Below are positions 1-64,000 of a stretch of DNA of 64,000 bases, piece by piece. Both the position numbers and the translations under genes were made by a program. Source of the DNA: Mariniblastus sp. (GTDB taxonomy: Bacteria > Planctomycetota > Planctomycetia > Pirellulales > Pirellulaceae). Numbering within the stretch: the stretch's first letter is position 1; each line of letters starts with the position of its first letter. Where the stretch lies: assembly GCA_031400405.1 (NCBI GenBank), contig JANNPW010000050.1:20646-84645 (forward strand), written 5' to 3'. The notes under the pieces are model-generated. The model saw nothing but the letters and a program-made list of their open reading frames with translations. It had not been told where the DNA came from and searched no databases.

Positions 1-2
1 GC

Positions 3-725
3 GAACTGATGGAATCGCAGTTATTTGGACATAAAAAGGGTTCTTTTACCAGCGCCGATCGTGACCATACGGGCTGGTTTCAACAGGCCGATTTGGGAAC
101 GCTGTTCCTCGATGAGATTGGCGAACTGACGCTCGAAGGTCAAGCCAAATTGTTGCGGACGTTGGAAGGACATCCTTTTTTGCCGGTGGGAGCGACGGAA
201 GAAATCCAAGTCGATGTGCGCGTCATCTGTGCCACCAATCGCGACTTGAAAGAGCTCGTTGCCGAGAAAAAATTTCGCGAAGATTTGTTTTACCGGTTGA
301 GCGTCTACGAACTGTACCTACCGCCTCTGCGTGATCGAGAAGATGATATTCAACGTCTGCTGGATTTCTTTTTGGAACACTTTCGCAATCAACACGGCAA
401 GCCCGACATCAAGTTTTCCAAGGCGGCCAACACGCGGTTACTGGCCTACCAGTGGCCCGGCAATGTGCGGCAATTGCGCAACGTAATCGACAGCGCGATC
501 GTGATGGCGGAAGGAAATGAAATTGGACTGGTCGACCTCGGCATCCGCGATACAGCGGAATCCGGTGGCGAATTGGAAACGTTGCGGATTGATTTCTGGG
601 AACAAAAATTGATCCGGGATGCCCTGAAACGAACCAGTAACAGCGTGCCGAAAGCGGCTGAATTACTCGGCATTAGCCGCGCTACGCTGTATCGGAAAAT
701 TGAAGATTATGGGATCAATCGCTGA
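3..725 (+). CDS. Sigma54-dependent transcriptional activator (AAA+ and Fis-type HTH), 5'-truncated by window edge
   Basis: [12 protein letters not shown] (GAFTGA-loop variant), [10 protein letters not shown] Walker [31 protein letters not shown]-terminal [18 protein letters not shown]; frame open to window start. Confidence 0.93.
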
Positions 726-784
726 TTGACTGCTGGGCCGCGCGCCCGTTGCTGATTTGGCGTCCGACCCCGTTCGAGCTAGAC

Positions 785-823
785 AAAAAATCCTTGGCAA
801 ACACGATGTTTGCCAAGGATTTT
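785..823 (-). terminator. Intrinsic terminator downstream of tRNA-Leu
   Basis: Perfect 16-bp inverted repeat aaaatccttggcaaac (787-802) / gtttgccaaggatttt (808-823), 5-nt loop, followed by a T-run on the minus strand. Confidence 0.75.
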
Positions 824-829
824 CCTTAG

Positions 830-912
830 TACCGGTGAGAGGAGTCGAACCTCCACGGGGTTGCCCCCAATGGATTTTGAATCCATCGCGTCTGCCATTC
901 CGCCACACCGGC
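830..912 (-). tRNA. tRNA-Leu (anticodon CAA)
   Basis: Minus strand GCCGGTGTGGCGGAATGGCAGACGCGATGGATTCAAAATCCATTGGGGGCAACCCCGTGGAGGTTCGACTCCTCTCACCGGTA: acceptor stem GCCGGTG/CACCGGT, D-loop GG, anticodon loop TTCAAAA, long variable arm, GTTCGA T-loop; CCA not encoded. Confidence 0.96.
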
Positions 913-1026
913 AAGTCCGTTTTTGGAGAGCGGATTGTAAACAATAAGTTCACAGGCCGACAAGTCCCCCCAGCTTTCTTCGAAAATTTGCTGGACCAGG
1001 CAATCCAGAAAAAACATCTGGAGTGT

Positions 1027-4000
1027 TCACGTCCGCAGCGATTCCAACAACGGCAATTTGAAAATCTGTCTCGACGCAAAGAAACTCGCCATTAAACCCA
1101 CGATCAAAATTGCCGCGAACATGGCCGCCAACTCGCTCCACGGTACGGCGGCATTTCCCATCAACCAATGGGGCAGCGTGGTAAACAAGGCCGCCCCAAT
1201 CCCGACCCCCAACCCAGTCAACAGGAGAAATCCGTTCTCCAACAACACCAGCCGGCCTAACCTTGGCTGGCTGAAACCGACGGCTCGTAGCAGTCCCAAC
1301 TCTTTTTTTCGTTCCAACACGCCACGCAATTGAACCGCTGCCAAGCCGAATGTTCCTAAAATTAAACCGAGAGCGCCTAGAGTCTGAAAGGTGCTGAGGT
1401 AAGTATTTTGCACCGTCATGAAATTGGCCAACAATTGCGGGGCCGAACGCGCGTCGAACCCGTAGTCGCTTAATCGGTCTTCCAATCGTTCGACACTACT
1501 GGCTGCCAGAGTCGGCGGATCCGCGGGACCATCCTTTATCAGAAAATATTGGTAGCCCCCGAGCGCGGGAAACGCTTGGACAAAATCCTGTTCACCAATG
1601 ACTAAACTGCCTTGCAGAATTGTGTTGCTCAAGAATCCAACGATGCGAAAATGAACTGCTTCACCCGTGTCATATTTGACAGCGAAAATCGTATCCAAAA
1701 AATAAATTTTCAAACTGTAGTTGGCAGTGTTTTTGTCGATCACGGCCGGTATGGGATCGGTCGCAGTACCTGCATGGGTCACCGTTCCTGCCAACAATTG
1801 CCAAGGGTTCGCGCGCTCTTCCATGGTCTTTCCGAGGTGTCCGGCCCAGGCAAAAGTCGGTGCGCCGCGCTCGTCGGTAGACGCGGGAGTGGCCCCGTTC
1901 GAGGTCGTCGCCGATGGTTGAAAATGCTCGACAAACGAATTGGGCAAGCCGAGCACTTGCGGTTGCGTCGATTGATACAAATTATTGCAACTGGCGTCTT
2001 CACCCGATTTGTAACGCACCGGTAACACAATTGTGCCAGGCGTCAATTTGTTACCATCTCCCAAAATTTTTGCTTGACCGGTCGTAGTCGCCAGGTCAAC
2101 CAGAATCGGCTGACTGCTTTGTGCAACCCAATCAAAACCCGCCGTACCCTGCTCCGTTGGAGTCAATCGAAACGCACTCACGGCGGCGATCAAGAAACTG
2201 GCCACGGCGACCAGTCCGATCGTCAATGTACTGCGCAGCGGATTTCGCCGCGCGTTCAATATGGCCAGAGATGTCAGTCCCAATCGTGTGGATTCAAAAT
2301 TAGCCAACGACGAATTTGTTGCAGGCAATACTGACAATTTGCTCCTTAGCCACCGATGCACCGACATCAAGCCGGCGGTCAGGACCAAAAAACCGGCACC
2401 CATAAACGAACCGGCTTGGGCTTCGCCCGCAAGTTTGGTTGCCAGCCAGGTCAACCCGATCGCAGCCAGCACCAAAACTCCGATCAACCAAGGTCGGGAT
2501 GGATTGGCCCGCAGTGAGACTTTTATGGCGGGATCGATCTGTCCGGCGAGCAAATTGCGAATGTTCTGTCGAACCGCACTTCGCAATGACCACAAAATTG
2601 TGGCCACGCAAACCAAGGCCCCACTGAAGAGACCGATCAACATCGTCAAGGGTGTCAAATGCAAATGCAAAAATGGTCGCGAAATCGCCCCGACCCACCA
2701 GGTCGATAGCCCCCAGATCATCAACGCTGCGTATCCAATACCAACGAGAATACCAAGCGTTGCGCCAGCGAGCGAAACCAGCGAGACTTCGATTAACCAC
2801 AATCGACGAATCATCTGCAGCGGGAATCCGGTGGCACACATCAGTCCGACTTCCGCGGCCCGTTGCTGGAAGCCCAAGCGGAACAACAATGAAACCAGGA
2901 TCAGTGCTGATCCAATCACGAACATACTTAGCGCCAAAAACAAAACGTCAAACGGTGTTGATCCCGCTGAGGCCGCCAACCCGCGACGCTTGATCGGAAC
3001 GAGGTGCAGACCAAATTCTGCGGAATGATCGGCAATCTGGACCAGCAGCTGGCTTTCAAGCAGGTCAGCGTCACCAACGCTGGCCGGAATCCGGAAACTG
3101 GTTGTTTGCCCAAATCGACTCTGCCATAGTTTTTGCCCCGTGGCCAGCGAAACGAAAGCTTTCGGTGTCGTCCGATGGTCCTCCCAATATTGATCGTCTT
3201 GGGGTCGAAGGCGACTGGCGGTCTCAAACGGCAGATCCCATTTTTCGATGGACTCGGCATCCGTAACACCGGGAACCTCCGGGGTCAAATCGGGATCGTT
3301 GCTAATTTGTGGGGCCTGGGAAAATTTGGCGACCTGAATTGGTCCACGTCGCGGGACGACGTAGCCTGCGGAAGGTTGAGTCAATTTGGCAATGTCCACC
3401 AATTGTAGCTCCACCTGTTGTTCGACCTGGGTTCCGTGAGTTGTCTCGGGCTCAAAATAGGTCACCACGACCGTGTCACCGACTTTGGCTGACAGATCAT
3501 CAGCAGCCCATTCGTTAAGCACGATTTCATTTTCGCGCAAGGACTCAATCGGTCGGTTTTCAGCACGCGCGATGGGTTGGAACGAATCGTCAAAATCAAT
3601 CGACGCCACCATTGAAAACGGAATTCCCGGTGGCTGGTTCGCGAGGCGAATGTCGTTCGCCAAATAAGTAAAAACCGGCTTCGCTGCTGGAAACACGGAT
3701 TGAATCCGGTCGGCGGCCGCGTCGGTCAACACCATCCGGTCGGCCGAAAGGCTCCAATAATCAAACACGAGGTTATCGGAATCCTTGGCACTCCACGTTC
3801 GTGTGACTCGTTTTAGCGAAAGCCCGTAGTCTTCGAGTGTCGGGCGAATTTGGCGGGACAGTTCTGCGCTCGCGTCCGGAGTTGGAAGCGAATCGCGCTG
3901 GCCACTCAAGAGCACGATGTTCGCTTGGGCTGGGTCGGTCTTATGCTTCAATACCGTTCGCGAGAGGGAATCTTGCAGCAAGGCAATCGGCAAATAGACA

Positions 4001-4689
4001 TTCAGCGGGTCAGCTTGAGTCGGATGCAAACCAAATCGGCCCAAGCTGGAGTTGGGAATGATCTCGAGGATCTCGAGCTCCACCAAGCTCTCGATCAAAT
4101 CATCTTGTTTGCTCATCGCACTGTCGCCCGGCAACTGGTTTTGTTTCGGGATGCGAACGGTCAGTTTGGCATTTCCAGCGGCAATCTGCGGGGCAGTGAT
4201 TTGCAGCTCGTCGGCAAGGGCTTGGTTGATCATGGCGGTCATGCCGCTGAGCTCCCGCGCGGGTTTGATTGTTGGATCGCCGAATGACCAGAATTCTTCG
4301 GTGATGCCCAAAACAGTTACCTGGTTCGCCCTCCGTATCCCCGCCGATTCGAATTCTGTTTCGACTGTCCCACCGGGAAACAAGATCGCCGGTTGAGCAG
4401 AAGAATAATGCGTTTTGAAGGCTGCTGTTTGAGCGATCTGTTCCGACAGTCGAGCGCTAAAAAATCCATCCGAGACCAGCAATTCGTCGATCTGACCCAA
4501 TCGTTCGATCGTCAACTGACGCAAACTTGACCGCATGCTGTCGCCGACAATCAATGCGCCCGTCAGCACCGCAGTTGCGGCGGCCACCCCGCAAGCCACC
4601 GACAAATTGGTACGCCAATAAAAGAACAAACTGCGCAACGCTATTTGCCGTCGATTCAAGGCGAGTGGAGAATTGGTTGGCTTGGGCAT
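1027..4689 (-). CDS. Large ABC transporter permease (FtsX/MacB-type, two permease domains)
   Basis: 1220 aa; N-term AVLTGALIVGDSMRSSL, two TM clusters each with the R-x-x-E-x-G-L-x-x-A-x-GF motif (QQRAAEVGLMCATGF; ERKKELGLLRAVGFS); start ATG directly follows the ATPase stop. Confidence 0.88.
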   Translation of the reverse strand: MPKPTNSPLALNRRQIALRSLFFYWRTNLSVACGVAAATAVLTGALIVGDSMRSSLRQLTIERLGQIDELLVSDGFFSARLSEQIAQTAAFKTHYSSAQPAILFPGGTVETEFESAGIRRANQVTVLGITEEFWSFGDPTIKPARELSGMTAMINQALADELQITAPQIAAGNAKLTVRIPKQNQLPGDSAMSKQDDLIESLVELEILEIIPNSSLGRFGLHPTQADPLNVYLPIALLQDSLSRTVLKHKTDPAQANIVLLSGQRDSLPTPDASAELSRQIRPTLEDYGLSLKRVTRTWSAKDSDNLVFDYWSLSADRMVLTDAAADRIQSVFPAAKPVFTYLANDIRLANQPPGIPFSMVASIDFDDSFQPIARAENRPIESLRENEIVLNEWAADDLSAKVGDTVVVTYFEPETTHGTQVEQQVELQLVDIAKLTQPSAGYVVPRRGPIQVAKFSQAPQISNDPDLTPEVPGVTDAESIEKWDLPFETASRLRPQDDQYWEDHRTTPKAFVSLATGQKLWQSRFGQTTSFRIPASVGDADLLESQLLVQIADHSAEFGLHLVPIKRRGLAASAGSTPFDVLFLALSMFVIGSALILVSLLFRLGFQQRAAEVGLMCATGFPLQMIRRLWLIEVSLVSLAGATLGILVGIGYAALMIWGLSTWWVGAISRPFLHLHLTPLTMLIGLFSGALVCVATILWSLRSAVRQNIRNLLAGQIDPAIKVSLRANPSRPWLIGVLVLAAIGLTWLATKLAGEAQAGSFMGAGFLVLTAGLMSVHRWLRSKLSVLPATNSSLANFESTRLGLTSLAILNARRNPLRSTLTIGLVAVASFLIAAVSAFRLTPTEQGTAGFDWVAQSSQPILVDLATTTGQAKILGDGNKLTPGTIVLPVRYKSGEDASCNNLYQSTQPQVLGLPNSFVEHFQPSATTSNGATPASTDERGAPTFAWAGHLGKTMEERANPWQLLAGTVTHAGTATDPIPAVIDKNTANYSLKIYFLDTIFAVKYDTGEAVHFRIVGFLSNTILQGSLVIGEQDFVQAFPALGGYQYFLIKDGPADPPTLAASSVERLEDRLSDYGFDARSAPQLLANFMTVQNTYLSTFQTLGALGLILGTFGLAAVQLRGVLERKKELGLLRAVGFSQPRLGRLVLLENGFLLLTGLGVGIGAALFTTLPHWLMGNAAVPWSELAAMFAAILIVGLMASFFASRQIFKLPLLESLRT

Positions 4690-5358
4690 TCAGACAAACT
4701 TCCCGTTGTCCAGTCGAACCTGTTTTTGAAACAGGCTTGCCAAGCGTTCGCTATGAGTAACACAAATCAGCACCGCTTGATCCGCGTGTTGCAGTTCCAA
4801 CAGGACTTCGCCGATTTTTTCAGCGTTCGCCGGGTCCAAGCTGCCCGTGGGTTCGTCGGCCAAGACCAATACCGGCGAACAGATCAACGCCCGTGCAAAC
4901 GCGACGCGCTGACGTTCTCCGCCGGATAATTGTGCAGGGCGATGATGACGGCGATCTTGCAATCCGACGCGTTCGAGCAACATGGTCGCGCGCTCGACGG
5001 AATCTCGCGTCGTATGGCCTTGGGCGACGATCGGAATCAGCACATTTTCAAGTGCCGACAATTGCGGCAGTAGATAATGTTCCTGGAACACAAAACCGAT
5101 TTTTTGATTGCGGAACGCCGCGATTTTCTGGGGAGGGATTTGGCCCAAATCCGTACCGAGAAGCGTGACCGTTCCGGCTGTCGGTTCGTCGAGCGTTCCG
5201 GCGATATGCAGGAACGAACTCTTGCCACTGCCGCTCGGGCCGACCACGGCGATGTTGTCACCGCGATTGAGTTCCATTGAGACACCGGCCAGAATCCGCA
5301 AGGGTCCGGTCGGAGTTTCAAATTCTTTGACAATTTGCGTGGCAACAAAGTCAGCCAT
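4690..5358 (-). CDS. ABC transporter ATP-binding protein (LolD/MacB family)
   Basis: GPSGSGKSS Walker A, FVFQEHYL Q-loop, LSGGERQRVAFARAL signature, LADEPTGSLD Walker B, CVTHS H-loop; start placed at MADFVAT (5358), not the ORF-track 5475. Confidence 0.93.
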   Translation of the reverse strand: MADFVATQIVKEFETPTGPLRILAGVSMELNRGDNIAVVGPSGSGKSSFLHIAGTLDEPTAGTVTLLGTDLGQIPPQKIAAFRNQKIGFVFQEHYLLPQLSALENVLIPIVAQGHTTRDSVERATMLLERVGLQDRRHHRPAQLSGGERQRVAFARALICSPVLVLADEPTGSLDPANAEKIGEVLLELQHADQAVLICVTHSERLASLFQKQVRLDNGKFV

Positions 5359-5715
5359 AATTCTCGTTCCATCAAAAGGTTGACGGAATTCTATCAAAGC
5401 GTGAGGAGACTTGTATCGGGGACGGCTTGATACAACAGACGCGTCAATCGTTCGCGATGAGACCATGCGCTGCAATCACCAGGATGATATGATAGCTGTT
5501 GAAACCACGATTTTTGAGCAAATGAACCGAACGGTGCAGGTTGAATAACCGTTTTTCACGGAAAAAATATGGAATTCGAGGCCTGATTAGCGGGCAATTC
5601 GTTCGAAATTGTAAAATCTCGTACTTTTTGATTTTGTGCAATGGTTGGGCGGTCACTATACTAGTGCCTACGGAAACTGAACTACATTGATCCTTCAGCG
5701 GAGAGGCAGACAAAT

Positions 5716-6330
5716 ATGAGGCAAACTAATCGAAATCTGTTTTTGGCTTTCGCAGCGATTCTGCTGTGCGTCGGCTCGGTAAAAGCCGATGCTGTGATTT
5801 CCTACGGAGTCAATGAAGGAGGTATTTTCTTTATTGACCTGCAATCGAACACGAGCAACCAAGCCAGGCCATTTTTTGTGTCCGGCGGAGACAATGTCAA
5901 CGGTTTAGAGCTTGATCTCCAGATTGGTGACGGGGGCGTTTTTCTGGGCGGCACCGATACCGGACCGAGGATGGGAGCGATCGACATGATCACCGGAACG
6001 ATCTTCGCGGGCGCTTCACCTGCTCAACAAAACGTTGTGGATTCTCCTTTGGCCAAACAAAGTACGGTTGATACTGCCAGCTTGGTGGTTGCCAATGGTT
6101 TGATAGCGCAGGTTGTTTTTGACACGACTGGAATTGGACCGGGGTTGTATGCGTTTCGACTTACAGGCGTCGCCGGACAATTTAACACTAGGTTTTTTAA
6201 CAGCGCAACTCCTGTTGCCACCACTGCTCCCAATGGGTTCCTGCGTGTCACCGCGATTCCAGAGCCATCGAGTTTGCTCGTGGTTCTTGGTTCGACGGCA
6301 GTTTGCCTATTGAGACGGCGCCGACGGTAG
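5716..6330 (+). CDS. PEP-CTERM sorting domain protein
   Basis: Signal peptide (…SVKADA), C-terminal IPEPSSLLVVLGSTAVCLLRRRRR (PEP + TM + Arg cluster); GGAGAGG RBS upstream. Confidence 0.9.
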   Translation: MRQTNRNLFLAFAAILLCVGSVKADAVISYGVNEGGIFFIDLQSNTSNQARPFFVSGGDNVNGLELDLQIGDGGVFLGGTDTGPRMGAIDMITGTIFAGASPAQQNVVDSPLAKQSTVDTASLVVANGLIAQVVFDTTGIGPGLYAFRLTGVAGQFNTRFFNSATPVATTAPNGFLRVTAIPEPSSLLVVLGSTAVCLLRRRRR

Positions 6331-6394
6331 TCTCCCGCAGGAAGCGTGATGTCGGTTGCCAGGAACAATCGCCTTAACTTTTTACCAGTTGACT

Positions 6395-6430
6395 AAAGGC
6401 CGCAGAAATGCGGCCTTTGTTTTTTGTTTT
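6395..6430 (+). terminator. Intrinsic terminator after PEP-CTERM gene
   Basis: Stem aaaggccgca-gaaa-tgcggccttt followed by gttttttgtttt. Confidence 0.85.
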
Positions 6431-6682
6431 GATGGTGATTGCAAACCTCATCAAGCGATTTCAACGCTCCGAGTCTCGGGTAGCTAGCTTCCTAAAACAG
6501 GCCTCGTCGAATCGCGCGCTGGATTCAGGGAAGTGTCCTCGCTGGTGGGTAATTTGCGTGATTTGCTAACATTTAACAGGCTTTCCGGTTAAATGGATGG
6601 TTTACATTGGTCTAATTTGTATTAATCTAATGGCATACCTCTAGTTGACAATTTTCTTGCTTCTTTATCAGGGTGTATTTTT

Positions 6683-9600
6683 ATGAAATCCAAGGCCTCA
6701 CGAAACAGTCGTAGGAAAAATCGAACAACCGGAATTATTCGTCCCAGCGATCGCGCACGATTGGGGCTTGGATATGAAATACTCGAACCAAAGATTTTAT
6801 TGGCGGTAAATATTTTTGCGGAAGTTGCCAAGTCCGCAACGGCTGATGTGGGAACCTATTACTTGCCGAATGCACAGCAGGAAGGAGTTGCGCGAGATTT
6901 TTTGAGTGGCCGGCAGGAAACCGCGTATCTGTTTAATAACCAAAACAATTTGGACTTGGTGGAAATCAAGCGAGGTCTGGCCAGCACTGTTTCTCGTTTC
7001 CAGCAAACGTTTAATGGTGTACCGGTCGTCGATGCCTATGTGACGGCGATTCAGGGACCGACGGGCGAGTTTGTGCGTGTGTTGGATCAAGGAATGGCGA
7101 TCAAAAACTCAACGCCGTTTGATGGTTGGATTCCCAATAACCAATATTTTCAAACCGTGGCAATGAACCACGCGGGCGCGGACCGAACTTTCGCGCCATC
7201 AGTCGGCCAATTAGTTTGGCTGCCAACCGATAATTCGTCAGTCGAACAAGTGTGGCAAGTCACTGTGTTTGGTGTGAACACATTGACTCACGGCGATTTT
7301 TTGACTTATATCGATATCGATTCTGGAACCGTTATTTCCCAGGAGAACCGGATTGACCACGTCGACGGTGTGGGGCAGGTTTTTTATCCGAATCCCTACC
7401 AGACCCAAGGCAATGGTACCAACCTCACCGATAACAATGACGCTAACAACGCCACATTAACCAGTCAACGGATCAATGTAACCTTGCAAGGTCTGCTGGC
7501 CGGAACGGGATTGCTGCGCGGTGACTTTGTCGACCTGTCTACCCTGAACAGTCCCGGTCTTCCCGATGTGGATGCCAACGAGGTGTCACGGGTTTATGAC
7601 TATACCCGAGATAATGATCGGTTTGAGCAAGTCGTGGTCTATCACACGGTCGATCAAATTAATCGTTACTTTCACGCACTTGGTTTTGATGATCAAAACG
7701 TCACGCCCAATGGAATTCGAGATTTCCCAACTCTGGCGAATGCACATTGGGATAATGCGGACAATTCATTTTATTCGACCGGCGACAACGCGATTCACTT
7801 CGGCGATGGAGGTGTTGATGATGCGGAAGATGGTGATATTGTTGCGCATGAATATGGACACGCCGTGCAACACGATCAAAACGCTACTTGGGGCGGTGGC
7901 GAGATGGGTGCCATGGGCGAAGGTTTCGGTGACTATTTGGCCGCAACCTTCTTCAAGACTTTCGGCAATGCAGCCTTTCAGGCAGCCCACGCCGCGGCGG
8001 TTGGCGAATGGGATGCGACATCCTATAGCAGCGACAATCCACCCAACTTGCGACGCGTCGATGGTAACAAAATGTACCCCGGCGATTTGACTGGAGGGGT
8101 CCATGCGGATGGCGAGATCTGGTCTCGCGCACTGTGGGACATGAACAACGCATTGGGTGCGGCCGTGGCGGATCAGATCATTCTCGAAAGCCACTTTTTG
8201 TTAGGCGGCAACGCGACGATGGTCAACGGTGCCGAAGCAATCCTGTTGGCAGATCAGAATCTCAATGCGGGAGCCAATCAAGCTGCGATTCGAAACGCGT
8301 TCGTAGCTCGGGGGATTCTCCAACCAATTGCCGGTCTTGGCACGGTGACTTTGAATTCGGCCGCCTATTTGGTGGGCAGCACGTTGATGATTACGGTAAC
8401 CGATGGAAATGGAGTGCCACCAATTCAAGTGACGGTGACGAACTCCAACGGTGATACCGAATTGCTGACTCTCGCAGCGGGCGGGGGCGGAGTATATACC
8501 GGCTCGATTGTGTCGGTCGCTGGAGCCGCTGTGGCTGGCGATGGACAGTTGCAGGCTGCAGTCGGCAATACGGTAACGGTGACTTACCAAGATCCCAACA
8601 ATGGTTCGGGAAATCCGCAAACAGTAACCGACAGTGCTGTCTTTGGTTTGAAAACACAATACAACTCCACCAACGTACCGTTGCCAATTACCGATAACAC
8701 CACGATTACGTCGATTATCAACGTGCCGAATGCTGGCGTTCTGCTGGATGTCGATCTGCGATTGAATATCACGCACACGTGGGTCGGAGATTTGACCGGC
8801 GTCTTGATCGGACCCAACGGCACGCGCGTGACATTGTTCGATCGAATCGGCGCAAATGGCGACAACTACACCAATACGCTGTTCGACGACGATGCTGCCA
8901 ATTCAATTAATTCGGGTTCTGCCCCGTATGCAGGGACGTTTCGACCCAGCCAACCGTTCTCTGTGTTTAATGGAATTAATCCGGCAGGAACCTGGACTTT
9001 GGAAATCAGGGACAGTGCCAACCAAGACCAGGGGACTCTGAATTCGTGGTCGTTGTTTGTTTCCTATCTCCCCGTCAATACGGTCATCGGGCCAGTAACG
9101 GATGTTAACGCTGCGATCAACCAAGTGGCTGAAAATAGCGCCAATGGCACCAACGTTGGAATCACGGCTGCGGCGATTGATCCCGACGGTGGAGATACGG
9201 TGACCTACAGTCTCACCAATAACGCGGGGGGACGATTTGCGATTAATCCCTCCACGGGAGTCGTGACCGTCGCCGGTGCGATTGATTTTGAAACCGCAAC
9301 CAGTCATCTCATTACCGTCCGCGCTCTAAGCTCGGACACCAGTCAGTCGACCGCGAATTTCACGATCAACGTGCTCAACGTCAATGATGCGACGTTAACG
9401 ACCAGCAAGCCGTTCTATTCCGGCTCGTCATTTGACATCGCTGGTGGTGCCGTGGCGGCGATGGCAAACGAAAAGTCGTTTTTGGTGTCTGGTGTCCAAG
9501 CAAATTTCAATAACTACACCAGTTATGTCCGCGGTTTGAATGGCTTGGTCATTGACGTCAAGGACCTGAATCAGGTACCGACCTTGGCAACCGTCAGTTC

Positions 9601-10360
9601 GTTCTTCAACTTCCGCGTCGGTAACAATAATACGCCCAGCGGTTGGGTTGCCCCGGCCGCGCCGACCAGCTTGGTTTATCAATCCAATATTGACGCAAAC
9701 GGAACGGACCGAGTGTTGTTGACTTGGGCCGATAACGAAATTCGCAATGAATGGTTGCAGGTTACGTTGCTTGCCAACGGAACGTCTGGGATTGCAACTC
9801 AATCGGCGTTCTATTTTGGTAATGCCGTCGGCGAAACTGGCAATTCGGCAACCGATGCTTTGGTAAACCTGCAGGATTTGGCGCTGACGCGGGCCAATCA
9901 AACCGGATTTACCAATGCGGGAATTACCAATGTTTACGATTTCGACCGTGACAATCGTGTCAACTTGGCTGATATTGGTTTCGTGCGGACCAACCAATCG
10001 GGGTTCTCGCCATTGCTCTTGATCACTCCTTCGGGTGGCGGTAGCAAAGGCTTGTTTGGCAAGCAAAGTAACGGTGACTCGTCCAAAGGTAATTCGAATG
10101 CCCGTATGTTCGTGGGCAGTGAAGTCAGACCCGCCGTTCAATCGCCTGCGACGAATCGGTCGCCGATTTTCGACAAGGGTACCGGTCTTACCGATTCGAC
10201 TAACATGAATCTGGTGGGTAACGAAGGAAAATTATTTGCGAGTTCTTCGCGAGAATTGAACTCACGTGCCGAAACTAAATCGGTCGAATTGAAGGACACC
10301 GTTTCCCAAACGAGGTCGCTTGACGACTGGTTCGCAGATTTTGGTTCGAGCCTGAACTAA
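6683..10360 (+). CDS. Multidomain extracellular zinc metallopeptidase (M36/M4-like) with proprotein-convertase P domain, cadherin domain and dockerin-like C-terminus
   Basis: Planctomycete-type N-terminal motif LGYEILEPKILLA; FTP-like RFQQTFNGVPV; HEYGH zinc motif, MGEGFGDY, VHADGEIWS; P domain (LNITHTWVGDL…GTWTLEIRD…GTLNSWSL); cadherin (DPDGGDTVTYSL…IDFET); DFDRDNRVNLAD EF-hand/dockerin-like loop. Confidence 0.85.
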   Translation: MKSKASRNSRRKNRTTGIIRPSDRARLGLGYEILEPKILLAVNIFAEVAKSATADVGTYYLPNAQQEGVARDFLSGRQETAYLFNNQNNLDLVEIKRGLASTVSRFQQTFNGVPVVDAYVTAIQGPTGEFVRVLDQGMAIKNSTPFDGWIPNNQYFQTVAMNHAGADRTFAPSVGQLVWLPTDNSSVEQVWQVTVFGVNTLTHGDFLTYIDIDSGTVISQENRIDHVDGVGQVFYPNPYQTQGNGTNLTDNNDANNATLTSQRINVTLQGLLAGTGLLRGDFVDLSTLNSPGLPDVDANEVSRVYDYTRDNDRFEQVVVYHTVDQINRYFHALGFDDQNVTPNGIRDFPTLANAHWDNADNSFYSTGDNAIHFGDGGVDDAEDGDIVAHEYGHAVQHDQNATWGGGEMGAMGEGFGDYLAATFFKTFGNAAFQAAHAAAVGEWDATSYSSDNPPNLRRVDGNKMYPGDLTGGVHADGEIWSRALWDMNNALGAAVADQIILESHFLLGGNATMVNGAEAILLADQNLNAGANQAAIRNAFVARGILQPIAGLGTVTLNSAAYLVGSTLMITVTDGNGVPPIQVTVTNSNGDTELLTLAAGGGGVYTGSIVSVAGAAVAGDGQLQAAVGNTVTVTYQDPNNGSGNPQTVTDSAVFGLKTQYNSTNVPLPITDNTTITSIINVPNAGVLLDVDLRLNITHTWVGDLTGVLIGPNGTRVTLFDRIGANGDNYTNTLFDDDAANSINSGSAPYAGTFRPSQPFSVFNGINPAGTWTLEIRDSANQDQGTLNSWSLFVSYLPVNTVIGPVTDVNAAINQVAENSANGTNVGITAAAIDPDGGDTVTYSLTNNAGGRFAINPSTGVVTVAGAIDFETATSHLITVRALSSDTSQSTANFTINVLNVNDATLTTSKPFYSGSSFDIAGGAVAAMANEKSFLVSGVQANFNNYTSYVRGLNGLVIDVKDLNQVPTLATVSSFFNFRVGNNNTPSGWVAPAAPTSLVYQSNIDANGTDRVLLTWADNEIRNEWLQVTLLANGTSGIATQSAFYFGNAVGETGNSATDALVNLQDLALTRANQTGFTNAGITNVYDFDRDNRVNLADIGFVRTNQSGFSPLLLITPSGGGSKGLFGKQSNGDSSKGNSNARMFVGSEVRPAVQSPATNRSPIFDKGTGLTDSTNMNLVGNEGKLFASSSRELNSRAETKSVELKDTVSQTRSLDDWFADFGSSLN

Positions 10361-10568
10361 GGCACTTCCTGGGCTGTTAGCAGTTTGAACACGACAAATC
10401 GTGGCGGTCGAGTCGACTTGGATTCCAGGTCTTGCTCGACCGCTTTTTTTGTTTCCAAGCAAACCACCTTGCAGCTTGAACGAACTGTTTCGATTCACGG
10501 CGGATGCGCGAAATTCAATCGTCGATCGCCCGCTGGGCTGCACCTACCGAATTTTTTTGGCCGGAGTG

Positions 10569-10985
10569 CTAACAAAATGGCCGGATTGCTTCGATGAACT
10601 TCGACGGAGTGACAATCGACTCGGCCGGCTTGCCATGTTCAAACTTGCAACACACAGTGGTAATTGAACCGTCCGCAATCGCAGTCGTGCCACGAGAGAA
10701 TTGAAAACTATAAGTGATACTTTTGGAACCGATTCGGCTCACCGAAAGTTGAACGTCAATCAGGTCTTCAAAGCGAATTGCGTTCCGGTAGTTACAACTG
10801 GCATTGACCCGGGGGAAGCTAATACGTTGGTCGTCGATCTCACAAATCACCCCGAGTCCGAGGCTGCGCAGGAATGCATGCTCAGCTTGTTCCATGTAGA
10901 CAAAAAAATTCGAAAAATGGACAATTCCAGCCGCGTCCGTATCGCGAAATTCGACCATTCGGCGAGTATGAAAAATTTCCGGCAT
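10569..10985 (-). CDS. Acyl-CoA thioesterase (4HBT/YbgC family)
   Basis: RMVEFRDTDAAGIVHFSNFFVYMEQAE hot-dog-fold motif; start placed at MPEIF. Confidence 0.88.
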   Translation of the reverse strand: MPEIFHTRRMVEFRDTDAAGIVHFSNFFVYMEQAEHAFLRSLGLGVICEIDDQRISFPRVNASCNYRNAIRFEDLIDVQLSVSRIGSKSITYSFQFSRGTTAIADGSITTVCCKFEHGKPAESIVTPSKFIEAIRPFC

Positions 10986-11007
10986 GTGAATCTTGAAAGT
11001 GTGAGTG

Positions 11008-11046
11008 AAAAACAAAAAAGCCTGCCCAGCGGATGCCGGGCAGGCC
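11008..11046 (-). terminator. Intrinsic terminator after rpsR
   Basis: Minus strand gcctgcccggc-atcc-gctgggcaggc followed by ttttttgttttt. Confidence 0.8.
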
Positions 11047-11137
11047 TGTCGGTTGCATCGTTAGATTCGCGGGAATTTGAATTTGAACGATTTAGGGTGG
11101 GCAACCGCTTGAAGTTTGGTGAATCTAGCCGGCCCCA

Positions 11138-11407
11138 TTAATCGCCGACGAAGGGTAGTAGTGCCATGAATCGAGCACGCTTCACAGCATCGGTCACCGA
11201 ATGTTGGCTGATTGCCGTACAGCCAGTCTTACGACGTCCGACAATTCTACCATGCCGGTTGACCAGTTTTTTCAACAGTTCGACATCTTTGTAATCAACA
11301 TACATTGGGCTTGGCCGTTCACCATCCACGTACAATGGGTCTTTGCGAACAGTTCTTGTTTTTGTTTTGGCTTTTTTGCGAACGAATTTTTTCTTGAATT
11401 TACCCAA
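11138..11407 (-). CDS. rpsR: 30S ribosomal protein S18
   Basis: [27 protein letters not shown]…Q…[13 protein letters not shown] is the S18 signature; TTG start with an upstream AAGGG. Confidence 0.93.
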
Positions 11408-11770
11408 AGAACTAGCACCCTTAAATGATTACCGGGGACGAGACGAGTTTAGCGCCCTGCCACCTGAGAACAGTTGATTTTTACTGCGTCGAATAAGCTC
11501 CATTATGCAAATTCCACGGTCATCCGCAACCCGATTTTTTCACAGAAGCCTCTTTTCTTGCTTTCGAATTGCCAACTAAGACCCAGCCGAATTTCGATGA
11601 GATTCTGGGAAACCAGGGTTTTTTGACCTCTATCAAAGCGCGTCTGGTAATTAATCGGTACAATCAAACAGGACTCGGAGTTTTGACAATCTGGTCCATT
11701 AACTGGCCATTTCCCGGGGAAAACGTCCGGAGAGCTAAAACGGCCGTTCACACATAAGGAACTCAAGCAC

Positions 11771-12694
11771 GTGTTATTCTCGTATAAGGCCATCGCGACG
11801 TTATTAGTATTCAATTTCCCGGTGGTTGCCTTGTCTTACGGCCAGGAAAAGTCCTCGACCGTTCCGGCGGTGCCAAAGAGTCAAAGTAAGGTACAGGAAA
11901 AAGCCCAATCGTCGGGTACGGCAGGCGAAGTCGCGCCGGTCGAAGTCGGCGGTCAGTGGATCCAGCTGTTTAACGGCCAGGATCTAACGGGTTGGACACC
12001 CAAGATTGTCGGTCACCCGTTAGGCGACAATTACGGGGATACATTTCGGGTTGTGGATGGATTGTTGACCGTGGCCTACGACAAATATGTCGAGAACGAT
12101 TTTCTATCTCAAGATGGCTCGGGAAATCCCGATTTCAACAAATTCGGGCATCTGTTTTACAAAGACGTATTTTCACATTACCTGTTGCGGGTCGAATACC
12201 GCTTTGTTGGTGATCAAGTCAAAAACGGTCCCGGTTGGGCGTTTCGCAATAACGGCTTGATGTTGCATGGCCAAGATCCGACGAACATGGCAATCGGTCA
12301 AGCGTTTCCCGTATCGATCGAAGTTCAATTGCTCGGTGGTGATGGAACACACGATCGAACCACATTGAATTTGTGTACGCCTGGCACGAACGTTGTTCTC
12401 GCTGGAAAATTATGTCTGGACCATTGCTCCAGCAGCAAGTCACCGACCTTTCATGGAGATCAATGGGTGACAGTCGAAGTAGAAGTGCGCGGCAATGAAA
12501 TCATCCGCCATCGCGTCGGTGACCAAGTGGTCCTGGAATATTCGCAGCCCCAGTACGACCAGCGGGATGCCGATGCTCGCGCCTTGATCGTTAATGACGA
12601 ATTGTTGATCCGCCGTGGTACCATCTCATTGCAATCCGAAAGTCACGGCACGCAGTTCCGCAAAATCGAACTGCAGGAACTGCCGCACCAATAA
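11771..12694 (+). CDS. DUF1080 (3-keto-disaccharide hydrolase-like) secreted protein
   Basis: WIQLFNGQDLTGW, FGHLFY, LRVEYRF, NNGLMLH, SIEVQLLG, ISLQSESHGTQFRKIEL; hydrophobic N-terminus. Confidence 0.88.
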   Translation: MLFSYKAIATLLVFNFPVVALSYGQEKSSTVPAVPKSQSKVQEKAQSSGTAGEVAPVEVGGQWIQLFNGQDLTGWTPKIVGHPLGDNYGDTFRVVDGLLTVAYDKYVENDFLSQDGSGNPDFNKFGHLFYKDVFSHYLLRVEYRFVGDQVKNGPGWAFRNNGLMLHGQDPTNMAIGQAFPVSIEVQLLGGDGTHDRTTLNLCTPGTNVVLAGKLCLDHCSSSKSPTFHGDQWVTVEVEVRGNEIIRHRVGDQVVLEYSQPQYDQRDADARALIVNDELLIRRGTISLQSESHGTQFRKIELQELPHQ

Positions 12695-12768
12695 TTCTCA
12701 GTTTTCAAAGACCTGCCGCGCGAACAAAACCTGGTCAGTTACCGTCAGTCCGACCGGCGATTGTTCGG

Positions 12769-14757
12769 TTAGTGCCAGTTTGCTTCTTCCCAGACTGTGT
12801 GATAAGCGTCGATTGATTCGACGTATTTCAGAAACAAGCGATAAAATTCGTGCCCGCCCAGTGTTGCGCTATCGCCAATCACCACCAGTTTGCGCCGCGC
12901 CCGGGTTAGCGCGACATTCATCCTGCGCGCATCGGCCAGAAAGCCAATTTCGTGTTTTTGATTGGATCGAACCAGCGTAATGATGATCACTTCTTTCTCA
13001 CGGCCTTGAAATCCGTCGACGGTATCGATCTCAATCGCTTTGAGTGATGGGCGGCGGGCCAGCGAATCGGTGTTGTCGGAAACAAATTCAAGTGTGCGAG
13101 TCGCATTGACTGTGTTTAACATTTCGCGAAGCAACCGAACCTGGGCTGCATAGGGCGCGATGACGGCAATTTCCGAACTGGGAACTCCCGCGTCAACCAA
13201 TCGCTGCACCAAATCCAGTACGATGCGGGCCTCACCTGGATTTCGTTTGCTTTGTCCATCCGGTTCAACTTCCTCGTCCAAACTCGCTCCCGCCGTGTCG
13301 ATGAAACGCACGGGTACTTGGGTTAACTCACTTTCGACCACTCCCCCGAGGTCGGCCAATAAATGGCTACGGACCGAATCATGTGCCAATAACTGATTGT
13401 GATAGAAACGTTGCGACGAAAAATTCATGATTTTTTCGTGCATTCGATACTGAACATTCAACAACTTGGTTACGGTGTCACCATAAATTTCAATTTGGCG
13501 TTCCATCAGGCTTTTGGCGAACCCTCGTTTGGCGGCTTCGTCAGAAATCACGGTCGGTGGCAATTGTTGGTGATCGCCAGCCATGACGAGTTTGTCTCCG
13601 CGCAACAACGGCACCCAACAACCCGGCTCAGTGCTTTGACAGGCTTCGTCGATCACGATCAAATCGAACCAGCGATCACCCAGTAAATCATCGCTGAACG
13701 AGGTCGTCCCACAAATTACATCCGCTCGATTCAAAATGGAATCAATCGCCTGTCGTTCCAATCGCCGCGCGTCGCCAAGCAGTTGTTTGGCGTCGTCCCG
13801 CATCTCTTTCCGCTCACCGCGCTCGCGTTTTGCGCGAGTCCATTTATCGGACTTTCGAAAAGTCATTTCAGCCTCGCGAATCAAGCGGCGAATCACCGGC
13901 ATGTTTTCATGCTGTTCGACCAATCCGTCAAGCGAATGATCGCGGAGGGATTCCGCGACCCGGGCCGGATGCCCTATTCGAACGGCTCGTTGGCGGGCCG
14001 CGACCAATTTTTCGAGCAAGTTGTCGACGGCCGTATTGCTCGGCGCAACAGCCAGTACTTTTTCGCCACGTCGAATCGCTTGAATGATGAACTCGACCAC
14101 CGTGGTCGTTTTGCCCGTTCCAGGGGGACCGTGGATGATGGCCAAATCCTGAGCGGACAGCGCAAATTGGACAGCGGCCTGTTGCGAAGGATTCAGCGCA
14201 GTGTGGAACTCGCATGACGGCAGTTCGGAAAATCCGGGCTGACGTTCGCCCATCAACACAGCGCGCAACAATCCCAACCGCCCGCGCGAATCTTTGGCGA
14301 GCGAAATAGCCGCCAGCTGTCGTTGCCGAGTCACCTCATCAGCGGTCAGGTCGATGCGAAAGCAATCGCCGTCGGGCCTGTGTGCCAAGGCAACTTGAAT
14401 CGAGTCTCTCGTCAGACGGCTGACCACGCCGGATTCTGACCCGCTGGAGTCGTCCGGGAATTCTGACACGATGACTGGCGAGCCGACACGTAAGCGATGC
14501 CAGGGAAACGATTGTTCCTGATTGCGGCGCCGAAACGTCACCAACGTCCGCTGCCCCAAGCCTGGTACATGATCGACCAGAGCCAGATCGAGAATCGTCT
14601 CTCCCGATTTCTCCGCGTCTGCTGAATTTTTTTGTTGACGGCGTTCCGCCATGCGCGTAATTTCCGCGACGGATTCCAGCGCCAACCATTCCATCATGTT
14701 GATGAAATGGGTATCGGTTGCATTCGAGGAGAATTTATTGCGTTTGCGAGATGACAT
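12769..14757 (-). CDS. SF1 helicase, Upf1/IGHMBP2/DNA2-like
   Basis: LNPSQ Q-motif, IHGPPGTGKTTT, APSNTAVDNL, IDEACQ, GDHQQLPP, QYRMH, TVDGFQGREKE, RRMNVALTRAR. Confidence 0.9.
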   Translation of the reverse strand: MSSRKRNKFSSNATDTHFINMMEWLALESVAEITRMAERRQQKNSADAEKSGETILDLALVDHVPGLGQRTLVTFRRRNQEQSFPWHRLRVGSPVIVSEFPDDSSGSESGVVSRLTRDSIQVALAHRPDGDCFRIDLTADEVTRQRQLAAISLAKDSRGRLGLLRAVLMGERQPGFSELPSCEFHTALNPSQQAAVQFALSAQDLAIIHGPPGTGKTTTVVEFIIQAIRRGEKVLAVAPSNTAVDNLLEKLVAARQRAVRIGHPARVAESLRDHSLDGLVEQHENMPVIRRLIREAEMTFRKSDKWTRAKRERGERKEMRDDAKQLLGDARRLERQAIDSILNRADVICGTTSFSDDLLGDRWFDLIVIDEACQSTEPGCWVPLLRGDKLVMAGDHQQLPPTVISDEAAKRGFAKSLMERQIEIYGDTVTKLLNVQYRMHEKIMNFSSQRFYHNQLLAHDSVRSHLLADLGGVVESELTQVPVRFIDTAGASLDEEVEPDGQSKRNPGEARIVLDLVQRLVDAGVPSSEIAVIAPYAAQVRLLREMLNTVNATRTLEFVSDNTDSLARRPSLKAIEIDTVDGFQGREKEVIIITLVRSNQKHEIGFLADARRMNVALTRARRKLVVIGDSATLGGHEFYRLFLKYVESIDAYHTVWEEANWH

Positions 14758-15095
14758 GCACGTTTACCGACTTGAAAAACGCGACTCCCAAGGATGGAAT
14801 CGCGGGGGCATGCATGGCTGAATCGAACCTCATCCAGTTGCCAGGGGAACTCAATCAAAAAACTTTTGTAAGGTCGATTTGCTCGGTGGATGTGTTATCG
14901 TTCCAGTCCCAACGATCCTGGCGGGTTGCGATCAAAACAAACACCAATGTCCAATCACATTTTTCATGAAAATCATTGCTGGTGAAATGGAGGGGATAGC
15001 TTGGGCTTGGAAAGTCTAGTCGATGCGGAGGGGAGTTGGGAATAACAAGGGAAGTTTCGCCGCTGGTCGGGCCGAATGTCGAGCGATTCAACGAT

Positions 15096-15719
15096 TCAGT
15101 TTTCGCTGACAATCTCCAACAATTCGATGGCTGGCCGACCGTCACAATAAATCAAAGCTGTCCTGCCATAACAAACGTGTGGATCGAATTTGTCTTGGGC
15201 TCCTAATACTACTTTACGCCCTTCATCGGGCAGTTCGCCGGTTGAGTTGGTTGGTTTTGAAAGCGTGCCGTGCAGCCAACGGGTTAGTTCTGCTCCCGGC
15301 ACAATCGCGAACAGGTCAACCAGCTTAACGACTCGCAAGACGTCCTGTTCAATCAGGATTCGCCCCAGCGGTAGGTCCTGATTTCGCACCTGAACGTTGA
15401 CCGGTTTCGTCAATAAACTCAGATCCAAACGGACGATTCCAAACATGACAACTCGATGGTCAGTTTGTCGCGACAAGACGATCTGGCGGGAGTAATGATC
15501 GCCATCGGTCCGAGATTGCAACACTTGGAGGTCGACCTCACAACCATGAAACCGTTCGACGGTAACTGTCATATGGTGATCGTGCGCCAACAACTGGCGA
15601 CTGATCGCCGGCATTTCGGTGGCCCTGATTTTCGTAAACCGGCCGAATTCATGGGGCGCCGCATAGAACAGCCCGATCAGCTGATCAAGTTCAACGTCAG
15701 CGGAATCGGCTGATTTCAA
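15096..15719 (-). CDS. Hypothetical protein, possible chorismate-lyase (UbiC-like) fold
   Basis: LLAHDHHMTVTVE…YSRQIVL…VMFGIVR…PLGRILI pattern resembles UbiC/DUF98 (SxT…REIxL…PLGxxL); recognised by eye only. Confidence 0.5.
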   Translation of the reverse strand: MKSADSADVELDQLIGLFYAAPHEFGRFTKIRATEMPAISRQLLAHDHHMTVTVERFHGCEVDLQVLQSRTDGDHYSRQIVLSRQTDHRVVMFGIVRLDLSLLTKPVNVQVRNQDLPLGRILIEQDVLRVVKLVDLFAIVPGAELTRWLHGTLSKPTNSTGELPDEGRKVVLGAQDKFDPHVCYGRTALIYCDGRPAIELLEIVSEN

Positions 15720-15750
15720 ATTTCAATTCCTCAATGGTTCTTCAGAAACT

Positions 15751-16905
15751 CTACCTGCCGGGAGTCTGGTACGGATTTCCTGATTCAACGACCGCCGCCA
15801 GTGGTACATTGTCGTCGTTTTTCGATCGCCAATGCAAGTCCATCGCCTCGGCTATAAACCGATTGGCGATGGCTTGATCGGCAAATATCCGACGCGGAAT
15901 CAAATTCAATTGTTGATTGATCGTCTTAAAACCAAAAAAGTCCGGACTGTGAAAAATTCCACCAACGTCGCGCCAGTCCGATAACAGGACGCCCTGCCGA
16001 TCTCCGACGGACCATCCGGTCGCGGTCAATCGCAGTTCGCATTCGTCGGTTGGAACTTTGCTGTTGGATGATCGACGACGGAGGAGGAGGGCCGCTCTGC
16101 TGTAAATCAGCACTAAAAAAAACGGCAATACCCAACCGGCCACAACCGGCAACAGATATTCAGCCTTTCGCCGCGGTCGTTCGAAAGTATCCCAATTCAA
16201 ATAGATCAATAGACCCATCGCCAGTGCGAATAACAGCCAGCCCAAGACGCGGCGAGTTTGCTTCGTTGCCGGGGGCGATGTCGAGCCGGACCGTATTAAT
16301 TCGAATTTAGACTTGCGCGCCAAATCCAAATCATCTGCCCGATACTTAAATCGATAGGTCGGAAATGGCGATTTGTTTTCGAAAATCTGTTGATACAAAT
16401 CGACCGCCCTTGCCGGCGGCGGTTGATTCTTCACGCGTCGAAAAAACTCACGACACTCATCGACCTGTGATCCCAAGACACGTTTGGGGATCAGCCAGGT
16501 TCGAGCCAAACGACTGAGCTGGAATGCGTCCTTGGTTTCACGGATCTCGTCAATCAACTCCCACTGGACTTGGCACACCGAATGGGAAAACGAATGCTGA
16601 AAATCGTCGTCCGACATTCGTATGACTTGATCGTATCCCACCGGAAAGCCCGTTCGATAAACCAACGCATGCAGTGCCGAGGCCAGCATCATCAAGGTCA
16701 TGACGCCAAACCAAACCAGCGATAGGCCAGCATTGAGCCACCAAAAGATCAACAACGATGGCAACACGCAAACCACGATCAACAAAAATACTTTCCATCG
16801 CTGCGGAACCGCGCCGCCATTGACGCGCAGGCTGTCTCGAAACTCATCATCGGTATAACGAAATTGGAATTGCATTGCAGATGAACTTAAACTTCGAAAA
16901 AACAT
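15751..16905 (-). CDS. Membrane protein with two tandem TM-hairpin + YcxB-like modules
   Basis: Two repeats of F-x-Y-x-x-DD + 2 TM + beta-rich W-x-x-I…IPKR/IPRR segment. Confidence 0.55.
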   Translation of the reverse strand: MFFRSLSSSAMQFQFRYTDDEFRDSLRVNGGAVPQRWKVFLLIVVCVLPSLLIFWWLNAGLSLVWFGVMTLMMLASALHALVYRTGFPVGYDQVIRMSDDDFQHSFSHSVCQVQWELIDEIRETKDAFQLSRLARTWLIPKRVLGSQVDECREFFRRVKNQPPPARAVDLYQQIFENKSPFPTYRFKYRADDLDLARKSKFELIRSGSTSPPATKQTRRVLGWLLFALAMGLLIYLNWDTFERPRRKAEYLLPVVAGWVLPFFLVLIYSRAALLLRRRSSNSKVPTDECELRLTATGWSVGDRQGVLLSDWRDVGGIFHSPDFFGFKTINQQLNLIPRRIFADQAIANRFIAEAMDLHWRSKNDDNVPLAAVVESGNPYQTPGR

Positions 16906-16992
16906 TCAATCGTATTGCTTGATCGGTGGCAGCCACTGTGGCGGTGCCTGCTTGTCGAACCGAACGAGCGTTTGGCACCAGTAATTACCAGA

Positions 16993-18945
16993 CTAACTTT
17001 GGCTCAATTCGTGCACGGCATCCACTAGCGCAATCGCGTTTTCAACAGGCGTCTGTGGCAAGATTCCATGCCCTAAATTGAATATGTGCCCGGGCCGACC
17101 CGCAGCCTGATCGAGCACAAACTTGGTCTGCCGTGTTATCTCCTGTCGATCGGTCAATAGAACGGTTGGATCCAAATTTCCCTGGACTGATCGATCATAT
17201 CCGACCGTCTGCCACGCGTCATCCAAGCGGACTCGCCAGTCAATGCCGATGACCGCCGCTCGCGTATCAGCCAGTAATGGCAGCAAGGCAGGATTACCGG
17301 TCGCGAAATTGATGACCGGAACACTCTTGGGCAGGCTGGCAATGATCTGTTTGACGTACGGATGCACAAATTTCTTGTAGTCTGTCACACCCAGACAACC
17401 GACCCATGAATCGAACAGCTGCACACACTGCGCACCGGCAGCAATTTGTCCGTTCAGGTAAATAGAAATTGAAACGGACAAGTGCTGCATCAACTGGTCC
17501 CAGGCTCCGTGGTCAGTGTACATCAATTTTTTCGTATGCGCGAAATTTCGACTGGCCCCGCCTTCAATCATGTAACTCGCCAAGGTGAACGGTGCACCGG
17601 CAAAACCAATCAAGGGCAGATCTTCGGGAAGATCCTGACGCGTTTGAGTTACCGTTTCCATCACAAATTGCAATTCCGCATTCGATTCGAGTGGTTTGAC
17701 TCGATCGATATCCGCCGTCGAACGAATGGGATTGTGAATCACGGGCCCATCGCCTTTGGCGAATTCTAAATCCATACCCATCGGCACCAACATGGGCAGC
17801 AGGTCCGAAAAAATAATCGCGGCGTCAACGCCCAAGCGTTTGACGGCGGTACACATGACTTCGCTACACAGCTGCGGATTGGCACATAGATCGAGAAACG
17901 AAATCTGGTCCCGAATTTGACGATACTCCGCCATGTATCGACCGGCTTGCCGCATTAACCAAACTGGCGTGATGTCGGTTGGCTCGCCCCGGCAGGCTTT
18001 CATGAATGGGCTGTCATACCACGGCGCATTTGGATCGCTGCCGCTGGTCGCCGGCCCCGACAGACTGAGGCGGATCCGTTGCTTTTGTTGCTGGATTTCA
18101 ACCAGCCGTTCACTGATCTCAGCGATGGCCTCCGTCAAGCCTGTCGCCACGGTAGTATAGTCGACCGGAATTTGGCGATCCTGCAACAGTTCGCTGGACT
18201 CCGGCCCGATCGCCAACACTAGATGGTTGTCCAGCAAATGCCTGATCAAACGAGACCGACCAAACGACTGGGCCAAAAAGTAATATCGCGCTACGCTGGC
18301 CGGAGATGTAAATAGCATTATGGGAAAGGTCGCGGTTTCGAGCTGTTCGAAAAAATTGACGGCCGCCGAATCCTGAGCCGGACGAACTTGTGGATAAACT
18401 GGCAGGCGAAACACTCGACCACCTCGCGCCTCGAGTCCGGCGCTCAAACCATGAATCGAATCAGATTCTTCCAATCCGACATTAAAATTGCTAACGCGAA
18501 TTTTTTGGTCGATCGCAATCAGCAGATCGCGCCAGGCAGTAGCCCGCTTAATCGTAATTGTCGGCTCAATTCCCTGTTGGCGAAATGACTCCGCCGCAGC
18601 CTGCGAACCAGCAATCGTTGTGATATCGCTAAGTGCGTCCAAACAACGTTGACGATCCACGTGTCGAGCCGCTTGTTCGATCAAGTAATTGACTCCGGTC
18701 GCCGTAACGAAGACGACGATTTCAATTTGGCCGGTCAGCAATTGATTGACAAAATCCGATATCGATTGATGCTCAACTTGCAATAATTTTTTTTCGTCGC
18801 TGGTGGTATGCGTCACACAAATCGATGTGGTGCCACCTTGGGATTCGATCGAACGACGCAATAGATCATCGTGTTCACTGGAAAGAGCGCCACAGCTAAC
18901 TCCGGCAAGTCCGGAATTTCGGGGGTTTGGTGTTGGTTCGGTCAT
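16993..18945 (-). CDS. hemE: Fused uroporphyrinogen-III synthase-like (HemD, N-terminal) and uroporphyrinogen decarboxylase (HemE, C-terminal)
   Basis: C-terminal PVWLMRQAGRYMAEY, DAAIIFSDLL, LIGFAGAPFTLASY, VQLFDSW, VQGNLDP, HIFNLGHGI are HemE motifs; N-terminal ~290 aa has HemD-like VVFVTATGV, LEARGGRVFRLPVY, MLFTSPASV, AIGPESSELL. Confidence 0.88.
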   Translation of the reverse strand: MTEPTPNPRNSGLAGVSCGALSSEHDDLLRRSIESQGGTTSICVTHTTSDEKKLLQVEHQSISDFVNQLLTGQIEIVVFVTATGVNYLIEQAARHVDRQRCLDALSDITTIAGSQAAAESFRQQGIEPTITIKRATAWRDLLIAIDQKIRVSNFNVGLEESDSIHGLSAGLEARGGRVFRLPVYPQVRPAQDSAAVNFFEQLETATFPIMLFTSPASVARYYFLAQSFGRSRLIRHLLDNHLVLAIGPESSELLQDRQIPVDYTTVATGLTEAIAEISERLVEIQQQKQRIRLSLSGPATSGSDPNAPWYDSPFMKACRGEPTDITPVWLMRQAGRYMAEYRQIRDQISFLDLCANPQLCSEVMCTAVKRLGVDAAIIFSDLLPMLVPMGMDLEFAKGDGPVIHNPIRSTADIDRVKPLESNAELQFVMETVTQTRQDLPEDLPLIGFAGAPFTLASYMIEGGASRNFAHTKKLMYTDHGAWDQLMQHLSVSISIYLNGQIAAGAQCVQLFDSWVGCLGVTDYKKFVHPYVKQIIASLPKSVPVINFATGNPALLPLLADTRAAVIGIDWRVRLDDAWQTVGYDRSVQGNLDPTVLLTDRQEITRQTKFVLDQAAGRPGHIFNLGHGILPQTPVENAIALVDAVHELSQS

Positions 18946-19179
18946 CCCGACAATTTAACGCTAATCGTCACGGAACAGAAGTTGTCGAGCGATTGGGTTT
19001 CAGCTTGAATTGCACTAGAATGTCACTTCTGGAAGATCGGCCAGGTGGAGTTTCCGTTTTGGCCGAAACCACGTCAGGACTTTGTTGGTCGTCGTGGTTG
19101 GTCTCCGAGCGTGTCCTGCCAATCGAGGCGGCCGTATTCCAGATTGCCACCAAAACACAATTGCAGTGGAACGACTACG

Positions 19180-19965
19180 ATGCTGTTAAATGAACCAGGT
19201 CGAACGGATTACGATTTGACCTTCAACCTGTTTGGGTTTGAAGTTCGTACGCATCCAGCATTTTTTATCATGCCGATTTTGTTAGGGCGGGGTTTTTTGT
19301 CAGCATTTCAGAATTCGGTCAACACGGGTGTGGGCTGGTTGGTGTTGATTGCGGTTTTCTGGCTGTCAGTTTTGATTCATGAATTGGGACATACGTTTGC
19401 ATTTCGGTTTTATGGAATCCATTCGCGAATTGTGTTGTATTGGATGGGTGGATTGGCGATTCCGGATGGCGCGAATGTGTGGCGATCCCGGCGGTCGAAT
19501 TCGCTGCGGCCTGGCCAACAAATCGTGGTGTCACTGGCGGGGCCGGTCGCCGGATTGTTGTTGTCTGGCGTGTTGTGCTTGCTGGTGTATACCTTGGGAG
19601 GACGAATCGGTTTCGGAAATTTTTTGTTGCCGATCCCGTTACCCGACTTTGAAGGAGCTGTCATCCCCACAGCGGGCGTGGTCGCCCTGATTTTTTGGTC
19701 GGGAATTTTGTTGAATTTTCTCATGAATCTCTTCAATCTGGTGCCGATCTTTCCGTTGGACGGTGGTCAGATCGCGCGGCAAATCATGATTCAAGCGGAT
19801 CCTCGCGAGGGCCTGAGAAACAGTATTTTCCTGTCGTTGGCCGCTTGTGTTGGCATGATTTTGCTGTGTTTGAAGTTTGGCAATGAATTTGGCGCGATCT
19901 TTTTTGGCTTCATGGCCTTTTCCAACTATCAATCCCTTCAGGGTTTGGGTGGGTCGCGTTGGTGA
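19180..19965 (+). CDS. Site-2 protease family (M50) intramembrane metalloprotease
   Basis: VLIHELGH (HExxH), VSLAGP, FNLVPIFPLDGG (NxxPxxxxDG); start placed at MLLNEP. Confidence 0.9.
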   Translation: MLLNEPGRTDYDLTFNLFGFEVRTHPAFFIMPILLGRGFLSAFQNSVNTGVGWLVLIAVFWLSVLIHELGHTFAFRFYGIHSRIVLYWMGGLAIPDGANVWRSRRSNSLRPGQQIVVSLAGPVAGLLLSGVLCLLVYTLGGRIGFGNFLLPIPLPDFEGAVIPTAGVVALIFWSGILLNFLMNLFNLVPIFPLDGGQIARQIMIQADPREGLRNSIFLSLAACVGMILLCLKFGNEFGAIFFGFMAFSNYQSLQGLGGSRW

Positions 19966-20942
19966 GCGCAATTGGATTTGGCTCCGACATTTTTTCCCTG
20001 CCGCCGCTGCGGTCACCGCGACTGACAGTGATGCGATGGACTTGAATCGAGCACTTCGCTGGTGCATCAAGTAAATCGAATTCAGATGTTAAAGGGTGCG
20101 GAGATACCAAATTTCGCCGTTCGGGGAAAAAAAATCAAAAAAAATTCAAAATATTTTTTTCTGACCCAATGGCTCCCCACGTGTTCGCAATCTGTGCCTC
20201 AGAAAATTGTCTAACGAAGTTTCGATCGAAGTCGTTTGTATTTCAATGGTACAGTTTTTTATTGTTCCACCATGGTTTTGTTTCGCAAACGAGTGTTTGG
20301 TTGCTGTTGGTAGGGCAATGCTCCGGTTGTGGGGCGGCGCTGGAAATCTGGCAGGCAATTCAAATTGCTGCGATAAAAAAACAATTCAAAATTCGCAAAA
20401 ACTTTATTTTTGTTTTTGACTTCGAGGTCGTTGGGCAGTTCGCGACTGTCGTGAATTGAAATAAAAATTGGTTTAAGAATCGGCTTTCCATGTCATCTCA
20501 ATTCTTTCAGCGACGATCAATCGTGGCTGATATTGTCGATAATGTATTTACAACTTGTTACAGTTGAAAACATTTGGAAAAGTGTTGAGGCTGACGAGCG
20601 GCAGGTGTTTGTGGACGAAAAAAGTTGTGCGAATTCAATTGCGCGATTCAGCGATCGGGAAAAAAATTCAGAAAAATGAAAAAACGACATTGAAAAATCC
20701 AATTTGTTTTTTAAAACTATGTCAATCGTGTTCTGCAAAACAAAACAACGAGGCAACAGTAGTCGAAGAACTTTGGTTTTTCATTCCACTGGTTTAATCG
20801 CTGATTAGTTAATTCACCATCGATGGTTGAATGCAGAACGACAGCCAAACCAAATTTGGTTTTTCAAATGGTGGGTTGGACTTTATTTTGGCAATGACGC
20901 CAAGAGTTCAATTTGCCTAGGTCTATTAACGGAGGACGTCCT

Positions 20943-21071
20943 GTGGCCAAAAAGAAAGCAGCGAAAAAAGTAGCTAAGAAAGCTCCAGCTAAAAAAGCTA
21001 CCAAGAAAAAAGCAGCTAAAAAAGTTGCTAAAAAAGCTGTTGCCAAAAAAGCAACTAAAAAGAAAAAATAG
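20943..21071 (+). CDS. 42-aa Lys/Ala-rich histone H1-like (Hc1/AlgP-like) microprotein, absent from ORF track
   Basis: GGAGG RBS at 20931-20935, GTG start, MAKKKAAKKVAKKAPAKKATKKKAAKKVAKKAVAKKATKKKK*, 22 Lys and 13 Ala, terminator-like hairpin downstream. Confidence 0.85.
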   Translation: MAKKKAAKKVAKKAPAKKATKKKAAKKVAKKAVAKKATKKKK

Positions 21072-21104
21072 TTAGTCGCTCGAGACTGACTGACACAACG
21101 AGAA

Positions 21105-21138
21105 AGGGCCGCTAATCATTTCAGCGGCCCTAAGTTTT
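21105..21138 (+). terminator. Probable terminator between the K-rich gene and convergent mrp
   Basis: agggccgct (21105-21113) / agcggccct (21123-21131) stem followed by aagtttt. Confidence 0.6.
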
Positions 21139-21193
21139 GCGCGGCCTGAAGATTGGCCGTTTTTCCCGCTGCAGCCTGATTTCGTGGAAAAAC

Positions 21194-22267
21194 CTAGCCC
21201 AACACGGGTAGTTTTGCGACCGGTGGTTGCGCAGCGGCTTGCGCCGCCAAATTTAGGCACAACTGGTTAGCCACCGCTTCGAGATAGGGTCCCACCGCCG
21301 GATCATCAAAATTAGCCGCCATCGAACCGGCATCGCCCCGCTCCCGCAGACTGATATTGATCGGAATCTCACCAAGAAACGGAATCTTGTCTTGCAGTGC
21401 ATATTCCCGCGCTCCACCTTTGCCGAAAATATCGTATCGTCGACCATTGTCCGGGCAGATGAAACTGCTCATGTTTTCAATCAAGCCGATCACCGGAATC
21501 TTGACTTTGCGAAACATCCCCACCGCTTTGATGGCGTCGATCAACGCGACTTCCTGAGGAGTGCAAACAATGATTGCCCCAGTCAACGGTAATAGCTGCG
21601 ACAAACTCAGCGCGATATCTCCAGTTCCCGGAGGCATGTCGATGATTAGATAATCGAGATCGCCCCAAGCCGTATCGCGAACAAAAGTCGTAACGGCCGA
21701 ATGCAGCATGGGACCACGCCAAATAACGGCTTCGCCGGGAGGCACCATGAACCCGATGCTCATTAGCGGAATGCCATCGTAGTCCAGTGGCTGAATTTTA
21801 TTTTCGATTTTCGTGACTTGCCCCCGGATGCCGGTCAGGTGTGGAATGCTGGGTCCATAAACATCCGCATCCAACAAACCGACTCGACAGCCGCCTCGTT
21901 TGAGCGCCAGAGCCAAACTCACAGCAGCCGTACTCTTTCCAACACCCCCTTTGCCGGCGGCGATGGCGATCACTGCTTTGGCCGTCAAGCCAACTTGTCC
22001 CACGGGTTGAGCTGGCCGGCTATGCGGCACAATGTCCACTTTGATTTTCGAATTGGGAAACTGGTTTCGCAAGGCACTCTCGAGTTGCCGTTGAAAATCG
22101 GATTTCAATGGCCAAGCAAACGAAGTCAAACCAATTTCCACCGCGATGGAATCCGTTTCCACACGGATGCCGTGAATTTGTTTCGCCAAGCCGCGACCCG
22201 TTTCGGGGTCTTTGATCGTCGACAATAATTGGCGTACTGCGTTCGCTAATTCGCTGGATTCAGTCAT
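21194..22267 (-). CDS. mrp: Mrp/NBP35 (ApbC) Fe-S cluster carrier ATPase with N-terminal DUF59-like domain
   Basis: IKDPETGR N-domain; AGKGGVGKST deviant Walker A; DADVYGPSIP; VIWRGPM; DMPPGTGD; ENMSSFICP. Confidence 0.93.
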   Translation of the reverse strand: MTESSELANAVRQLLSTIKDPETGRGLAKQIHGIRVETDSIAVEIGLTSFAWPLKSDFQRQLESALRNQFPNSKIKVDIVPHSRPAQPVGQVGLTAKAVIAIAAGKGGVGKSTAAVSLALALKRGGCRVGLLDADVYGPSIPHLTGIRGQVTKIENKIQPLDYDGIPLMSIGFMVPPGEAVIWRGPMLHSAVTTFVRDTAWGDLDYLIIDMPPGTGDIALSLSQLLPLTGAIIVCTPQEVALIDAIKAVGMFRKVKIPVIGLIENMSSFICPDNGRRYDIFGKGGAREYALQDKIPFLGEIPINISLRERGDAGSMAANFDDPAVGPYLEAVANQLCLNLAAQAAAQPPVAKLPVLG

Positions 22268-22300
22268 AGGATAAACACTCAGTGGTTTAAATTTGTTTGG

Positions 22301-22747
22301 TCAGTTTCTAACAGGCTTCCAGGGAAAACGGTTTTCGACCCACTGTTCGATGGTCGGAGTTTGGGTCGTTTGCAGCTGGCAATGGCGACCAACTAATTCG
22401 ATCGTTCGACGGATGTCAGCGGTAGCGCTACAACAATTGATAACTCCGCAAACTCGAAACAACGGCGTCCAATCCAGTATGTCATCCGAAGTGACAACAA
22501 AAAAAGCCGTGTTCGGAGTCATGGAAGCCAGGCCCCAGATCTTTTCACAGTCACTTGCGCACGTCGGCTGGGTCAATTCGAGAATGGTCGCTGCGGGAGG
22601 GTTCGCAGTAACTTCTTTCATCCAATCATCCATGTCCAGTGCCCAAGCTAATTTAGTTTCCGGGAGGCGTGTTTGAATTTCCCACCGCAACGCGGCTTGC
22701 CAACGGTTGGATCGCGTCAGGACCAGCACTTGGGATCTGGTTTGCAT
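22301..22747 (-). CDS. Hypothetical protein, possible degenerate receiver (REC-like) domain
   Basis: 148 aa alpha/beta pattern (VLVL…AATILEL…AFFVVT…GVINC); ATG immediately follows the upstream TAG. Confidence 0.5.
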   Translation of the reverse strand: MQTRSQVLVLTRSNRWQAALRWEIQTRLPETKLAWALDMDDWMKEVTANPPAATILELTQPTCASDCEKIWGLASMTPNTAFFVVTSDDILDWTPLFRVCGVINCCSATADIRRTIELVGRHCQLQTTQTPTIEQWVENRFPWKPVRN

Positions 22748-24247
22748 CTATTCGATCTCCTCAAACGCGTCCGGAGAAAGCAACTCCGTTTCCGTCGATT
22801 CCGCATCGGACAAAGGCAACTGGTCCAATTCGGGTCCGGCACCGAGTTGAAAAAATTGCAACCGGCGCAGCAGTTTTGCCCGGCTCAGACTCAGCAGTTT
22901 GGCGGCTTTGGTTTTGTTGCCTTTGGCTTGATCAACGGCGCGCAGCAATAATTCCCGCTCGATCGACTCCAGGTAGGTCTCCAGTTCGATGACCATTTCG
23001 ATGGGGCGGCCAATTTGTTGAGCCCGCCATTGGTCGCGAAATGTTTTCGGTAGATCATGGGGCGAGAGCAGACTGGATTGGGCTTGAGCCGCGGCCTCTC
23101 GAATGACGGTTGTCAGTTCGTCCAAATTTCCTGGCCAGCGAAATTCAACCAGCATTTGTAGCGCCGATTTGTCGAAGCCAGCGAATTGACGCGCACGTTG
23201 CGGATTGCGTTTTTCGAGTATTGCTTGGGCTAACAAGGGAATATCCTCGGCTCGCTCCGCCAGTGGTAATAGCTCGATCGACAAGGTTCCCAACGCCAAC
23301 GCCAATTCGGATTCAAATTTGCCCGCGCGCGCCAAATCTTTAAGATCAACGGACGCGGTGGCGATTATTCGCACCGTGAATTTTGGCAACCGCAAAAACC
23401 CCCACAACTCCGCTTGCGCTGCCGCAGGGAGCCGGTCAACATCCAACAACAAGAGTGTATCGCGTGGCCGGTCTCGGTCTGGTTGCGACGATCGGGACCG
23501 CTGTTGTTTTTTCAGCAGCTCCTGAACAACGGATTGCAACAGTTCCTGATCCGCCAGCGGACATTGAACTGGAACGAGATCGCTTTGAAGCGTGTCCTCC
23601 CCGGCCGCATGAATCGTGCGCGCCAAAAACTCTTTGCCCGAACCGGGCGGACCGAGGATTAAAACATCCGCTGGATTGCCCGTTGCCAACCGCGTTTGCC
23701 GTCGCACGCGATGGGCAAAGGAACTGGTTCCTACCAAATTATCCAACTTGTAGCACAGCTGTGCACGTTGGCGAATTTCTGACAATGCGGTATGCAATTC
23801 ATTGGCGACCAGCGTGAGCCGATCAATGGACGGCGGCTCGGCGAGATCGTGGCACGAGGCCATCACCAGCACGGCTCTACTATTACTTTCCTCTGCCGCA
23901 ATTTGGATCGCTCGAGCTTTACGCCAGCGCGGTTGGACTTCTCCGGCGGTTAACTTCCCGGTCGTGACAAAAAAATCCTGGCCCACCGCAGCTTCCGAAA
24001 ACGGTTCAGCAATTAATTCCAGCGGCGGACAAATGCCATTCAGTTGGGATTCGGTGTCGCTGGGACTCGGTCCGGAACCGTAGGCCAGTTTCGCACCCAG
24101 TAATTCAGTCGGATCGATGCCGAGCCAGTTGGCCAACGCCGGATTGGCATATTGAATCGTCAGATCTTGGCCGACCAGATAAATCAGCTGACTGGTCCGT
24201 TCGAAAGACTTGCTGAGTGCCGTCTGGTTGGTGCGATGTTTGGCCAT
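22748..24247 (-). CDS. PAS + degenerate sigma54-activator AAA+ + Fis HTH protein
   Basis: N-term PAS-like IYLVGQDLTIQYANPA; GPPGSGKEFLARTIH Walker A; WPGNLDEL; AKGNKTKAAKLLSLSRAKLLRRL HTH; no GAFTGA and Walker B reads LLLDVD. Confidence 0.8.
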   Translation of the reverse strand: MAKHRTNQTALSKSFERTSQLIYLVGQDLTIQYANPALANWLGIDPTELLGAKLAYGSGPSPSDTESQLNGICPPLELIAEPFSEAAVGQDFFVTTGKLTAGEVQPRWRKARAIQIAAEESNSRAVLVMASCHDLAEPPSIDRLTLVANELHTALSEIRQRAQLCYKLDNLVGTSSFAHRVRRQTRLATGNPADVLILGPPGSGKEFLARTIHAAGEDTLQSDLVPVQCPLADQELLQSVVQELLKKQQRSRSSQPDRDRPRDTLLLLDVDRLPAAAQAELWGFLRLPKFTVRIIATASVDLKDLARAGKFESELALALGTLSIELLPLAERAEDIPLLAQAILEKRNPQRARQFAGFDKSALQMLVEFRWPGNLDELTTVIREAAAQAQSSLLSPHDLPKTFRDQWRAQQIGRPIEMVIELETYLESIERELLLRAVDQAKGNKTKAAKLLSLSRAKLLRRLQFFQLGAGPELDQLPLSDAESTETELLSPDAFEEIE

Positions 24248-24413
24248 GGATTGGCTGTACAGAAAGACAGGGAATTCGAATCACTCATTCAATTTAGTTG
24301 AAATCGGGTATAAGTTCAGCCCGCCGTTGAATTTGAGTCGTTTCGGATCGGCTTCGCAAATTTCCTGAGTTTGGTATATTTGCCGTAACTGTAACGGATT
24401 GGAACTGAAATTT

Positions 24414-25436
24414 ATGGCCCGTGAAAAAATTCTGACCAACTCGCCGCCTCCCGAAGACGACGATCCCAGCCTCCGCCCGACTCGTCTTCGCGAGATGGTC
24501 GGCCAGCGTGACGTGATTGCGCGTTTACAGGTTGCTATCGATGCGGCCAAGCAACGAGACGAAGTCCTCGGACACATTCTGTTTGATGGACCACCGGGAC
24601 TGGGCAAGACAACTTTTGCCCACTGTATCCCGTTCGAAATGGGTGTGCCAGTTGATTTTCTGTCGGGGCCCAGTTTGCGCGCTCCGAAAGATCTTGTCGC
24701 CAGTCTGACCAACATGCGACCCAAGCAAGTGTTGTTCATAGATGAAATTCATCGCGTTCCCCCAGCCGTCGAGGAGTACATGTACACGGCCATGGAGGAC
24801 TTTCGGATCGATTTGATTTTAGGTGAAGGGATTAACGCCCGAACGCACAATTTCAAACTGAAACCGTTTACCTTGATCGGTGCGACGACGCGCGCGGGAA
24901 TGTTGACGGGTCCGCTGCGCGATCGATTTCAGATTCGCGAGCATCTGGATTTTTATCAATTGCCGGAATTGACTGAGATTGTGATTCGCAATGCCAAAAA
25001 ATTGCAGATCGCGATTCATGACGATGCCGCAATCGAGATTGCGCTGCGCAGTCGCAGTACACCTCGAATTGCAAACAACCGTTTGCGCTGGGTTCGGGAT
25101 TATGCGCAAAGCCGCGCCGCGGGCGAGATCACTTTGAAGGTAGCGCAGGACGCCCTGTTGATGGCTGAAATTGATGGGTTGGGATTGGACCGTCAGGATC
25201 GTCGATACTTGGATACACTGATTAGAGTTTGCCTGGGCGGGCCGACCGGCATCGGTACGATCGCAGCGACGATGAACACGGTTACCGATACGCTGGAAGA
25301 TGAGGTCGAACCGTTTTTGTTGCGAAGCGAATTGATTTTGCGCACCCCTCGAGGACGAGTGGCGACCCCGAAAGCGTTTGCCCATTTGCAATTGCAGCCA
25401 CCGCAGAGTGGCTATCAACAAGGCTTGTTCGATTGA
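24414..25436 (+). CDS. ruvB: Holliday junction branch migration helicase RuvB
   Basis: SLRPTRLREMVGQ, GPPGLGKTT, LFIDEIHR, GATTRAGMLTGPLRDRF, EPFLL…RTPRGRVAT; start placed at MAREK. Confidence 0.96.
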   Translation: MAREKILTNSPPPEDDDPSLRPTRLREMVGQRDVIARLQVAIDAAKQRDEVLGHILFDGPPGLGKTTFAHCIPFEMGVPVDFLSGPSLRAPKDLVASLTNMRPKQVLFIDEIHRVPPAVEEYMYTAMEDFRIDLILGEGINARTHNFKLKPFTLIGATTRAGMLTGPLRDRFQIREHLDFYQLPELTEIVIRNAKKLQIAIHDDAAIEIALRSRSTPRIANNRLRWVRDYAQSRAAGEITLKVAQDALLMAEIDGLGLDRQDRRYLDTLIRVCLGGPTGIGTIAATMNTVTDTLEDEVEPFLLRSELILRTPRGRVATPKAFAHLQLQPPQSGYQQGLFD

Positions 25437-25542
25437 CACTTCACAACAAGCTGCATAGTTTGGATTGCCCAGCTATGGCGATCGCGAGTGAAATCGTGGT
25501 TGGACTGGTTAGCTTATTAACATTTAGACCAAAGGAAGAACG

Positions 25543-26454
25543 TTGACAAAAATAGCTTTTCTCTTTCCTGGCCAAGGGGCCCAAGCCGTTGGCATGGGTC
25601 GATCGCTGTGCGCTGAATTGCCCGCCGCGCGAGAGTTGTTCCAACATGCTGGCGAAATCCTGGGGTATGATTTGTCTGAGATTTGTTTCCAGGGGCCGTC
25701 GGAAAAACTGGATTCGACCGTCATCAGCCAACCGGCGCTATTCGTCATGAGTATGGCTGCGTTGGAAAAACTGAAATCCGAACAACCCGCCGTGTATGCC
25801 AACTGCTCGGTGGCAGCCGGCCTTAGTCTCGGCGAATATACCGCCATTACTTTCGCGGGTGGATTGTCTTTCGAAGACGGTTTACGACTGGTTCAACTCC
25901 GAGGCCAGGCCATGCAGGAAGCCGCCGACGAAACGCCCAGTGGGATGGTCAGCGTGCTCGGCCTGGACCGTGAGCAAACCGCCGCGATTTGTGACGAAGC
26001 CAGGTTACCGGGTGAAGTTTTGCAAATCGCGAATCTGCTGTGCAATGGCAATATTGTGGTCTCAGGCCACCGAGCCTCCTGCGAAAGAATCGAATTGGTT
26101 GCTCAAGCTGCGGGAGCGATGAAGACCATTCCACTGGCCGTCGCCGGGGCCTTTCACACACCGATCATGGCATCTGCGGTTGCGAAACTTGAGGCCGCCC
26201 TGCATGAAATCAAACTTGAGCCTACGCGTATTCCGGTGTACTCCAATGTTGACGCGCGACCTCATCAGTCTCCTGACGAAATTCGTGAACTGTTGGTCAA
26301 GCAAGTTTGTGGTCCCGTGTTGTGGCAACAATCGATCGAGCAGATGTTGAACGATGAGATCGCCGAATTTTATGAAATCGGATCCGGTCGAGTCTTGCGC
26401 GGAACACTGAAACGAATCAACCGGAAAGCCGTTTGCCATGGCGTGCCGGAGTAA
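25543..26454 (+). CDS. fabD: Malonyl-CoA-ACP transacylase
   Basis: FLFPGQGAQ, TVISQPAL, AGLSLGEY (catalytic Ser), LAVAGAFHT, EIGSGRVL. Confidence 0.95.
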   Translation: MTKIAFLFPGQGAQAVGMGRSLCAELPAARELFQHAGEILGYDLSEICFQGPSEKLDSTVISQPALFVMSMAALEKLKSEQPAVYANCSVAAGLSLGEYTAITFAGGLSFEDGLRLVQLRGQAMQEAADETPSGMVSVLGLDREQTAAICDEARLPGEVLQIANLLCNGNIVVSGHRASCERIELVAQAAGAMKTIPLAVAGAFHTPIMASAVAKLEAALHEIKLEPTRIPVYSNVDARPHQSPDEIRELLVKQVCGPVLWQQSIEQMLNDEIAEFYEIGSGRVLRGTLKRINRKAVCHGVPE

Positions 26455-26511
26455 CGAAACGAGCAAAATGCCCTCTCTCATTAATCACACATCAAAAATT
26501 GGAATCAAGCT

Positions 26512-27273
26512 ATGAGTCTGGACTCCTTAAAAGTCGATCTAACTGGCCAAACGGCAATTGTCACGGGAGCGTCGCAGGGTTTGGGACGCGCCATGGCGAT
26601 CGCGCTGGCGGCAAGTGGAGCCCGTGTGGCTTGCGTGGCCCGTAATGCTGATAAACTCGCTGACACCGTCGCACAAATAATTGCCGCCGGCGGACAGGCG
26701 GAAGCCATGTCCGCTGACGTGAACGATCGGGCCAGTATCGAAAACGTCGTCAACCGGGTCGCCGATGAATGGGGCAAACTCGATATTCTCGTCAATAACG
26801 CTGGTATCACGCGCGATAATCTGTTACCGGCCATGTCCGATGAACAATGGGATGACGTAATCACAACGAACCTCCGGGGAACGTTTTTGTTTACGCGGGC
26901 CGCGTCCCAACGCATGATGCGGGCCAGATACGGCCGAATTATCAATATTTCAAGTGTTTCGGGGCTTATCGGCAACGCCGGACAAACAAACTACTCAGCC
27001 TCAAAAGCAGGCGTGATTGGGATGACTCGCAGCTTGGCGAAAGAACTCGGAAAACGCAAAGTCACGGTAAATGCGGTGGCTCCCGGTTTTATCGAGTCGG
27101 AAATGACCGAAAAACTTGGGGAAAGCCTGTTGGCAGAAGTCACCAAACGAATTCCGGCCAATCGAATCGGCCATCCCGATGACGTAGCGGCTTGCGTGTT
27201 GTTTTTGGCCAGTCCGGCGGCCGGATACATTACCGGGCAGGTTTTGACCGTGGATGGCGGAATGACCGCCTAA
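26512..27273 (+). CDS. fabG: 3-oxoacyl-ACP reductase
   Basis: [23 protein letters not shown] (YxxxK), [23 protein letters not shown]; located in fab cluster. Confidence 0.94.
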
Positions 27274-27328
27274 GTTGCCAAAAATGTCCCATTCAAATTA
27301 AAATATGCATGATTTTTGCCACAATCCC

Positions 27329-27358
27329 TTGACCCTATTTGTGTCAATCCTCTATCTT
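27329..27358 (+). promoter_or_regulatory. Candidate sigma70 promoter for acpP-fabF
   Basis: TTGACC (27329-27334), 18 nt, TATCTT (27353-27358) in the AT-rich fabG-acpP gap. Confidence 0.4.
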
Positions 27359-27467
27359 TAAGAACTTGTTCGCAACGCCAATGGCTGCCGGAGGATATCT
27401 GGGGTCAGGACTTGTGGAGTTTGTCAGTTAATAGTTTTCCTCAGAATTTTTAAAAGGAGGCCGATAC

Positions 27468-27713
27468 ATGGCGTCGGTCGAAGAGAGAGTCGTCGACATT
27501 GTTGCTGAGCAACTTGGCGTCGACAAAGACAAAATCAAATTGGATTCCAATTTCGTTAACGATTTGGGAGCCGATTCATTGGATACCGTCGAACTGGTAA
27601 TGGAATTGGAAGAAGAATTTGACATCAACATCCCCGATGATGCTGCTGAAAAAATTCAAACAGTTGGCGAGGCGATTCGTCACATCAACAATTCCACTGC
27701 AGCATCCAACTAA
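27468..27713 (+). CDS. acpP: Acyl carrier protein
   Basis: [39 protein letters not shown]; AAGGAGG RBS. Confidence 0.97.
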
Positions 27714-27897
27714 TTAACCGAATTGAATTGCGGCCTGACGGCCCAGGTTCATGACTAAACCAGCAAATCCCGTGCCTGAAATTTCATGACTGGGTTGTTG
27801 GCAATCAAGAAAACCGAATGATCCGCACTGGCGACGATCCGTTTCCGTGCGGTTTTTTTGTCGCCCAGATTCTCCATCAAATTTGTTCAGATAACCC

Positions 27898-29160
27898 ATG
27901 AAACGACGAGTTGTCATTACCGGTTGGGGGTTGGTCACACCACTTAGTTGTGATGTCGACGATTGTTGGTCGCGAATCCTCAAGGGCGAGAGCGGGATCC
28001 ACGCGATCAAGTTATTCGAGACGCAGGATATCAAAGTTCGGTTTGGCGGCGATGTCTATGACTGGGATGCCACCGATGCCATTGGTCAAAAAGAAGCGAA
28101 CAAGGTCGATCGCTATTCTCAATTTGCGATGGTTGCGGCGGATGCGGCTTTGAAATTCGCGAACTTCCGCACCGCGTTCGATCAGGCTGGGCAATCGTTG
28201 GATCGGGGGCATCGGTTTGGAGTTGTGTTGGGTTCGGGAATCGGCGGGATGACTACGTTTTCAGAACAGATGGAACGCTTGGTCCTGAAGGGGCCCAGTC
28301 GCGTCTCTCCGATGACGATTCCTAAACTGATGTTGAACGCCGGTGGCGGCAACATCGCGATTAAACACGGATTCCGGGGCCCGAACTACGGAGTTGCGAC
28401 CGCTTGCGCCAGCGCAACCAACGCCATGGGTAATGCGCTCGATCTGATTCGTGACAACATTTGCGATATGGTTGTCACCGGAGGCTCGGAAGCGGCGATG
28501 AGCCGGCTGGGTTTGTCGGCTTTTGCGAATATGAAAGCGTTGTCCAGTTTCGAAGGTGATCCCGTGAAGGCCAGTCGGCCGTTCGACGCCAGTCGAGATG
28601 GATTTGTGTTTGCCGAAGGGGCCGGCGTATTGCTGTTCGAAGAGCTGGAGCATGCTCGAGCCCGCGGCGCAACGGTATTGGCGGAAGTTGTCGGTTTCGG
28701 CACCACTTGCGATGCTGGTCATATTACGTCACCGGACGAAGATGGAACCGGTGCAGCGGCCGCCATGAAGGCCGCGCTGGTGAGCGCTCAGCTAGTCCCG
28801 GAGGATATCGACTATATCAACGCCCATGGCACCAGCACGCCGCTGGGTGACAAAGCCGAAACGCGGGCGATCAAAACGATTTTTGGCCAACATGCCCACC
28901 GCGTCAGTATCAGCAGCACCAAATCCCAACTGGGCCATTCGTTGGGAGCCAGCGGCGGAATTGAATTGGTATTTTCAATCAAGGCAATTCTCGAGAGCAT
29001 CGTGCCACCGACCATCAATTTGGAAAACCCCGATCCGGATTGTGATCTCGATTTCACGCCAAATGTGCCCAAGCAACGGGACATCCAATACGCAATGAGT
29101 AACAGTTTCGGTTTCGGAGGCCACAACGCTTCGATCATTGTGAAGAGATTTACCGCTTAG
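27898..29160 (+). CDS. fabF: Beta-ketoacyl-ACP synthase II
   Basis: RRVVITG, ATACASA (catalytic Cys), YINAHGTST, STKSQLGHSLGA, SNSFGFGGHN. Confidence 0.96.
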   Translation: MKRRVVITGWGLVTPLSCDVDDCWSRILKGESGIHAIKLFETQDIKVRFGGDVYDWDATDAIGQKEANKVDRYSQFAMVAADAALKFANFRTAFDQAGQSLDRGHRFGVVLGSGIGGMTTFSEQMERLVLKGPSRVSPMTIPKLMLNAGGGNIAIKHGFRGPNYGVATACASATNAMGNALDLIRDNICDMVVTGGSEAAMSRLGLSAFANMKALSSFEGDPVKASRPFDASRDGFVFAEGAGVLLFEELEHARARGATVLAEVVGFGTTCDAGHITSPDEDGTGAAAAMKAALVSAQLVPEDIDYINAHGTSTPLGDKAETRAIKTIFGQHAHRVSISSTKSQLGHSLGASGGIELVFSIKAILESIVPPTINLENPDPDCDLDFTPNVPKQRDIQYAMSNSFGFGGHNASIIVKRFTA

Positions 29161-29188
29161 TGCTTTGTGACTGTATGGATTTCGGATT

Positions 29189-29249
29189 AGCCGGAACGCG
29201 CTAGCGTCCGGTTACTTTGGAAAAACCGGAGGGCTCGCGCCCAACGGCT
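29189..29249. repeat. REP-like imperfect palindrome between convergent genes
   Basis: agccggaacgcgctagcgtccggtt … aaccggagggctcgcgcccaacggct; ends agccg/cggct and core ccggtt/aaccgg pair. Confidence 0.5.
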
Positions 29250-29266
29250 GATTTCGTCAACTTCCG

Positions 29267-31039
29267 TTACCCCAGCTCCGCGTTGACATGTGCCGTGTGC
29301 GCTGCCAGATAGGTTTCGCGGATCATTATGCGGGTGGCTTCTTCGGTTAAGAAACGATCGGTAAAACCAGGCACGACAGTTTCAATCGTGCTTTGTGCCG
29401 AATACACCAAATGTCGAATCAAGTCCATTGGCGACTCGTCTCCGACCGCACAACGAATCGTGGTGGGGGTCAGTCCAGCCGCGGCCAACGCGGCCGCATC
29501 GAGCTCGCTGTGAGTGGTGAGGGCCGGACAGCTGACGATCGTGTTGGATTGACCCAAACTGATCATGTGCCCAAACGTCGGCGACAACGAATCAAAAAAT
29601 TTCTGAAATGTTTCGCGCGGCAGGTCGCCCATGTCAAAGGTAAACAGCGGCGCTGGCAACCCCAGATACATGAATTTTTGACGAGCTCCAAAATTGGGGC
29701 TACTGCTTAACGCGTTGCAATTAACGTGCACGCCCGGATGGGAGTTGAGAAATTTGGCCAGAATTTGGGTATTGATACATTTGCGCAACATGCGCAATCC
29801 CAGTGTCTTCATCCCCTGCATCACTTCAAAGGCTGCATCCGCATTGAGGAACGCTCCTTTGACATAATACACATTCCAAAACATGGTTTGGTCCCAGCAT
29901 TTTCCGTTGACCGTTTGACCTTTGGGAATGAACATCTCGAGATTCCTGCCAATCACGCAACCGGCAATCACGCTACCCGAACCACTGAGGTCTTTGGTGT
30001 AACTGTGAATTACAAAATCCGGACGCTCATCCGCATCGATCCGCTGCAGCGGGCGATACAAAAACGGCGTGCCGACGGTGGCGTCCAGCATGACTTTCAA
30101 GCCATGTTGATGCGCCGACTTGGAAATTCCGGCAACGTCCAGCACGTAGCCCTGGGGGTTGGATGGTGATTCCAGATAGACATAGATGTTTCGGCCAGCC
30201 GCCAGCCGATCCGCATAGGTCGTTTGCACATGCCGTAAACATTTCTCGAAATCCTCCCGCGAATCGCCATCAAACGTTTCTACCGCGACTGCGAGATTGC
30301 CTGGTTTGGCAAACCAATCATGGATCAATTGATGGGCGCCGCCGTATACGTTGCGCGATTTAATCAGAATGTCATCGCGACCGAGTAAGTGCGACAATGC
30401 CGAATCGATCGCGGCCATTCCGCTGTTGAAATTCCAAGCCATATACTGGTCGGCATAGGGACCTGCTTCCAGGTCCACGATATGATTGGCCAGACAAACA
30501 CTGGTCGGATTCAACAGTCGGGAGTAAATCTCCAGCATCAACTCCTTGCCATGAAAAGCGTCCTCGATCCACTCGGCACACGCGAAGATGTACGTTGCCG
30601 TTCGCGTGATGACCGGTGTGGCAGAAAAGATTGCCATGACGTTGTCGAATACCGGATACGGCCCTTTGGCGGCCAGCGTTTCGTCGCTGAATCCCAACGC
30701 CTGGTAACTGGCACGGGACGGATTTTGCAAGGTGTCCAGCACTTTGGCCATTTGAAATGACAAAAACTTTTTCGCATTGAATCGCTGAATTCGATCGGTC
30801 TGGTGCAAGGTTCGAATGGAATCCAGGGTGATCTTCCAGAGGTGCTCCACGTCGTCCTGACTCTCGTACATGCGGCGCACAATTCGGCCGAGCGTTTGGC
30901 CGTATTCACTGGCTGGGTCGATGCTGAAGTAGTTCAATTGTTGGTGGACGAGTTCGTCCAGCGAAGTCGCGGTAGTCGTGTTGCGTTGGGGAGAAAGCTT
31001 TTTCATGCGATCGAAATTGTCAGTTGTCTGGTTGGCCAT
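29267..31039 (-). CDS. Cys/Met-metabolism PLP-dependent enzyme (cystathionine gamma-synthase / OAH sulfhydrylase-like) with long N-terminal extension
   Basis: IYSRLLNPT, FNSGMAAI, YGGAHQL, LESPSNP, LDATVGTP, HSYTKDLSGSG (PLP Lys), SLGQSNTIV, IRCAVGDE. Confidence 0.85.
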   Translation of the reverse strand: MANQTTDNFDRMKKLSPQRNTTTATSLDELVHQQLNYFSIDPASEYGQTLGRIVRRMYESQDDVEHLWKITLDSIRTLHQTDRIQRFNAKKFLSFQMAKVLDTLQNPSRASYQALGFSDETLAAKGPYPVFDNVMAIFSATPVITRTATYIFACAEWIEDAFHGKELMLEIYSRLLNPTSVCLANHIVDLEAGPYADQYMAWNFNSGMAAIDSALSHLLGRDDILIKSRNVYGGAHQLIHDWFAKPGNLAVAVETFDGDSREDFEKCLRHVQTTYADRLAAGRNIYVYLESPSNPQGYVLDVAGISKSAHQHGLKVMLDATVGTPFLYRPLQRIDADERPDFVIHSYTKDLSGSGSVIAGCVIGRNLEMFIPKGQTVNGKCWDQTMFWNVYYVKGAFLNADAAFEVMQGMKTLGLRMLRKCINTQILAKFLNSHPGVHVNCNALSSSPNFGARQKFMYLGLPAPLFTFDMGDLPRETFQKFFDSLSPTFGHMISLGQSNTIVSCPALTTHSELDAAALAAAGLTPTTIRCAVGDESPMDLIRHLVYSAQSTIETVVPGFTDRFLTEEATRIMIRETYLAAHTAHVNAELG

Positions 31040-31159
31040 GAAATTCTCCGAAAGATAAACGAGTGGATTGTGCGATCTGCATTATCAGGCTTCAACACAA
31101 TTTCAGCAACGAGCAAACGTCAACCCACAACCGAGAATTCAGCGCGCCTATCGGCGGAG

Positions 31160-32203
31160 TCACCCACCCTGGGCCAGTCTGCGAATCGACTGTTGGACAA
31201 AGTTCAATTGCTCCGGGAACAATGGCGCGATGACGGACTCGGGCAGAATCGTATCGGCATCGAAAATCGCACCGCTGTGGACCCCCTGGGATGCATCAAA
31301 AAACGACGAACCAATCAGCGAGCACCCGGTCAGATCTGCGCCCCGTAAATCGGCGCCCGTAAAATCTGCACCTTCCATATCCGCATTCGTAAAATTGCAA
31401 TTTCTCAAATCCGTTTTTCGCAGGTTTGCATTCGAAAGATTGGCGTTGGAAAAATCGGACTGACGAAGATCCGAATGCGAAAAATCGGCATTTCGCAGCG
31501 CCGCGCAGTGCGCCTTCAAGTGTTGCAAATCGCGATTGGCAGCCAGCAGGCTGAGTAGATTCTGGTGGGAAAAATCCCGCGACTCGATTAAGCTCGCCGC
31601 TGTTCGTCGATCCAGCGACGGTGCCAAATAACGTTGTTCCAGCCAGGGGTCGGCTGCATTGTGATAGCCGGATTCAGACTCCCAAAATCCCATTTGATCG
31701 TCAGACAACAACTGGATCTCAGTCACCCATTTAACGCTTTTATAGAAATATCGACCAGGAACGATGTTGCGAATCGGGCCGCCGTGGTCGATTGGCAGGG
31801 GCTGGCCATCGACAGTCAGCGCGATCAGCGTCTGTTGGGCCAGGGCCACCTCAATGGGCATTGACGAGGAATGTCTGCGATCGGATCGCGACACAAATGA
31901 CACAAATCTTGCCTCGGCGGATGGCACCACCTGCGTCAACAATTCCGACAACGACACGCCACTAAATTCAACACCCAATTTGGACCAACGAGTTACACAA
32001 TGGATATCAACAATCAATGTCGTTTGCGATTGCGCGGTTAGTTGTGCCAGCGACAATGTAGTCGGCTTGGACACCTGACCCGAAACTCGCAAACTCCAAG
32101 TTTGACCGGTCGCTGCCGGTTGCCGCTCGCCAATAATCGGCCATTTTCCGTCGGCAACCAATTGTTGACCCGGAGGTAATGTCCGCGAAGAATGAATGCT
32201 CAT
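31160..32203 (-). CDS. Sulfite-oxidase-family molybdopterin oxidoreductase fused to pentapeptide repeats
   Basis: LPPGQ, WSLRVSGQV, DIHCVTRWS (Mo-ligating Cys), PLPIDHGGPIRNIVPGRYFYKSVKWVTEI; C-terminal A(D/N)L/F-x-x repeats (ADFSH SDLRQ SDFSN ANLSN ANLRK…). Confidence 0.88.
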   Translation of the reverse strand: MSIHSSRTLPPGQQLVADGKWPIIGERQPAATGQTWSLRVSGQVSKPTTLSLAQLTAQSQTTLIVDIHCVTRWSKLGVEFSGVSLSELLTQVVPSAEARFVSFVSRSDRRHSSSMPIEVALAQQTLIALTVDGQPLPIDHGGPIRNIVPGRYFYKSVKWVTEIQLLSDDQMGFWESESGYHNAADPWLEQRYLAPSLDRRTAASLIESRDFSHQNLLSLLAANRDLQHLKAHCAALRNADFSHSDLRQSDFSNANLSNANLRKTDLRNCNFTNADMEGADFTGADLRGADLTGCSLIGSSFFDASQGVHSGAIFDADTILPESVIAPLFPEQLNFVQQSIRRLAQGG

Positions 32204-32371
32204 CGGGAATTCACCTGGTAAATAGAACTAAAAGTCAAATGTAAGTCGTTGTCTAATTGATAACAAAAAGTGTTTGATTGATCTCGATTTTTGATCGCAA
32301 GTTTCTAGCCTGGATTGTAATCAATTTGCGATTTACGCGATTTGTGCGTTTTGCATCGAACGTTTCAAAAA

Positions 32372-32387
32372 CGGCATGAAACATGCA
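32372..32387 (+). promoter_or_regulatory. Candidate sigma54 (-24/-12) promoter
   Basis: CGGCATGAAACATGCA: GG-N10-GC spacing exact and close to TGGCACG-N4-TTGCW; ~120 nt upstream of the Gly/Tyr-rich gene. Confidence 0.5.
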
Positions 32388-32505
32388 ATCATTTGACGAT
32401 ATCATCGGAGTGCAAGCTGCAAGAAAAAACAAATTGTTCGCCGATGGTTTCTGCTTTTACAAGCGTTGTTCTGTCCCCTAAATCTGGAAATCGAGGAGAA
32501 ATTCA

Positions 32506-32859
32506 ATGAAACAATTAGCAATCCTAATCGCGGCGGTCTGCGCCGTCGGTATGTTGGCTGCCGAATCACAAGCCCAACACCACCATCACCACCATGGTGG
32601 TCACGGCGGTGGATACTACGGGGGAAATAACGGTGGTTTCTCGTTGTCCATCGGCAACGTTGGTTACGGTGGCTACGGCGGCGGGTACTATAACAGCTAT
32701 CGCCCCATCTACGGCGGAGGGTACTACGCACCCGTTCCGGTGGTCCCCATTTACGGTGGCTACCCTGGCTACGGTGGTGGATTTTACGGCGGCGGCTACG
32801 GTGGCTACGGTGGTGGCTATGGCGGTTGCAACCGTGGTGGGATCTCGATCGGTTGGTAA
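32506..32859 (+). CDS. Secreted His6-Gly/Tyr-rich low-complexity protein
   Basis: GAGGAG RBS; signal peptide ending AESQA; mature QHHHHHHGGHGGGYYGG…GGYGGGY…GISIGW. Confidence 0.85.
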   Translation: MKQLAILIAAVCAVGMLAAESQAQHHHHHHGGHGGGYYGGNNGGFSLSIGNVGYGGYGGGYYNSYRPIYGGGYYAPVPVVPIYGGYPGYGGGFYGGGYGGYGGGYGGCNRGGISIGW

Positions 32860-32886
32860 TCGTTGCTTCCGAAAAACTTTCGAACC

Positions 32887-32918
32887 AAAAACCGTTGTCC
32901 TATTGGGCAGCGGTTTTT
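32887..32918. terminator. Bidirectional intrinsic terminator
   Basis: aaaaaccgttgtcc-tatt-gggcagcggttttt between convergent genes. Confidence 0.8.
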
Positions 32919-32949
32919 TATTTGTCGCGGCCAAAGAGGCGCATCAGGA

Positions 32950-34419
32950 TCAAGCGAACAATGCTGAAACCGAGTGGGCTTTGACCAATTCGCGCGGTTG
33001 ATTGAGGTGGTTCATCACCATCGTTTCCGGATCGATCCCAAATGCATTATAAATGGAAGCCAGCAATTCTCCGGGATGAACAGGATCTTCGAGGGGCGCG
33101 GAGGCGGTTGCATCGGATTTTCCGTGCACGTAGCCTCGTTTAATTCCTGCCCCAGCGATCAAGCCGGTGTAGCAATAGGGCCAATGGTCACGGCCATCAT
33201 TGGAATTGTCATTGCCCGAGGTGCTGACGCCGCGTTGCGGACTGCGACCAAATTCTCCGACCGCCACCAACAGCGTTTCGTCCAACATTCCCCGTTCGTC
33301 AAGATCTTCGATCAAAGCGCTAAGTCCTCGGTCAAACATCGGTGCCGATTGTTCCTTAAGTCGTTTACTCAACTCGACGTGCTGGTCCCAACTGTGGTTG
33401 TCGCTGTTAGCGACCTTCGGCCAGATCACTTCGACCACCCGTGTTCCGGCTTCGACCAATCGTCGGGCCAACAGACAACTCTCGCCAAACGTGTTTCGAC
33501 CGAACTTCTCGCGCACGGATTCGGATTCCTGGTCGAGATTGAATGCTTCCCGCGCTCGACCCGAGACAACCAACTCCAATGCCCGTTGATAGTGCTCGTC
33601 AAGTTTGAACGACTCAACGGCTTGGTCAATGGCCGGCATTTGTTGATTGACGATGTCGCGTAGTTGAGCGCGCCGACGCAAGCGGGCGGAAAACACTTCG
33701 GGCGGAAGTTTTAGATCATCAATGATGATGTTTTGCATTTTCCGTAGATCCATGTCGTCGCCCGCTGGAAACATCGTATAGGGATCAAACGCTTTGCCCA
33801 GAAAGCCCGCCGACCCGCCTTTGCCGACAACGTTGCTTTCCTGTAGCGGTCGGGGCAACATGACGAACGGTAGCATGGGTACTTCAATCGGTTTCATTTT
33901 GATGATGTGGGAACCAAAGTTCGGAAAGTCTTTGGGCGTCGGTGGTTCCAATTGGCCGGACGGACTGACTTTATCCGTCGTATAGCCGGTCATCATTTGA
34001 TAAATCGCGGCGGTATGATTAAACAAACCGACCGGTGTATAGCTCAGTGACCGAATCAGTGTGAAACGATCGTTCAGTTGCGAAAGCTGTGGCAGGTTTT
34101 CGGTGAATTGCACGCCCGGAATTTTTGTCGAGATTGGGCTGAACACGCTCTTGACGTTATCCGGGACGTTCTCTTTGGGGTCCCATAGATCGATATGGCT
34201 TGGCCCTCCCTGCAGATAAACCAAAATGATGCTTTTGGCTTTGTTCCAACCCGCAGTTTCGCGCCGCGGCTGATTGGCAGCTGCCGCTTGCAGCTGAAAC
34301 AAGCCACCCAACGACAGCCCGAGCATACCACTGCCGCCAACGCGCAATACATCACGACGGGTCACGTGCAGTTCGCGATCACAAAGGTCTTTACCGGGAC
34401 GGCCAATGATTCGAAACAT
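32950..34419 (-). CDS. DUF1501 domain protein
   Basis: TRRDVLRVG Tat-like motif, [49 protein letters not shown]. Confidence 0.9.
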
Positions 34420-34456
34420 GAGGTAATCCTCGTCGGTGGGTGGGTTGGAAAAAAAA

Positions 34457-37400
34457 TTAGTGATTAAACAAAAATGATGGACTATTGATCAAGGCCCAAG
34501 CTAAATCCTGGGCCGTGGTCAAACGGGAATCCGTCAGTTGTTTCGAACTTAGTTCGACGTCTTGTTCGAGCTGTACCAAACTTGTCTGCCGCGGCACGGG
34601 CTGGCTGACGCGCGCCAATTTTTCTCGCAATTGAATGATCTGTGGAGCAACGTCGATTGCTTTTTGAGCGGCTACGAGGTTGGCTTGTAGTCCCAACAAT
34701 TGCGGGTCGCCATGTTCAAATGCGGCCATCAAGCGCTGTTTGACCGGCTCAGGCCAAGCAGTGCTGGGTTGGGCCAACATCGCCAACAGCGATTCGTCTA
34801 ATCCCAGCCCGACCTGCTGGTGATACTTGGAAACTGACACTCGAAAACGTCCGACTTGATGGTCAGGGTCAAAATCCTGATAGAGTTTGAATCGCAACAA
34901 CGACCCGCCCGAGAATCCCTGTGGCAATTTCAACTGAAAAGTCGCCCAATTGGGTTGACCGGCGCCACCATTCATCGCCCAGCCATTGACACCCGTTGTC
35001 ATCCCGTCGATCGCCTGATTGACGGGAAGTCCCGTCTGCTCGAAATTGGAAATTGCGGACGAAAAATCGACCCGTTGCCACTGATCGGGGTGATCCGGAT
35101 GCGCGATTTCCATTTCCAATTCGGTCACCACCAAGTTGCTGTTGGGCGCTAATCCGGGCCCATTGCCCGGCAGCGACTCATGCGTCAACAGTTCCAATCG
35201 AACGGCAGAGATTCCCGCCAAATCGGTGGCCGCAACAAGAGTATAAATATCCCGCCCTAGTTTGTGTTGCAACAGGATGCTGCGATCCGGTAGAACTTCA
35301 AACGGTCGTTCGACTTTGGTGCCGAAGGAATCTATGGTCAAGGGATGCCATTGGATGTCGTGCAGTTGCGCCCGTTGCCAGGTTTCGAAATTATGGGATT
35401 GGGCTTTGTATTGGGCCAGTTCGGTCTCCGCTGCCGCGATCAGCGCTAATCGATCGGACTCTCGTTGAATCAACTGCGGATCGAGTTGTTCAATGATTCG
35501 AGCCAATTCGTCCGTAACGAGTCGCATCTCGGTAATCCGTTGCGTTTCCAACTCCGGCAAACGAGCAGTAAATTCTTGAAGTGCCTGATCACGCCGAACG
35601 ATCAAAGTATTGTGATCCGTGGCGATGGCCGAAAAGGCTGGCAACAAACTATCGATTTCGGATTCCACGGCATGACGATTCAGGATTCTCAAATACAACT
35701 GACTGATTAATTGTCGATCGTCCATGGTGCCCCGCACTAAAGCGGCAACTTCGTTTTGCGGATCACTGATCGCTTTGGAGAGATCGGGGCCGCTGACCAA
35801 TGCCAACACGCTACCCAATTGCAAATCATTCGCCCGTTCACATTCACAGGCGCTTTCGCGGGCCGGCCGACCAAGCGTTTCCAAAAAGCCACTTGGCAAC
35901 GTGATGCCGCTATCGGGTATTGCGGCCGCCCGGGTGCCAGGAGCTACCCCCGGAATGTTCAGCTGGCTACCAGTAACCAAATGAATCGAATCGAACAAAA
36001 CTTCGGCCGGCAGTCGACGCGCTTTGGCATGCGAAAAATTTGTTCCGTCATCGCGGTTGAAGGCATTCGATTGTACGGAAAGTTGGTACGTGCGAGATTT
36101 ACAGATCAATTTCAAAACATGTCGGACATCAAAGTTGTGATTGACAAATTCAGCTCGCAGCCCTTCCAATAGCTCTGGATTGGACGGTGGGTTGCCGGCG
36201 CGAATATCGTCAAGCGGCTCGATCAAACCAGTTCCCAACAGGTAACCCCACAGCCGATTCACGTAACTCGTTGCGAAGTAGGGATTTCCTGGTGCAGTAA
36301 TCCAGGCCGCAAGTTTGGCGCGGCGGGAGGAGCTTTCTGTGACAGGATGTTCGCACTCAAAAGGAAATTCGGGAGCCACCAATTGACTCGTACGGACATG
36401 TTTCATTTCGCCCTGGTCGAGATCGGAAATTATCTCGTACAGCGGCGTTGCTCCTTCAACATCCGAACCGCCGATCATCTGTTCGCCGCTTTGAGGATCT
36501 TTCAATCGGCCGATTTGCGCAAAAAAAGCCGAGGTCTCAAAATACTGGTTTTGCGTCCAGCGTTCAAAAGGATGATCGTGACATTTGTTGCAATTGAAAC
36601 GAGTTCCCAGAAACAGGTGGGTGGTATTCTCCATCACTTCTTCGGGCGTCCGTAAAACCTTGAAATAGGACGCCGGCGGGTTTTCCTTATTCGAACCGCT
36701 GGCGGTCAAAATATCGTGCGCAAATTCATTGTAGGGTCGATTGGATTTGACTTGATCACGAATCCAATTGCGAAATGCCAATGCTCCTTCGGCTCCCAGG
36801 TACTTGCGATTGACTTGCAACATGTCGGCCCATTTATTGGACCAATGCTCGACAAAAGCTTCGTTGCCCACCAGTTGATCGATCAATTCGTCCCGCTTCG
36901 TTCGCGTGGGGCGATTATCACCGAGGAATTGCTCGACCTGCACGGCTGATGGCGGCAGTCCAGTCAGATCCAAATACAGACGGCGGATAAATTCTTCGTC
37001 GCTGCACAACTCCGAGGGTTGAATCTTCATGCGCTGCCATTTAGCAGCGACCCAATCGTCGATAGCTCCCCAAGACTCCGGCGCGGACCAGGCGAATCCA
37101 TCCCGGTTTCCCATTACCGTCAACGTAGTCGCGGTAAAAGCCCCTTCGTACCGCGCTAGAATCGGCGCTTCCCCTCGTCGCAGGGCTTTGATCAGGGAAC
37201 CCGTCGCGGACGCGACTTCCAGGTTGCCAGCTTCAATCACCGCTTCACGTGTGACATCGCGCGTGTTGCCATCGGAGTAACGCGCCACGACACGCATTTG
37301 TTGCAATTCACCAGCATTGATCAGGGTGGGGTTCTGGGGGATCAGTTCAATCGAGGCGACCTTGGGTGATTCCAAATTAAGTTTTGCCCCTGCCCGAATC

Positions 37401-39568
37401 CAGTCGCAGATCAGCTGATAATATCGACTGTCTGGTGCAAACAACTTACCACCTTCGTGCGGGACCTGCGCCGACGGTTTAAGCAACATTAAACTCGACT
37501 CAGGTGCCGCCATATCGGTACGACGACAAGCCATGTCATCGGTGAAAGCTCGGATATCATCGAGTGGATCGTAGCCGCGCAATGAAAGTTTAAATCCTTT
37601 TTTGCCTCCTTGGCTGCCATGGCAGGTTCCGGCATTGCAACCCAATTTTGTCAACACCGGATTCACATCACGCGTGAAGTCGGGTTCGAAAGTTTCTGGA
37701 ACCAGGGCGACGCGGGCTGGGACCGTCGCGGTCAAACCATTCCAGGCGACATGAATTTCCGTTTCGCCATTGGCCACTGCTTGCAAGAATTTTCCAGTGA
37801 CTGCCACGATTCCCGCATCAACTTCCACTTCCGCCGCACCGGTAACATCGATTCGCGAGCCATTGGCGAGTTCGGCTTGTACGACCAGTTGACAATAATC
37901 GATCGGCAACTGAAACAAGACGGCTTCAGGCGAAACAATCAATCGTCGAATATCCAATTCGCCGATTGATTGGTTGGCAAGCGGCTCCGTCGCAACAGGC
38001 GGATCGTCAAAATGCCAGTTCTGCACCAGAATTTCCGTCGGCAACCCTGGTTCCATCGCGATTGGCAGCAGCGCATTCACGATGTTTCCTGTCGCCGTTT
38101 CGATCACGCGAATGATTCCGTCTCGACCACCCGCGACGATGCAGTTGCCGTTGGGATGAAAATCAATTGAGTAAATTCCAGATTCCGGGATGCTGGTTTC
38201 TGAAATCTGTTTAATCTCTTGCGTTACATGATCGGCAAGAATTTTTCGTTCGTCGGCCGACTGGCTCGCGACCGTTTTCGAAACGATCGCTTTGATGTTG
38301 TCAGGTTGAGTCGAATCAAATTCATAGGAAAACACCCGCAACAAACTCGAACCATCGAGGCTGCTGGCAGCGGCGAAATACTTTCCGTCCGGCGATACGG
38401 CGACCGACTGAATTCGGCCGGGCATCTCCGGCATTTGCCGAACGAGGTTGGCATCATCGCCGATCACGCGCTTGGTCAGGCGGTTCAGACGATATATTTT
38501 GGGAATGCCGTCGGCACCGCCGATCAACACTTCATCACGGTTGGGATGTCTGGCAACGGACGAGATGCCCCCCTTCAACACGCCAGGCGTAATCGAAGTG
38601 ATGTTGTCCATGAATCGCTGCGTTGCCACGTCGATCAATTTGCAGCTCATATCCCGTCCGACAGAGACTAATTGCGATCCGTCGACTGAGAAGACTGTGT
38701 CGCGCACCCAGTCTTCGTGAGCTCCTTGAAACAGCACCTGTACTCCGGTGGCGGCGTCAATTACTCGCACTGCGTTATCAGTGCAACCGAATGACAATTT
38801 CGAACCGTCGGGAGACCAACTGACGCCATAAACGCTGTCCGGCGAAACGATTTTTGACAACTCCAGTTCTCCGGTGGCAATGTCCCAAATTTGAACCTCG
38901 CCGAACTCAGCTGGAATTCCACCGGACACCGCCAATCGGGTGCCGTCCGGTGAAAATTGCAGCGACTCAATTCGCGTCGACAAACCAATCAAACGACGAT
39001 TCAATGAAGCTGTCACTGGACTGGCAGAAACGGCGGGTTGATCGTCGAACGACAATAGTAACACCTCGTTAAAACCTGAAACCGCCAGCAAGCGTCCATC
39101 CGGCGACAGATCGAGCGCCGATAAGTTTGGCAAATGCGAATACTTGGGCGGATTCTCTTGCGAAAAATGCGATGTTTCCCGAGTCGGCGAATCGTCCTGG
39201 GCCCCCTGTTCGATCCAAGTTCGAATCATTGCCAATTCCGCCTCGATGAAGGGCGCAGCATTGGGTGGCATTTCCGCTTCGCCATCGACTGGCGTGATCA
39301 ACTCCAACAATCGACTGGCACCTGGATTACCCGGTACAATGGCGGCCTCGTTGGACTCACCGCTACCGACCAGGCGATCGAATTGGGTCATGACGTACCC
39401 GCCCTGTTCGCGGGCCGGTTGATGGCATCCAAAACATTTCTCGGCTAACAGCGGACGCACATCTCGATTAAAACTGATCACTTGATCAGGTTCGTCCGCC
39501 ACTGCGATTCCCGGAAAACAAACACTAACGGTCGCAACCAGGGCGACCATGACGCTACGGTATGGCAT
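34457..39568 (-). CDS. DUF1549/DUF1553 (PSCyt/PSD1) protein with planctomycete cytochrome c, WD40 and Ig-like domains
   Basis: [19 protein letters not shown] (CxxCH); WD40 repeats (…SPDG…, …FSVDG…); IDDWV…[14 protein letters not shown]; [10 protein letters not shown]; [12 protein letters not shown]; [16 protein letters not shown]. Confidence 0.88.
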
Positions 39569-39769
39569 AGGATCATCTCATCTTGAGAAATGGTTGGTTT
39601 TTCCATGATCCCTCACCGACAATCAAAGTGCAATAGAATCCCGTATTTCCAAACGGCAAAAATCGAGCGATGACCAGTATTTCTGGTTTGTTATGGCTTT
39701 CTTCGCACGAAAAAAGCAGGTTGAAAATTCCAGGTTTTTTTGAAAAAGTCTGTTTTGGTTAGCTAGACT

Positions 39770-40603
39770 ATGTCAAAAAGGAATATAGCAATGAAGTTAA
39801 TACTCTCGATGAAGTCCCCCTTCGATTCAGTTTGGCTGATTGCAACCGCAATGGTCGGGTTTTTATTCGTCAGTGCGATGTCGGCTGCGCAGGAAAACGC
39901 CACGCCTGGGGCGGCAACAACCGGGACTCAGGATTCAACGCCCGCTTCGCCGGATGCGCAGGTCGCTGCCCAGCCTGTGATGACTAATTACTGGGTCTTC
40001 CTAAAAACTGGAAAACCATCGACTGAGTTTGCGCGAGAAGAACTCGAAAGGATGCAAGCTGCCCATCTGGCAAATTTTGGCCGACTGTTCAAGTTGGGAA
40101 AACTAAGTGCGGCTGGCCCGCTCGGTGATCCAACACAGAAGTTGCGCGGAATCGTGTGCGTCTCGGCGACTGATGCCGCGAATATACCGGAATATTTCGG
40201 CGAGGACCCTTTCATCGAACACGGAATACTCCAGCTTGAGTCGCACGAAATTGTCGAGCAACAGGGCGCTTTTAGTTCCAAACTCAGCGAAACGGAAATG
40301 GAAGAATTTCAAATCGTCGTGCTTCACTCAACGAAGAGTGGCATAGGTGAAGTCACTCCCGCAATCGAAGAATCCACGCATGATTACCTGGCTTCCATCC
40401 TCCTGCCAGAAAAAATGCGAATGGCCATGCACTTCGGGCCCAACGATAACAACCTCGCGGGAGTTCTGATACTGAAAAAGCAGGAACCGGATGTGACGGA
40501 AGCATTGATTAACAAAATTCCCATGATCTCGCAGGGTCACTGGAAGCCGGAACTGTTGCCGCTGTACATGAGCCAAGGTGTTCTGGACGACGCACCAAAA
40601 TAA
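39770..40603 (+). CDS. Exported protein with YciI-like domain(s)
   Basis: Hydrophobic signal, low-complexity linker, MQAAHLANF…KLSAAGPL…GIV…EDPFIEHG YciI pattern; true start may be a later Met. Confidence 0.65.
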   Translation: MSKRNIAMKLILSMKSPFDSVWLIATAMVGFLFVSAMSAAQENATPGAATTGTQDSTPASPDAQVAAQPVMTNYWVFLKTGKPSTEFAREELERMQAAHLANFGRLFKLGKLSAAGPLGDPTQKLRGIVCVSATDAANIPEYFGEDPFIEHGILQLESHEIVEQQGAFSSKLSETEMEEFQIVVLHSTKSGIGEVTPAIEESTHDYLASILLPEKMRMAMHFGPNDNNLAGVLILKKQEPDVTEALINKIPMISQGHWKPELLPLYMSQGVLDDAPK

Positions 40604-40614
40604 GTCAGTCGGAA

Positions 40615-42756
40615 TTATTGCTTCGATTTTGCTGAGTCGTTGCCGACTTTCATTTCATCCAGCAGGTGTTGCGCTCCGAATACCGTCCCGGTAATCCACA
40701 ACGCATATCGAATATCGACGCCGATGGAGCGGCTGTAGTCCGTGTTCCAGGCGAAATCATTGATCGTCGCTTCAAACGTGCGATCGAAGTTAACCCCGAC
40801 CAATTCGCCCCGGGCATTGATTACGGGGCTGCCAGAATTGCCACCGGTCGTATCGGTGTCATAGAGGAACGCGACCGGGATATCATTTTGTTTTGGCAAG
40901 GCAAATCGACCGAAGTCTTTCTTAGCATGCAAGGCGATGATGCTGGGTGGCGTGATGAAGGGGTCCACTCCAGTCGTCTTGGCGATCACACCACCAAGCG
41001 TCGTGAAGGGAGCCATCGTGATCGCGTCGGCTGGCGAGTATCCACGCACGGTTCCATGGGTCAAACGCAGGGTACTGTTGGCATCCGGAATGAAATTGGT
41101 TTGTTGAAAATCCTGTTTGATCGTCACCAAATCGCCATACAGCTGGTTGAGTTCACCTTCCCGATTCTTGTTCAGCTCGCGCAGTCGCAGATACTCGGGA
41201 TAGAGTTTAATGATCATTTGAAGAAACGTATCATCGACATGTGCTAACTCCGCAGGCGATTTGGTCAAACAAGATTGCAGGAACTCTGCGTCAAGCAGTC
41301 TCGTCCCCGCGTACAATTGGTCGATATCCAACGCGCCATACTGTTTCTCATCCAATTTCACCCGATCCAACATCAGTTTCAAGATCAATTTGTCGGTCGT
41401 CACATCGAAGTCTTTTTGGACAATGCCAATTTGTTGGATCGTTTGATCAAAGTTGCGATCCATGTAGGCCGGTTCCCGTTCCAAATCCGGTTTGGCTCGC
41501 TCGACAGCTGCGTCATAGATCGAATAAGCCAACGAAAGGGACAAACAACCCCGGCGCAAATTGTCCAGACTCAGTTCATATTCATTTTGCTTGGACATCT
41601 GATCATAGACGTTGGCAATGTTGCCAAGGATCATTGTTTGCGGATGTTTTGAACCGCGTGTTTTTTCGATGTGGCTTTGCAATCGTTGCTCTGCGGCGAT
41701 TCGCTCGGCCAAAATGTTGGTTCGGGCCAGCCCTTTTAATTGCCCTCGTGAGCGCTTTTCGACATTTGCCAAGCCCTGGATGCGGGCGAGATTCTTGAGC
41801 GCAACGCTGCGATCGGATTTTCCGGTTTCTTCGAGAATGCGAATCTGTTGTTGGTACAGGTCCACGGTTACCGGTAAAAAATCCTCTTGCAAATATCGCA
41901 AATAACGGGCGGTCTTGTGTCGTGCAGTACGCCCGGGATAACCCAGCAACATCACGAAATCTCCCTCCGCAACACCCTGTGCAGCAACCTGGATAAACCG
42001 TTTGGGCTGGTAGGGAACATTGTCGGTTGAAAAATCAGCCGACGAACCGTTGGGTGCGACATAAGCCCGCATAAAAGAAAAATCGCCAGTGTGTCGCGGC
42101 CATTCCCAATTGTCGGTATCGCCGCCAAATCGGCCGACCGATTCGGGCGGTGCGAAAACAAGTCGTACATCTTTGATATACGTATACAGAAAGCGGACGT
42201 AAGTTTTACCTGTGAACATTTCGGCGACTTCGGCGCGCATGCCGGGATTTGCATCTTCGGCTTGTTTTTCCAACTCCTTTTGTCGTCGTTCTAAAGCCTT
42301 CGTACGGGCGGTGAAATCCATCGCGTCATTGACGGCGGCCAGCATTGGTTCCGAAACATCTTCAAACGATTCCGTGACCCGAACGACATACCCTTGGGCC
42401 GGAAGTTCAGCCGCGTAATTGGCGGCGACAAATCCATCTCGCAAATAATCGTGGTCCGTCGAACTGGCCTGTTGGATCGCGCCGTAGGCACAATGGTGGT
42501 TGGTGATGATCAAGCCAGTATTTGACACGAACGAACCGGTACAACCGTTGACCCGGCAAATTCCGTCGACCAGGCAAGTCGTTTCGGAATTGAAGATAGC
42601 TGACGTGTCAAGCTGCAGCCCTTTCTCTTTCAGGCCGATTCCAGCGATTTGACTGATCGGATGCATCCCCTCGTCGCCAGATGCGTGCGGTGCCAACGTT
42701 ACGCTCACACCCAACAAAACAGCTAACGTCAGAATTAAGAAAGTTTTTTGAAACAC
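40615..42756 (-). CDS. S46 family dipeptidyl peptidase
   Basis: DEGMHP, GCTGSFVS…TNHHC, NWEWPRHTGDFSFMRAY, GYPGRT, NSTLRLTHG, DTTGGNSGSPV, FDRTFE; GTG start with signal peptide. Confidence 0.92.
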   Translation of the reverse strand: MFQKTFLILTLAVLLGVSVTLAPHASGDEGMHPISQIAGIGLKEKGLQLDTSAIFNSETTCLVDGICRVNGCTGSFVSNTGLIITNHHCAYGAIQQASSTDHDYLRDGFVAANYAAELPAQGYVVRVTESFEDVSEPMLAAVNDAMDFTARTKALERRQKELEKQAEDANPGMRAEVAEMFTGKTYVRFLYTYIKDVRLVFAPPESVGRFGGDTDNWEWPRHTGDFSFMRAYVAPNGSSADFSTDNVPYQPKRFIQVAAQGVAEGDFVMLLGYPGRTARHKTARYLRYLQEDFLPVTVDLYQQQIRILEETGKSDRSVALKNLARIQGLANVEKRSRGQLKGLARTNILAERIAAEQRLQSHIEKTRGSKHPQTMILGNIANVYDQMSKQNEYELSLDNLRRGCLSLSLAYSIYDAAVERAKPDLEREPAYMDRNFDQTIQQIGIVQKDFDVTTDKLILKLMLDRVKLDEKQYGALDIDQLYAGTRLLDAEFLQSCLTKSPAELAHVDDTFLQMIIKLYPEYLRLRELNKNREGELNQLYGDLVTIKQDFQQTNFIPDANSTLRLTHGTVRGYSPADAITMAPFTTLGGVIAKTTGVDPFITPPSIIALHAKKDFGRFALPKQNDIPVAFLYDTDTTGGNSGSPVINARGELVGVNFDRTFEATINDFAWNTDYSRSIGVDIRYALWITGTVFGAQHLLDEMKVGNDSAKSKQ

Positions 42757-43063
42757 GGGAGTCGATTCCTATTTGTCCGAGTCGGATGGCCAGTCTGAAT
42801 CGCCCAGTATAGCAAAAATCCGGCTCGGTTCGATTCCCGACGGGCTTCTTCGTCGCATGTTTGTTTCCCGAGCGGTTTGCTTTGCTGGCATTGAGGCGTG
42901 GTCGCAGTCAGGATGTCACTGGCGAATCGAGTACTGCCGGGTTCGAAACGATCCGTCGCCCAAGTCGATGGACTCCCGTTCAGCTAAAAAGGAACCGAAC
43001 AATTAAGGACTCAATATCGACAATCGCCAATTGATCGGTTGACTTTCGCTCGCAGTAACCGCT

Positions 43064-43912
43064 TTATTCACTGGCATGATTCCTCTGCCAAGCGATTGTG
43101 AAAACATCGGGAGTCTCGATTTGGTAGTGTACTGTTAAGGGTGCTGTCGGACAGAGAAAGTCGGGAAGCGCGAGCCCCGGCGAGAATGTCGATTTCAATC
43201 GAAGTTGCAATGTGCCGTGGCGGAGATCGCGCTGCGCGGGAATTGACCCAGTTTGGCGCGGCGTGATCGCCACCAGCTCGACGTCCGAGAAATCCCAGCA
43301 CCGCTGCAACAGTGGAAACCAATACCTGTAAAAAGTCTTCTTGGCCGAAGACAATAGCGCGCAGGCCTGGTTTGCGGGCAGGCCGACATCCAACAGTTTT
43401 TGCCGTTGAGCTGCGTCGCAATTCTCTTCTAATGTCGGTGCCGCTTGCCGAGCATTGACAATCACGGAAGTATCGAGACCAATCGACAGGATTTCATGTT
43501 GCTTGGCGACGGCCGCCCAGACCCACCGCTCGCTATGCGATAGTGAACCCACAAAACCTGGGGGCCAGTTAGGTGACCGATCTGAATCGAGTCCACTCAG
43601 GCCAACTATACATTTACTGTCAGATTGTGCAGACACTTCACGAGGAATTATTATGCCGGCTTGCCGCAACGCTTGGGTGGCACAACGGCGACTACAATCC
43701 AATTCTGCCTGTCGAAGTTCCGAAACGGTTGGTCGGGCATCGCGTAAGTGCCGCGAACGGCTCAGGCTGAGGGCGCGCACACTTTTGATCGCAGCGGGAA
43801 TCAACGAGAATTCGCTGCTGAGATCAGCGGCAGCGAGTTTCCCGTTGGTCGTCGCAGACTCAACAAATGCATGGTTGAAATCCACCGCAAGTAATAATGA
43901 ATCGACAGCCAT
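43064..43912 (-). CDS. 4'-phosphopantetheinyl transferase-like (EntD/Npt type), catalytic residues altered
   Basis: RQAELDCSRRCATQAL, PNWPPGFVGSLSHS, SIGLDTS, SSAKKTFYR; start uncertain (43912 or TTG 43954). Confidence 0.7.
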   Translation of the reverse strand: MAVDSLLLAVDFNHAFVESATTNGKLAAADLSSEFSLIPAAIKSVRALSLSRSRHLRDARPTVSELRQAELDCSRRCATQALRQAGIIIPREVSAQSDSKCIVGLSGLDSDRSPNWPPGFVGSLSHSERWVWAAVAKQHEILSIGLDTSVIVNARQAAPTLEENCDAAQRQKLLDVGLPANQACALLSSAKKTFYRYWFPLLQRCWDFSDVELVAITPRQTGSIPAQRDLRHGTLQLRLKSTFSPGLALPDFLCPTAPLTVHYQIETPDVFTIAWQRNHASE

Positions 43913-44223
43913 CAAAGATCTCCTGATTCGGTCACGGAAGCATTTCAAGGCCAAGTTTGGAACGGAAACTCTGGTGCAATCAAAGAGTCAAAAGACACGA
44001 AGTTTCCCCAGAAAACGTAAGTCACCGGGACATTCGAGCCGGGCAATCGCTGGCCAGTCATTGCAGAATCTGACTACCGGCTCGAGGGCTGACGATTGAG
44101 ACGATTAGTCCGGATTTCCGGAACTACAATCTGCCCAGGAAGTTCGAATTTGTACTCAGCGCTTCGCGCTGGTATCGAGTCGGACTGGGGCCGGAAATTT
44201 AGAGGCGAACGACCTTCACATCC

Positions 44224-45687
44224 CTATTCTGGCAATGGCTGATCTTTCGTTTCCGGTGCGAAAGGCAACACGATGAGTCCTACTAAAAATATTGCGCACA
44301 TCGTGACTGCTCCCCAGCGAAAGCCTTCTTCGAAACCATTTTCTTTCGTATACACGAACTTCGTAAGCAACCCTAACGTCAATGGCCCGACAGCCGCCAC
44401 CAGCCGTCCTCCGTTGTAACAAAAACTGGTTCCCGTCGATCGAAGACGTGTCGGAAAAAGTTCTGGAAAATAGATCGCATAGCCGCCGAACGGTGCAAAC
44501 AAACAAAAGCCCATGATGGGCACCATCCAAAACAGTTCGGACAACTGATCCAGGTAAGCAAAAGTAAACGATGTCGAAACCATTGCCAACACGAACGCAA
44601 TGGCCAACGCGACGCGGCGACCGACCCAGTTGGAAAAATAACTGAAAAAATACATGCCAAAAAAACCGCCAAAATTCATCAGCAACGAACTGCAACCAAC
44701 CCAAAAACTTGCTGCGGATTTAACGTCACCCGGCGCTAATCCCAACTCCGTAAAGTGCTTCGTGGCGACGACACTAAATAGATCAAAGAAGAAAAACCCA
44801 ATACCCCACAACCCAACAATGCCTGAGCTTCCCAAGGCAAGTCCCACCCACGCGTTTCTTCTCCAACGAGGGTCTCCAAACAATTCGCGATACGATCCCA
44901 GACTCTTGCGATCTGGATTCGAGCGCATCAAATTTTTGGCTTGAACCCAGGACTCTGGTTCTTTCAATTTCCAACGAATCAAAACAGCGACGAATGCCGG
45001 TAGCGATCCAACCATAAACATCAATCGCCAGGCCGACATTTGAAAGCCGAAAATATCCCAATCCGCCAACGTGCCCTGCCCTTCGTAATACCCCAAGGTC
45101 ATACTGCAAATCGCCGCAACCGAATTGCCAATGGTTGACGAGGCCTGCAGCAATCCCAGGGCATATGTTCGAACACGCTGCGGCATCGCCTCGGCGACCA
45201 ATGCCACGCCGACCGCGAACTCACCACCAACTCCCATGCCGGTGATGAATCGGTAAAAACTAAAGTCCCAGAAGTTGTTGGAAAAAGCACTCAACCCCGT
45301 AAACGTGGAGTACATCAAAATGGTCCACAACATCACTCGCGCCCGACCGATCCGATCGCCTAGCGCGCCAAAAATCAGTCCCCCGACGGCCCAACCAACG
45401 AGAAAAATTGAAGTGCTAATCGCCGCGCGATATTGAACATCTTCGATTTTCGGCGCAACTGATACCGCAGCGCCATTTTCAGCGACTTCTACTCTCACCA
45501 AGAGTTCTTTCATCGCCGGTGTGCGGGCCAGGGCAAATAACTGTTGGTCCATCGTATCGAAGGCCCACCCAAGTGCCGCCACAAACAGGACGAACCAGTG
45601 ATAACGGTTCAAATGCAGGAACCAAGTCCACTTGTTGATCGGCGGTTCATTCATCGAATTCTTCGCGTTCTGGTCATGGCCCGTCAT
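44224..45687 (-). CDS. MFS transporter
   Basis: LGWAFDTMDQQLF, GALGDRIGRARV motif A, RFITGMGVGGEF, PELFPTRLRSTGTSFCYNGGR, PETKDQPLPE; start placed at MTGHDQ. Confidence 0.9.
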   Translation of the reverse strand: MTGHDQNAKNSMNEPPINKWTWFLHLNRYHWFVLFVAALGWAFDTMDQQLFALARTPAMKELLVRVEVAENGAAVSVAPKIEDVQYRAAISTSIFLVGWAVGGLIFGALGDRIGRARVMLWTILMYSTFTGLSAFSNNFWDFSFYRFITGMGVGGEFAVGVALVAEAMPQRVRTYALGLLQASSTIGNSVAAICSMTLGYYEGQGTLADWDIFGFQMSAWRLMFMVGSLPAFVAVLIRWKLKEPESWVQAKNLMRSNPDRKSLGSYRELFGDPRWRRNAWVGLALGSSGIVGLWGIGFFFFDLFSVVATKHFTELGLAPGDVKSAASFWVGCSSLLMNFGGFFGMYFFSYFSNWVGRRVALAIAFVLAMVSTSFTFAYLDQLSELFWMVPIMGFCLFAPFGGYAIYFPELFPTRLRSTGTSFCYNGGRLVAAVGPLTLGLLTKFVYTKENGFEEGFRWGAVTMCAIFLVGLIVLPFAPETKDQPLPE

Positions 45688-45796
45688 TCGCGATTTTTCC
45701 TTAAGTTGTACTAACAAACGCCCGTTATCATAGTGACGGCCCAACCATGCTACACTTCTCGCTACCATGACACAATGAATACGACTCGACGAACAC

Positions 45797-47275
45797 TCAC
45801 GCGATCAAATCCGTTAGCACGCGTCCGTGAACATCGGTTAATCGGCGATCGATGCCGTCCTGGCGAACGGTCAGTTGTTTGTGATCGATCCCGAGCTGAT
45901 GGAGTATGGTGGCGTGAATATCGTAAACTTGGGTGGAATTCTCCCGATCCAGGGGCTTGTAGCCCCAAGCATCGCTCTCGCCGTAGGTACCTCCTTTAAC
46001 ACCGCCCCCGCACATCCAATTCGTGAACACAAACGGGTTGTGATCGCGACCCAGACTGCCTTGGGTGGAAGGCATCCGACCAAACTCGGTCGTCCACAGT
46101 ACAATCGTATCGTCCAGCATACCGCGCTGTTTCAAGTCGCGAATCAAGGCGGCAGTTCCAACCGCCATGCCTCGCGCGAGTGGTTCATGATCACCGGCCA
46201 GGTCTTCATGGCTGTCCCAATTCCGACGTGGAAAACTGTTGTCATTGCCGGACCAGATTTGTACAAAGCGAACCCCGCGTTCCAATAATCGTCTGGCAAT
46301 CAAGCATTTCCGACCAAAATAATCCGCTTCTTCCACGGCATTGATTTTCTCGGGAAATTCGCGCCCCAACGGACCGACACCATACATTTGCAAAATATGT
46401 TCAGGTTCATCCGCAAGATCGAGAGCATCGGGAGCGCTCAATTGCATTTTGGTAGCCAACTCATACGACCGGATCCGCGCTTCGAGTCGCGAATCGTCAG
46501 TTCGTTTTGCCGTGTATTGGCGGTTGAGCTTGGATAGTAGCGCCAATCCATCTCGTTCGGCGGCAGCCGTTACAAACGTCGCGTTGGCTTGGAGGTCTGC
46601 GATCGGATTTGTTCGCTGCGGAAAAATCACGGTCCCTTGAGTGCTGGCCGGCAGAAACGCTGAGCCCCAATTTTTGGGCCCGTTACTGGCAAAACCACGG
46701 TTGTCTGGCAACACGACAAACGTTGGCAGGTTTTCGTTGATGGAACCCAATCCATAACTGATCCAAGCACCCATGCCGGGAAATCCGGGCCGATCGAAAC
46801 CAGTCGCCTGAAGATAGGTTGCTTGGCTGTGAACGCCGGTCTTACCCACCATGTTGTGAATGAAAGCAATCTCATCCACGACGTCGCCCAGCGGCGCGAC
46901 AACATCGCTAAGAAACTTGCCGGAATCGCCATACTGGCGAAACGCAAATGGTGACTTCATCCAGGGACCAAGGCCATTTTGAAAAGCCTCGACCGGCTCA
47001 CCGAAATCCGAGGGCTGCCCATGCAACTTGGCCAGTTCCGGTTTGTGATCAAACAAATCGATATGACTGGCTGCGCCTGCCATGAATAGTTGGACCACCC
47101 GTTTGGCTTTCGGTGGACGATGCAAAATTTTTAATACGCCCTTGTCGCGAGCCAATTTTTCCGGCGGTTGCCCCGACAACTCACGGCAGAGCATGGCCGT
47201 TGCTGCCAAACCACCAAATCCATGACCCACTTTCCACAGAAAATCCCGGCGGGATTCAGATCTAAATCGTTCCAT
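45797..47275 (-). CDS. DUF1501 domain protein
   Basis: SRRDFL Tat-like motif, LFMAGAASHIDLFDHKP, CLIARRLLERGVRFVQ, WDSH, TEFGRMP, GRDHNP, WMCGGGVKGG. Confidence 0.9.
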   Translation of the reverse strand: MERFRSESRRDFLWKVGHGFGGLAATAMLCRELSGQPPEKLARDKGVLKILHRPPKAKRVVQLFMAGAASHIDLFDHKPELAKLHGQPSDFGEPVEAFQNGLGPWMKSPFAFRQYGDSGKFLSDVVAPLGDVVDEIAFIHNMVGKTGVHSQATYLQATGFDRPGFPGMGAWISYGLGSINENLPTFVVLPDNRGFASNGPKNWGSAFLPASTQGTVIFPQRTNPIADLQANATFVTAAAERDGLALLSKLNRQYTAKRTDDSRLEARIRSYELATKMQLSAPDALDLADEPEHILQMYGVGPLGREFPEKINAVEEADYFGRKCLIARRLLERGVRFVQIWSGNDNSFPRRNWDSHEDLAGDHEPLARGMAVGTAALIRDLKQRGMLDDTIVLWTTEFGRMPSTQGSLGRDHNPFVFTNWMCGGGVKGGTYGESDAWGYKPLDRENSTQVYDIHATILHQLGIDHKQLTVRQDGIDRRLTDVHGRVLTDLIA

Positions 47276-47347
47276 GAGACATTCTTCGGGCTAGCAATTG
47301 AACTGCTGGAAATGTAATTGGTCACGAACCGATGGACCGTGCGGAAG

Positions 47348-50300
47348 CTAATCAATAAAAACGAATTCATTCATGTTAAACAGCATTCGACAAAGGTTTG
47401 TTAAGCCATGGTCGCGAGCGTAAATCAACAGTTCGTCCAATTCGTCTGGCGTTGGTTGTCGACCCGCGGTCAATTCGAATCCCACACGGATTTGATTGAC
47501 CAAGGACGGATCAGCTTGTTCCAAGCGACCCGCCAACTGCTCGGCCATGGCGAGTGCAAACGGATTGTTCAGCAGCGTCAAGGCTTGCAAGGCGGTCAAC
47601 GTTTCATCACGTTGCGGGACGCTGATCGACGAATCCGCGCAGTCCAATGTCGTCATCAAGGGGTCCGGCTGCGACCGAACCACAAACCGATAGACCGAAC
47701 GACGATGGGTCGCTGGTGTGTGCGGATCGAACAGATGGTATTCATAGTGGGGTGAGTGTTCCGACTTTTGCAAGTCAAACAGATAATAGCCGGGGCCGCC
47801 CATTTCCAGATTAAGTGCACCGCTCGCCCACAGCATTGAATCTCGAATTTCTTCGGCATCCAGACGACGGCGATTGGCTCGCCAGAGAAAACGGTTGTCG
47901 CCATCGATCGAGGCGGCTGCCGGCTGACTTTCGCTGGTTTGTTGATAGACCGAGCTGGTAACAATCAATCGATGCAAGTGACGAAACGATTGTTTCTGGT
48001 CCAGAAATTCTGTCGCCAGCCAATCCAGTAATTCCGGGTGAGAGGGCAATTGCCCCATGCGTCCGAAATCGTTTGGCGAGTCAACCAACCCGCGCCCAAA
48101 ATGGTGTAGCCAAATGCGGTTGACGATCGAACGCCACGTTAGTGGATTGTGTCGATCCGTGATCCAACGGGCCAGTGCTGCGCGGCGTGCTCCTTCCGTA
48201 TGGTCGGGCGGAAGTGGGAACCGAGTGGCCTCACCGGCGACTAAGGGGATCGTGCCAGGCAATGCAACTTCAGCAGGTTGGCCAATATTCCCACGATGCA
48301 ACACCCGTACATCGCGGGGCTGGCCACTGGTAGCCCGGAACTCTCCTTCGGATGAAAACTCAGTTGCGGCCGCATACACCAAATCTCCAGTCGGAAGGCT
48401 GGCCATTTCTCGCTCACAGTTCGCTAACTGTTCGGACAAAGAGGTCTGCTGCGATTGAATTTCCGGCGTCAAAATCGTGCGGACTATTTCATCGTACGCA
48501 ATCGTGAGCCGTGATAAAGAGGACGCCAGTTCTGATTCCTCATACTCAGGCCAAATGCCATCAATGAGATTTTCCTTTTGCCAACGGACGGGCGCTTCGA
48601 TGGAATCCAATGCCGAAATAGTAGCTCCCGAAGTTTGATTTTCACCGGCGCTATTGAGGACTCGCAACTCAGCCATCGCAAAATTAAAATCACGATCCCG
48701 TGGTTGCAGTTTCCGGGCAGTCAATCTTAGTCGCCGCACCCGGATCGGATTGGGAAGTTTGACGACAACCGGTTGGGTTAAGCGTGGTGCGGTGGCAAAA
48801 TTTTCAGAGACGTGCAGAACCAGCGACTGGTCGCGTTCATCGGCGGCCGACAACGTCCAGGCTAACGGAAATCCGAACCCGGGACCGATGCCCGCAAAAT
48901 TATCGTAGCAGGCGTACAGCCCGATCTCGCTGATTTCAATCGCTTGATCCCATTGCAGTTCCACCCATTTCTCGACGGAGTCCGAACTGGCGATTTGGCT
49001 GTGGTAACCATACTCCAGTTTCAATTTGACCGGAACAAGTTGCCGCTGAAAGTTGCTGATCTGTTGTTCCAATTCAGTTAGTTGAGCACCGCCGGCCGCA
49101 GCAATGGTCTGATTCAGCGCTATTGTTTCAGCCAGCAGATTTTCACGTTTATCCGACAGCGCCAAGCGTTGAGCTTCGACTGCCGGGTCGTGTTGATAGA
49201 CGCGGTTCGCGCGGTCGATTGCCGCAAACACAGTCTGTAAATCGTAATAGTTCGATTGCGTGATCGGATCGAATTTATGATTATGGCAGCGCGCACATTG
49301 AACGGTGGTACTGCAGAAAATGTTGTAGGTCGCCGAAACAAATTCATCCCGGTCCAGATTGCGAGCTTCTTTGCCGTCGAGTTTGAACTCCGGGACTTCG
49401 ACGTGACCGATGAAATCCCAGGGGCCCGCCGCGAGAAAACCCAATCCCAAAATTCCGTCCGGAACACCGGGATACAAGACATCTCCCGCGAGCTGCTCCT
49501 CGACGAATTGGGAATAGGGTTTGTCTTCATTGATCGAACGAATTACATAGTCGCGATAAGGCCAGGCGTAAGGGCGCGGTTTGTCTTTGTCGTAGCCGCA
49601 AGTGTCCGCATAACGAACCAAATCCAGCCAGTGCCGTCCCCACCGTTCGCCGTATCGCGGTGACTGTAACAAGCGATCGACCAATCGTTCGTACGCTTCG
49701 TCGGCCGGATCGTCAAGAAATGTTTGGACTTCGGCCGGTGTTGGAGGCAAGCCGGTCAGATCATATGTCACGCGACGAATCAAGGTTCGCCGATCAGCGA
49801 TGGGATTGGGCGCGAGGCCTTGTTCCAGCATTTTGGCCAACACAAACGCATCGATTGGATTGTTGGTTCGCCAGTCCGCCGGCATCGACGTCAGCGATGG
49901 TATCGGGGGACGTTGAATCGGTTGGAGCGACCACCAATCGAAATTGTCGATGACACGTTCAGAAATGGTCAACTCAGGCGGCCATTCGGCGCCCGATTGG
50001 ATCCATTGCCGCAACGTAGCGACTTCGGAAACGGAGAGTGGATCGCCGGTCTTGGGCATTTCTGGCGGTGTCGCGTCGGCGCTGCAAACGACTTCCAGCA
50101 ATCGACTGTTGGTGGGATTGTTTGGGTCGACAAATAGGTTGGCGAATAAATCTTCTTTCGTTTCCAGTGAAAAATCAGCGGCCCTGTCGCGAGCATTATG
50201 GCAACGCAAACAATGGGTTTGAAAGATCGGAGCAATGTTGCGGCGAAACCACTCGTCCTGCGCAGCCCGTTCCCCACTGATGGCTGGCGGCTGAGTAGGC

Positions 50301-50455
50301 TCTTCGACCGGCAATTTCGCTGAAACCACGGCGGCGAAAGAAAAGAGGATGAACGAACTGATGACGCTCAACAAGACCAGCCGGCGCGAAGAAACCCAAG
50401 GGTTCTCTTCAGTGGTCGCGAGTATGGTTCGCCGGTTCTCCATCCCCAATATCAT
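47348..50455 (-). CDS. DUF1549/DUF1553 (PSD1) protein with planctomycete cytochrome c and a central beta-sandwich (F5/8-like) insert
   Basis: IAPIFQTHCLRCHN (CxxCH), WWSLQP, NPIDAFV, LIRRVTYDLTGLPPT, YGERWGRHWLDLVRYAD, CARCHNHKFDP, RSIVNRIWLHHFGRG, RMLFNMNEFVFID. Confidence 0.9.
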   Translation of the reverse strand: MILGMENRRTILATTEENPWVSSRRLVLLSVISSFILFSFAAVVSAKLPVEEPTQPPAISGERAAQDEWFRRNIAPIFQTHCLRCHNARDRAADFSLETKEDLFANLFVDPNNPTNSRLLEVVCSADATPPEMPKTGDPLSVSEVATLRQWIQSGAEWPPELTISERVIDNFDWWSLQPIQRPPIPSLTSMPADWRTNNPIDAFVLAKMLEQGLAPNPIADRRTLIRRVTYDLTGLPPTPAEVQTFLDDPADEAYERLVDRLLQSPRYGERWGRHWLDLVRYADTCGYDKDKPRPYAWPYRDYVIRSINEDKPYSQFVEEQLAGDVLYPGVPDGILGLGFLAAGPWDFIGHVEVPEFKLDGKEARNLDRDEFVSATYNIFCSTTVQCARCHNHKFDPITQSNYYDLQTVFAAIDRANRVYQHDPAVEAQRLALSDKRENLLAETIALNQTIAAAGGAQLTELEQQISNFQRQLVPVKLKLEYGYHSQIASSDSVEKWVELQWDQAIEISEIGLYACYDNFAGIGPGFGFPLAWTLSAADERDQSLVLHVSENFATAPRLTQPVVVKLPNPIRVRRLRLTARKLQPRDRDFNFAMAELRVLNSAGENQTSGATISALDSIEAPVRWQKENLIDGIWPEYEESELASSLSRLTIAYDEIVRTILTPEIQSQQTSLSEQLANCEREMASLPTGDLVYAAATEFSSEGEFRATSGQPRDVRVLHRGNIGQPAEVALPGTIPLVAGEATRFPLPPDHTEGARRAALARWITDRHNPLTWRSIVNRIWLHHFGRGLVDSPNDFGRMGQLPSHPELLDWLATEFLDQKQSFRHLHRLIVTSSVYQQTSESQPAAASIDGDNRFLWRANRRRLDAEEIRDSMLWASGALNLEMGGPGYYLFDLQKSEHSPHYEYHLFDPHTPATHRRSVYRFVVRSQPDPLMTTLDCADSSISVPQRDETLTALQALTLLNNPFALAMAEQLAGRLEQADPSLVNQIRVGFELTAGRQPTPDELDELLIYARDHGLTNLCRMLFNMNEFVFID

Positions 50456-50599
50456 ACTGTAGACAGGATTTTTTGCGAAACGCTGTTTCCCATATCAAGG
50501 ACGTTAATTGACTTGGAACGGCTATCGAGACAGGCCGGCTTAATGGAGCTAGGTCAACTCGAACAATTTCAAATGTTCGAGGTGAAATCGACCCTCGCA

Positions 50600-50974
50600 T
50601 CAACGTTTCCAGAACATCAATCCGGCACTCAGTAGCAGGATGACCCATTCGCCGATGGCCAATTGGTAAGTCATCCGGCCAATGTCACTGTACATAAAAA
50701 AACCACTCGTGCGAAAGACGACCAAGGAGAGGTGGACCAAAAAACACGCCATGAGGGCGAATCCCTCCCAGTCCTGCCGAATCAGTGGCATCAACAAGAT
50801 CAACGCCAGTCCCAATTCCAGTCCACCATAAACGGTCAAGAATTCTGATTTGCCGGAACCGCCGACCAACTCGAATCCAATTTTGCTGGACGTGGTTTTC
50901 GGATCACAGGCGCACCAAATAGCCAGTCCCAGGTACAGCAAACCTATCAGAGTCAGAAAAATTTTGGTCAACAT
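50600..50974 (-). CDS. Small membrane protein, DUF4345-like
   Basis: 4 TM segments, SEFLTVYGGLELGL; start placed at MLTKIF. Confidence 0.65.
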   Translation of the reverse strand: MLTKIFLTLIGLLYLGLAIWCACDPKTTSSKIGFELVGGSGKSEFLTVYGGLELGLALILLMPLIRQDWEGFALMACFLVHLSLVVFRTSGFFMYSDIGRMTYQLAIGEWVILLLSAGLMFWKR

Positions 50975-51063
50975 TTGTCGTCGGTTGAATAAATTTGAAA
51001 AACAGGCCAGAACCAAAAATCGTAGTAGGAAGAACCGTTCGCTTTGGCCGCTATTAACCGTCG

Positions 51064-51618
51064 TTATCGAATGGGAGCTGTCACGGTCCCCCGTTCAACA
51101 TTGGTGCGCAGGTCATTGGCTCGATCAAGGAGTTGATTTTCCTGAACTTGGGTTCGCGGCTCCATTTGAAAATCCAACACCCGCTCGTCCCGAATTTCTC
51201 GCAATGCCAGATTGTTCGAAAAGAAACTGAGCGGGAAAGTATCATACCACTTGGGTCGAATCCGTTCGCGCACTTTGATGGTCTTAAAGCCATCTTTTTC
51301 CAATTGAATCTCACGAGTTCCGGCATACGTGTAAGGTACTGGAACCGGCGTTCGTCCGACTGATTGATTATCAATGGTGACCAAGGCGCCCTCGGGTTGA
51401 CTTCGGACAATCAGGCGGCGTTGCACGCAACCGGTGAAGCCAAGGGTGATTAAAACGGTTATTAGTAGCAGCAGCGGGTCAGAAGTCCTGCGGCCGCTGG
51501 CGAGAAAAAGCGGAAGGCGCGCGACTTTCCAAACTCGCTCCGAACCACGAACACCATCCCGACGGGGCAACCCGCGTTTTCCTGTGGATTTTGTGGTGTT
51601 TGTTTTTTTTGGACTCAT
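51064..51618 (-). CDS. PEGA-domain putative lipoprotein
   Basis: LGFTGC lipobox-like, then RRLIVRSQPEGALVTIDNQSVGRTPV…IQLEKDGF; start uncertain. Confidence 0.7.
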   Translation of the reverse strand: MSPKKTNTTKSTGKRGLPRRDGVRGSERVWKVARLPLFLASGRRTSDPLLLLITVLITLGFTGCVQRRLIVRSQPEGALVTIDNQSVGRTPVPVPYTYAGTREIQLEKDGFKTIKVRERIRPKWYDTFPLSFFSNNLALREIRDERVLDFQMEPRTQVQENQLLDRANDLRTNVERGTVTAPIR

Positions 51619-51869
51619 GGCTCGGCGAATACAATCAATATCAACAATTATCTTGAAAATCATCAGGCAAACCGGCTTTTTAGACCGCTTCCATCCGATA
51701 TTTGGTTGGGGAGTCTACCGAGCCGACGGGACTGCGACCAGATCGGTTTGGCACATCCCAGTTCTTTGCTGGGCAGGTTCTGGTTAAGATAAACTCTTTG
51801 GCGTTGCCAGTACTAAATTGCTACCACAATCCCGCAAAGTCTCGATTTTTAGAAACAAGCTTCTCAACG

Positions 51870-53168
51870 ATGAGTGAAAGCCAGATCAATTGGACCGACC
51901 GACTGCAAGTCGCTTCGTTTAGCGACGTGGGGATGCGGCGGGCAACGAATCAGGACAATTTTTCGGTCTCGTTGGCTAACAGTGTAGAACATTATCAGCG
52001 TAAGGGCCATTTATTTATTGTCGCCGATGGGATGGGCGCCCATGCTGCCGGTGAGCTGGCTAGCAAGTTGGCAATCGATCATATCCCGCACCTCTATAAC
52101 AAATATTTCAACTCCTCGGCCCCCGAAGAGCTTAGGAAAGCGGTCAACGACGCGAATGCGGAGATTCATCGTCGCGGTCAAGCGAACGAAGAGTTTTATA
52201 ATATGGGGACGACTTGCAGCGTGCTGACGTTGTTACCCCAAGGCGCGGTGGTCGCCCACATTGGCGATAGTCGCGTTTACCGGTTGACACAAAATCGACT
52301 TGAACAATTGACGTTTGATCATAGTTTGGTTTGGGAGATGAAGGCCGCCGGACAGTTGACGGCTGAAGAAGAAAAATCGGGCAAGATACCAAAAAATGTG
52401 ATTACGCGATCACTGGGTCCCTATTCTGAGTGCAAAGTCGATTTGGAGGGTCCGTTTCCCATCCAGGTTGGCGATACATTTTTGCTGTGCAGCGACGGAC
52501 TAACGGGCGTGATTTCCGACGCTGAAATCGCTGCTATTTTGGCGAACATGGTCCCCGACGAAGCGGTGCAAGTGCTCGTGGATTTAGCGAACTTGCGCGG
52601 TGGACCGGACAATATTACCGTGATCATTGTCAAGGTAAACCATCCACAACTGGCAACTGACGGTAGTTTGAGACCGACACGGGCAAACGCGACCGCTGCC
52701 AATCGAGTCATCGCGCCGGTCTGGTGGGTGGTTCTGGCTGCCGCAACTGCATTTGCGGGGTTTTTTTTGTACGCCAACTTGGGCTGGCAAATCACCATGT
52801 TGCCGGCGGTTGTCGCAATCGCCAGCGGTATCTATATCGCCGTCCGTTTGATCGTGGCCAGCAATGTGGATGAACGCGTCGTTGAACACAAGCGGTTGGG
52901 CAAAGGGCCGTACATCAGAATCGGTTGTCCACCAGGCTTGCAATTTTCTAAACAATTGGCCGATACGCTCAAGCAATTGCAAAAGGGTGCTGTCGACCAA
53001 AATTGGCGCGTGGATTGGGAGCAGTGGAAATCAATGATTGCGATTGCCGAAACTGCTGTCAAAGCGAAAGACTATGCCAGTTCGATTCGCGCTTATGGTC
53101 GCGCGATATGCTTCTTGATGGACCAATTGCGAAATCAAGCTGCCAACAGTTCGTCGATCGATCTTTAG
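51870..53168 (+). CDS. PP2C/PrpC-family Ser/Thr phosphatase with two C-terminal TM helices
   Basis: SDVGMRRATNQD, VADGMG, MGTT, HIGDSRVY, DHSLV, NVITRSLG, LLCSDGL, GGPDNITV; start placed at MSESQ. Confidence 0.92.
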   Translation: MSESQINWTDRLQVASFSDVGMRRATNQDNFSVSLANSVEHYQRKGHLFIVADGMGAHAAGELASKLAIDHIPHLYNKYFNSSAPEELRKAVNDANAEIHRRGQANEEFYNMGTTCSVLTLLPQGAVVAHIGDSRVYRLTQNRLEQLTFDHSLVWEMKAAGQLTAEEEKSGKIPKNVITRSLGPYSECKVDLEGPFPIQVGDTFLLCSDGLTGVISDAEIAAILANMVPDEAVQVLVDLANLRGGPDNITVIIVKVNHPQLATDGSLRPTRANATAANRVIAPVWWVVLAAATAFAGFFLYANLGWQITMLPAVVAIASGIYIAVRLIVASNVDERVVEHKRLGKGPYIRIGCPPGLQFSKQLADTLKQLQKGAVDQNWRVDWEQWKSMIAIAETAVKAKDYASSIRAYGRAICFLMDQLRNQAANSSSIDL

Positions 53169-53352
53169 TTTGCTGCCAAAACCACGGGGCATTCGCGCGG
53201 TTCTCCCCGAGATCTGGATCGTCAGTGGGTTTGCTATCATTTTGGGAACCTGACATTGCCCTTGGCTGGCCAACCATGTAATTTTTGCACGCCTTCAAAC
53301 CGGTTGGAGGGCGTCACTCAAATTCCATTGGCACAGCGGCGAGGAGTCGGTC

Positions 53353-54969
53353 TTGTTTTCACTGCGACGAATTCGATCCCAGATGTACTTCGGCGTCATC
53401 ATGTTGATGGTGATCGTGGTGGTATTGTCTGCGGCCAGTCTGCAGGGCGTGTTGAAATTTCGTAAACTGACCAAGAGTATTCGTGAGCGATCCACCGAAC
53501 TCCCTGCTGCGGCAATGCTGGGGCAGGAGGTCAGCGAATTGCGTTCGCAATTATGGCAATTGAGCCAGCCCGAGACCAGCAGCGAGATAGCCTCCGTCGA
53601 GAGCAGTCTCCGACAACTTACTGTCAAAACTAAATTGCGTTCTGTCGAACAGGCGCTCGATCGATATCGGTTCATTCTGGAGAACGGTGAAATTCGCGAT
53701 TCGCGAATTGCGCAGAACGACGAAGAATTAAGTTTCGTGGCAGAGTTTCGCCAGGGACTCGATCGTATTACCAAAATCATTGACGAAAAACGCCTGGATG
53801 ATTGGGCATTCCGACCGAGCCAGATTTTCAATCCCTTGGAAAACGAACTGTCCAACCTGCAACAATTGGCCACCGATTTGCCGGTCTTTATGCAGTCTCG
53901 AATGGAACAGTTTTCACAGGACGCTCGTACCGAGTACCATGCCTGGATGTCGATTAGCGTCGTGTTGGGAGTCATGGCGGTAGCGATCATTGGCTATATG
54001 ATGCTCCGCTTCCGTGATCGCATCACTCGTCCGCTCGAATCGCTGGTGGCCGGTTCACGCCAGGTTGCCGCGGGGAATTATGATTTTCGGATTGAGCTGA
54101 ATAAGGACGACGAAGTCGCCGAACTGGCGGACGCCCTGAATGCGATGACCGCCAATTTCCAAGCGATCAAGTCGGATTTGAATCAACAAGTCCAGCAGCG
54201 AACCAAGGAAGTTGTCCGCAGTGAAAAAATGGCGAGCGTCGGTTTTCTGGCAGCTGGCGTGGCCCATGAAATCAATAATCCCCTCGCTACCATCGCCTGG
54301 TCGGCGGAGTCGCTGGAAATGCGATTGTTGGACATCCTGGCGGCTGCAGGCATTGTGGGGGCGAATGATCAGTCTCCCGATGTCGCTGAAATGCTCAAAT
54401 ACCTGCGTCGAATTCAAGATGAAGCATTTCGCTGTAAGGGCATCACAGCCGGGTTGTTGGATTTTTCCCGCATGGGAGATGTGAAAAAAACCGCGACTCC
54501 TTTGGCAGAAGTCATCGAATCGGTCATCGATATGGTCCGGCCGCTCAGTAAGTATCGCGATCGCCAGATCCATTTTCTGGCCGAGCCCGGCATTGCGTGT
54601 CTTTGCAACGCCCAGGAAATGAAACAGGTCGCCCTCAATCTGATCACCAATGCCTTGGGCAGTGTTGATCCCGGTGGTTCCGTTTCGATCGGCCTGAAAC
54701 GGACGGGTGAGACCGCCGAATTTCGAGTCGTCGACAATGGCTGCGGCATGAATGAAGAAACCATGAAACACTTGTTCGAGCCATTCTTTACCCGTCGACG
54801 AGACGGTCAGGGAACAGGTCTCGGACTATCCATTACGTATCAAATCATCGAAGAACATGGCGGCCAGATTATTCCGTACAGTGACGGACCTGGCCACGGT
54901 TCGACGTTTATTGTCAGCTTGCCCTTGGTGAAAAATGAATCTACCCACAACACAAAAGTCGCCGCCTAA
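53353..54969 (+). CDS. HAMP-domain sensor histidine kinase
   Basis: 2 TM, HAMP (RPLESL…DEVAELADALNAM), AGVAHEINNPL H-box, QVALNLITNA, DNGCGM, FEPFFT, GTGLGLSI. Confidence 0.93.
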   Translation: MFSLRRIRSQMYFGVIMLMVIVVVLSAASLQGVLKFRKLTKSIRERSTELPAAAMLGQEVSELRSQLWQLSQPETSSEIASVESSLRQLTVKTKLRSVEQALDRYRFILENGEIRDSRIAQNDEELSFVAEFRQGLDRITKIIDEKRLDDWAFRPSQIFNPLENELSNLQQLATDLPVFMQSRMEQFSQDARTEYHAWMSISVVLGVMAVAIIGYMMLRFRDRITRPLESLVAGSRQVAAGNYDFRIELNKDDEVAELADALNAMTANFQAIKSDLNQQVQQRTKEVVRSEKMASVGFLAAGVAHEINNPLATIAWSAESLEMRLLDILAAAGIVGANDQSPDVAEMLKYLRRIQDEAFRCKGITAGLLDFSRMGDVKKTATPLAEVIESVIDMVRPLSKYRDRQIHFLAEPGIACLCNAQEMKQVALNLITNALGSVDPGGSVSIGLKRTGETAEFRVVDNGCGMNEETMKHLFEPFFTRRRDGQGTGLGLSITYQIIEEHGGQIIPYSDGPGHGSTFIVSLPLVKNESTHNTKVAA

Positions 54970-56341
54970 TTCCGTGTCGCTGAAGGTACTATTTGCGGAT
55001 GACGAAGTTCATTTGCAGGAACTCATTTCTGCCGAGCTTCCCCGGATGGGGCACACCGTTACCGTTTGCCCAGATGGATTGACAGCCGCCACAGCGCTGG
55101 AAGAAGACGACTTTGATTGTCTGATTGTCGATCTCGATATGCCCGGCTTGAACGGTATTGATGTGATCGCCAAAGCAAAGCAGCTTGCCCCCACGATCGA
55201 AGCGATCGTGTTGACCGGAAAAGGTTCGACGGACACCGCTATTTCTGCCTTGCGACTGGGTGCATTTGAGTATCTACAAAAGCCTTGCAAGTTGGTTGAT
55301 CTTAAAATTCTGTTGCAGCGAGTGGCAGTTCGACGAGAATTGACCAATCAGATTTACGCGTTGAAACTGCGACTCGATCGAGTTGAAGGCCAGCCGACCA
55401 TGATCGGCGACCACCGCAATATGCAGCGGGTACGGGCTCTGATTGAAAAAGTAGCCCCGACAAACTCGACCGTGATGATCCTCGGTGAAACCGGCACCGG
55501 TAAGGAACTGGCCGCCCGCGCCGTCCACGAACAAAGCCCGCGCGCCAATAAGCCTTTCGTGGCGATCAACTGTGGCGCGCTGCCAGAAAATTTGATTGAA
55601 AGTGAATTGTTTGGCCATCGCAAAGGAGCCTTCACCGGTGCCGATGAACATCGACAGGGCCTGTTTGAAGTCGCCAATGGCGGGACGTTGTTTCTCGATG
55701 AGATTGGCGAGCTCCCGCGTGGTACTCAATCGAGTTTGTTACGAGTGCTGGAAAGCGGCGAAATTCGGCGCGTCGGCGATAACCAACCCTTCAAGGTTGA
55801 TGTACGAATCGTCTGTGCTACGCATCGGGATTTGAATCGCATGGTCGAGACCGGTGAGTTTCGACAAGACTTGATGTACCGCATCAACACGTTTGAAATC
55901 TGTTTGCCACCACTGCGCGAGCGGGTCGAGGACATTCCACATCTGGCCCAACACTTGTTGGCTCGACATTGTCCGAATGTAAACACAGATCCGCACGCCT
56001 TGCTGCGATATTTCGAAGCATCGGCGATCAAACTGCTCCAAGCCCATTCGTGGCCAGGAAATATTCGCGAGCTCGCTAACGTGGTCGAACATGCCTCGAT
56101 TATTTCGAATCGGATGCCGATCACGGTCAACGATTTACCCAGTCACCTGACTCGGTCGGCCTCTACGTTACGTCCGACCAATTCGTCCGGACAATCCTTG
56201 CGAGAGCTGGAAATGCAAACCATTTATGCGACGTTGGACCGATTGAATGGAAACAAGACCGCCACCGCTCAACAGTTGGGAATCAGTTTGAAAACACTGT
56301 ACAACAAACTGAGTAGCGAACCGATCAGAAAAGCCGGATAG
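54935..56341 (+). CDS. Sigma54-dependent response regulator (NtrC family)
   Basis: FADDE, IVDLDMPG receiver; [39 protein letters not shown]; LGISLKTLYNKL HTH; overlaps the kinase 3' end. Confidence 0.94.
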   Translation: MNLPTTQKSPPNSVSLKVLFADDEVHLQELISAELPRMGHTVTVCPDGLTAATALEEDDFDCLIVDLDMPGLNGIDVIAKAKQLAPTIEAIVLTGKGSTDTAISALRLGAFEYLQKPCKLVDLKILLQRVAVRRELTNQIYALKLRLDRVEGQPTMIGDHRNMQRVRALIEKVAPTNSTVMILGETGTGKELAARAVHEQSPRANKPFVAINCGALPENLIESELFGHRKGAFTGADEHRQGLFEVANGGTLFLDEIGELPRGTQSSLLRVLESGEIRRVGDNQPFKVDVRIVCATHRDLNRMVETGEFRQDLMYRINTFEICLPPLRERVEDIPHLAQHLLARHCPNVNTDPHALLRYFEASAIKLLQAHSWPGNIRELANVVEHASIISNRMPITVNDLPSHLTRSASTLRPTNSSGQSLRELEMQTIYATLDRLNGNKTATAQQLGISLKTLYNKLSSEPIRKAG

Positions 56342-56342
56342 A

Positions 56343-56452
56343 GTGGGATAGGCTTCCAGCCCTTTGCTGGTGGGATAGGCTTCCAGCCCTTTGCTGGTGG
56401 GATAGGCTTCCAGCCTGTCATTTTATCAAGTCAGGCTGGAAGCCTAACCCAC
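56343..56452. repeat. REP-like palindrome with two tandem 27-bp partial copies
   Basis: gtgggataggcttccagccctttgctg x2 (56343-56369, 56370-56396), then 21-bp arm gtgggataggcttccagcctg (56397-56417) pairing with caggctggaagcctaacccac (56432-56452, one mismatch). Confidence 0.85.
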
Positions 56453-56454
56453 AT

Positions 56455-57702
56455 TCAATACAACATAAACTCTCGAAACTCGCCCCGCATGCAATGGTTG
56501 GACGCCATGGACGAAGAATACGCACCAGCATTAAGCAGGCACAGCACGTCATCTTCGGCCAGCGCTGGCAACTCGAGGTCACGGTACCAAATATCCAAGG
56601 CCTCGTTGATATGGCCGGCAATGGTGTAGCGTTGCGTTGGGCCGCTGCGGCGAACTGCGGGAACAGGTTGAAACGGCAAGCCATAAACAACCGGTTCGCA
56701 AGCGATATTGAATCCACCGTTGACGCCGACAAAAACTTTGTCTCGTTTGCGTTCTACCGATCCAACGGTCAATAGGAGAATTCCGGCATCTTTGGCGATG
56801 TAGTCCCCCGGTTCAACTTCCACCGTCAAGTTGGGTCGGTCGAAAAAATGGGACCGGACAATTTCTCCCCACTGATTCAAATCCAGCGGTTGATCGGATT
56901 CCAAATGCGGCACGCCAAGGCCTCCGCCGATATTGACATTGCGCAAACCAGGAACTTGATCCAGAAACCAGCGGCATTCCCCGAGCACCTTGCTCCAAGT
57001 TTCCAATTGGGGCGTCAAATATCCGCAGCCCGTATGAAAATGGATCGTCTCCACAATCAACCCCAACCGGTCGGCTAAAGCCAGGGCCTCATGAAACTGT
57101 TCTCGATAGACTCCAAACTTGGTCGTGTCCTGTCCGGCGTACTGTAGTTTTTCATTGTGGGCCCGACTGATTCCGCAAGCGGGATTGATGCGAATTCCAA
57201 TGCGGGAACCAGGCCGGCGTTTTCCCCATTCGCCGATCGCATGTTGTGAATCGAAGTTGACCCGCAAATTGTCGATACGACTCAAGCGGTCAAAATCCTG
57301 CCGTGACAAACTGGTATTGGTAAAGGTAATCTCTTCGGGGGCAAAACCACAACTGAGCGCGTGTTCAACTTCGTTCGGAGAACAGGCATCGATTCCGGTC
57401 AGCCCGGTTTGTTTCAAGAAACTCAATAACGGAGCAAACCGGTTGGCTTTCATCGCATAATTAATGCGCGATCGCCCCTGAAAACCAGACTGGTCCAAAG
57501 CCGCCTGCAATCGTTGAATATTCTGTAAGACCCGCGCGGGACTGTAGAAAAACGACGGCGTGCCAAATTGCCGAGCGAGACCGTTAACGTCTCGCCCGGC
57601 AAATTTTAAGTTCGCTCCATTCCAGTCCAAATCAGGCCGCGACCACCAATCGACTGTCGAACGTGCTTCGCGAGCCAAATCCAGGATCGCTGGGGAGTTC
57701 AT
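56455..57702 (-). CDS. Group IV PLP-dependent decarboxylase-family protein (LysA/ODC fold), divergent active site
   Basis: FGTPSFFY, YAMKAN (PLP Lys), DACSPNE, GIRINP, TKFG, HFHTG, NIGGG, EPGDY, AGHINEALD, NAGAYSSSM; start MNSPA overlaps the SET stop (ATGA), so ORF-track 57960 is too long. Confidence 0.88.
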   Translation of the reverse strand: MNSPAILDLAREARSTVDWWSRPDLDWNGANLKFAGRDVNGLARQFGTPSFFYSPARVLQNIQRLQAALDQSGFQGRSRINYAMKANRFAPLLSFLKQTGLTGIDACSPNEVEHALSCGFAPEEITFTNTSLSRQDFDRLSRIDNLRVNFDSQHAIGEWGKRRPGSRIGIRINPACGISRAHNEKLQYAGQDTTKFGVYREQFHEALALADRLGLIVETIHFHTGCGYLTPQLETWSKVLGECRWFLDQVPGLRNVNIGGGLGVPHLESDQPLDLNQWGEIVRSHFFDRPNLTVEVEPGDYIAKDAGILLLTVGSVERKRDKVFVGVNGGFNIACEPVVYGLPFQPVPAVRRSGPTQRYTIAGHINEALDIWYRDLELPALAEDDVLCLLNAGAYSSSMASNHCMRGEFREFMLY

Positions 57703-58175
57703 GCGACAACTCGGCGAAGCTGACAAAACTGCTGGTAGGCAGGATCGGCTACCGCCGGCTCCTCTGCTTTCCCGGTAATCCAGCCTCGACATTGGATTGA
57801 ACCGCATTGACACGGAAACTGTTTGTACAACACGTCTTCCGTTTGCGCGTAGTCCATCAACAGATGCTCGTTGGGACGAATCGGACGGATCGCGTAAACC
57901 AACATGTTTTGCATGTCGAGGTGCACGTTGGGATCGCAGGAATGCAGGAAATAGCCACAAAAGTTCAAATCAACCAGATGCACACTTGGCTCGATCTGAA
58001 GGCTATGTTGTGTCATTTCAGTGACAATTTCGCCAGCGAGTGCTGCGACAATGTCGCCCGGTTCGAAGGACCGGTAGGTAATCACGCCCAGACCCGAAGA
58101 ATGGTCGCGTTTGACAACTTTGAAATCGTAATGTGAGGGATAAAGAGGGTTGTGTCCGTAACACTCTGGATACAT
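57699..58175 (-). CDS. Stand-alone SET-domain protein with post-SET motif
   Basis: SGLGVITYRSF (GxG motif I), FLHSCDPN (NHSCxPN variant), EHLLMDY, post-SET CQCGSIQCRG; AGGAGA RBS upstream. Confidence 0.88.
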   Translation of the reverse strand: MYPECYGHNPLYPSHYDFKVVKRDHSSGLGVITYRSFEPGDIVAALAGEIVTEMTQHSLQIEPSVHLVDLNFCGYFLHSCDPNVHLDMQNMLVYAIRPIRPNEHLLMDYAQTEDVLYKQFPCQCGSIQCRGWITGKAEEPAVADPAYQQFCQLRRVVA

Positions 58176-58531
58176 CTCGGGGAGCTCTCCTATTGGAATT
58201 TAAACCCGTAACAACGACGCCGATTGTTGATTGGGCGAACTGGCAACACTGCCACGTCTAAAAACCTCATCAACGCTCAAACATCGCCAAACAAACAACG
58301 AAACAGTCGGCTGGTCTCCTCTAACCAACCCAATACTCACAAACGGTACCGTGACTGTTAAGCCATCTTTCCGGGCGATCCTGTGGAGTTTCGATCCCTT
58401 CTTTCCGGTCATTAACTTGGAAAATTTCCGCTAGGAACGATATCAAGCTTTCGGATGAAAGAAAAGAGCGAATTTGCCCAAATCGCCAAAATTTTGGAAA
58501 TCGGTTTTTCGTGCATTCCAATAACCCGCAG

Positions 58532-59716
58532 TTAAGATCGGATTTTCGCTTGCAATAGGCTGATTCCGAAACTGAGCAAGTCCTCGTTTTGCAGAAAATA
58601 TTTTTGCACCACTGCCAATTGATCCGGCGTTTCCGCCAGTTGGAAAATTTGTGGTGCGATTCCCAACGGTTCGTGTTTCCCCAACAGCTGCTCGGTCAGC
58701 ACGGCGATCGCGGCGTCGGTACGGCCGACCCGCATCAGGAAGTCGGCCAGCGTTTCAAACGCCACCCCGCCAAACCGCTCGGGGTCCACGGAATGGCATT
58801 TGGCGGTGAAGTGTTGGATGGCTGCCGGTGTATCGTGACCCAACAATCCAGCATAAAAAAACTGATGATCCGGATACGTCTGTTCAAATGGAGCGGGACT
58901 GGCGTATTGGAAATCGGCGTGCAGGCGGCTGCCATAATTCGCCAATTCCAAAGCGCGCCGCAAGTCGTCAATTTCATCGACCACCCGCGCGATCCGCATC
59001 ACCGACGCAAGGTGGGTGGCATCGATATGATGGGCTCCCCCTTCAATCAGCCACGGGTGCTCGGTCAACAGGCCCGCCAAACTCGTTGAGGCGGCTGTTG
59101 ATTTTTCGTTTCTTTCGATCAGGCGATGCAAATTAGCACACAATTCCCGATATAAATGCCGCAACAACAATTCAGCCATGCCCTTTTGAGTCGGTTGGTC
59201 AAACCGCATTCCCTGCGTATCGATGGTCGTGATTGCGTTGCAGGTTCCGTAGTGTTCCATCAACAATCCGAATCCGTAGACCGGCGCCGCACCCTGCGAA
59301 ACGGCAATTTCTATAACCGTTCCGATGTTTTCACTAGTCACCGGAATTTCGCGAATCACCTTTTCGATCAGCGCGCGATTTCCCACCGGTTGCAAGTACA
59401 TCCAACCTTGTTCCAGCTGGCCATTTTCGATCAACAGCGTCCCAACTTCGGTACAAGCAGCCAACAGAGCATCTTCCAGCTGACGTTGGCGTTCCTCGTC
59501 CAGCTCATCCGACCGAGTGCCATAAATCAACGGCAATCCCAGCCGATGCCGACATTGCATTTTGAGGACTTCGAACAACTGAAAAAATTTCTTGTCTGCC
59601 CGAAACCGTTGCTCCAAAAAAATCAACGACGCCTCAACTCCCTCGTGCTGGGCAATGTGCACCAGTTCGTCAAAGTCATTTGCACCGAACTCAGAGGGAG
59701 GTATGTCAGTTTTCAT
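58532..59716 (-). CDS. Hypothetical alpha-helical protein
   Basis: 394-aa open frame with helical/TPR-like character; no motif recognised. Confidence 0.7.
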   Translation of the reverse strand: MKTDIPPSEFGANDFDELVHIAQHEGVEASLIFLEQRFRADKKFFQLFEVLKMQCRHRLGLPLIYGTRSDELDEERQRQLEDALLAACTEVGTLLIENGQLEQGWMYLQPVGNRALIEKVIREIPVTSENIGTVIEIAVSQGAAPVYGFGLLMEHYGTCNAITTIDTQGMRFDQPTQKGMAELLLRHLYRELCANLHRLIERNEKSTAASTSLAGLLTEHPWLIEGGAHHIDATHLASVMRIARVVDEIDDLRRALELANYGSRLHADFQYASPAPFEQTYPDHQFFYAGLLGHDTPAAIQHFTAKCHSVDPERFGGVAFETLADFLMRVGRTDAAIAVLTEQLLGKHEPLGIAPQIFQLAETPDQLAVVQKYFLQNEDLLSFGISLLQAKIRS

Positions 59717-59860
59717 GGAGCACAGGCCAGCCGGTTGCGGTTGATCCAGTGATGATTGGACCGTGGAACGTCGTGTTAGAATCGATTGAAATTTCTTGTT
59801 TGCTTAAGGAGCTGTTGAAAAAGTCATGCGATTGCGCAGACTCGGTGCTCGAGGGAGGGT

Positions 59861-61294
59861 TTAAAGCTGTACTGCAGTCCCATTGATTTCACTCATCTCT
59901 TTTTCCCATTCATCATTTCGAAAGGCACCCTCCCATTTGGCAATCACCACCGTCGCCAGGCAATTGCCGACCACGTTGACCGCCGTGCGAGCCATATCCA
60001 TTAACTCATCTACCCCCAGGATCAGAATGACACCCTCCACAGGTAGATGAAACGACGCCAAAGTACCCAGCAAGATCACTAGCGATGCCCGTGGTACTCC
60101 CGCCACACCTTTGGACGTCAGCATCAAAGTCAGCATCATGATGATCTGCTGTGTCCAACTCAGTTCTATCCCCGCAGCCTGAGCGACGAAAATAGATGCG
60201 ACGGCCAAGTACAGGGTGGTCCCGTCGAGGTTGAACGAATAACCCGTCGGTAAAACAAAACCAACGATTCGTTGCGGACAACCCAAGATGACAAGATTCT
60301 CCATGGCTTTCGGTAAAGCAGACTCGCTGGACGTTGTTGCAAAGGCAATGATGGCCGGTGTTTTGACGGCATTGAAAAAGTCTTTCAGTGGGACCCTGAA
60401 CAATAGCGCGACCGGTAACAGCACGGTTAGGCAGAAAAAGAGGAGTGCCGCGTACAGCGTCCCCACGAGCATCGCCAGATTTCTTAACACCTCCAGTCCG
60501 CTATGACTGACGGCGTAGGCCATGGCCGCACCGACACCGATGGGAGCAAACTTCATGACAAACTCGGTGAAACGAAACATGATGTCCGCCAGAGACTCGC
60601 AAAACTTGACCACTGGTTCGCTTTTCTTCTTGCCAATGCTGGTCACGGCTAAGGCAAATAGCACCGAAAATACGACGATCTGCAGTACATCGCCTTCCGC
60701 CATCGCTTTGAAGATTGATGTCGGCGAAAGATGCGCGATGATATCACCAAAGGTCTGCGGTTTCGCGGGTGGTTCCGCCGCCGTCAGCCCGCTGGCCAAC
60801 GCTTGCGAAGCTTCGCCCATGCGGGTGATGGCCAGCGATGTCTGCTGGGCAACTTCTGTAGTATTCCCGGCAGTGAGGGATGTCTGCGCTTTTTTGGTCG
60901 CGTCGATAGCCTCTTTCGTAAGGCTGTCAGCGCGTGCAGCCAATTGGGCTTTATTCGAGTTAGCTGGAAGGCCTACCAGGCTGACCCCTTTACCAGGTTG
61001 GGCAATGTTCACAGCGAAGAGGCCAATGAACAGCGCCAATGTTGTAACGATTTCGAAATAGATAAAGGCCTTGGCACCCATTCTTCCGACTTGCTTGATG
61101 TCACCCGTTCCTGAAATCCCCACGACCAGCGTCGCGAAAATCAGGGGCGCAATGATCGACTTGATCAGGTTCAGAAACAGGTTGGATAGGGGTCGCGCCT
61201 CCAAACCCCAAGCTGGAACCAACCAACCGATCAAGATGCCGAGAAACAAGCCAATGAAGATCTTGACCGTCAACGATACTTTAGGAATTCGCAT
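59861..61294 (-). CDS. Dicarboxylate/amino acid:cation symporter (GltP/DctA family)
   Basis: FLNLIKSIIAPLIF, FAPIGV, AFATTSSESALP, VLPTGYSFNLDGT, LTSKGVAGVPRASL, MDMARTAVNVVGN; start uncertain (61294 or 61309). Confidence 0.93.
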   Translation of the reverse strand: MRIPKVSLTVKIFIGLFLGILIGWLVPAWGLEARPLSNLFLNLIKSIIAPLIFATLVVGISGTGDIKQVGRMGAKAFIYFEIVTTLALFIGLFAVNIAQPGKGVSLVGLPANSNKAQLAARADSLTKEAIDATKKAQTSLTAGNTTEVAQQTSLAITRMGEASQALASGLTAAEPPAKPQTFGDIIAHLSPTSIFKAMAEGDVLQIVVFSVLFALAVTSIGKKKSEPVVKFCESLADIMFRFTEFVMKFAPIGVGAAMAYAVSHSGLEVLRNLAMLVGTLYAALLFFCLTVLLPVALLFRVPLKDFFNAVKTPAIIAFATTSSESALPKAMENLVILGCPQRIVGFVLPTGYSFNLDGTTLYLAVASIFVAQAAGIELSWTQQIIMMLTLMLTSKGVAGVPRASLVILLGTLASFHLPVEGVILILGVDELMDMARTAVNVVGNCLATVVIAKWEGAFRNDEWEKEMSEINGTAVQL

Positions 61295-61465
61295 TTTGGG
61301 TGCAACCAATATCTTACTTCTGAATTACTTGGACTGGTTCGTTCAATGCCGTGCCGAATTGTAACACAATTACCATGTCAACAAGGTACTCCAGTCGGCC
61401 TGCTGAACTCTCTTCTTCAGGTACTCAATCGGTGCTACGAAATTGACACAATTGGTAACTGCCTC

Positions 61466-62764
61466 CTATGGCAGCTGGTGCGTCTCTTGGCGATCTTCCA
61501 GTTGTTTCCAGTTGGGACCGGATGGACTTGGTGCACTAGCGGCGTGGAAATTTGAGGCAGCCAACTCCCAGGCGGCGGGTTTGGAACCCAGCTGTCGCAA
61601 AATGAAATCGGCGGCTTGATCCGAGGCACCGGGTTTGGCAAATCGCCGGGCCAGTTCATCCAGTTGGTGGACTTTTTGCTGACGTAGATTTGTATCCGTC
61701 AGCCACGCGATGGCGTGCGCGGCCACCTGTCGGGATGGGTCGCCTGTCGTCAGATACTCGGGCATGACGGCAGGATCCGCATGAGCGCAATCGGGATCAT
61801 AGGGACGCCACGTCCTTTTTCGAATGTCTTTGGTAGCGATCAAATTAACCAACGTAATGAAACGTGTTCGCAACATTATCGATTGGGCGACCATGACCCA
61901 GCGTTTGACTTTGTAAACGATCACCGTTGGCTGACGATGATACAACAACTCCAGCGATACGGAACCGCTGCAGGCCAAGCAGACGGAGGCCGCCTTCATC
62001 AGCTCTGGCGTGCGCCCGGTGAACAACTCTAGACTGATTTGCTGCTGGTCGACCAGTCGTTCGGCCAACTGCCGTTGGTGTTCGTTGTAACAGGCGACCG
62101 CGACTTTGACGGCGGGTACGGAGGCCGCCACGAGGCTGGCGGCCTTCAACAAGATGGGGAGATTGTTCTCGACCTCCTGATCGCGCGAGCCCGGCAACAA
62201 CGTCAGCACCGGTCGACGGCCGGCCTGTAACGAGTCGATAAATGATTGATCGTACGTTTGTTGTACGAGTTGATCGAAGTAGGGATGTCCGACATAAGTC
62301 GCCTGGCAATTGCGTTGTGCGAACCAGTCGACTTCGAAGGGCAGCTTACACAGTACATGATCGACGAACCGGCGGATCTTGCGGACTCGCCACGGCGCCC
62401 ACGCCCAGACTTGGGGGACGCCATAATAAAACACCGGAATGCCATGTTTCTTGGCTTTTCGGGCGATCCACCAATTGAATCCGGGGTAATCGATCAACAC
62501 GACTGCATCGACGGTATGATCCCGAAAATAGCTATTGGCCTCATCGATCAATCGAAAAAACAGCCGCCAATTGGCCAGCACCTTTCCGATAAACATCACC
62601 GCCAACGTCGTCAGCTCGAAGTGCAAAATGCAGCCGGCGGCGGCCATTTTCGGGCCGCCATAACCGACGCATTGAATTGAATCATCGTGGGACTTCAGCC
62701 GACGAATCAGATTAGAGCCATGCAAGTCACCGCTAGGTTCACCGACGGAAAAAAAAATCCGCAT
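61466..62764 (-). CDS. lpxB: Lipid-A-disaccharide synthase
   Basis: FFSVGEPSGDLHG, LIDYPGFNW, YYGVPQVWAW, LPFEVDW, YVGHP, LLPGSR, CSGSVSLEL. Confidence 0.93.
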   Translation of the reverse strand: MRIFFSVGEPSGDLHGSNLIRRLKSHDDSIQCVGYGGPKMAAAGCILHFELTTLAVMFIGKVLANWRLFFRLIDEANSYFRDHTVDAVVLIDYPGFNWWIARKAKKHGIPVFYYGVPQVWAWAPWRVRKIRRFVDHVLCKLPFEVDWFAQRNCQATYVGHPYFDQLVQQTYDQSFIDSLQAGRRPVLTLLPGSRDQEVENNLPILLKAASLVAASVPAVKVAVACYNEHQRQLAERLVDQQQISLELFTGRTPELMKAASVCLACSGSVSLELLYHRQPTVIVYKVKRWVMVAQSIMLRTRFITLVNLIATKDIRKRTWRPYDPDCAHADPAVMPEYLTTGDPSRQVAAHAIAWLTDTNLRQQKVHQLDELARRFAKPGASDQAADFILRQLGSKPAAWELAASNFHAASAPSPSGPNWKQLEDRQETHQLP

Positions 62765-62845
62765 TGGATCGTCCTTGAAAAATTTCTGACTGGCCTGGCA
62801 AGCCCCCCATCCACGTGGCGGAAGTTCGGGGAAACGGGCAGCAAG

Positions 62846-63688
62846 TTATTTAAACCCTTTGGCGAATCCCTTTTCGCCAAATACCAAATCGACTTGTTGC
62901 CCGGCCTCGGCTGCTTCCGTTTTGGCTTTACAGTTAGCGCAGCAAAACTTGACCGTCACTCCATTAACCTCTGTGGCGTGTTCATCTTTGGTGGCGCTGC
63001 CGGAAAATGGACAAGCAATCTGTTCGACCTGTCCGGTTTGGAACAACTGATGGTTGGCTTTTGCGGCAAACGGCGTCGCGTCTTTTTCGAATTTGGCTTT
63101 ACAATTTTTGCAACAAAAGAACACTTGATGGTCGCCGTATTGAGCAGCGAAATCTTTGGAAACGGGTTTCGCAGGCATCAGCATGCATTTAACGTTTTCC
63201 AAATTTGGCTCGGCTTTTTTCAGTTCAAAACCTTGTTCAAACGAAGCTTTGACAAAACATAGATTGGCCTTGGCGGCCAAATCTGCCGCACCGGTCACTT
63301 TGGCGACACAACCACCACAGCAGAGGCCAACTTGTACACCGCCGACATCGACGGATTTGTCAGCAGCGACCGGTTTGCCCGTGAGTGGACAAGCCTTTTG
63401 AACGTATTGGCCAGTCAATAAAAGTTGGTGATTCGCTTTGATCAAGACCGGCGAATCCGTTTTATCCATATCGGCTTTGAACGCCGCAACGCAATCATCA
63501 CAACAAAAATAGACTTTTGCATCCAGATAGTCGACCGACGAATCAGCGGAAGCTGGTTGGTCACCATTGATAACGCATTTGATTCCAGCCAAGTCCTGAC
63601 TGACTGAGGTGGCGGCTAGCGCCACGACCAGACCACAGGTCATTGATAAACGCTCGATTAAAGTTACAAGGAATTTTTTATGGGACAT
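62846..63688 (-). CDS. Exported Cys-rich protein with four YHS/TRASH-like modules
   Basis: Signal-like N-terminus; four C…CCxxC units (FCCDDC, LCCGGC, FCCKNC, FCCANC) arranged as a duplicated pair linked by KANHQL. Confidence 0.75.
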   Translation of the reverse strand: MSHKKFLVTLIERLSMTCGLVVALAATSVSQDLAGIKCVINGDQPASADSSVDYLDAKVYFCCDDCVAAFKADMDKTDSPVLIKANHQLLLTGQYVQKACPLTGKPVAADKSVDVGGVQVGLCCGGCVAKVTGAADLAAKANLCFVKASFEQGFELKKAEPNLENVKCMLMPAKPVSKDFAAQYGDHQVFFCCKNCKAKFEKDATPFAAKANHQLFQTGQVEQIACPFSGSATKDEHATEVNGVTVKFCCANCKAKTEAAEAGQQVDLVFGEKGFAKGFK

Positions 63689-63814
63689 AGTGAAGCTCCA
63701 GTGATCCAGGTAGGGAAAGTAATTTCGAACGAGCATTGTACCGAGTTTCCAACGATCGAACCAACCGAGCTGATTGCTTCTGTGCGAACAATAACCGAAA
63801 GCAAGTGTTTCGCG

Positions 63815-64000
63815 TCAACCAATCAGTTTTCGCCGCGGTTCTTCGAGCGTAAAGGTCAGCAACCAGCCAATAAATACGCAAATCACGACAATTGCGAATA
63901 CGAATTCGAAACTGACCCAGTCGATCAGCGCTCCGAAAAACGCCGATGTTAACACGGCCGGCCCCGCCATAATCAGGCTCAACGTGCTGAGGTAACGTGG
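63815..64000 (-). CDS. C-terminal fragment of a membrane transporter (MFS-like), 5'-truncated by window edge
   Basis: Minus frame from 64000 reads PRYLSTLSLIMAGPAVLTSAFFGALIDWVSFEFVFAIVVICVFIGWLLTFTLEEPRRKLIG*: two TM helices ending in EPR. Confidence 0.65.
   Translation of the reverse strand, partial: PRYLSTLSLIMAGPAVLTSAFFGALIDWVSFEFVFAIVVICVFIGWLLTFTLEEPRRKLIG

Follow-up and report, generated by a model that had tools for sequence, protein, structure and literature searches.

The C-terminal tails of linker histone H1 are rich in lysine and alanine (and proline and threonine), have no acidic residues, and fold on binding DNA. Coxiella ScvA and the protamines are very small, highly basic proteins that are tied to condensed chromatin. 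The chlamydial protein Hc1 binds and compacts DNA (PMC1403754), and Hc2 (HctB; PF07382) is thought to be involved in DNA compaction likewise. Hc2 consists almost entirely of short Lys/Ala-rich repeats with no folded domain, and both the number of repeats and the length of the protein (165-237 aa) vary between strains (PMC2848022). The KPAA-type Lys/Ala/Pro-rich repeat tracts of Pseudomonas AlgP and PhaF bind DNA in vitro (PMC9239181). Lys/Ala-rich disordered polycations also form the tails of mycobacterial MDP1/HupB and of actinobacterial HupS and TopA, where they have been shown to be required for DNA compaction or enzyme processivity (PMC10810275, PMC5974015, PMC7398561); the tail of MDP1 is essential to its compaction function (PMC10810275). 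A condensed nucleoid recurs in strain descriptions of planctomycetes. The proteins responsible are undefined (PMC3440768), in agreement with the first-pass annotation of the locus discussed here, which had called the planctomycete compaction factors poorly defined.

The window (i.e. the whole 64,000-nt stretch of Mariniblastus sp. DNA that was analysed, from a freshwater-sediment population) contains a short reading frame (Table 1) whose product, MAKKKAAKKVAKKAPAKKATKKKAAKKVAKKAVAKKATKKKK, has a net charge of +22. It is composed of 22 lysine, 13 alanine, 4 valine (including the start), 2 threonine and 1 proline residues, so that 52% of the chain is lysine, with no arginine, aspartate or glutamate. 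A recount of the translated frame thus agrees with the 22 lysines of 42 and the lack of acidic residues that had been noticed earlier, and the GGAGG ribosome binding site and GTG start that had been proposed are both present. The chain of 42 residues is thus a polycation made up of AKK-type repeats, and it lacks a folded domain. The frame is 34% G+C, compared with 52% for the window, and uses GCT for 7 of its 13 alanines, compared with 16% in the long ORFs of the window. No further tract of this Lys/Ala type was found within the 64 kb.

Table 1. Positions of the Lys/Ala gene, its signals and its neighbours, counted from the first nucleotide of the window.
Feature	Position	Strand	Basis or remark
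M50-family peptidase gene (synteny anchor)	19045..19965	+	Pfam PF02163, E 4.8e-17
A-tract-rich stretch GGGAAAAAAATTCAGAAAAATGAAAAAACGACA directly upstream of the -35 box	20655..20689	+	read from sequence
Promoter-like element: TTGAAA (-35), 16-nt spacer, TAAAAC (-10)	20690..20717	+	between-species comparison
5' untranslated leader, about 219 nt	20724..20942	+	start site predicted, +/- a few nt
Conserved leader stem-loop	20869..20918	+	20869-20881 pairs with 20906-20918; inner hairpin TTGGCAATGACGCCAA
Shine-Dalgarno GGAGG	20931..20935	+	spaced 7 nt from GTG; read from sequence
Lys/Ala coding sequence	20943..21071	+	GTG start, 42 codons, stop TAG at 21069-21071
Repeat copy 1, residues 3-20, KKKAAKKVAKKAPAKKAT	20949..21002	+	sequence comparison
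Repeat copy 2, residues 21-38, KKKAAKKVAKKAVAKKAT	21003..21056	+	sequence comparison
Antisense Phe/Leu/Ala-rich 60-aa ORF	20864..21046	-	mirror of the Lys/Ala frame; judged not a gene
Bidirectional intrinsic terminator, common to mrp	21105..21139	.	hairpin AGGGCCGCT...AGCGGCCCT at 21105-21131
mrp/apbC Fe-S cluster carrier gene, convergent (synteny anchor)	21194..22267	-	NCBIfam ApbC, E 1.2e-85; Pfam PF10609, E 7e-92

The protein resembles Hc2 in its short lysine-rich repeats of variable copy number (here an 18-aa duplication of 4-5-residue AKK units), in the lack of any folded domain, and in coming from the same PVC superphylum. By contrast the Pirellulales proteins are 2-10 times shorter than Hc2 (16-105 aa) and have almost no arginine, and while Hc2 is the product of a late developmental gene in an obligate intracellular pathogen, transcripts of the Pirellulales gene are abundant in situ, in aquatic bacteria that live free. 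The Hc2 profile has a gathering threshold of 40 bits; it gave no match to the window protein, and with four orthologues it gave 7.4, 8.9 and 15.9 bits and in one case no match. Because the sequence is of low complexity, homology to Hc2 cannot be established.

The composition (22 Lys, 13 Ala and 1 Pro of 42) is that of an H1-type basic tail, and the protein is predicted to be helical. It has no winged-helix globular domain (Pfam Linker_histone, H1/H5), the whole sequence being Lys/Ala repeat, and proline is rare; it is a free-standing tail. It shares tandem Lys/Ala repeats and a very high positive charge with the KPAA tails of AlgP and PhaF, but these have an N-terminal folded domain and a proline in every repeat, whereas the window protein starts MAKKK and contains a single proline. 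AlgP organises polyphosphate granules and PhaF PHA granules; the Pirellulales protein lacks a second domain that would give such specificity. The tails of MDP1/HupB, HupS and TopA are joined to a folded HU or topoisomerase domain, whereas here there is the tail alone. ScvA and the protamines are dominated by arginine, which is absent from the window copy and makes up 3.3% of the family. The N-terminal domain of Hc1 (HctA) found no counterpart in Pfam or NCBIfam searches, and the range of 16-105 aa does not suit the small ribosomal proteins (bS22, bL36, Thx), which have a conserved sequence, a fixed length and a recognisable profile. By the features that define these families, therefore, the product does not belong to H1, Hc1, Hc2, AlgP or the protamines. 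The first-pass annotation had called it histone-H1-like and protamine-like; this holds for the composition, which resembles H1 tails, Hc2 and AlgP, while the features that define H1 and the protamines are missing. The kind of protein (H1-like Lys/Ala low-complexity bacterial proteins) was already known. The present one is a tail-only microprotein family that is widespread in Pirellulales, of which we found no description in the literature searched (for the most part outside the subscription journals).

Family searches returned no Pfam-A match for the 42-aa protein at E <= 1, a single spurious NCBIfam match (a ValRS model, aligned at its Lys-rich end with E 0.93), no sequence match in the PDB, ribosome structures included, and no Rfam match in 20000-21400. 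A protein search with the 42-aa query yielded 1914 word-sharing candidates and none at E <= 1e-3; a 95-aa orthologue gave weak, composition-driven matches only (best E 3.7e-4), mostly to the Lys/Ala tails of SWIB-domain proteins, of topoisomerase I and of other DNA-binding proteins. We note that tracts of the same type are very common in metagenomes as tails on bacterial SWIB/MDM2-domain (PF02201) proteins and on the C-terminal repeats of topoisomerase I. In a collection of 15 billion proteins neither the exact 42-aa protein (two start variants looked up) nor any of 10 orthologue sequences with the conserved start was present. One Logan contig does have a gene call for the protein of the window. 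Public relatives (P0034, P0065, P0093, P0096 and L083 4001-4282) are named 'hypothetical protein', and their gene calls often begin too early, with a spurious N-terminal extension running across the ribosome binding site (e.g. ...DGGFAVPKKK), as in P0034, from a Rhodopirellula MAG. In the window a longer TTG start at 20913 (giving 52 aa) was rejected; it would enclose the conserved Shine-Dalgarno sequence, and the added residues show no conservation at the protein level. A role as leader peptide or attenuator was also rejected, since downstream on the plus strand there is only the terminator and the convergent gene.

Orthologues were sought using the neighbouring Mrp/ApbC protein as query, with one genome per species. 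This gave 80 Pirellulales loci, the nearest being from Mariniblastus with 81% Mrp identity. About 7 of these were too short to judge; a Lys/Ala ORF is present in 52 of the remaining 73 or so. Syntenic homologues next to mrp, whose absence the first-pass annotation had listed among the signs that would tell against the gene, were therefore found. The order of the block is conserved as M50 peptidase, Lys/Ala gene and convergent mrp. Of 51 orthologue loci, 41 have an M50 homologue upstream of the Lys/Ala ORF and on its strand, as does an additional Rhodopirellula MAG (L083). The Lys/Ala ORF lies on the opposite strand to mrp; the gap from the mrp stop was measured in 41 loci, and in 39 of these it is 112-563 nt. 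The carriers include the cultured Stieleria magnilauensis TBK1r and Aeoliella sp. SH292.

The Shine-Dalgarno sequence, the ends of the ORF and the composition were analysed in 51 of the 52 loci, and start codons were counted in 42. GGAGG stands 6-8 nt ahead of the start codon in all 51. Nearly all of the 51 begin with GTG; in the count of 42, GTG accounts for 39 starts and ATG for three. The preference for GTG holds despite deep divergence, with Mrp identity falling to about 50%, and the stop codons are TAG in 33 of the 51 and TAA in 18, with no TGA. The N-terminus is nearly always MAKK, the repeat units include VAKKK, ATKKK and AAPKK, and the frames stop 0-4 residues past the last Lys or Arg. 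The family as a whole is 56% Lys, 25% Ala, 6% Thr, 4% Val, 3% Arg and 2% Pro, with no Asp or Glu. Lengths are 20-105 aa in 51 loci and 16 aa in the remaining one, so that the reading frame is preserved through a more than six-fold variation in length. The family conserves composition and charge, not sequence or length. The shortest member (L060 3491-3541, minus strand), MAKKKAAKKAKKKKKK, has the same Shine-Dalgarno sequence, GTG and downstream hairpin, and is well under any usual gene-calling threshold.

About 20 related loci, among them those of high-GC lineages and several with the label Pirellula sp., lack the gene here; it is thus not universal, or has moved. The intergenic DNA of the high-GC lineages that lack it is 67-73% G+C, and in these lineages the gene has been either lost or relocated. 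In six high-GC loci (L036, L042, L048, L054, L065 and L066) mrp lies beside the M50 gene with no intervening Lys/Ala ORF.

The tandem duplication of residues 3-20 and 21-38 that had been reported for the window protein was borne out, the two copies being identical at 17 of 18 amino acids and 43 of 54 nucleotides. The reported codon counts are also correct, i.e. eight synonymous codons and one non-synonymous (CCA/GTT), and 9 of the 11 nucleotide differences fall at codon position 3. At least eight synonymous changes among nine random single-base changes occurred in none of 20,000 simulations. Reading the same differences in the other two sense frames gives 1 synonymous to 8 non-synonymous and 0 to 9, so these frames are excluded. 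The antisense frame is not, as it shares third codon positions and gives 7 synonymous to 2 non-synonymous; the ratio therefore shows that one of the two frames is constrained, not which. The earlier argument for purifying selection was thus right in its numbers, while as a choice of the sense over the antisense frame it fell short.

The lysine codons carry a further signal. The longest A-run in the ORF is 6 nt, compared with 10.4 expected on shuffling AAA and AAG among the lysine codons (p = 0.01). AAG codons break the runs of lysine, and homopolymer A-runs are held at 6-8 nt. The runs are shorter than expected in 43 of 51 orthologues, significantly so relative to random AAA/AAG placement in the AT-rich ones. 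The pattern is consistent with a message that is translated and under selection against poly(A) slippage. In one RNA contig (run X19, depth 6.9 of 48.4) there is a 3-nt in-frame deletion at 21003, precisely at the junction of the repeat copies, consistent with frame-preserving repeat slippage.

Upstream, the motif TTGAAAA-N15-TA[AC]AAC precedes the start by 218-312 nt, both in the window and in seven close relatives (L002-L005, L008, L009 and L011), with a looser match at -362 in an eighth (L017). A generic sigma-70 scan missed the element in the window, and flagged only spurious sites inside the ORF or just past it. Close relatives are likewise A-rich just upstream of the -35 box, and the A-tracts at this position in the window are a possible UP-like element. 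The leader contains a conserved stem-loop whose stem is preserved through two-sided changes; over the whole leader RNAalifold with eight sequences predicts 26 pairs, 13 of them with such changes. The stem-loop explains the 'CTCGCC' motif that recurs upstream of the ribosome binding site. The whole mRNA folds with z = -4.96 relative to shuffled sequences. A second small hairpin at 20920-20948, invariant in sequence, encloses the Shine-Dalgarno sequence and the start codon, with GGUC paired to the G of the GUG start and the GCC codon. The long structured leader and start-site hairpin may provide dosage or autoregulatory control, and the near-universal GTG start taken with the conserved leader suggests that dosage is controlled.

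The GC-rich hairpin 34 nt past the stop codon is followed by TAAGTTTT. It had been described as the gene's own terminator, which proved mistaken; it has a T-rich 3' flank for the plus strand and an A-rich 5' flank that becomes a T-rich tail on the minus strand, and so serves the convergent mrp too. Most orthologues have a hairpin after the stop codon, the stem of which differs in sequence yet still pairs. The Lys/Ala gene is a single-gene transcription unit with a strong promoter.

Transcription was examined in assembled metatranscriptome contigs, which carry no strand information. Of the 31-mer words sampled from 20720-21135, 18-69% are present in at least 11 runs from different studies. In four freshwater runs near-identical contigs (>=97% identity) span 20767-21102, 20840-21095, 20751-21009 and 20887-21037, together covering 20751-21102; they touch no second gene of the window. 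None extends further upstream than 20751, and right ends at 21095-21102 fall just short of the terminator hairpin. The depth is zero on mrp and on the upstream DNA, and all that these runs show for the rest of the window is 35-39 nt of tRNA-Leu, a single contig of 151 nt and a few partial matches of 18-35 nt. The tRNA-Leu(CAA) gene lies at 829-912 on the minus strand, and the 35-39-nt pieces matching its conserved 3' part come from contigs of other organisms. Since coverage is confined to about 350 nt of 64 kb, carry-over of DNA as the source of the contigs is excluded. The agreement of the contig ends with the promoter and terminator suggests a transcript of the sense strand.

A marine Mariniblastus orthologue (L008) behaves in the same way. 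Coverage from four marine runs is limited to the gene with its leader (5214-5660), reaching depths of up to 78-485 compared with 0 on mrp, and the contigs end at 5658-5660, the start site that had been predicted beforehand from the promoter motif. In the data examined the Lys/Ala mRNA exceeds every other transcript of the 64 kb in abundance in situ. A transcript over the frame, whose absence would have told against the gene in the terms of the first-pass annotation, is therefore present, abundant and short. We consider it very likely that the frame is a real expressed gene, and translation of the message is probable. Many other contigs (runs X1, X11, X18 and X19) match 20945-21055 at 90-95% identity and then diverge, some of them at depths of 10-39, so similar genes of other organisms appear to be abundantly transcribed.

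From the single sequence AlphaFold predicts one helix over residues 2-41 (pLDDT 87.7). The charge has a period of 4.5 residues (moment 0.29), while its moment at 100 degrees per residue is only 0.03; the lysines therefore wind round the predicted helix and form no single face. Such an arrangement suits wrapping round a phosphate backbone and argues against membrane activity, and we rejected the idea of an amphipathic antimicrobial peptide with segregated faces on this ground.

For the locus it is established how the gene is built, that it is conserved and syntenic, that its codons are constrained and that its transcript is highly abundant; the role of the product has to be judged from its composition, which suggests binding and compaction of DNA or of another polyanion. 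We rank first, with a probability of about 0.5, an explanation running from gene to mechanism in which the protein binds and compacts the nucleoid. The abundant peptide would bind the phosphate backbone of nucleic acid without sequence specificity, becoming helical as its charge is neutralized. It would then neutralize and bridge DNA in the manner of the H1 C-terminal tail, Hc2 and the polycationic tail of MDP1, and the bridging would contribute to compaction of the nucleoid. Histone-fold proteins occur in Planctomycetota (PMC11390915) and HU homologues have been found in Gemmata (PMC3440768), so other compaction factors are available, and this counts against the nucleoid role. A bolder form of it is that the tail-only polycation is the principal charge-neutralizing chromatin protein of Pirellulales and lies behind the condensed planctomycete nucleoid; this is possible, though we would lean against it. 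Were it true, a free-living bacterium would have a counterpart of the linker-histone tail or protamine made from one of its most abundant mRNAs, and the GTG start and structured leader would be a dosage control balancing a potentially toxic polycation with DNA. It would have been missed through ORF-length cut-offs or a false N-terminus, through masking of low complexity, and through cleavage by trypsin to very short fragments.

Judged by composition alone, RNA, ribosomes or polyphosphate are as plausible a target as DNA. AlgP, the closest analogue with such repeats to have been studied, proved to be an organiser of polyphosphate granules, which also counts against the nucleoid role. The strongest alternative, although an unlikely one, is that the polycation acts mainly on RNA, as a ribosome- or rRNA-binding factor, RNA chaperone or condensate former whose abundance is matched to that of ribosomes. 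A very high abundance of mRNA and a long structured leader are typical of genes of the translation apparatus too, the codon bias points to high expression, and RNA is the most abundant polyanion of the cell. Repeat peptides with a positive charge are reported to cause their cellular targets to phase-separate aberrantly (PMC10028949). Against this, a family of 16-105 aa with free turnover of repeats is ill-suited to a fixed stoichiometric site on the ribosome, and the searches that found no ribosomal family in NCBIfam or Pfam and no ribosome structure in the PDB point the same way.

Less likely still is a scaffold or tether for granules of polyphosphate, or of another polyanion, on the model of the KPAA-repeat tail of AlgP. 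Polyphosphate granules are evenly spaced only when AlgP has its Lys/Ala/Pro tail, and the protein is conspicuous in granule proteomes owing to its charge (PMC9239181); the window protein has a charge density of this kind. However, the folded N-terminal domain of AlgP and PhaF has no equivalent here, proline is rare (1 of 42, and 2% in the family), and the linked genes, for the M50 peptidase and Mrp, are not polyphosphate genes. The same study notes that tryptic proteomics may underestimate AlgP and PhaF (PMC9239181), and by analogy the Pirellulales protein may be underestimated too.

Should the function prove to lie in RNA or polyphosphate binding, the family would remain a new and abundant polycation of the cell. 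As a nucleoid-condensing protein it is a concrete candidate, conserved across much of an order and of a size that can be synthesized chemically; being conserved, abundant, small and present in cultured strains, it makes the question of the planctomycete nucleoid factor directly testable. Gene callers skip the Lys/Ala gene or add a spurious N-terminal extension, and profile searches give nothing significant. With these blind spots, and that of tryptic digestion, similar polycations could be overlooked in other phyla.

It is very improbable that the RNA is itself functional (e.g. as an A-rich, chaperone-binding transcript) or that the antisense 60-aa ORF is the real gene. In favour of these readings are the strandless contigs, the many AAN triplets of the sequence and the 7 to 2 ratio given above for the antisense frame. 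Yet antisense ORFs open automatically here because the sense protein contains no Tyr, His or Gln codons. They are present in 48 orthologue loci, and an SD-like site precedes one of them; the sense strand has its Shine-Dalgarno sequence and start in 51 of 51. The sense ORF is tightly bounded by the lysine tract, whereas the antisense ORF reads on through the conserved sense-strand Shine-Dalgarno sequence and leader. The ends of the contigs fit the sense promoter and terminator, and the RNA has no Rfam match. The antisense ORF was rejected as a gene on these grounds.

An exported or surface polycation that binds external polyanions (sulfated algal polysaccharides or the envelopes of other cells), acting as adhesin or antimicrobial, scarcely deserves credence: mycobacterial Lys/Ala/Pro-rich HBHA does bind heparan sulfate at the surface without a classical signal peptide, and Pirellulales often live on sulfated-polysaccharide surfaces, but this protein has no signal peptide and no hydrophobic segment, is not amphipathic as membrane-active peptides are (moment 0.03), and is encoded at a conserved chromosomal position of housekeeping type. 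One paper on HBHA (PMC10665949) concerns a nucleoid-associated role of that protein.

Between the M50 gene and the promoter, at 19966-20690, lies about 720 nt of low-GC DNA (36-47%) with no convincing ORF and no RNA contigs over it. Three similar A-tract motifs of the form AAAAAATTCA[A/G]AA are found near 20133, 20377 and 20662.

What the first reader, a model, noticed from the sequence alone, without database searches (positions are those of the whole stretch)
56455..58175. Translationally coupled SET methyltransferase + atypical LysA-fold PLP enzyme: candidate new methyl-amino-acid / methyl-polyamine pathway
Seen: the SET stop (TGA 57701-57699) and the PLP-enzyme start (ATG 57702-57700) overlap as ATGA. 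The pair is bounded by a 356-bp intergenic leader upstream and a REP-like hairpin downstream, so it looks like a self-contained two-gene unit, and both proteins deviate at catalytic motifs. Established: SET domains are SAM-dependent lysine N-methyltransferases usually discussed as protein/histone modifiers; group IV enzymes decarboxylate DAP, Orn, Lys, Arg or carboxy-polyamines. SET domains have been proposed to N-methylate polyamines in diatom fusion proteins. Inference: this SET may methylate a small molecule (Lys/Orn/DAP or its amine) in a pathway with the PLP enzyme, giving an N-methylated diamine, osmolyte or lipid head group, rather than serving ordinary lysine synthesis.
Basis: partly seen in the sequence, partly recalled or inferred. 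Interest (0 to 1): 0.85.

Follow-up and report, generated by a model that had tools for sequence, protein, structure and literature searches.

The report
BurB/BurI-type DMSP synthesis gene pair
The two overlapping genes are most likely a methionine S-methyltransferase and an S-methylmethionine decarboxylase, the first two steps towards the sulfur compound DMSP; the chemistry is known from Burkholderia, but this stand-alone pair turns out to be widespread in sediment bacteria where the reviews I found do not report it.

Summary
A 158-aa SET gene (57699-58175, minus strand) and a 415-aa LysA-fold PLP gene (56455-57702, minus strand) overlap in ATGA. Both deviate from their families' canonical motifs.

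The SET protein's closest solved relative by far is BurB (9L4T/9L4V; 40% identity; profile E 3.6e-47, against about 1e-11 for histone methyltransferases). BurB is the SET-domain enzyme that S-methylates methionine to S-methylmethionine (SMM). The PLP protein is 50% identical over its full length to the BurI-position gene of an Eleftheria terrae bur-like cluster. It shares all the unusual motifs with that gene: EPGD, E for Arg, NEA for CES, SNHC. BurI is the SMM decarboxylase.

The pair is conserved in 72 of 73 informative species loci, spanning Planctomycetota, Desulfobulbaceae and Gammaproteobacteria. It is often 4-nt overlapped and carries no third conserved gene. One related locus adds BurD/BurE homologues and SAM-cycle genes. 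In-frame SET-decarboxylase fusions also exist.

Most likely function: Met to SMM to DMSP-amine, then probably DMSP by unlinked enzymes.

It is a new member of a known kind. The interest lies in its distribution: reviews of 2022 and 2026 call BurB Burkholderia-restricted.

The parts
57699..58175 (-). BurB-type SET-domain methyltransferase gene (158 aa), predicted methionine S-methyltransferase (Met + SAM to S-methylmethionine).
   Evidence: Pfam SET. AF2 model has pLDDT 79.6. Best PDB fold matches are BurB 9L4V/9L4T, TM 0.77, 40% identity; the next are histone KMTs at about 20% identity. Profile against PDB: BurB E 3.6e-47, MLL1 8.9e-12. 47% identical to the burB-position gene of the Eleftheria bur-like cluster. 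Motifs shared with BurB: H57-S-L-Q60-I, L77-H78-S-C80, M107-D-Y109, C122xC124x4C129.
56455..57702 (-). BurI/SMMDC-type fold-III PLP decarboxylase gene (415 aa), predicted S-methylmethionine decarboxylase (SMM to DMSP-amine + CO2).
   Evidence: Pfam PF02784 + PF00278. NCBIfam lysA scores 208.6 bits, below the 297.9 cut-off. LysA fold in the AF2 model, pLDDT 85. 50% identity over 396 aa (E 5e-128) to the burI-position 'diaminopimelate decarboxylase' of the Eleftheria terrae bur-like cluster. EPGD300, E336-P, G-x-I-N366-E-A-L-D and S-N-H403-C404 are invariant in the family and shared with that BurI.
57699..57702 (-). ATGA stop/start overlap (translational coupling).
   Evidence: Read directly. 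The same NTGA overlap is seen in about 34 of 72 species loci, and most others have gaps of 10 nt or less.
58176..58531 (-). 356-bp upstream intergenic leader; no recognised regulatory element.
   Evidence: ORF coordinates. No Rfam hit at E<=1. No sigma-70-like site and no sigma-54-like site.
56397..56452 (.). Strong hairpin directly after the decarboxylase stop: 21-nt arms, 14-nt loop. Likely terminator or REP-like element between convergent genes.
   Evidence: arms 95% complementary. (-55.4 kcal/mol, z -4.7). (raised depth and alternative flanks in a DNA run).
56343..56423 (.). Three tandem copies of a 27-nt unit; the third forms the left arm of the hairpin.
   Evidence: four copies of the 19-nt core, all in this intergenic region, none expected by chance.

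Best explanation
The pair is a BurB/BurI-type module of the 'methylation pathway' to dimethylsulfoniopropionate (DMSP).

Step 1: the SET protein uses SAM to methylate the sulfur of free L-methionine, giving the sulfonium amino acid S-methylmethionine (SMM).

Step 2: the translationally coupled LysA-fold PLP enzyme removes the alpha-carboxyl of SMM, giving DMSP-amine (3-dimethylsulfoniopropylamine). In this enzyme the two arginines that hold the distal carboxylate of diaminopimelate in LysA are replaced by Asp and Glu, which suits a cationic side chain.

Steps 3 and 4: transamination or oxidation to DMSP-aldehyde, then oxidation to DMSP. These are not encoded next to the pair and would be carried out by unlinked or housekeeping enzymes.

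Basis of each part:
- Shown here by homology, synteny and fusions: family membership of both proteins and their tight, conserved coupling.
- Taken from the literature on BurB/BurI: the reactions themselves.
- Inferred: that this clade keeps the same substrates, and that DMSP is the end product in this organism.
For: SET protein:
- BurB is by far the closest solved structure, at 40-47% identity.
- It keeps H57, H78 and Y109, which correspond to BurB H72, H93 and Y124 (PMC12542666). It also keeps the family-specific Leu in place of the canonical Asn of NHSC.

PLP enzyme:
- It is 50% identical over its full length to the ninth gene (burI position) of a syntenic burA-J cluster in Eleftheria terrae, with identical signature motifs.
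- BurB makes SMM in vitro. A burI knockout accumulates SMM and is rescued by DMSP (PMC7496086).
- BurI and SMMDC are DAP-decarboxylase-like (PMC11464771).

Coupling and context:
- The pair is conserved in 72 of 73 informative species loci from three or more phyla, with no other conserved neighbour.
- The SET and decarboxylase trees are broadly congruent.
- Related locus L093 has decarboxylase-SET-aminotransferase-aldehyde dehydrogenase (53% and 54% identical to the BurD and BurE counterparts). The cluster sits next to MetK, SAH hydrolase, adenosine kinase and a homocysteine-biosynthesis gene.
- In-frame SET-decarboxylase fusions exist (P0367, P0407). One fusion joins an ODC-type decarboxylase to a BurB-like SET (P0377).
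- burD and burE knockouts still make product in B. thailandensis, so housekeeping enzymes can supply the last steps (PMC7496086).
Against: - No biochemical data exist for this clade.
- Identity to characterised BurB is only 40%. BurB contacts methionine through main-chain atoms, so substrate specificity cannot be read from side chains (PMC12542666).
- Three BurB SAM-contact residues (R42, R133, H138) are S27, K118 and Q123 here.
- B. thailandensis BurI itself was not compared. Its orthologue was assigned by synteny in Eleftheria.
- No BurD/BurE-like gene lies in the 64-kb window or near the pair in the 80 loci.
- The runs that hold this genome are freshwater sediment metagenomes, where a role for DMSP as a marine osmolyte is not obvious.
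- One Pirellula genome has the SET gene without the decarboxylase next to it.
Confidence: 0.8

Rival explanations
1. Same first two reactions, but the pathway stops at, or branches from, DMSP-amine. The dicationic sulfonium amine, or an N-acyl derivative of it, would be the functional product (a polyamine-like or compatible solute), not DMSP.
For: - Only two genes are conserved, and no BurD/BurE-like gene is nearby.
- In Pseudohongiellaceae a GNAT acetyltransferase (8 loci) or a GGACT-family gene (7 loci) follows the decarboxylase directly.
- In one Desulfobulbaceae clade the pair lies 1.2 kb from an agmatinase-NspC-CANSDH-SpeA polyamine cluster.
- Carriers include freshwater organisms.
Against: - Housekeeping enzymes complete the pathway in B. 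thailandensis burD/burE knockouts (PMC7496086).
- L093 shows the family linked to BurD/BurE homologues.
- The lineage-specific neighbours are on other strands or limited to single clades.
Confidence: 0.25
2. The clade has drifted to a related but different substrate pair: another thioether, selenoether or cationic amino acid that is methylated and then decarboxylated.
For: - The window clade is a separate sister group to BurB/BurI proper, at 40-50% identity.
- Specificity determinants of BurB are not known.
Against: - All residues invariant across both clades are shared.
- The decarboxylase signature motifs are identical to those of the BurI orthologue.
- The linkage to methionine/SAM-cycle genes in L093 is in the sister clade, not in the window clade.
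Confidence: 0.08
3. One reading: the SET protein N-methylates Lys, Orn, DAP or their diamines, and the PLP enzyme decarboxylates a basic amino acid. The product would be an N-methylated diamine, osmolyte or lipid head group.
For: - The distal pocket of the PLP enzyme is acidic.
- A SET enzyme, Rubisco LSMT, can methylate free lysine (cited in PMC8085414).
- Polyamine genes lie nearby in one clade.
Against: - The SET protein is far closer to the S-methyltransferase BurB than to any lysine methyltransferase.
- The canonical NHSC Asn is lost, as in BurB.
- The PLP enzyme is a BurI orthologue.
- A sister-clade cluster is embedded in Met/SAM metabolism together with BurD/BurE homologues.
Confidence: 0.05
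4. Two unrelated functions that merely share an operon: an ordinary lysA paralogue for lysine synthesis and a protein-lysine methyltransferase.
For: Public annotation names them 'diaminopimelate decarboxylase' and 'SET domain-containing protein-lysine N-methyltransferase'.
Against: - lysA model score is below the cut-off.
- Both DAP-carboxylate arginines and the CES motif are replaced.
- Coupling is conserved across phyla, and gene fusions exist.
Confidence: 0.02

Closest known systems
BurB (Burkholderia thailandensis; PDB 9L4T, 9L4V), SET-domain L-methionine S-methyltransferase of the malleicyprol (bur) cluster
   Same: - Small single-domain SET protein with a post-SET Cys cluster.
- 40% identity to the crystallised protein and 47% to the Eleftheria orthologue.
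- Shared H-[ST]-L-Q-I, L-H-S-C and M-D-Y motifs.
- Genomic linkage to a BurI-type decarboxylase.
   Different: - 158 aa against 172 aa.
- Forms a separate sister clade.
- Not part of an NRPS/PKS cluster.
- Sits immediately upstream of the decarboxylase and overlaps it, whereas in bur clusters burB and burI are about 18 kb apart.
- SAM-contact residues R42, R133 and H138 are not conserved.
BurI (B. thailandensis) and SMMDC (Streptomyces mobaraensis), PLP-dependent S-methylmethionine decarboxylases
   Same: - LysA-like fold-III enzyme.
- 50% identity to the burI-position gene of the Eleftheria bur-like cluster.
- Identical EPGD, E-P, G-x-I-N-E-A-L-D and S-N-H-C motifs.
   Different: - Stand-alone two-gene operon.
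- The comparison was made with a syntenic orthologue, not with the characterised proteins themselves.
- No solved structure exists for this family.
LysA, meso-diaminopimelate decarboxylase (e.g. E. coli 1KNW/1KO0)
   Same: Same fold, TM about 0.8 and 24-27% identity. The PLP Lys, His, GGG loop, Glu and Tyr are conserved.
   Different: R271 to D300, R307 to E336, C342 to N366, S344 to A368. Below the TIGR01048 cut-off.
MmtN / plant MMT plus Spartina SDC (ODC-type): the other known enzymes for Met to SMM to DMSP-amine
   Same: Same two reactions are proposed. SDC is also a fold-III decarboxylase (PMC11464771). A natural fusion of an ODC-type decarboxylase to a BurB-like SET (P0377) bridges the two solutions.
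   Different: BurB has no detectable sequence similarity to MmtN by BLASTP (PMC12542666). Spartina SDC is ODC-like, not LysA-like.
Histone/protein lysine SET methyltransferases (MLL1, ASH1L, NSD, vSET)
   Same: SET fold, GxG, HSC-x-PN, D-Y and post-SET motifs.
   Different: About 20% identity and profile E-values more than 35 orders of magnitude weaker than for BurB. Leu replaces the conserved Asn of NHSC.

Membership tests
BurB-type SET-domain methionine S-methyltransferase | SET fold with a post-SET Cys cluster, in a small single-domain protein | tested here: met
   Pfam SET. AF2 model with Foldseek. C80, C122, C124 and C129 are invariant.
BurB-type SET-domain methionine S-methyltransferase | Sequence relationship to BurB clearly above that to lysine methyltransferases | tested here: met
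   Profile against PDB: BurB E 3.6e-47, best histone KMT 8.9e-12. 47% identity to Eleftheria BurB. Sister clade in the NJ tree.
BurB-type SET-domain methionine S-methyltransferase | Residues named for SAM binding and the active centre in the BurB structures (R42, A44, H72, H93, Y124, R133, H138) | tested here: inconclusive
   H72, H93 and Y124 correspond to H57, H78 and Y109, which are invariant. R42, R133 and H138 correspond to S27, K118 and Q123, which are variable. Methionine contacts are main-chain only (PMC12542666).
BurB-type SET-domain methionine S-methyltransferase | Catalyses Met + SAM to SMM + SAH and is inactive on lysine | not testable with these tools
   Needs an enzyme assay.
BurI/SMMDC-type S-methylmethionine decarboxylase | Fold-III PLP decarboxylase with an intact cofactor site | tested here: met
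   K85, H223, G259-261, E297 and Y395 are conserved. LysA fold.
BurI/SMMDC-type S-methylmethionine decarboxylase | Orthology to the decarboxylase of a bur cluster | tested here: met
   50% identity over 396 aa to the ninth gene of the Eleftheria burA-J-like cluster, with the same signature motifs. B. thailandensis BurI itself could not be fetched.
BurI/SMMDC-type S-methylmethionine decarboxylase | Decarboxylates SMM to DMSP-amine | not testable with these tools
   Needs an enzyme assay.
Complete bacterial DMSP methylation pathway (BurB, BurI, BurD, BurE) | Linked DMSP-amine aminotransferase and DMSP-aldehyde dehydrogenase | tested here: not met
   There is no BurD/BurE-like ORF in the 64-kb window, and only stray hits in 3 of 80 loci. 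Both are present in sister-clade locus L093. The rest of the genome could not be searched.
LysA (meso-diaminopimelate decarboxylase) | Reaches the curated family score (TIGR01048) | tested here: not met
   208.6 bits against a cut-off of 297.9.
LysA (meso-diaminopimelate decarboxylase) | Two arginines that bind the distal carboxylate, and the C-E-S motif | tested here: not met
   The positions of E. coli R271, R307, C342 and S344 (alignment) hold D300, E336, N366 and A368, all invariant in the family. The roles of these LysA residues are from my own knowledge of LysA structures.
Protein-lysine SET methyltransferases | Canonical N-H-S-C cofactor motif and a protein substrate | tested here: not met
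   Leu77 replaces the Asn in all 35 aligned family members. The substrate is not testable here.

The most novel reading that the evidence does not exclude
This stand-alone BurB/BurI clade is a widespread and so far uncounted route to sulfonium compounds in sediments, including strictly anaerobic sulfate reducers (Desulfobulbaceae) and freshwater Planctomycetes.

Two versions are open:
- It makes DMSP. Gene-based surveys that rely on dsyB and mmtN would then miss an important group of producers.
- It ends at DMSP-amine or an N-acylated derivative, a sulfonium analogue of a diamine whose biological role as an end product is, as far as I know, undescribed.
Probability: 0.3. Interest if true: 0.75.

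Novelty: new member of a known kind. Interest (0 to 1): 0.5.

Why it matters

Reviews state that BurB is known only from Burkholderia and is therefore a minor contributor (PMC9135737, 2022; PMC13360808, 2026). Here a sister clade of burB, tightly coupled to a burI-type decarboxylase, was found in 209 species-representative genomes, all of the window's sister clade. The 80 that were examined come from these groups:
- Pirellulaceae
- Desulfobulbaceae
- Pseudohongiellaceae
- OM182
- Halothiobacillaceae and other Gammaproteobacteria

Current pipelines annotate the two genes as 'protein-lysine N-methyltransferase' and 'diaminopimelate decarboxylase'. If these enzymes are active, three things follow:
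- The list of potential DMSP producers in anoxic and freshwater sediments grows.
- Marker-gene surveys need a new marker.
- A large set of database annotations is wrong.

Several cultured carriers make this directly testable.

Tried and rejected
- Riboswitch or other RNA element in the 356-bp leader. Rfam at E<=1 gave only microRNA-family noise on the downstream hairpin.
- Sigma-54 promoter, prompted by NtrC-type activators near the pair in 14 loci and convergent in the window. There is no match in the leader, and matches across the window are at chance level.
- Sigma-70-like promoter or intrinsic terminator. Nothing above the shuffle background.
- A third conserved gene. Clustering all ORFs of the 80 loci found none beyond the pair.
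- My early ideas, set aside once BurB appeared as the structural neighbour:
  - N-trimethyl-lysine or trimethyl-diamine products.
  - Methylation of 2-aminoethylphosphonate, prompted by the Pirellula context.
  - SAM-derived aminocarboxypropyl transfer followed by decarboxylation, as an alternative spermidine route (prompted).
- Fetching B. thailandensis or B. ubonensis BurI through burB. The gene lies beyond the 10-kb flank. This was solved through an Eleftheria plasmid record.
- A canonical lysA in the window. None was found. The rest of the genome could not be searched.
- A solved BurI/SMMDC structure. None is in the PDB.
- Literature search for BurB homologues outside Burkholderia. Nothing was found in the held library.
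Full report
**1. Observation**

The region holds two co-directional minus-strand genes. The SET gene is 57699-58175 (158 aa). The fold-III PLP decarboxylase-like gene is 56455-57702 (415 aa). Its ATG (57702-57700) overlaps the TGA of the SET gene (57701-57699) as ATGA.

Pfam finds SET in the first protein and Orn_Arg_deC_N plus Orn_DAP_Arg_deC in the second.

Upstream lies a 356-bp intergenic stretch (58176-58531). It has no Rfam hit and no sigma-70-like or sigma-54-like site.

Three nucleotides after the stop there is a hairpin with 21-nt arms and a 14-nt loop. Its left arm is the last of three 27-nt tandem units. The hairpin folds at -55.4 kcal/mol, z -4.7.

Within the window the repeat occurs only here. 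In a DNA run that holds this genome, the hairpin region has five-fold higher word depth, and contigs with other flanks map to it. 'REP-like' is therefore plausible but not proven.

The gene downstream is convergent: an NtrC-type sigma-54 activator. The genes upstream are a 394-aa protein without a Pfam match and a sodium:dicarboxylate symporter.

**2. Motif deviations are real and are family traits**

Aligned to E. coli LysA (1KNW), the PLP enzyme keeps the cofactor residues: K85 (K54), H223 (H191), G259-261, E297, Y340 and Y395. Four other positions differ:
- D300 in place of R271
- E336 in place of R307
- N366 in place of C342
- A368 in place of S344

From my own knowledge of LysA structures, the two arginines hold the distal carboxylate of diaminopimelate. 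All four replacements are invariant in 25 diverse homologues. The NCBIfam lysA model scores 208.6 bits against a cut-off of 297.9.

The SET protein has the GxG, HSCxPN, MDY and post-SET CxCx4C motifs. However, Leu77 stands where SET enzymes have the Asn of NHSC.

**3. The pair is conserved**

Both proteins have hundreds of close relatives at 55-65% identity, across Pirellulaceae, Gammaproteobacteria and Desulfobulbaceae.

A scan of one genome per species found 209 species with a relative of the SET protein. Eighty loci were kept. The best match (99%) is a Mariniblastus sp. MAG, which identifies the source of the window.

In 72 of the 80 loci the decarboxylase gene follows directly. In seven others the contig ends right after the SET gene. 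Only one locus, from a Pirellula sp., has the SET gene without the decarboxylase. About 34 loci show the same 4-nt NTGA overlap, and most of the rest have gaps of at most 10 nt.

Clustering all ORFs of the 80 loci showed no third gene conserved across lineages.

**4. What it is**

*SET protein.* An AlphaFold model (pLDDT 79.6) matches BurB best (9L4V BurB-SMM-SAM, 9L4T BurB-Met): TM 0.77 and 40% identity. Histone methyltransferases follow at about 20% identity. A profile of the family hits BurB at E 3.6e-47 and the best histone enzyme at 8.9e-12.

BurB is the SET-domain enzyme of the Burkholderia thailandensis bur cluster. It methylates the sulfur of L-methionine to give S-methylmethionine. 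Its knockout abolishes the product, and the purified enzyme makes SMM (PMC7496086). It is inactive on MTHB and MMPA (PMC12542666). BurB also has Leu-His in place of Asn-His. Its H72, H93 and Y124 correspond to the invariant H57, H78 and Y109 here.

*PLP enzyme.* In the same cluster BurI is the decarboxylase. A burI knockout accumulates SMM and is rescued by DMSP (PMC7496086). BurI and the Streptomyces SMMDC are diaminopimelate-decarboxylase-like (PMC11464771).

I could not reach burI from burB in Burkholderia loci because of the 10-kb flank limit. An Eleftheria terrae plasmid record carries a complete syntenic cluster: PKS, SET, TauD, aminotransferase, aldehyde dehydrogenase, megasynthase, NAD(P)-binding protein, FkbH, 'diaminopimelate decarboxylase', AMP-binding protein.

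The ninth gene of that cluster is 50% identical to the window's PLP enzyme over 396 residues (E 5e-128). It has the same EPGD, E-P..Y, G-N-I-N-E-A-L-D and S-N-H-C motifs. The Eleftheria SET protein is 47% identical to the window's.

**5. Independent support**

- Locus L093, from an unnamed MAG of the sister clade, reads: adenosine kinase, SAH hydrolase, SAM synthetase, decarboxylase, SET, class-III aminotransferase (53% to the BurD counterpart), aldehyde dehydrogenase (54% to the BurE counterpart), homocysteine-biosynthesis protein. That is the full four-enzyme methylation pathway, embedded in methionine/SAM metabolism and without any NRPS/PKS.
- Loci L091 (Azospirillaceae) and L092 carry the bare pair.
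- A search of 1.8 billion representative proteins found 105 representatives at E<=1e-30. They include in-frame SET-decarboxylase fusions (P0367, P0407, P0368). They also include a fusion of a canonical ODC-type decarboxylase to a C-terminal BurB-like SET (P0377). The plant SMM decarboxylase of Spartina is also ODC-type (PMC11464771).
- Neighbour-joining trees of the SET and decarboxylase proteins are broadly congruent. They place the window's clade as sister to BurB/BurI proper.

**6. Mechanism proposed**

Met + SAM gives SMM (SET protein). SMM gives DMSP-amine + CO2 (PLP enzyme). The acidic D300, E336 and E367 would receive the dimethylsulfonium group where LysA receives a carboxylate.

Loss of the Cys of the CES motif is shared with the BurI orthologue, so it is compatible with activity. 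Which residue donates the proton is unknown. The invariant H403-C404 is a candidate, but that is my inference only.

The steps to DMSP are not encoded nearby. In B. thailandensis the burD and burE knockouts still make product, so housekeeping enzymes can substitute (PMC7496086).

Whether DMSP or DMSP-amine is the end product in this organism is open. Three observations bear on that:
- The sequencing runs that hold the window are freshwater sediment metagenomes.
- Some lineages place a GNAT or a GGACT-family gene right behind the decarboxylase.
- One Desulfobulbaceae clade has the spermidine genes next door.

A sediment metatranscriptome contains a 324-nt contig identical to part of the decarboxylase gene. 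That is weak evidence of expression.

**7. Comparison and novelty**

The enzymes are members of the BurB and BurI families, so the chemistry is known.

What is not in the literature I could search is the distribution. [quoted passage not shown] Further searches found nothing on homologues elsewhere. Subscription journals are not covered, so prior reports cannot be excluded.

Public annotation calls these genes a protein-lysine methyltransferase and a diaminopimelate decarboxylase, and NCBIfam has no specific model for them.

**8. Verdict**

The best explanation is a BurB/BurI-type Met to SMM to DMSP-amine module (confidence 0.8), and the end product is probably DMSP. It is a new member of a known kind.

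Interest is moderate (0.5). It rests on the unrecognised breadth of the family in sediment bacteria, including anaerobes and cultured strains that can be tested.

Noticed in passing
L093:270-10887 (GCA_964412665.1, CAYPPR010000036.1): Cluster reading PfkB adenosine kinase, SAH hydrolase, SAM synthetase, BurI-like, BurB-like, BurD-like, BurE-like, HcyBio, NIL-ferredoxin. It is a complete DMSP methylation pathway with SAM-recycling genes and no NRPS/PKS.
   Followed up: partly
Proteins P0367, P0407, P0368, P0377 (50% representative library): P0367 is an in-frame fusion of a BurB-like SET to a BurI-like decarboxylase (sequence read); P0407 and P0368 show the same domain order by Pfam only, and P0368 is truncated. 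P0377 joins a canonical ODC-type decarboxylase (EPGRY, GQTCDSND) to a C-terminal BurB-like SET, so a different decarboxylase has been recruited for the same partner. Source organisms are unknown.
   Followed up: partly
L011:9983-10477 and downstream (Pirellula sp. CoA8_C32); same in L005-L007: This is the only informative locus without the decarboxylase. The BurB-like SET gene (65% identical) lies 290 bp upstream of a 2-aminoethylphosphonate-type cluster: PEP mutase/nucleotidyltransferase, phosphonopyruvate decarboxylase-like TPP enzyme and an aminotransferase. Whether the two are functionally linked is unknown.
   Followed up: no
L001:6382-6822 (-) and L002:1-405 (Halothiobacillaceae MAG): A second, ordinary SET-domain gene (146 aa) lies divergently about 1.2 kb upstream of the BurB-like gene. 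It falls as an outgroup in the SET tree.
   Followed up: partly
L040:12851-18127, L041:7631-13039 (Desulfobulbaceae-type loci): An agmatinase, NspC-like, carboxynorspermidine dehydrogenase-like and SpeA spermidine cluster lies convergent about 1.2 kb downstream of the pair in 9-10 related loci.
   Followed up: partly
L067:11750-12244, L073:11724-12122 and related Pseudohongiellaceae loci: A GNAT acetyltransferase (8 loci) or a GGACT/AIG2-like gene (7 loci) directly follows the decarboxylase. Either could modify the amine product.
   Followed up: no
window:56343-56452: The hairpin and 27-nt repeat unit has about five-fold higher depth than its flanks in a DNA run, and contigs with other flanking sequence map to it. 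The element is probably dispersed in the genome or community. The related MAG L008 has two copies of the motif at the same site.
   Followed up: partly
window:56300-58600: The runs that hold this sequence are labelled freshwater sediment or sediment metagenomes, although the MAG is named Mariniblastus. One sediment metatranscriptome has a 324-nt contig on 56689-57001.
   Followed up: partly
Proteins P0361-P0363: Proteins of about 1400-1480 aa carry 5-8 tandem SET-like repeats and top the profile search by summed score. In P0361, the only one read, the motifs (HSCxPN, TTEW) differ from BurB. Origin and function are unknown.
   Followed up: no
L089:8001-8525 (Pseudomonas; P0322, 102 member sequences): BurB-like SET genes (about 56% identical to BurB) are common in Pseudomonas and Pandoraea. 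In the one Pseudomonas locus inspected there is no adjacent decarboxylase, so the enzyme there possibly makes SMM only.
   Followed up: no
Proteins P0146 and P0156: The decarboxylase labelled Sulfurimonas sp. is nearly identical to that of a Desulfoprunum sp. MAG. This looks like mis-binning rather than a Campylobacterota carrier.
   Followed up: no
window:45797-50455: A typical planctomycete gene pair, PSCyt1/PSCyt2/PSD1 (1035 aa) plus DUF1501 (492 aa), fits the taxonomic assignment.
   Followed up: no
window:54935-56341 and 14 of 80 loci: NtrC-type sigma-54 activator genes lie within a few kb of the pair in several lineages. No sigma-54 promoter was found in the window's leader, so this is probably coincidence.
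   Followed up: partly
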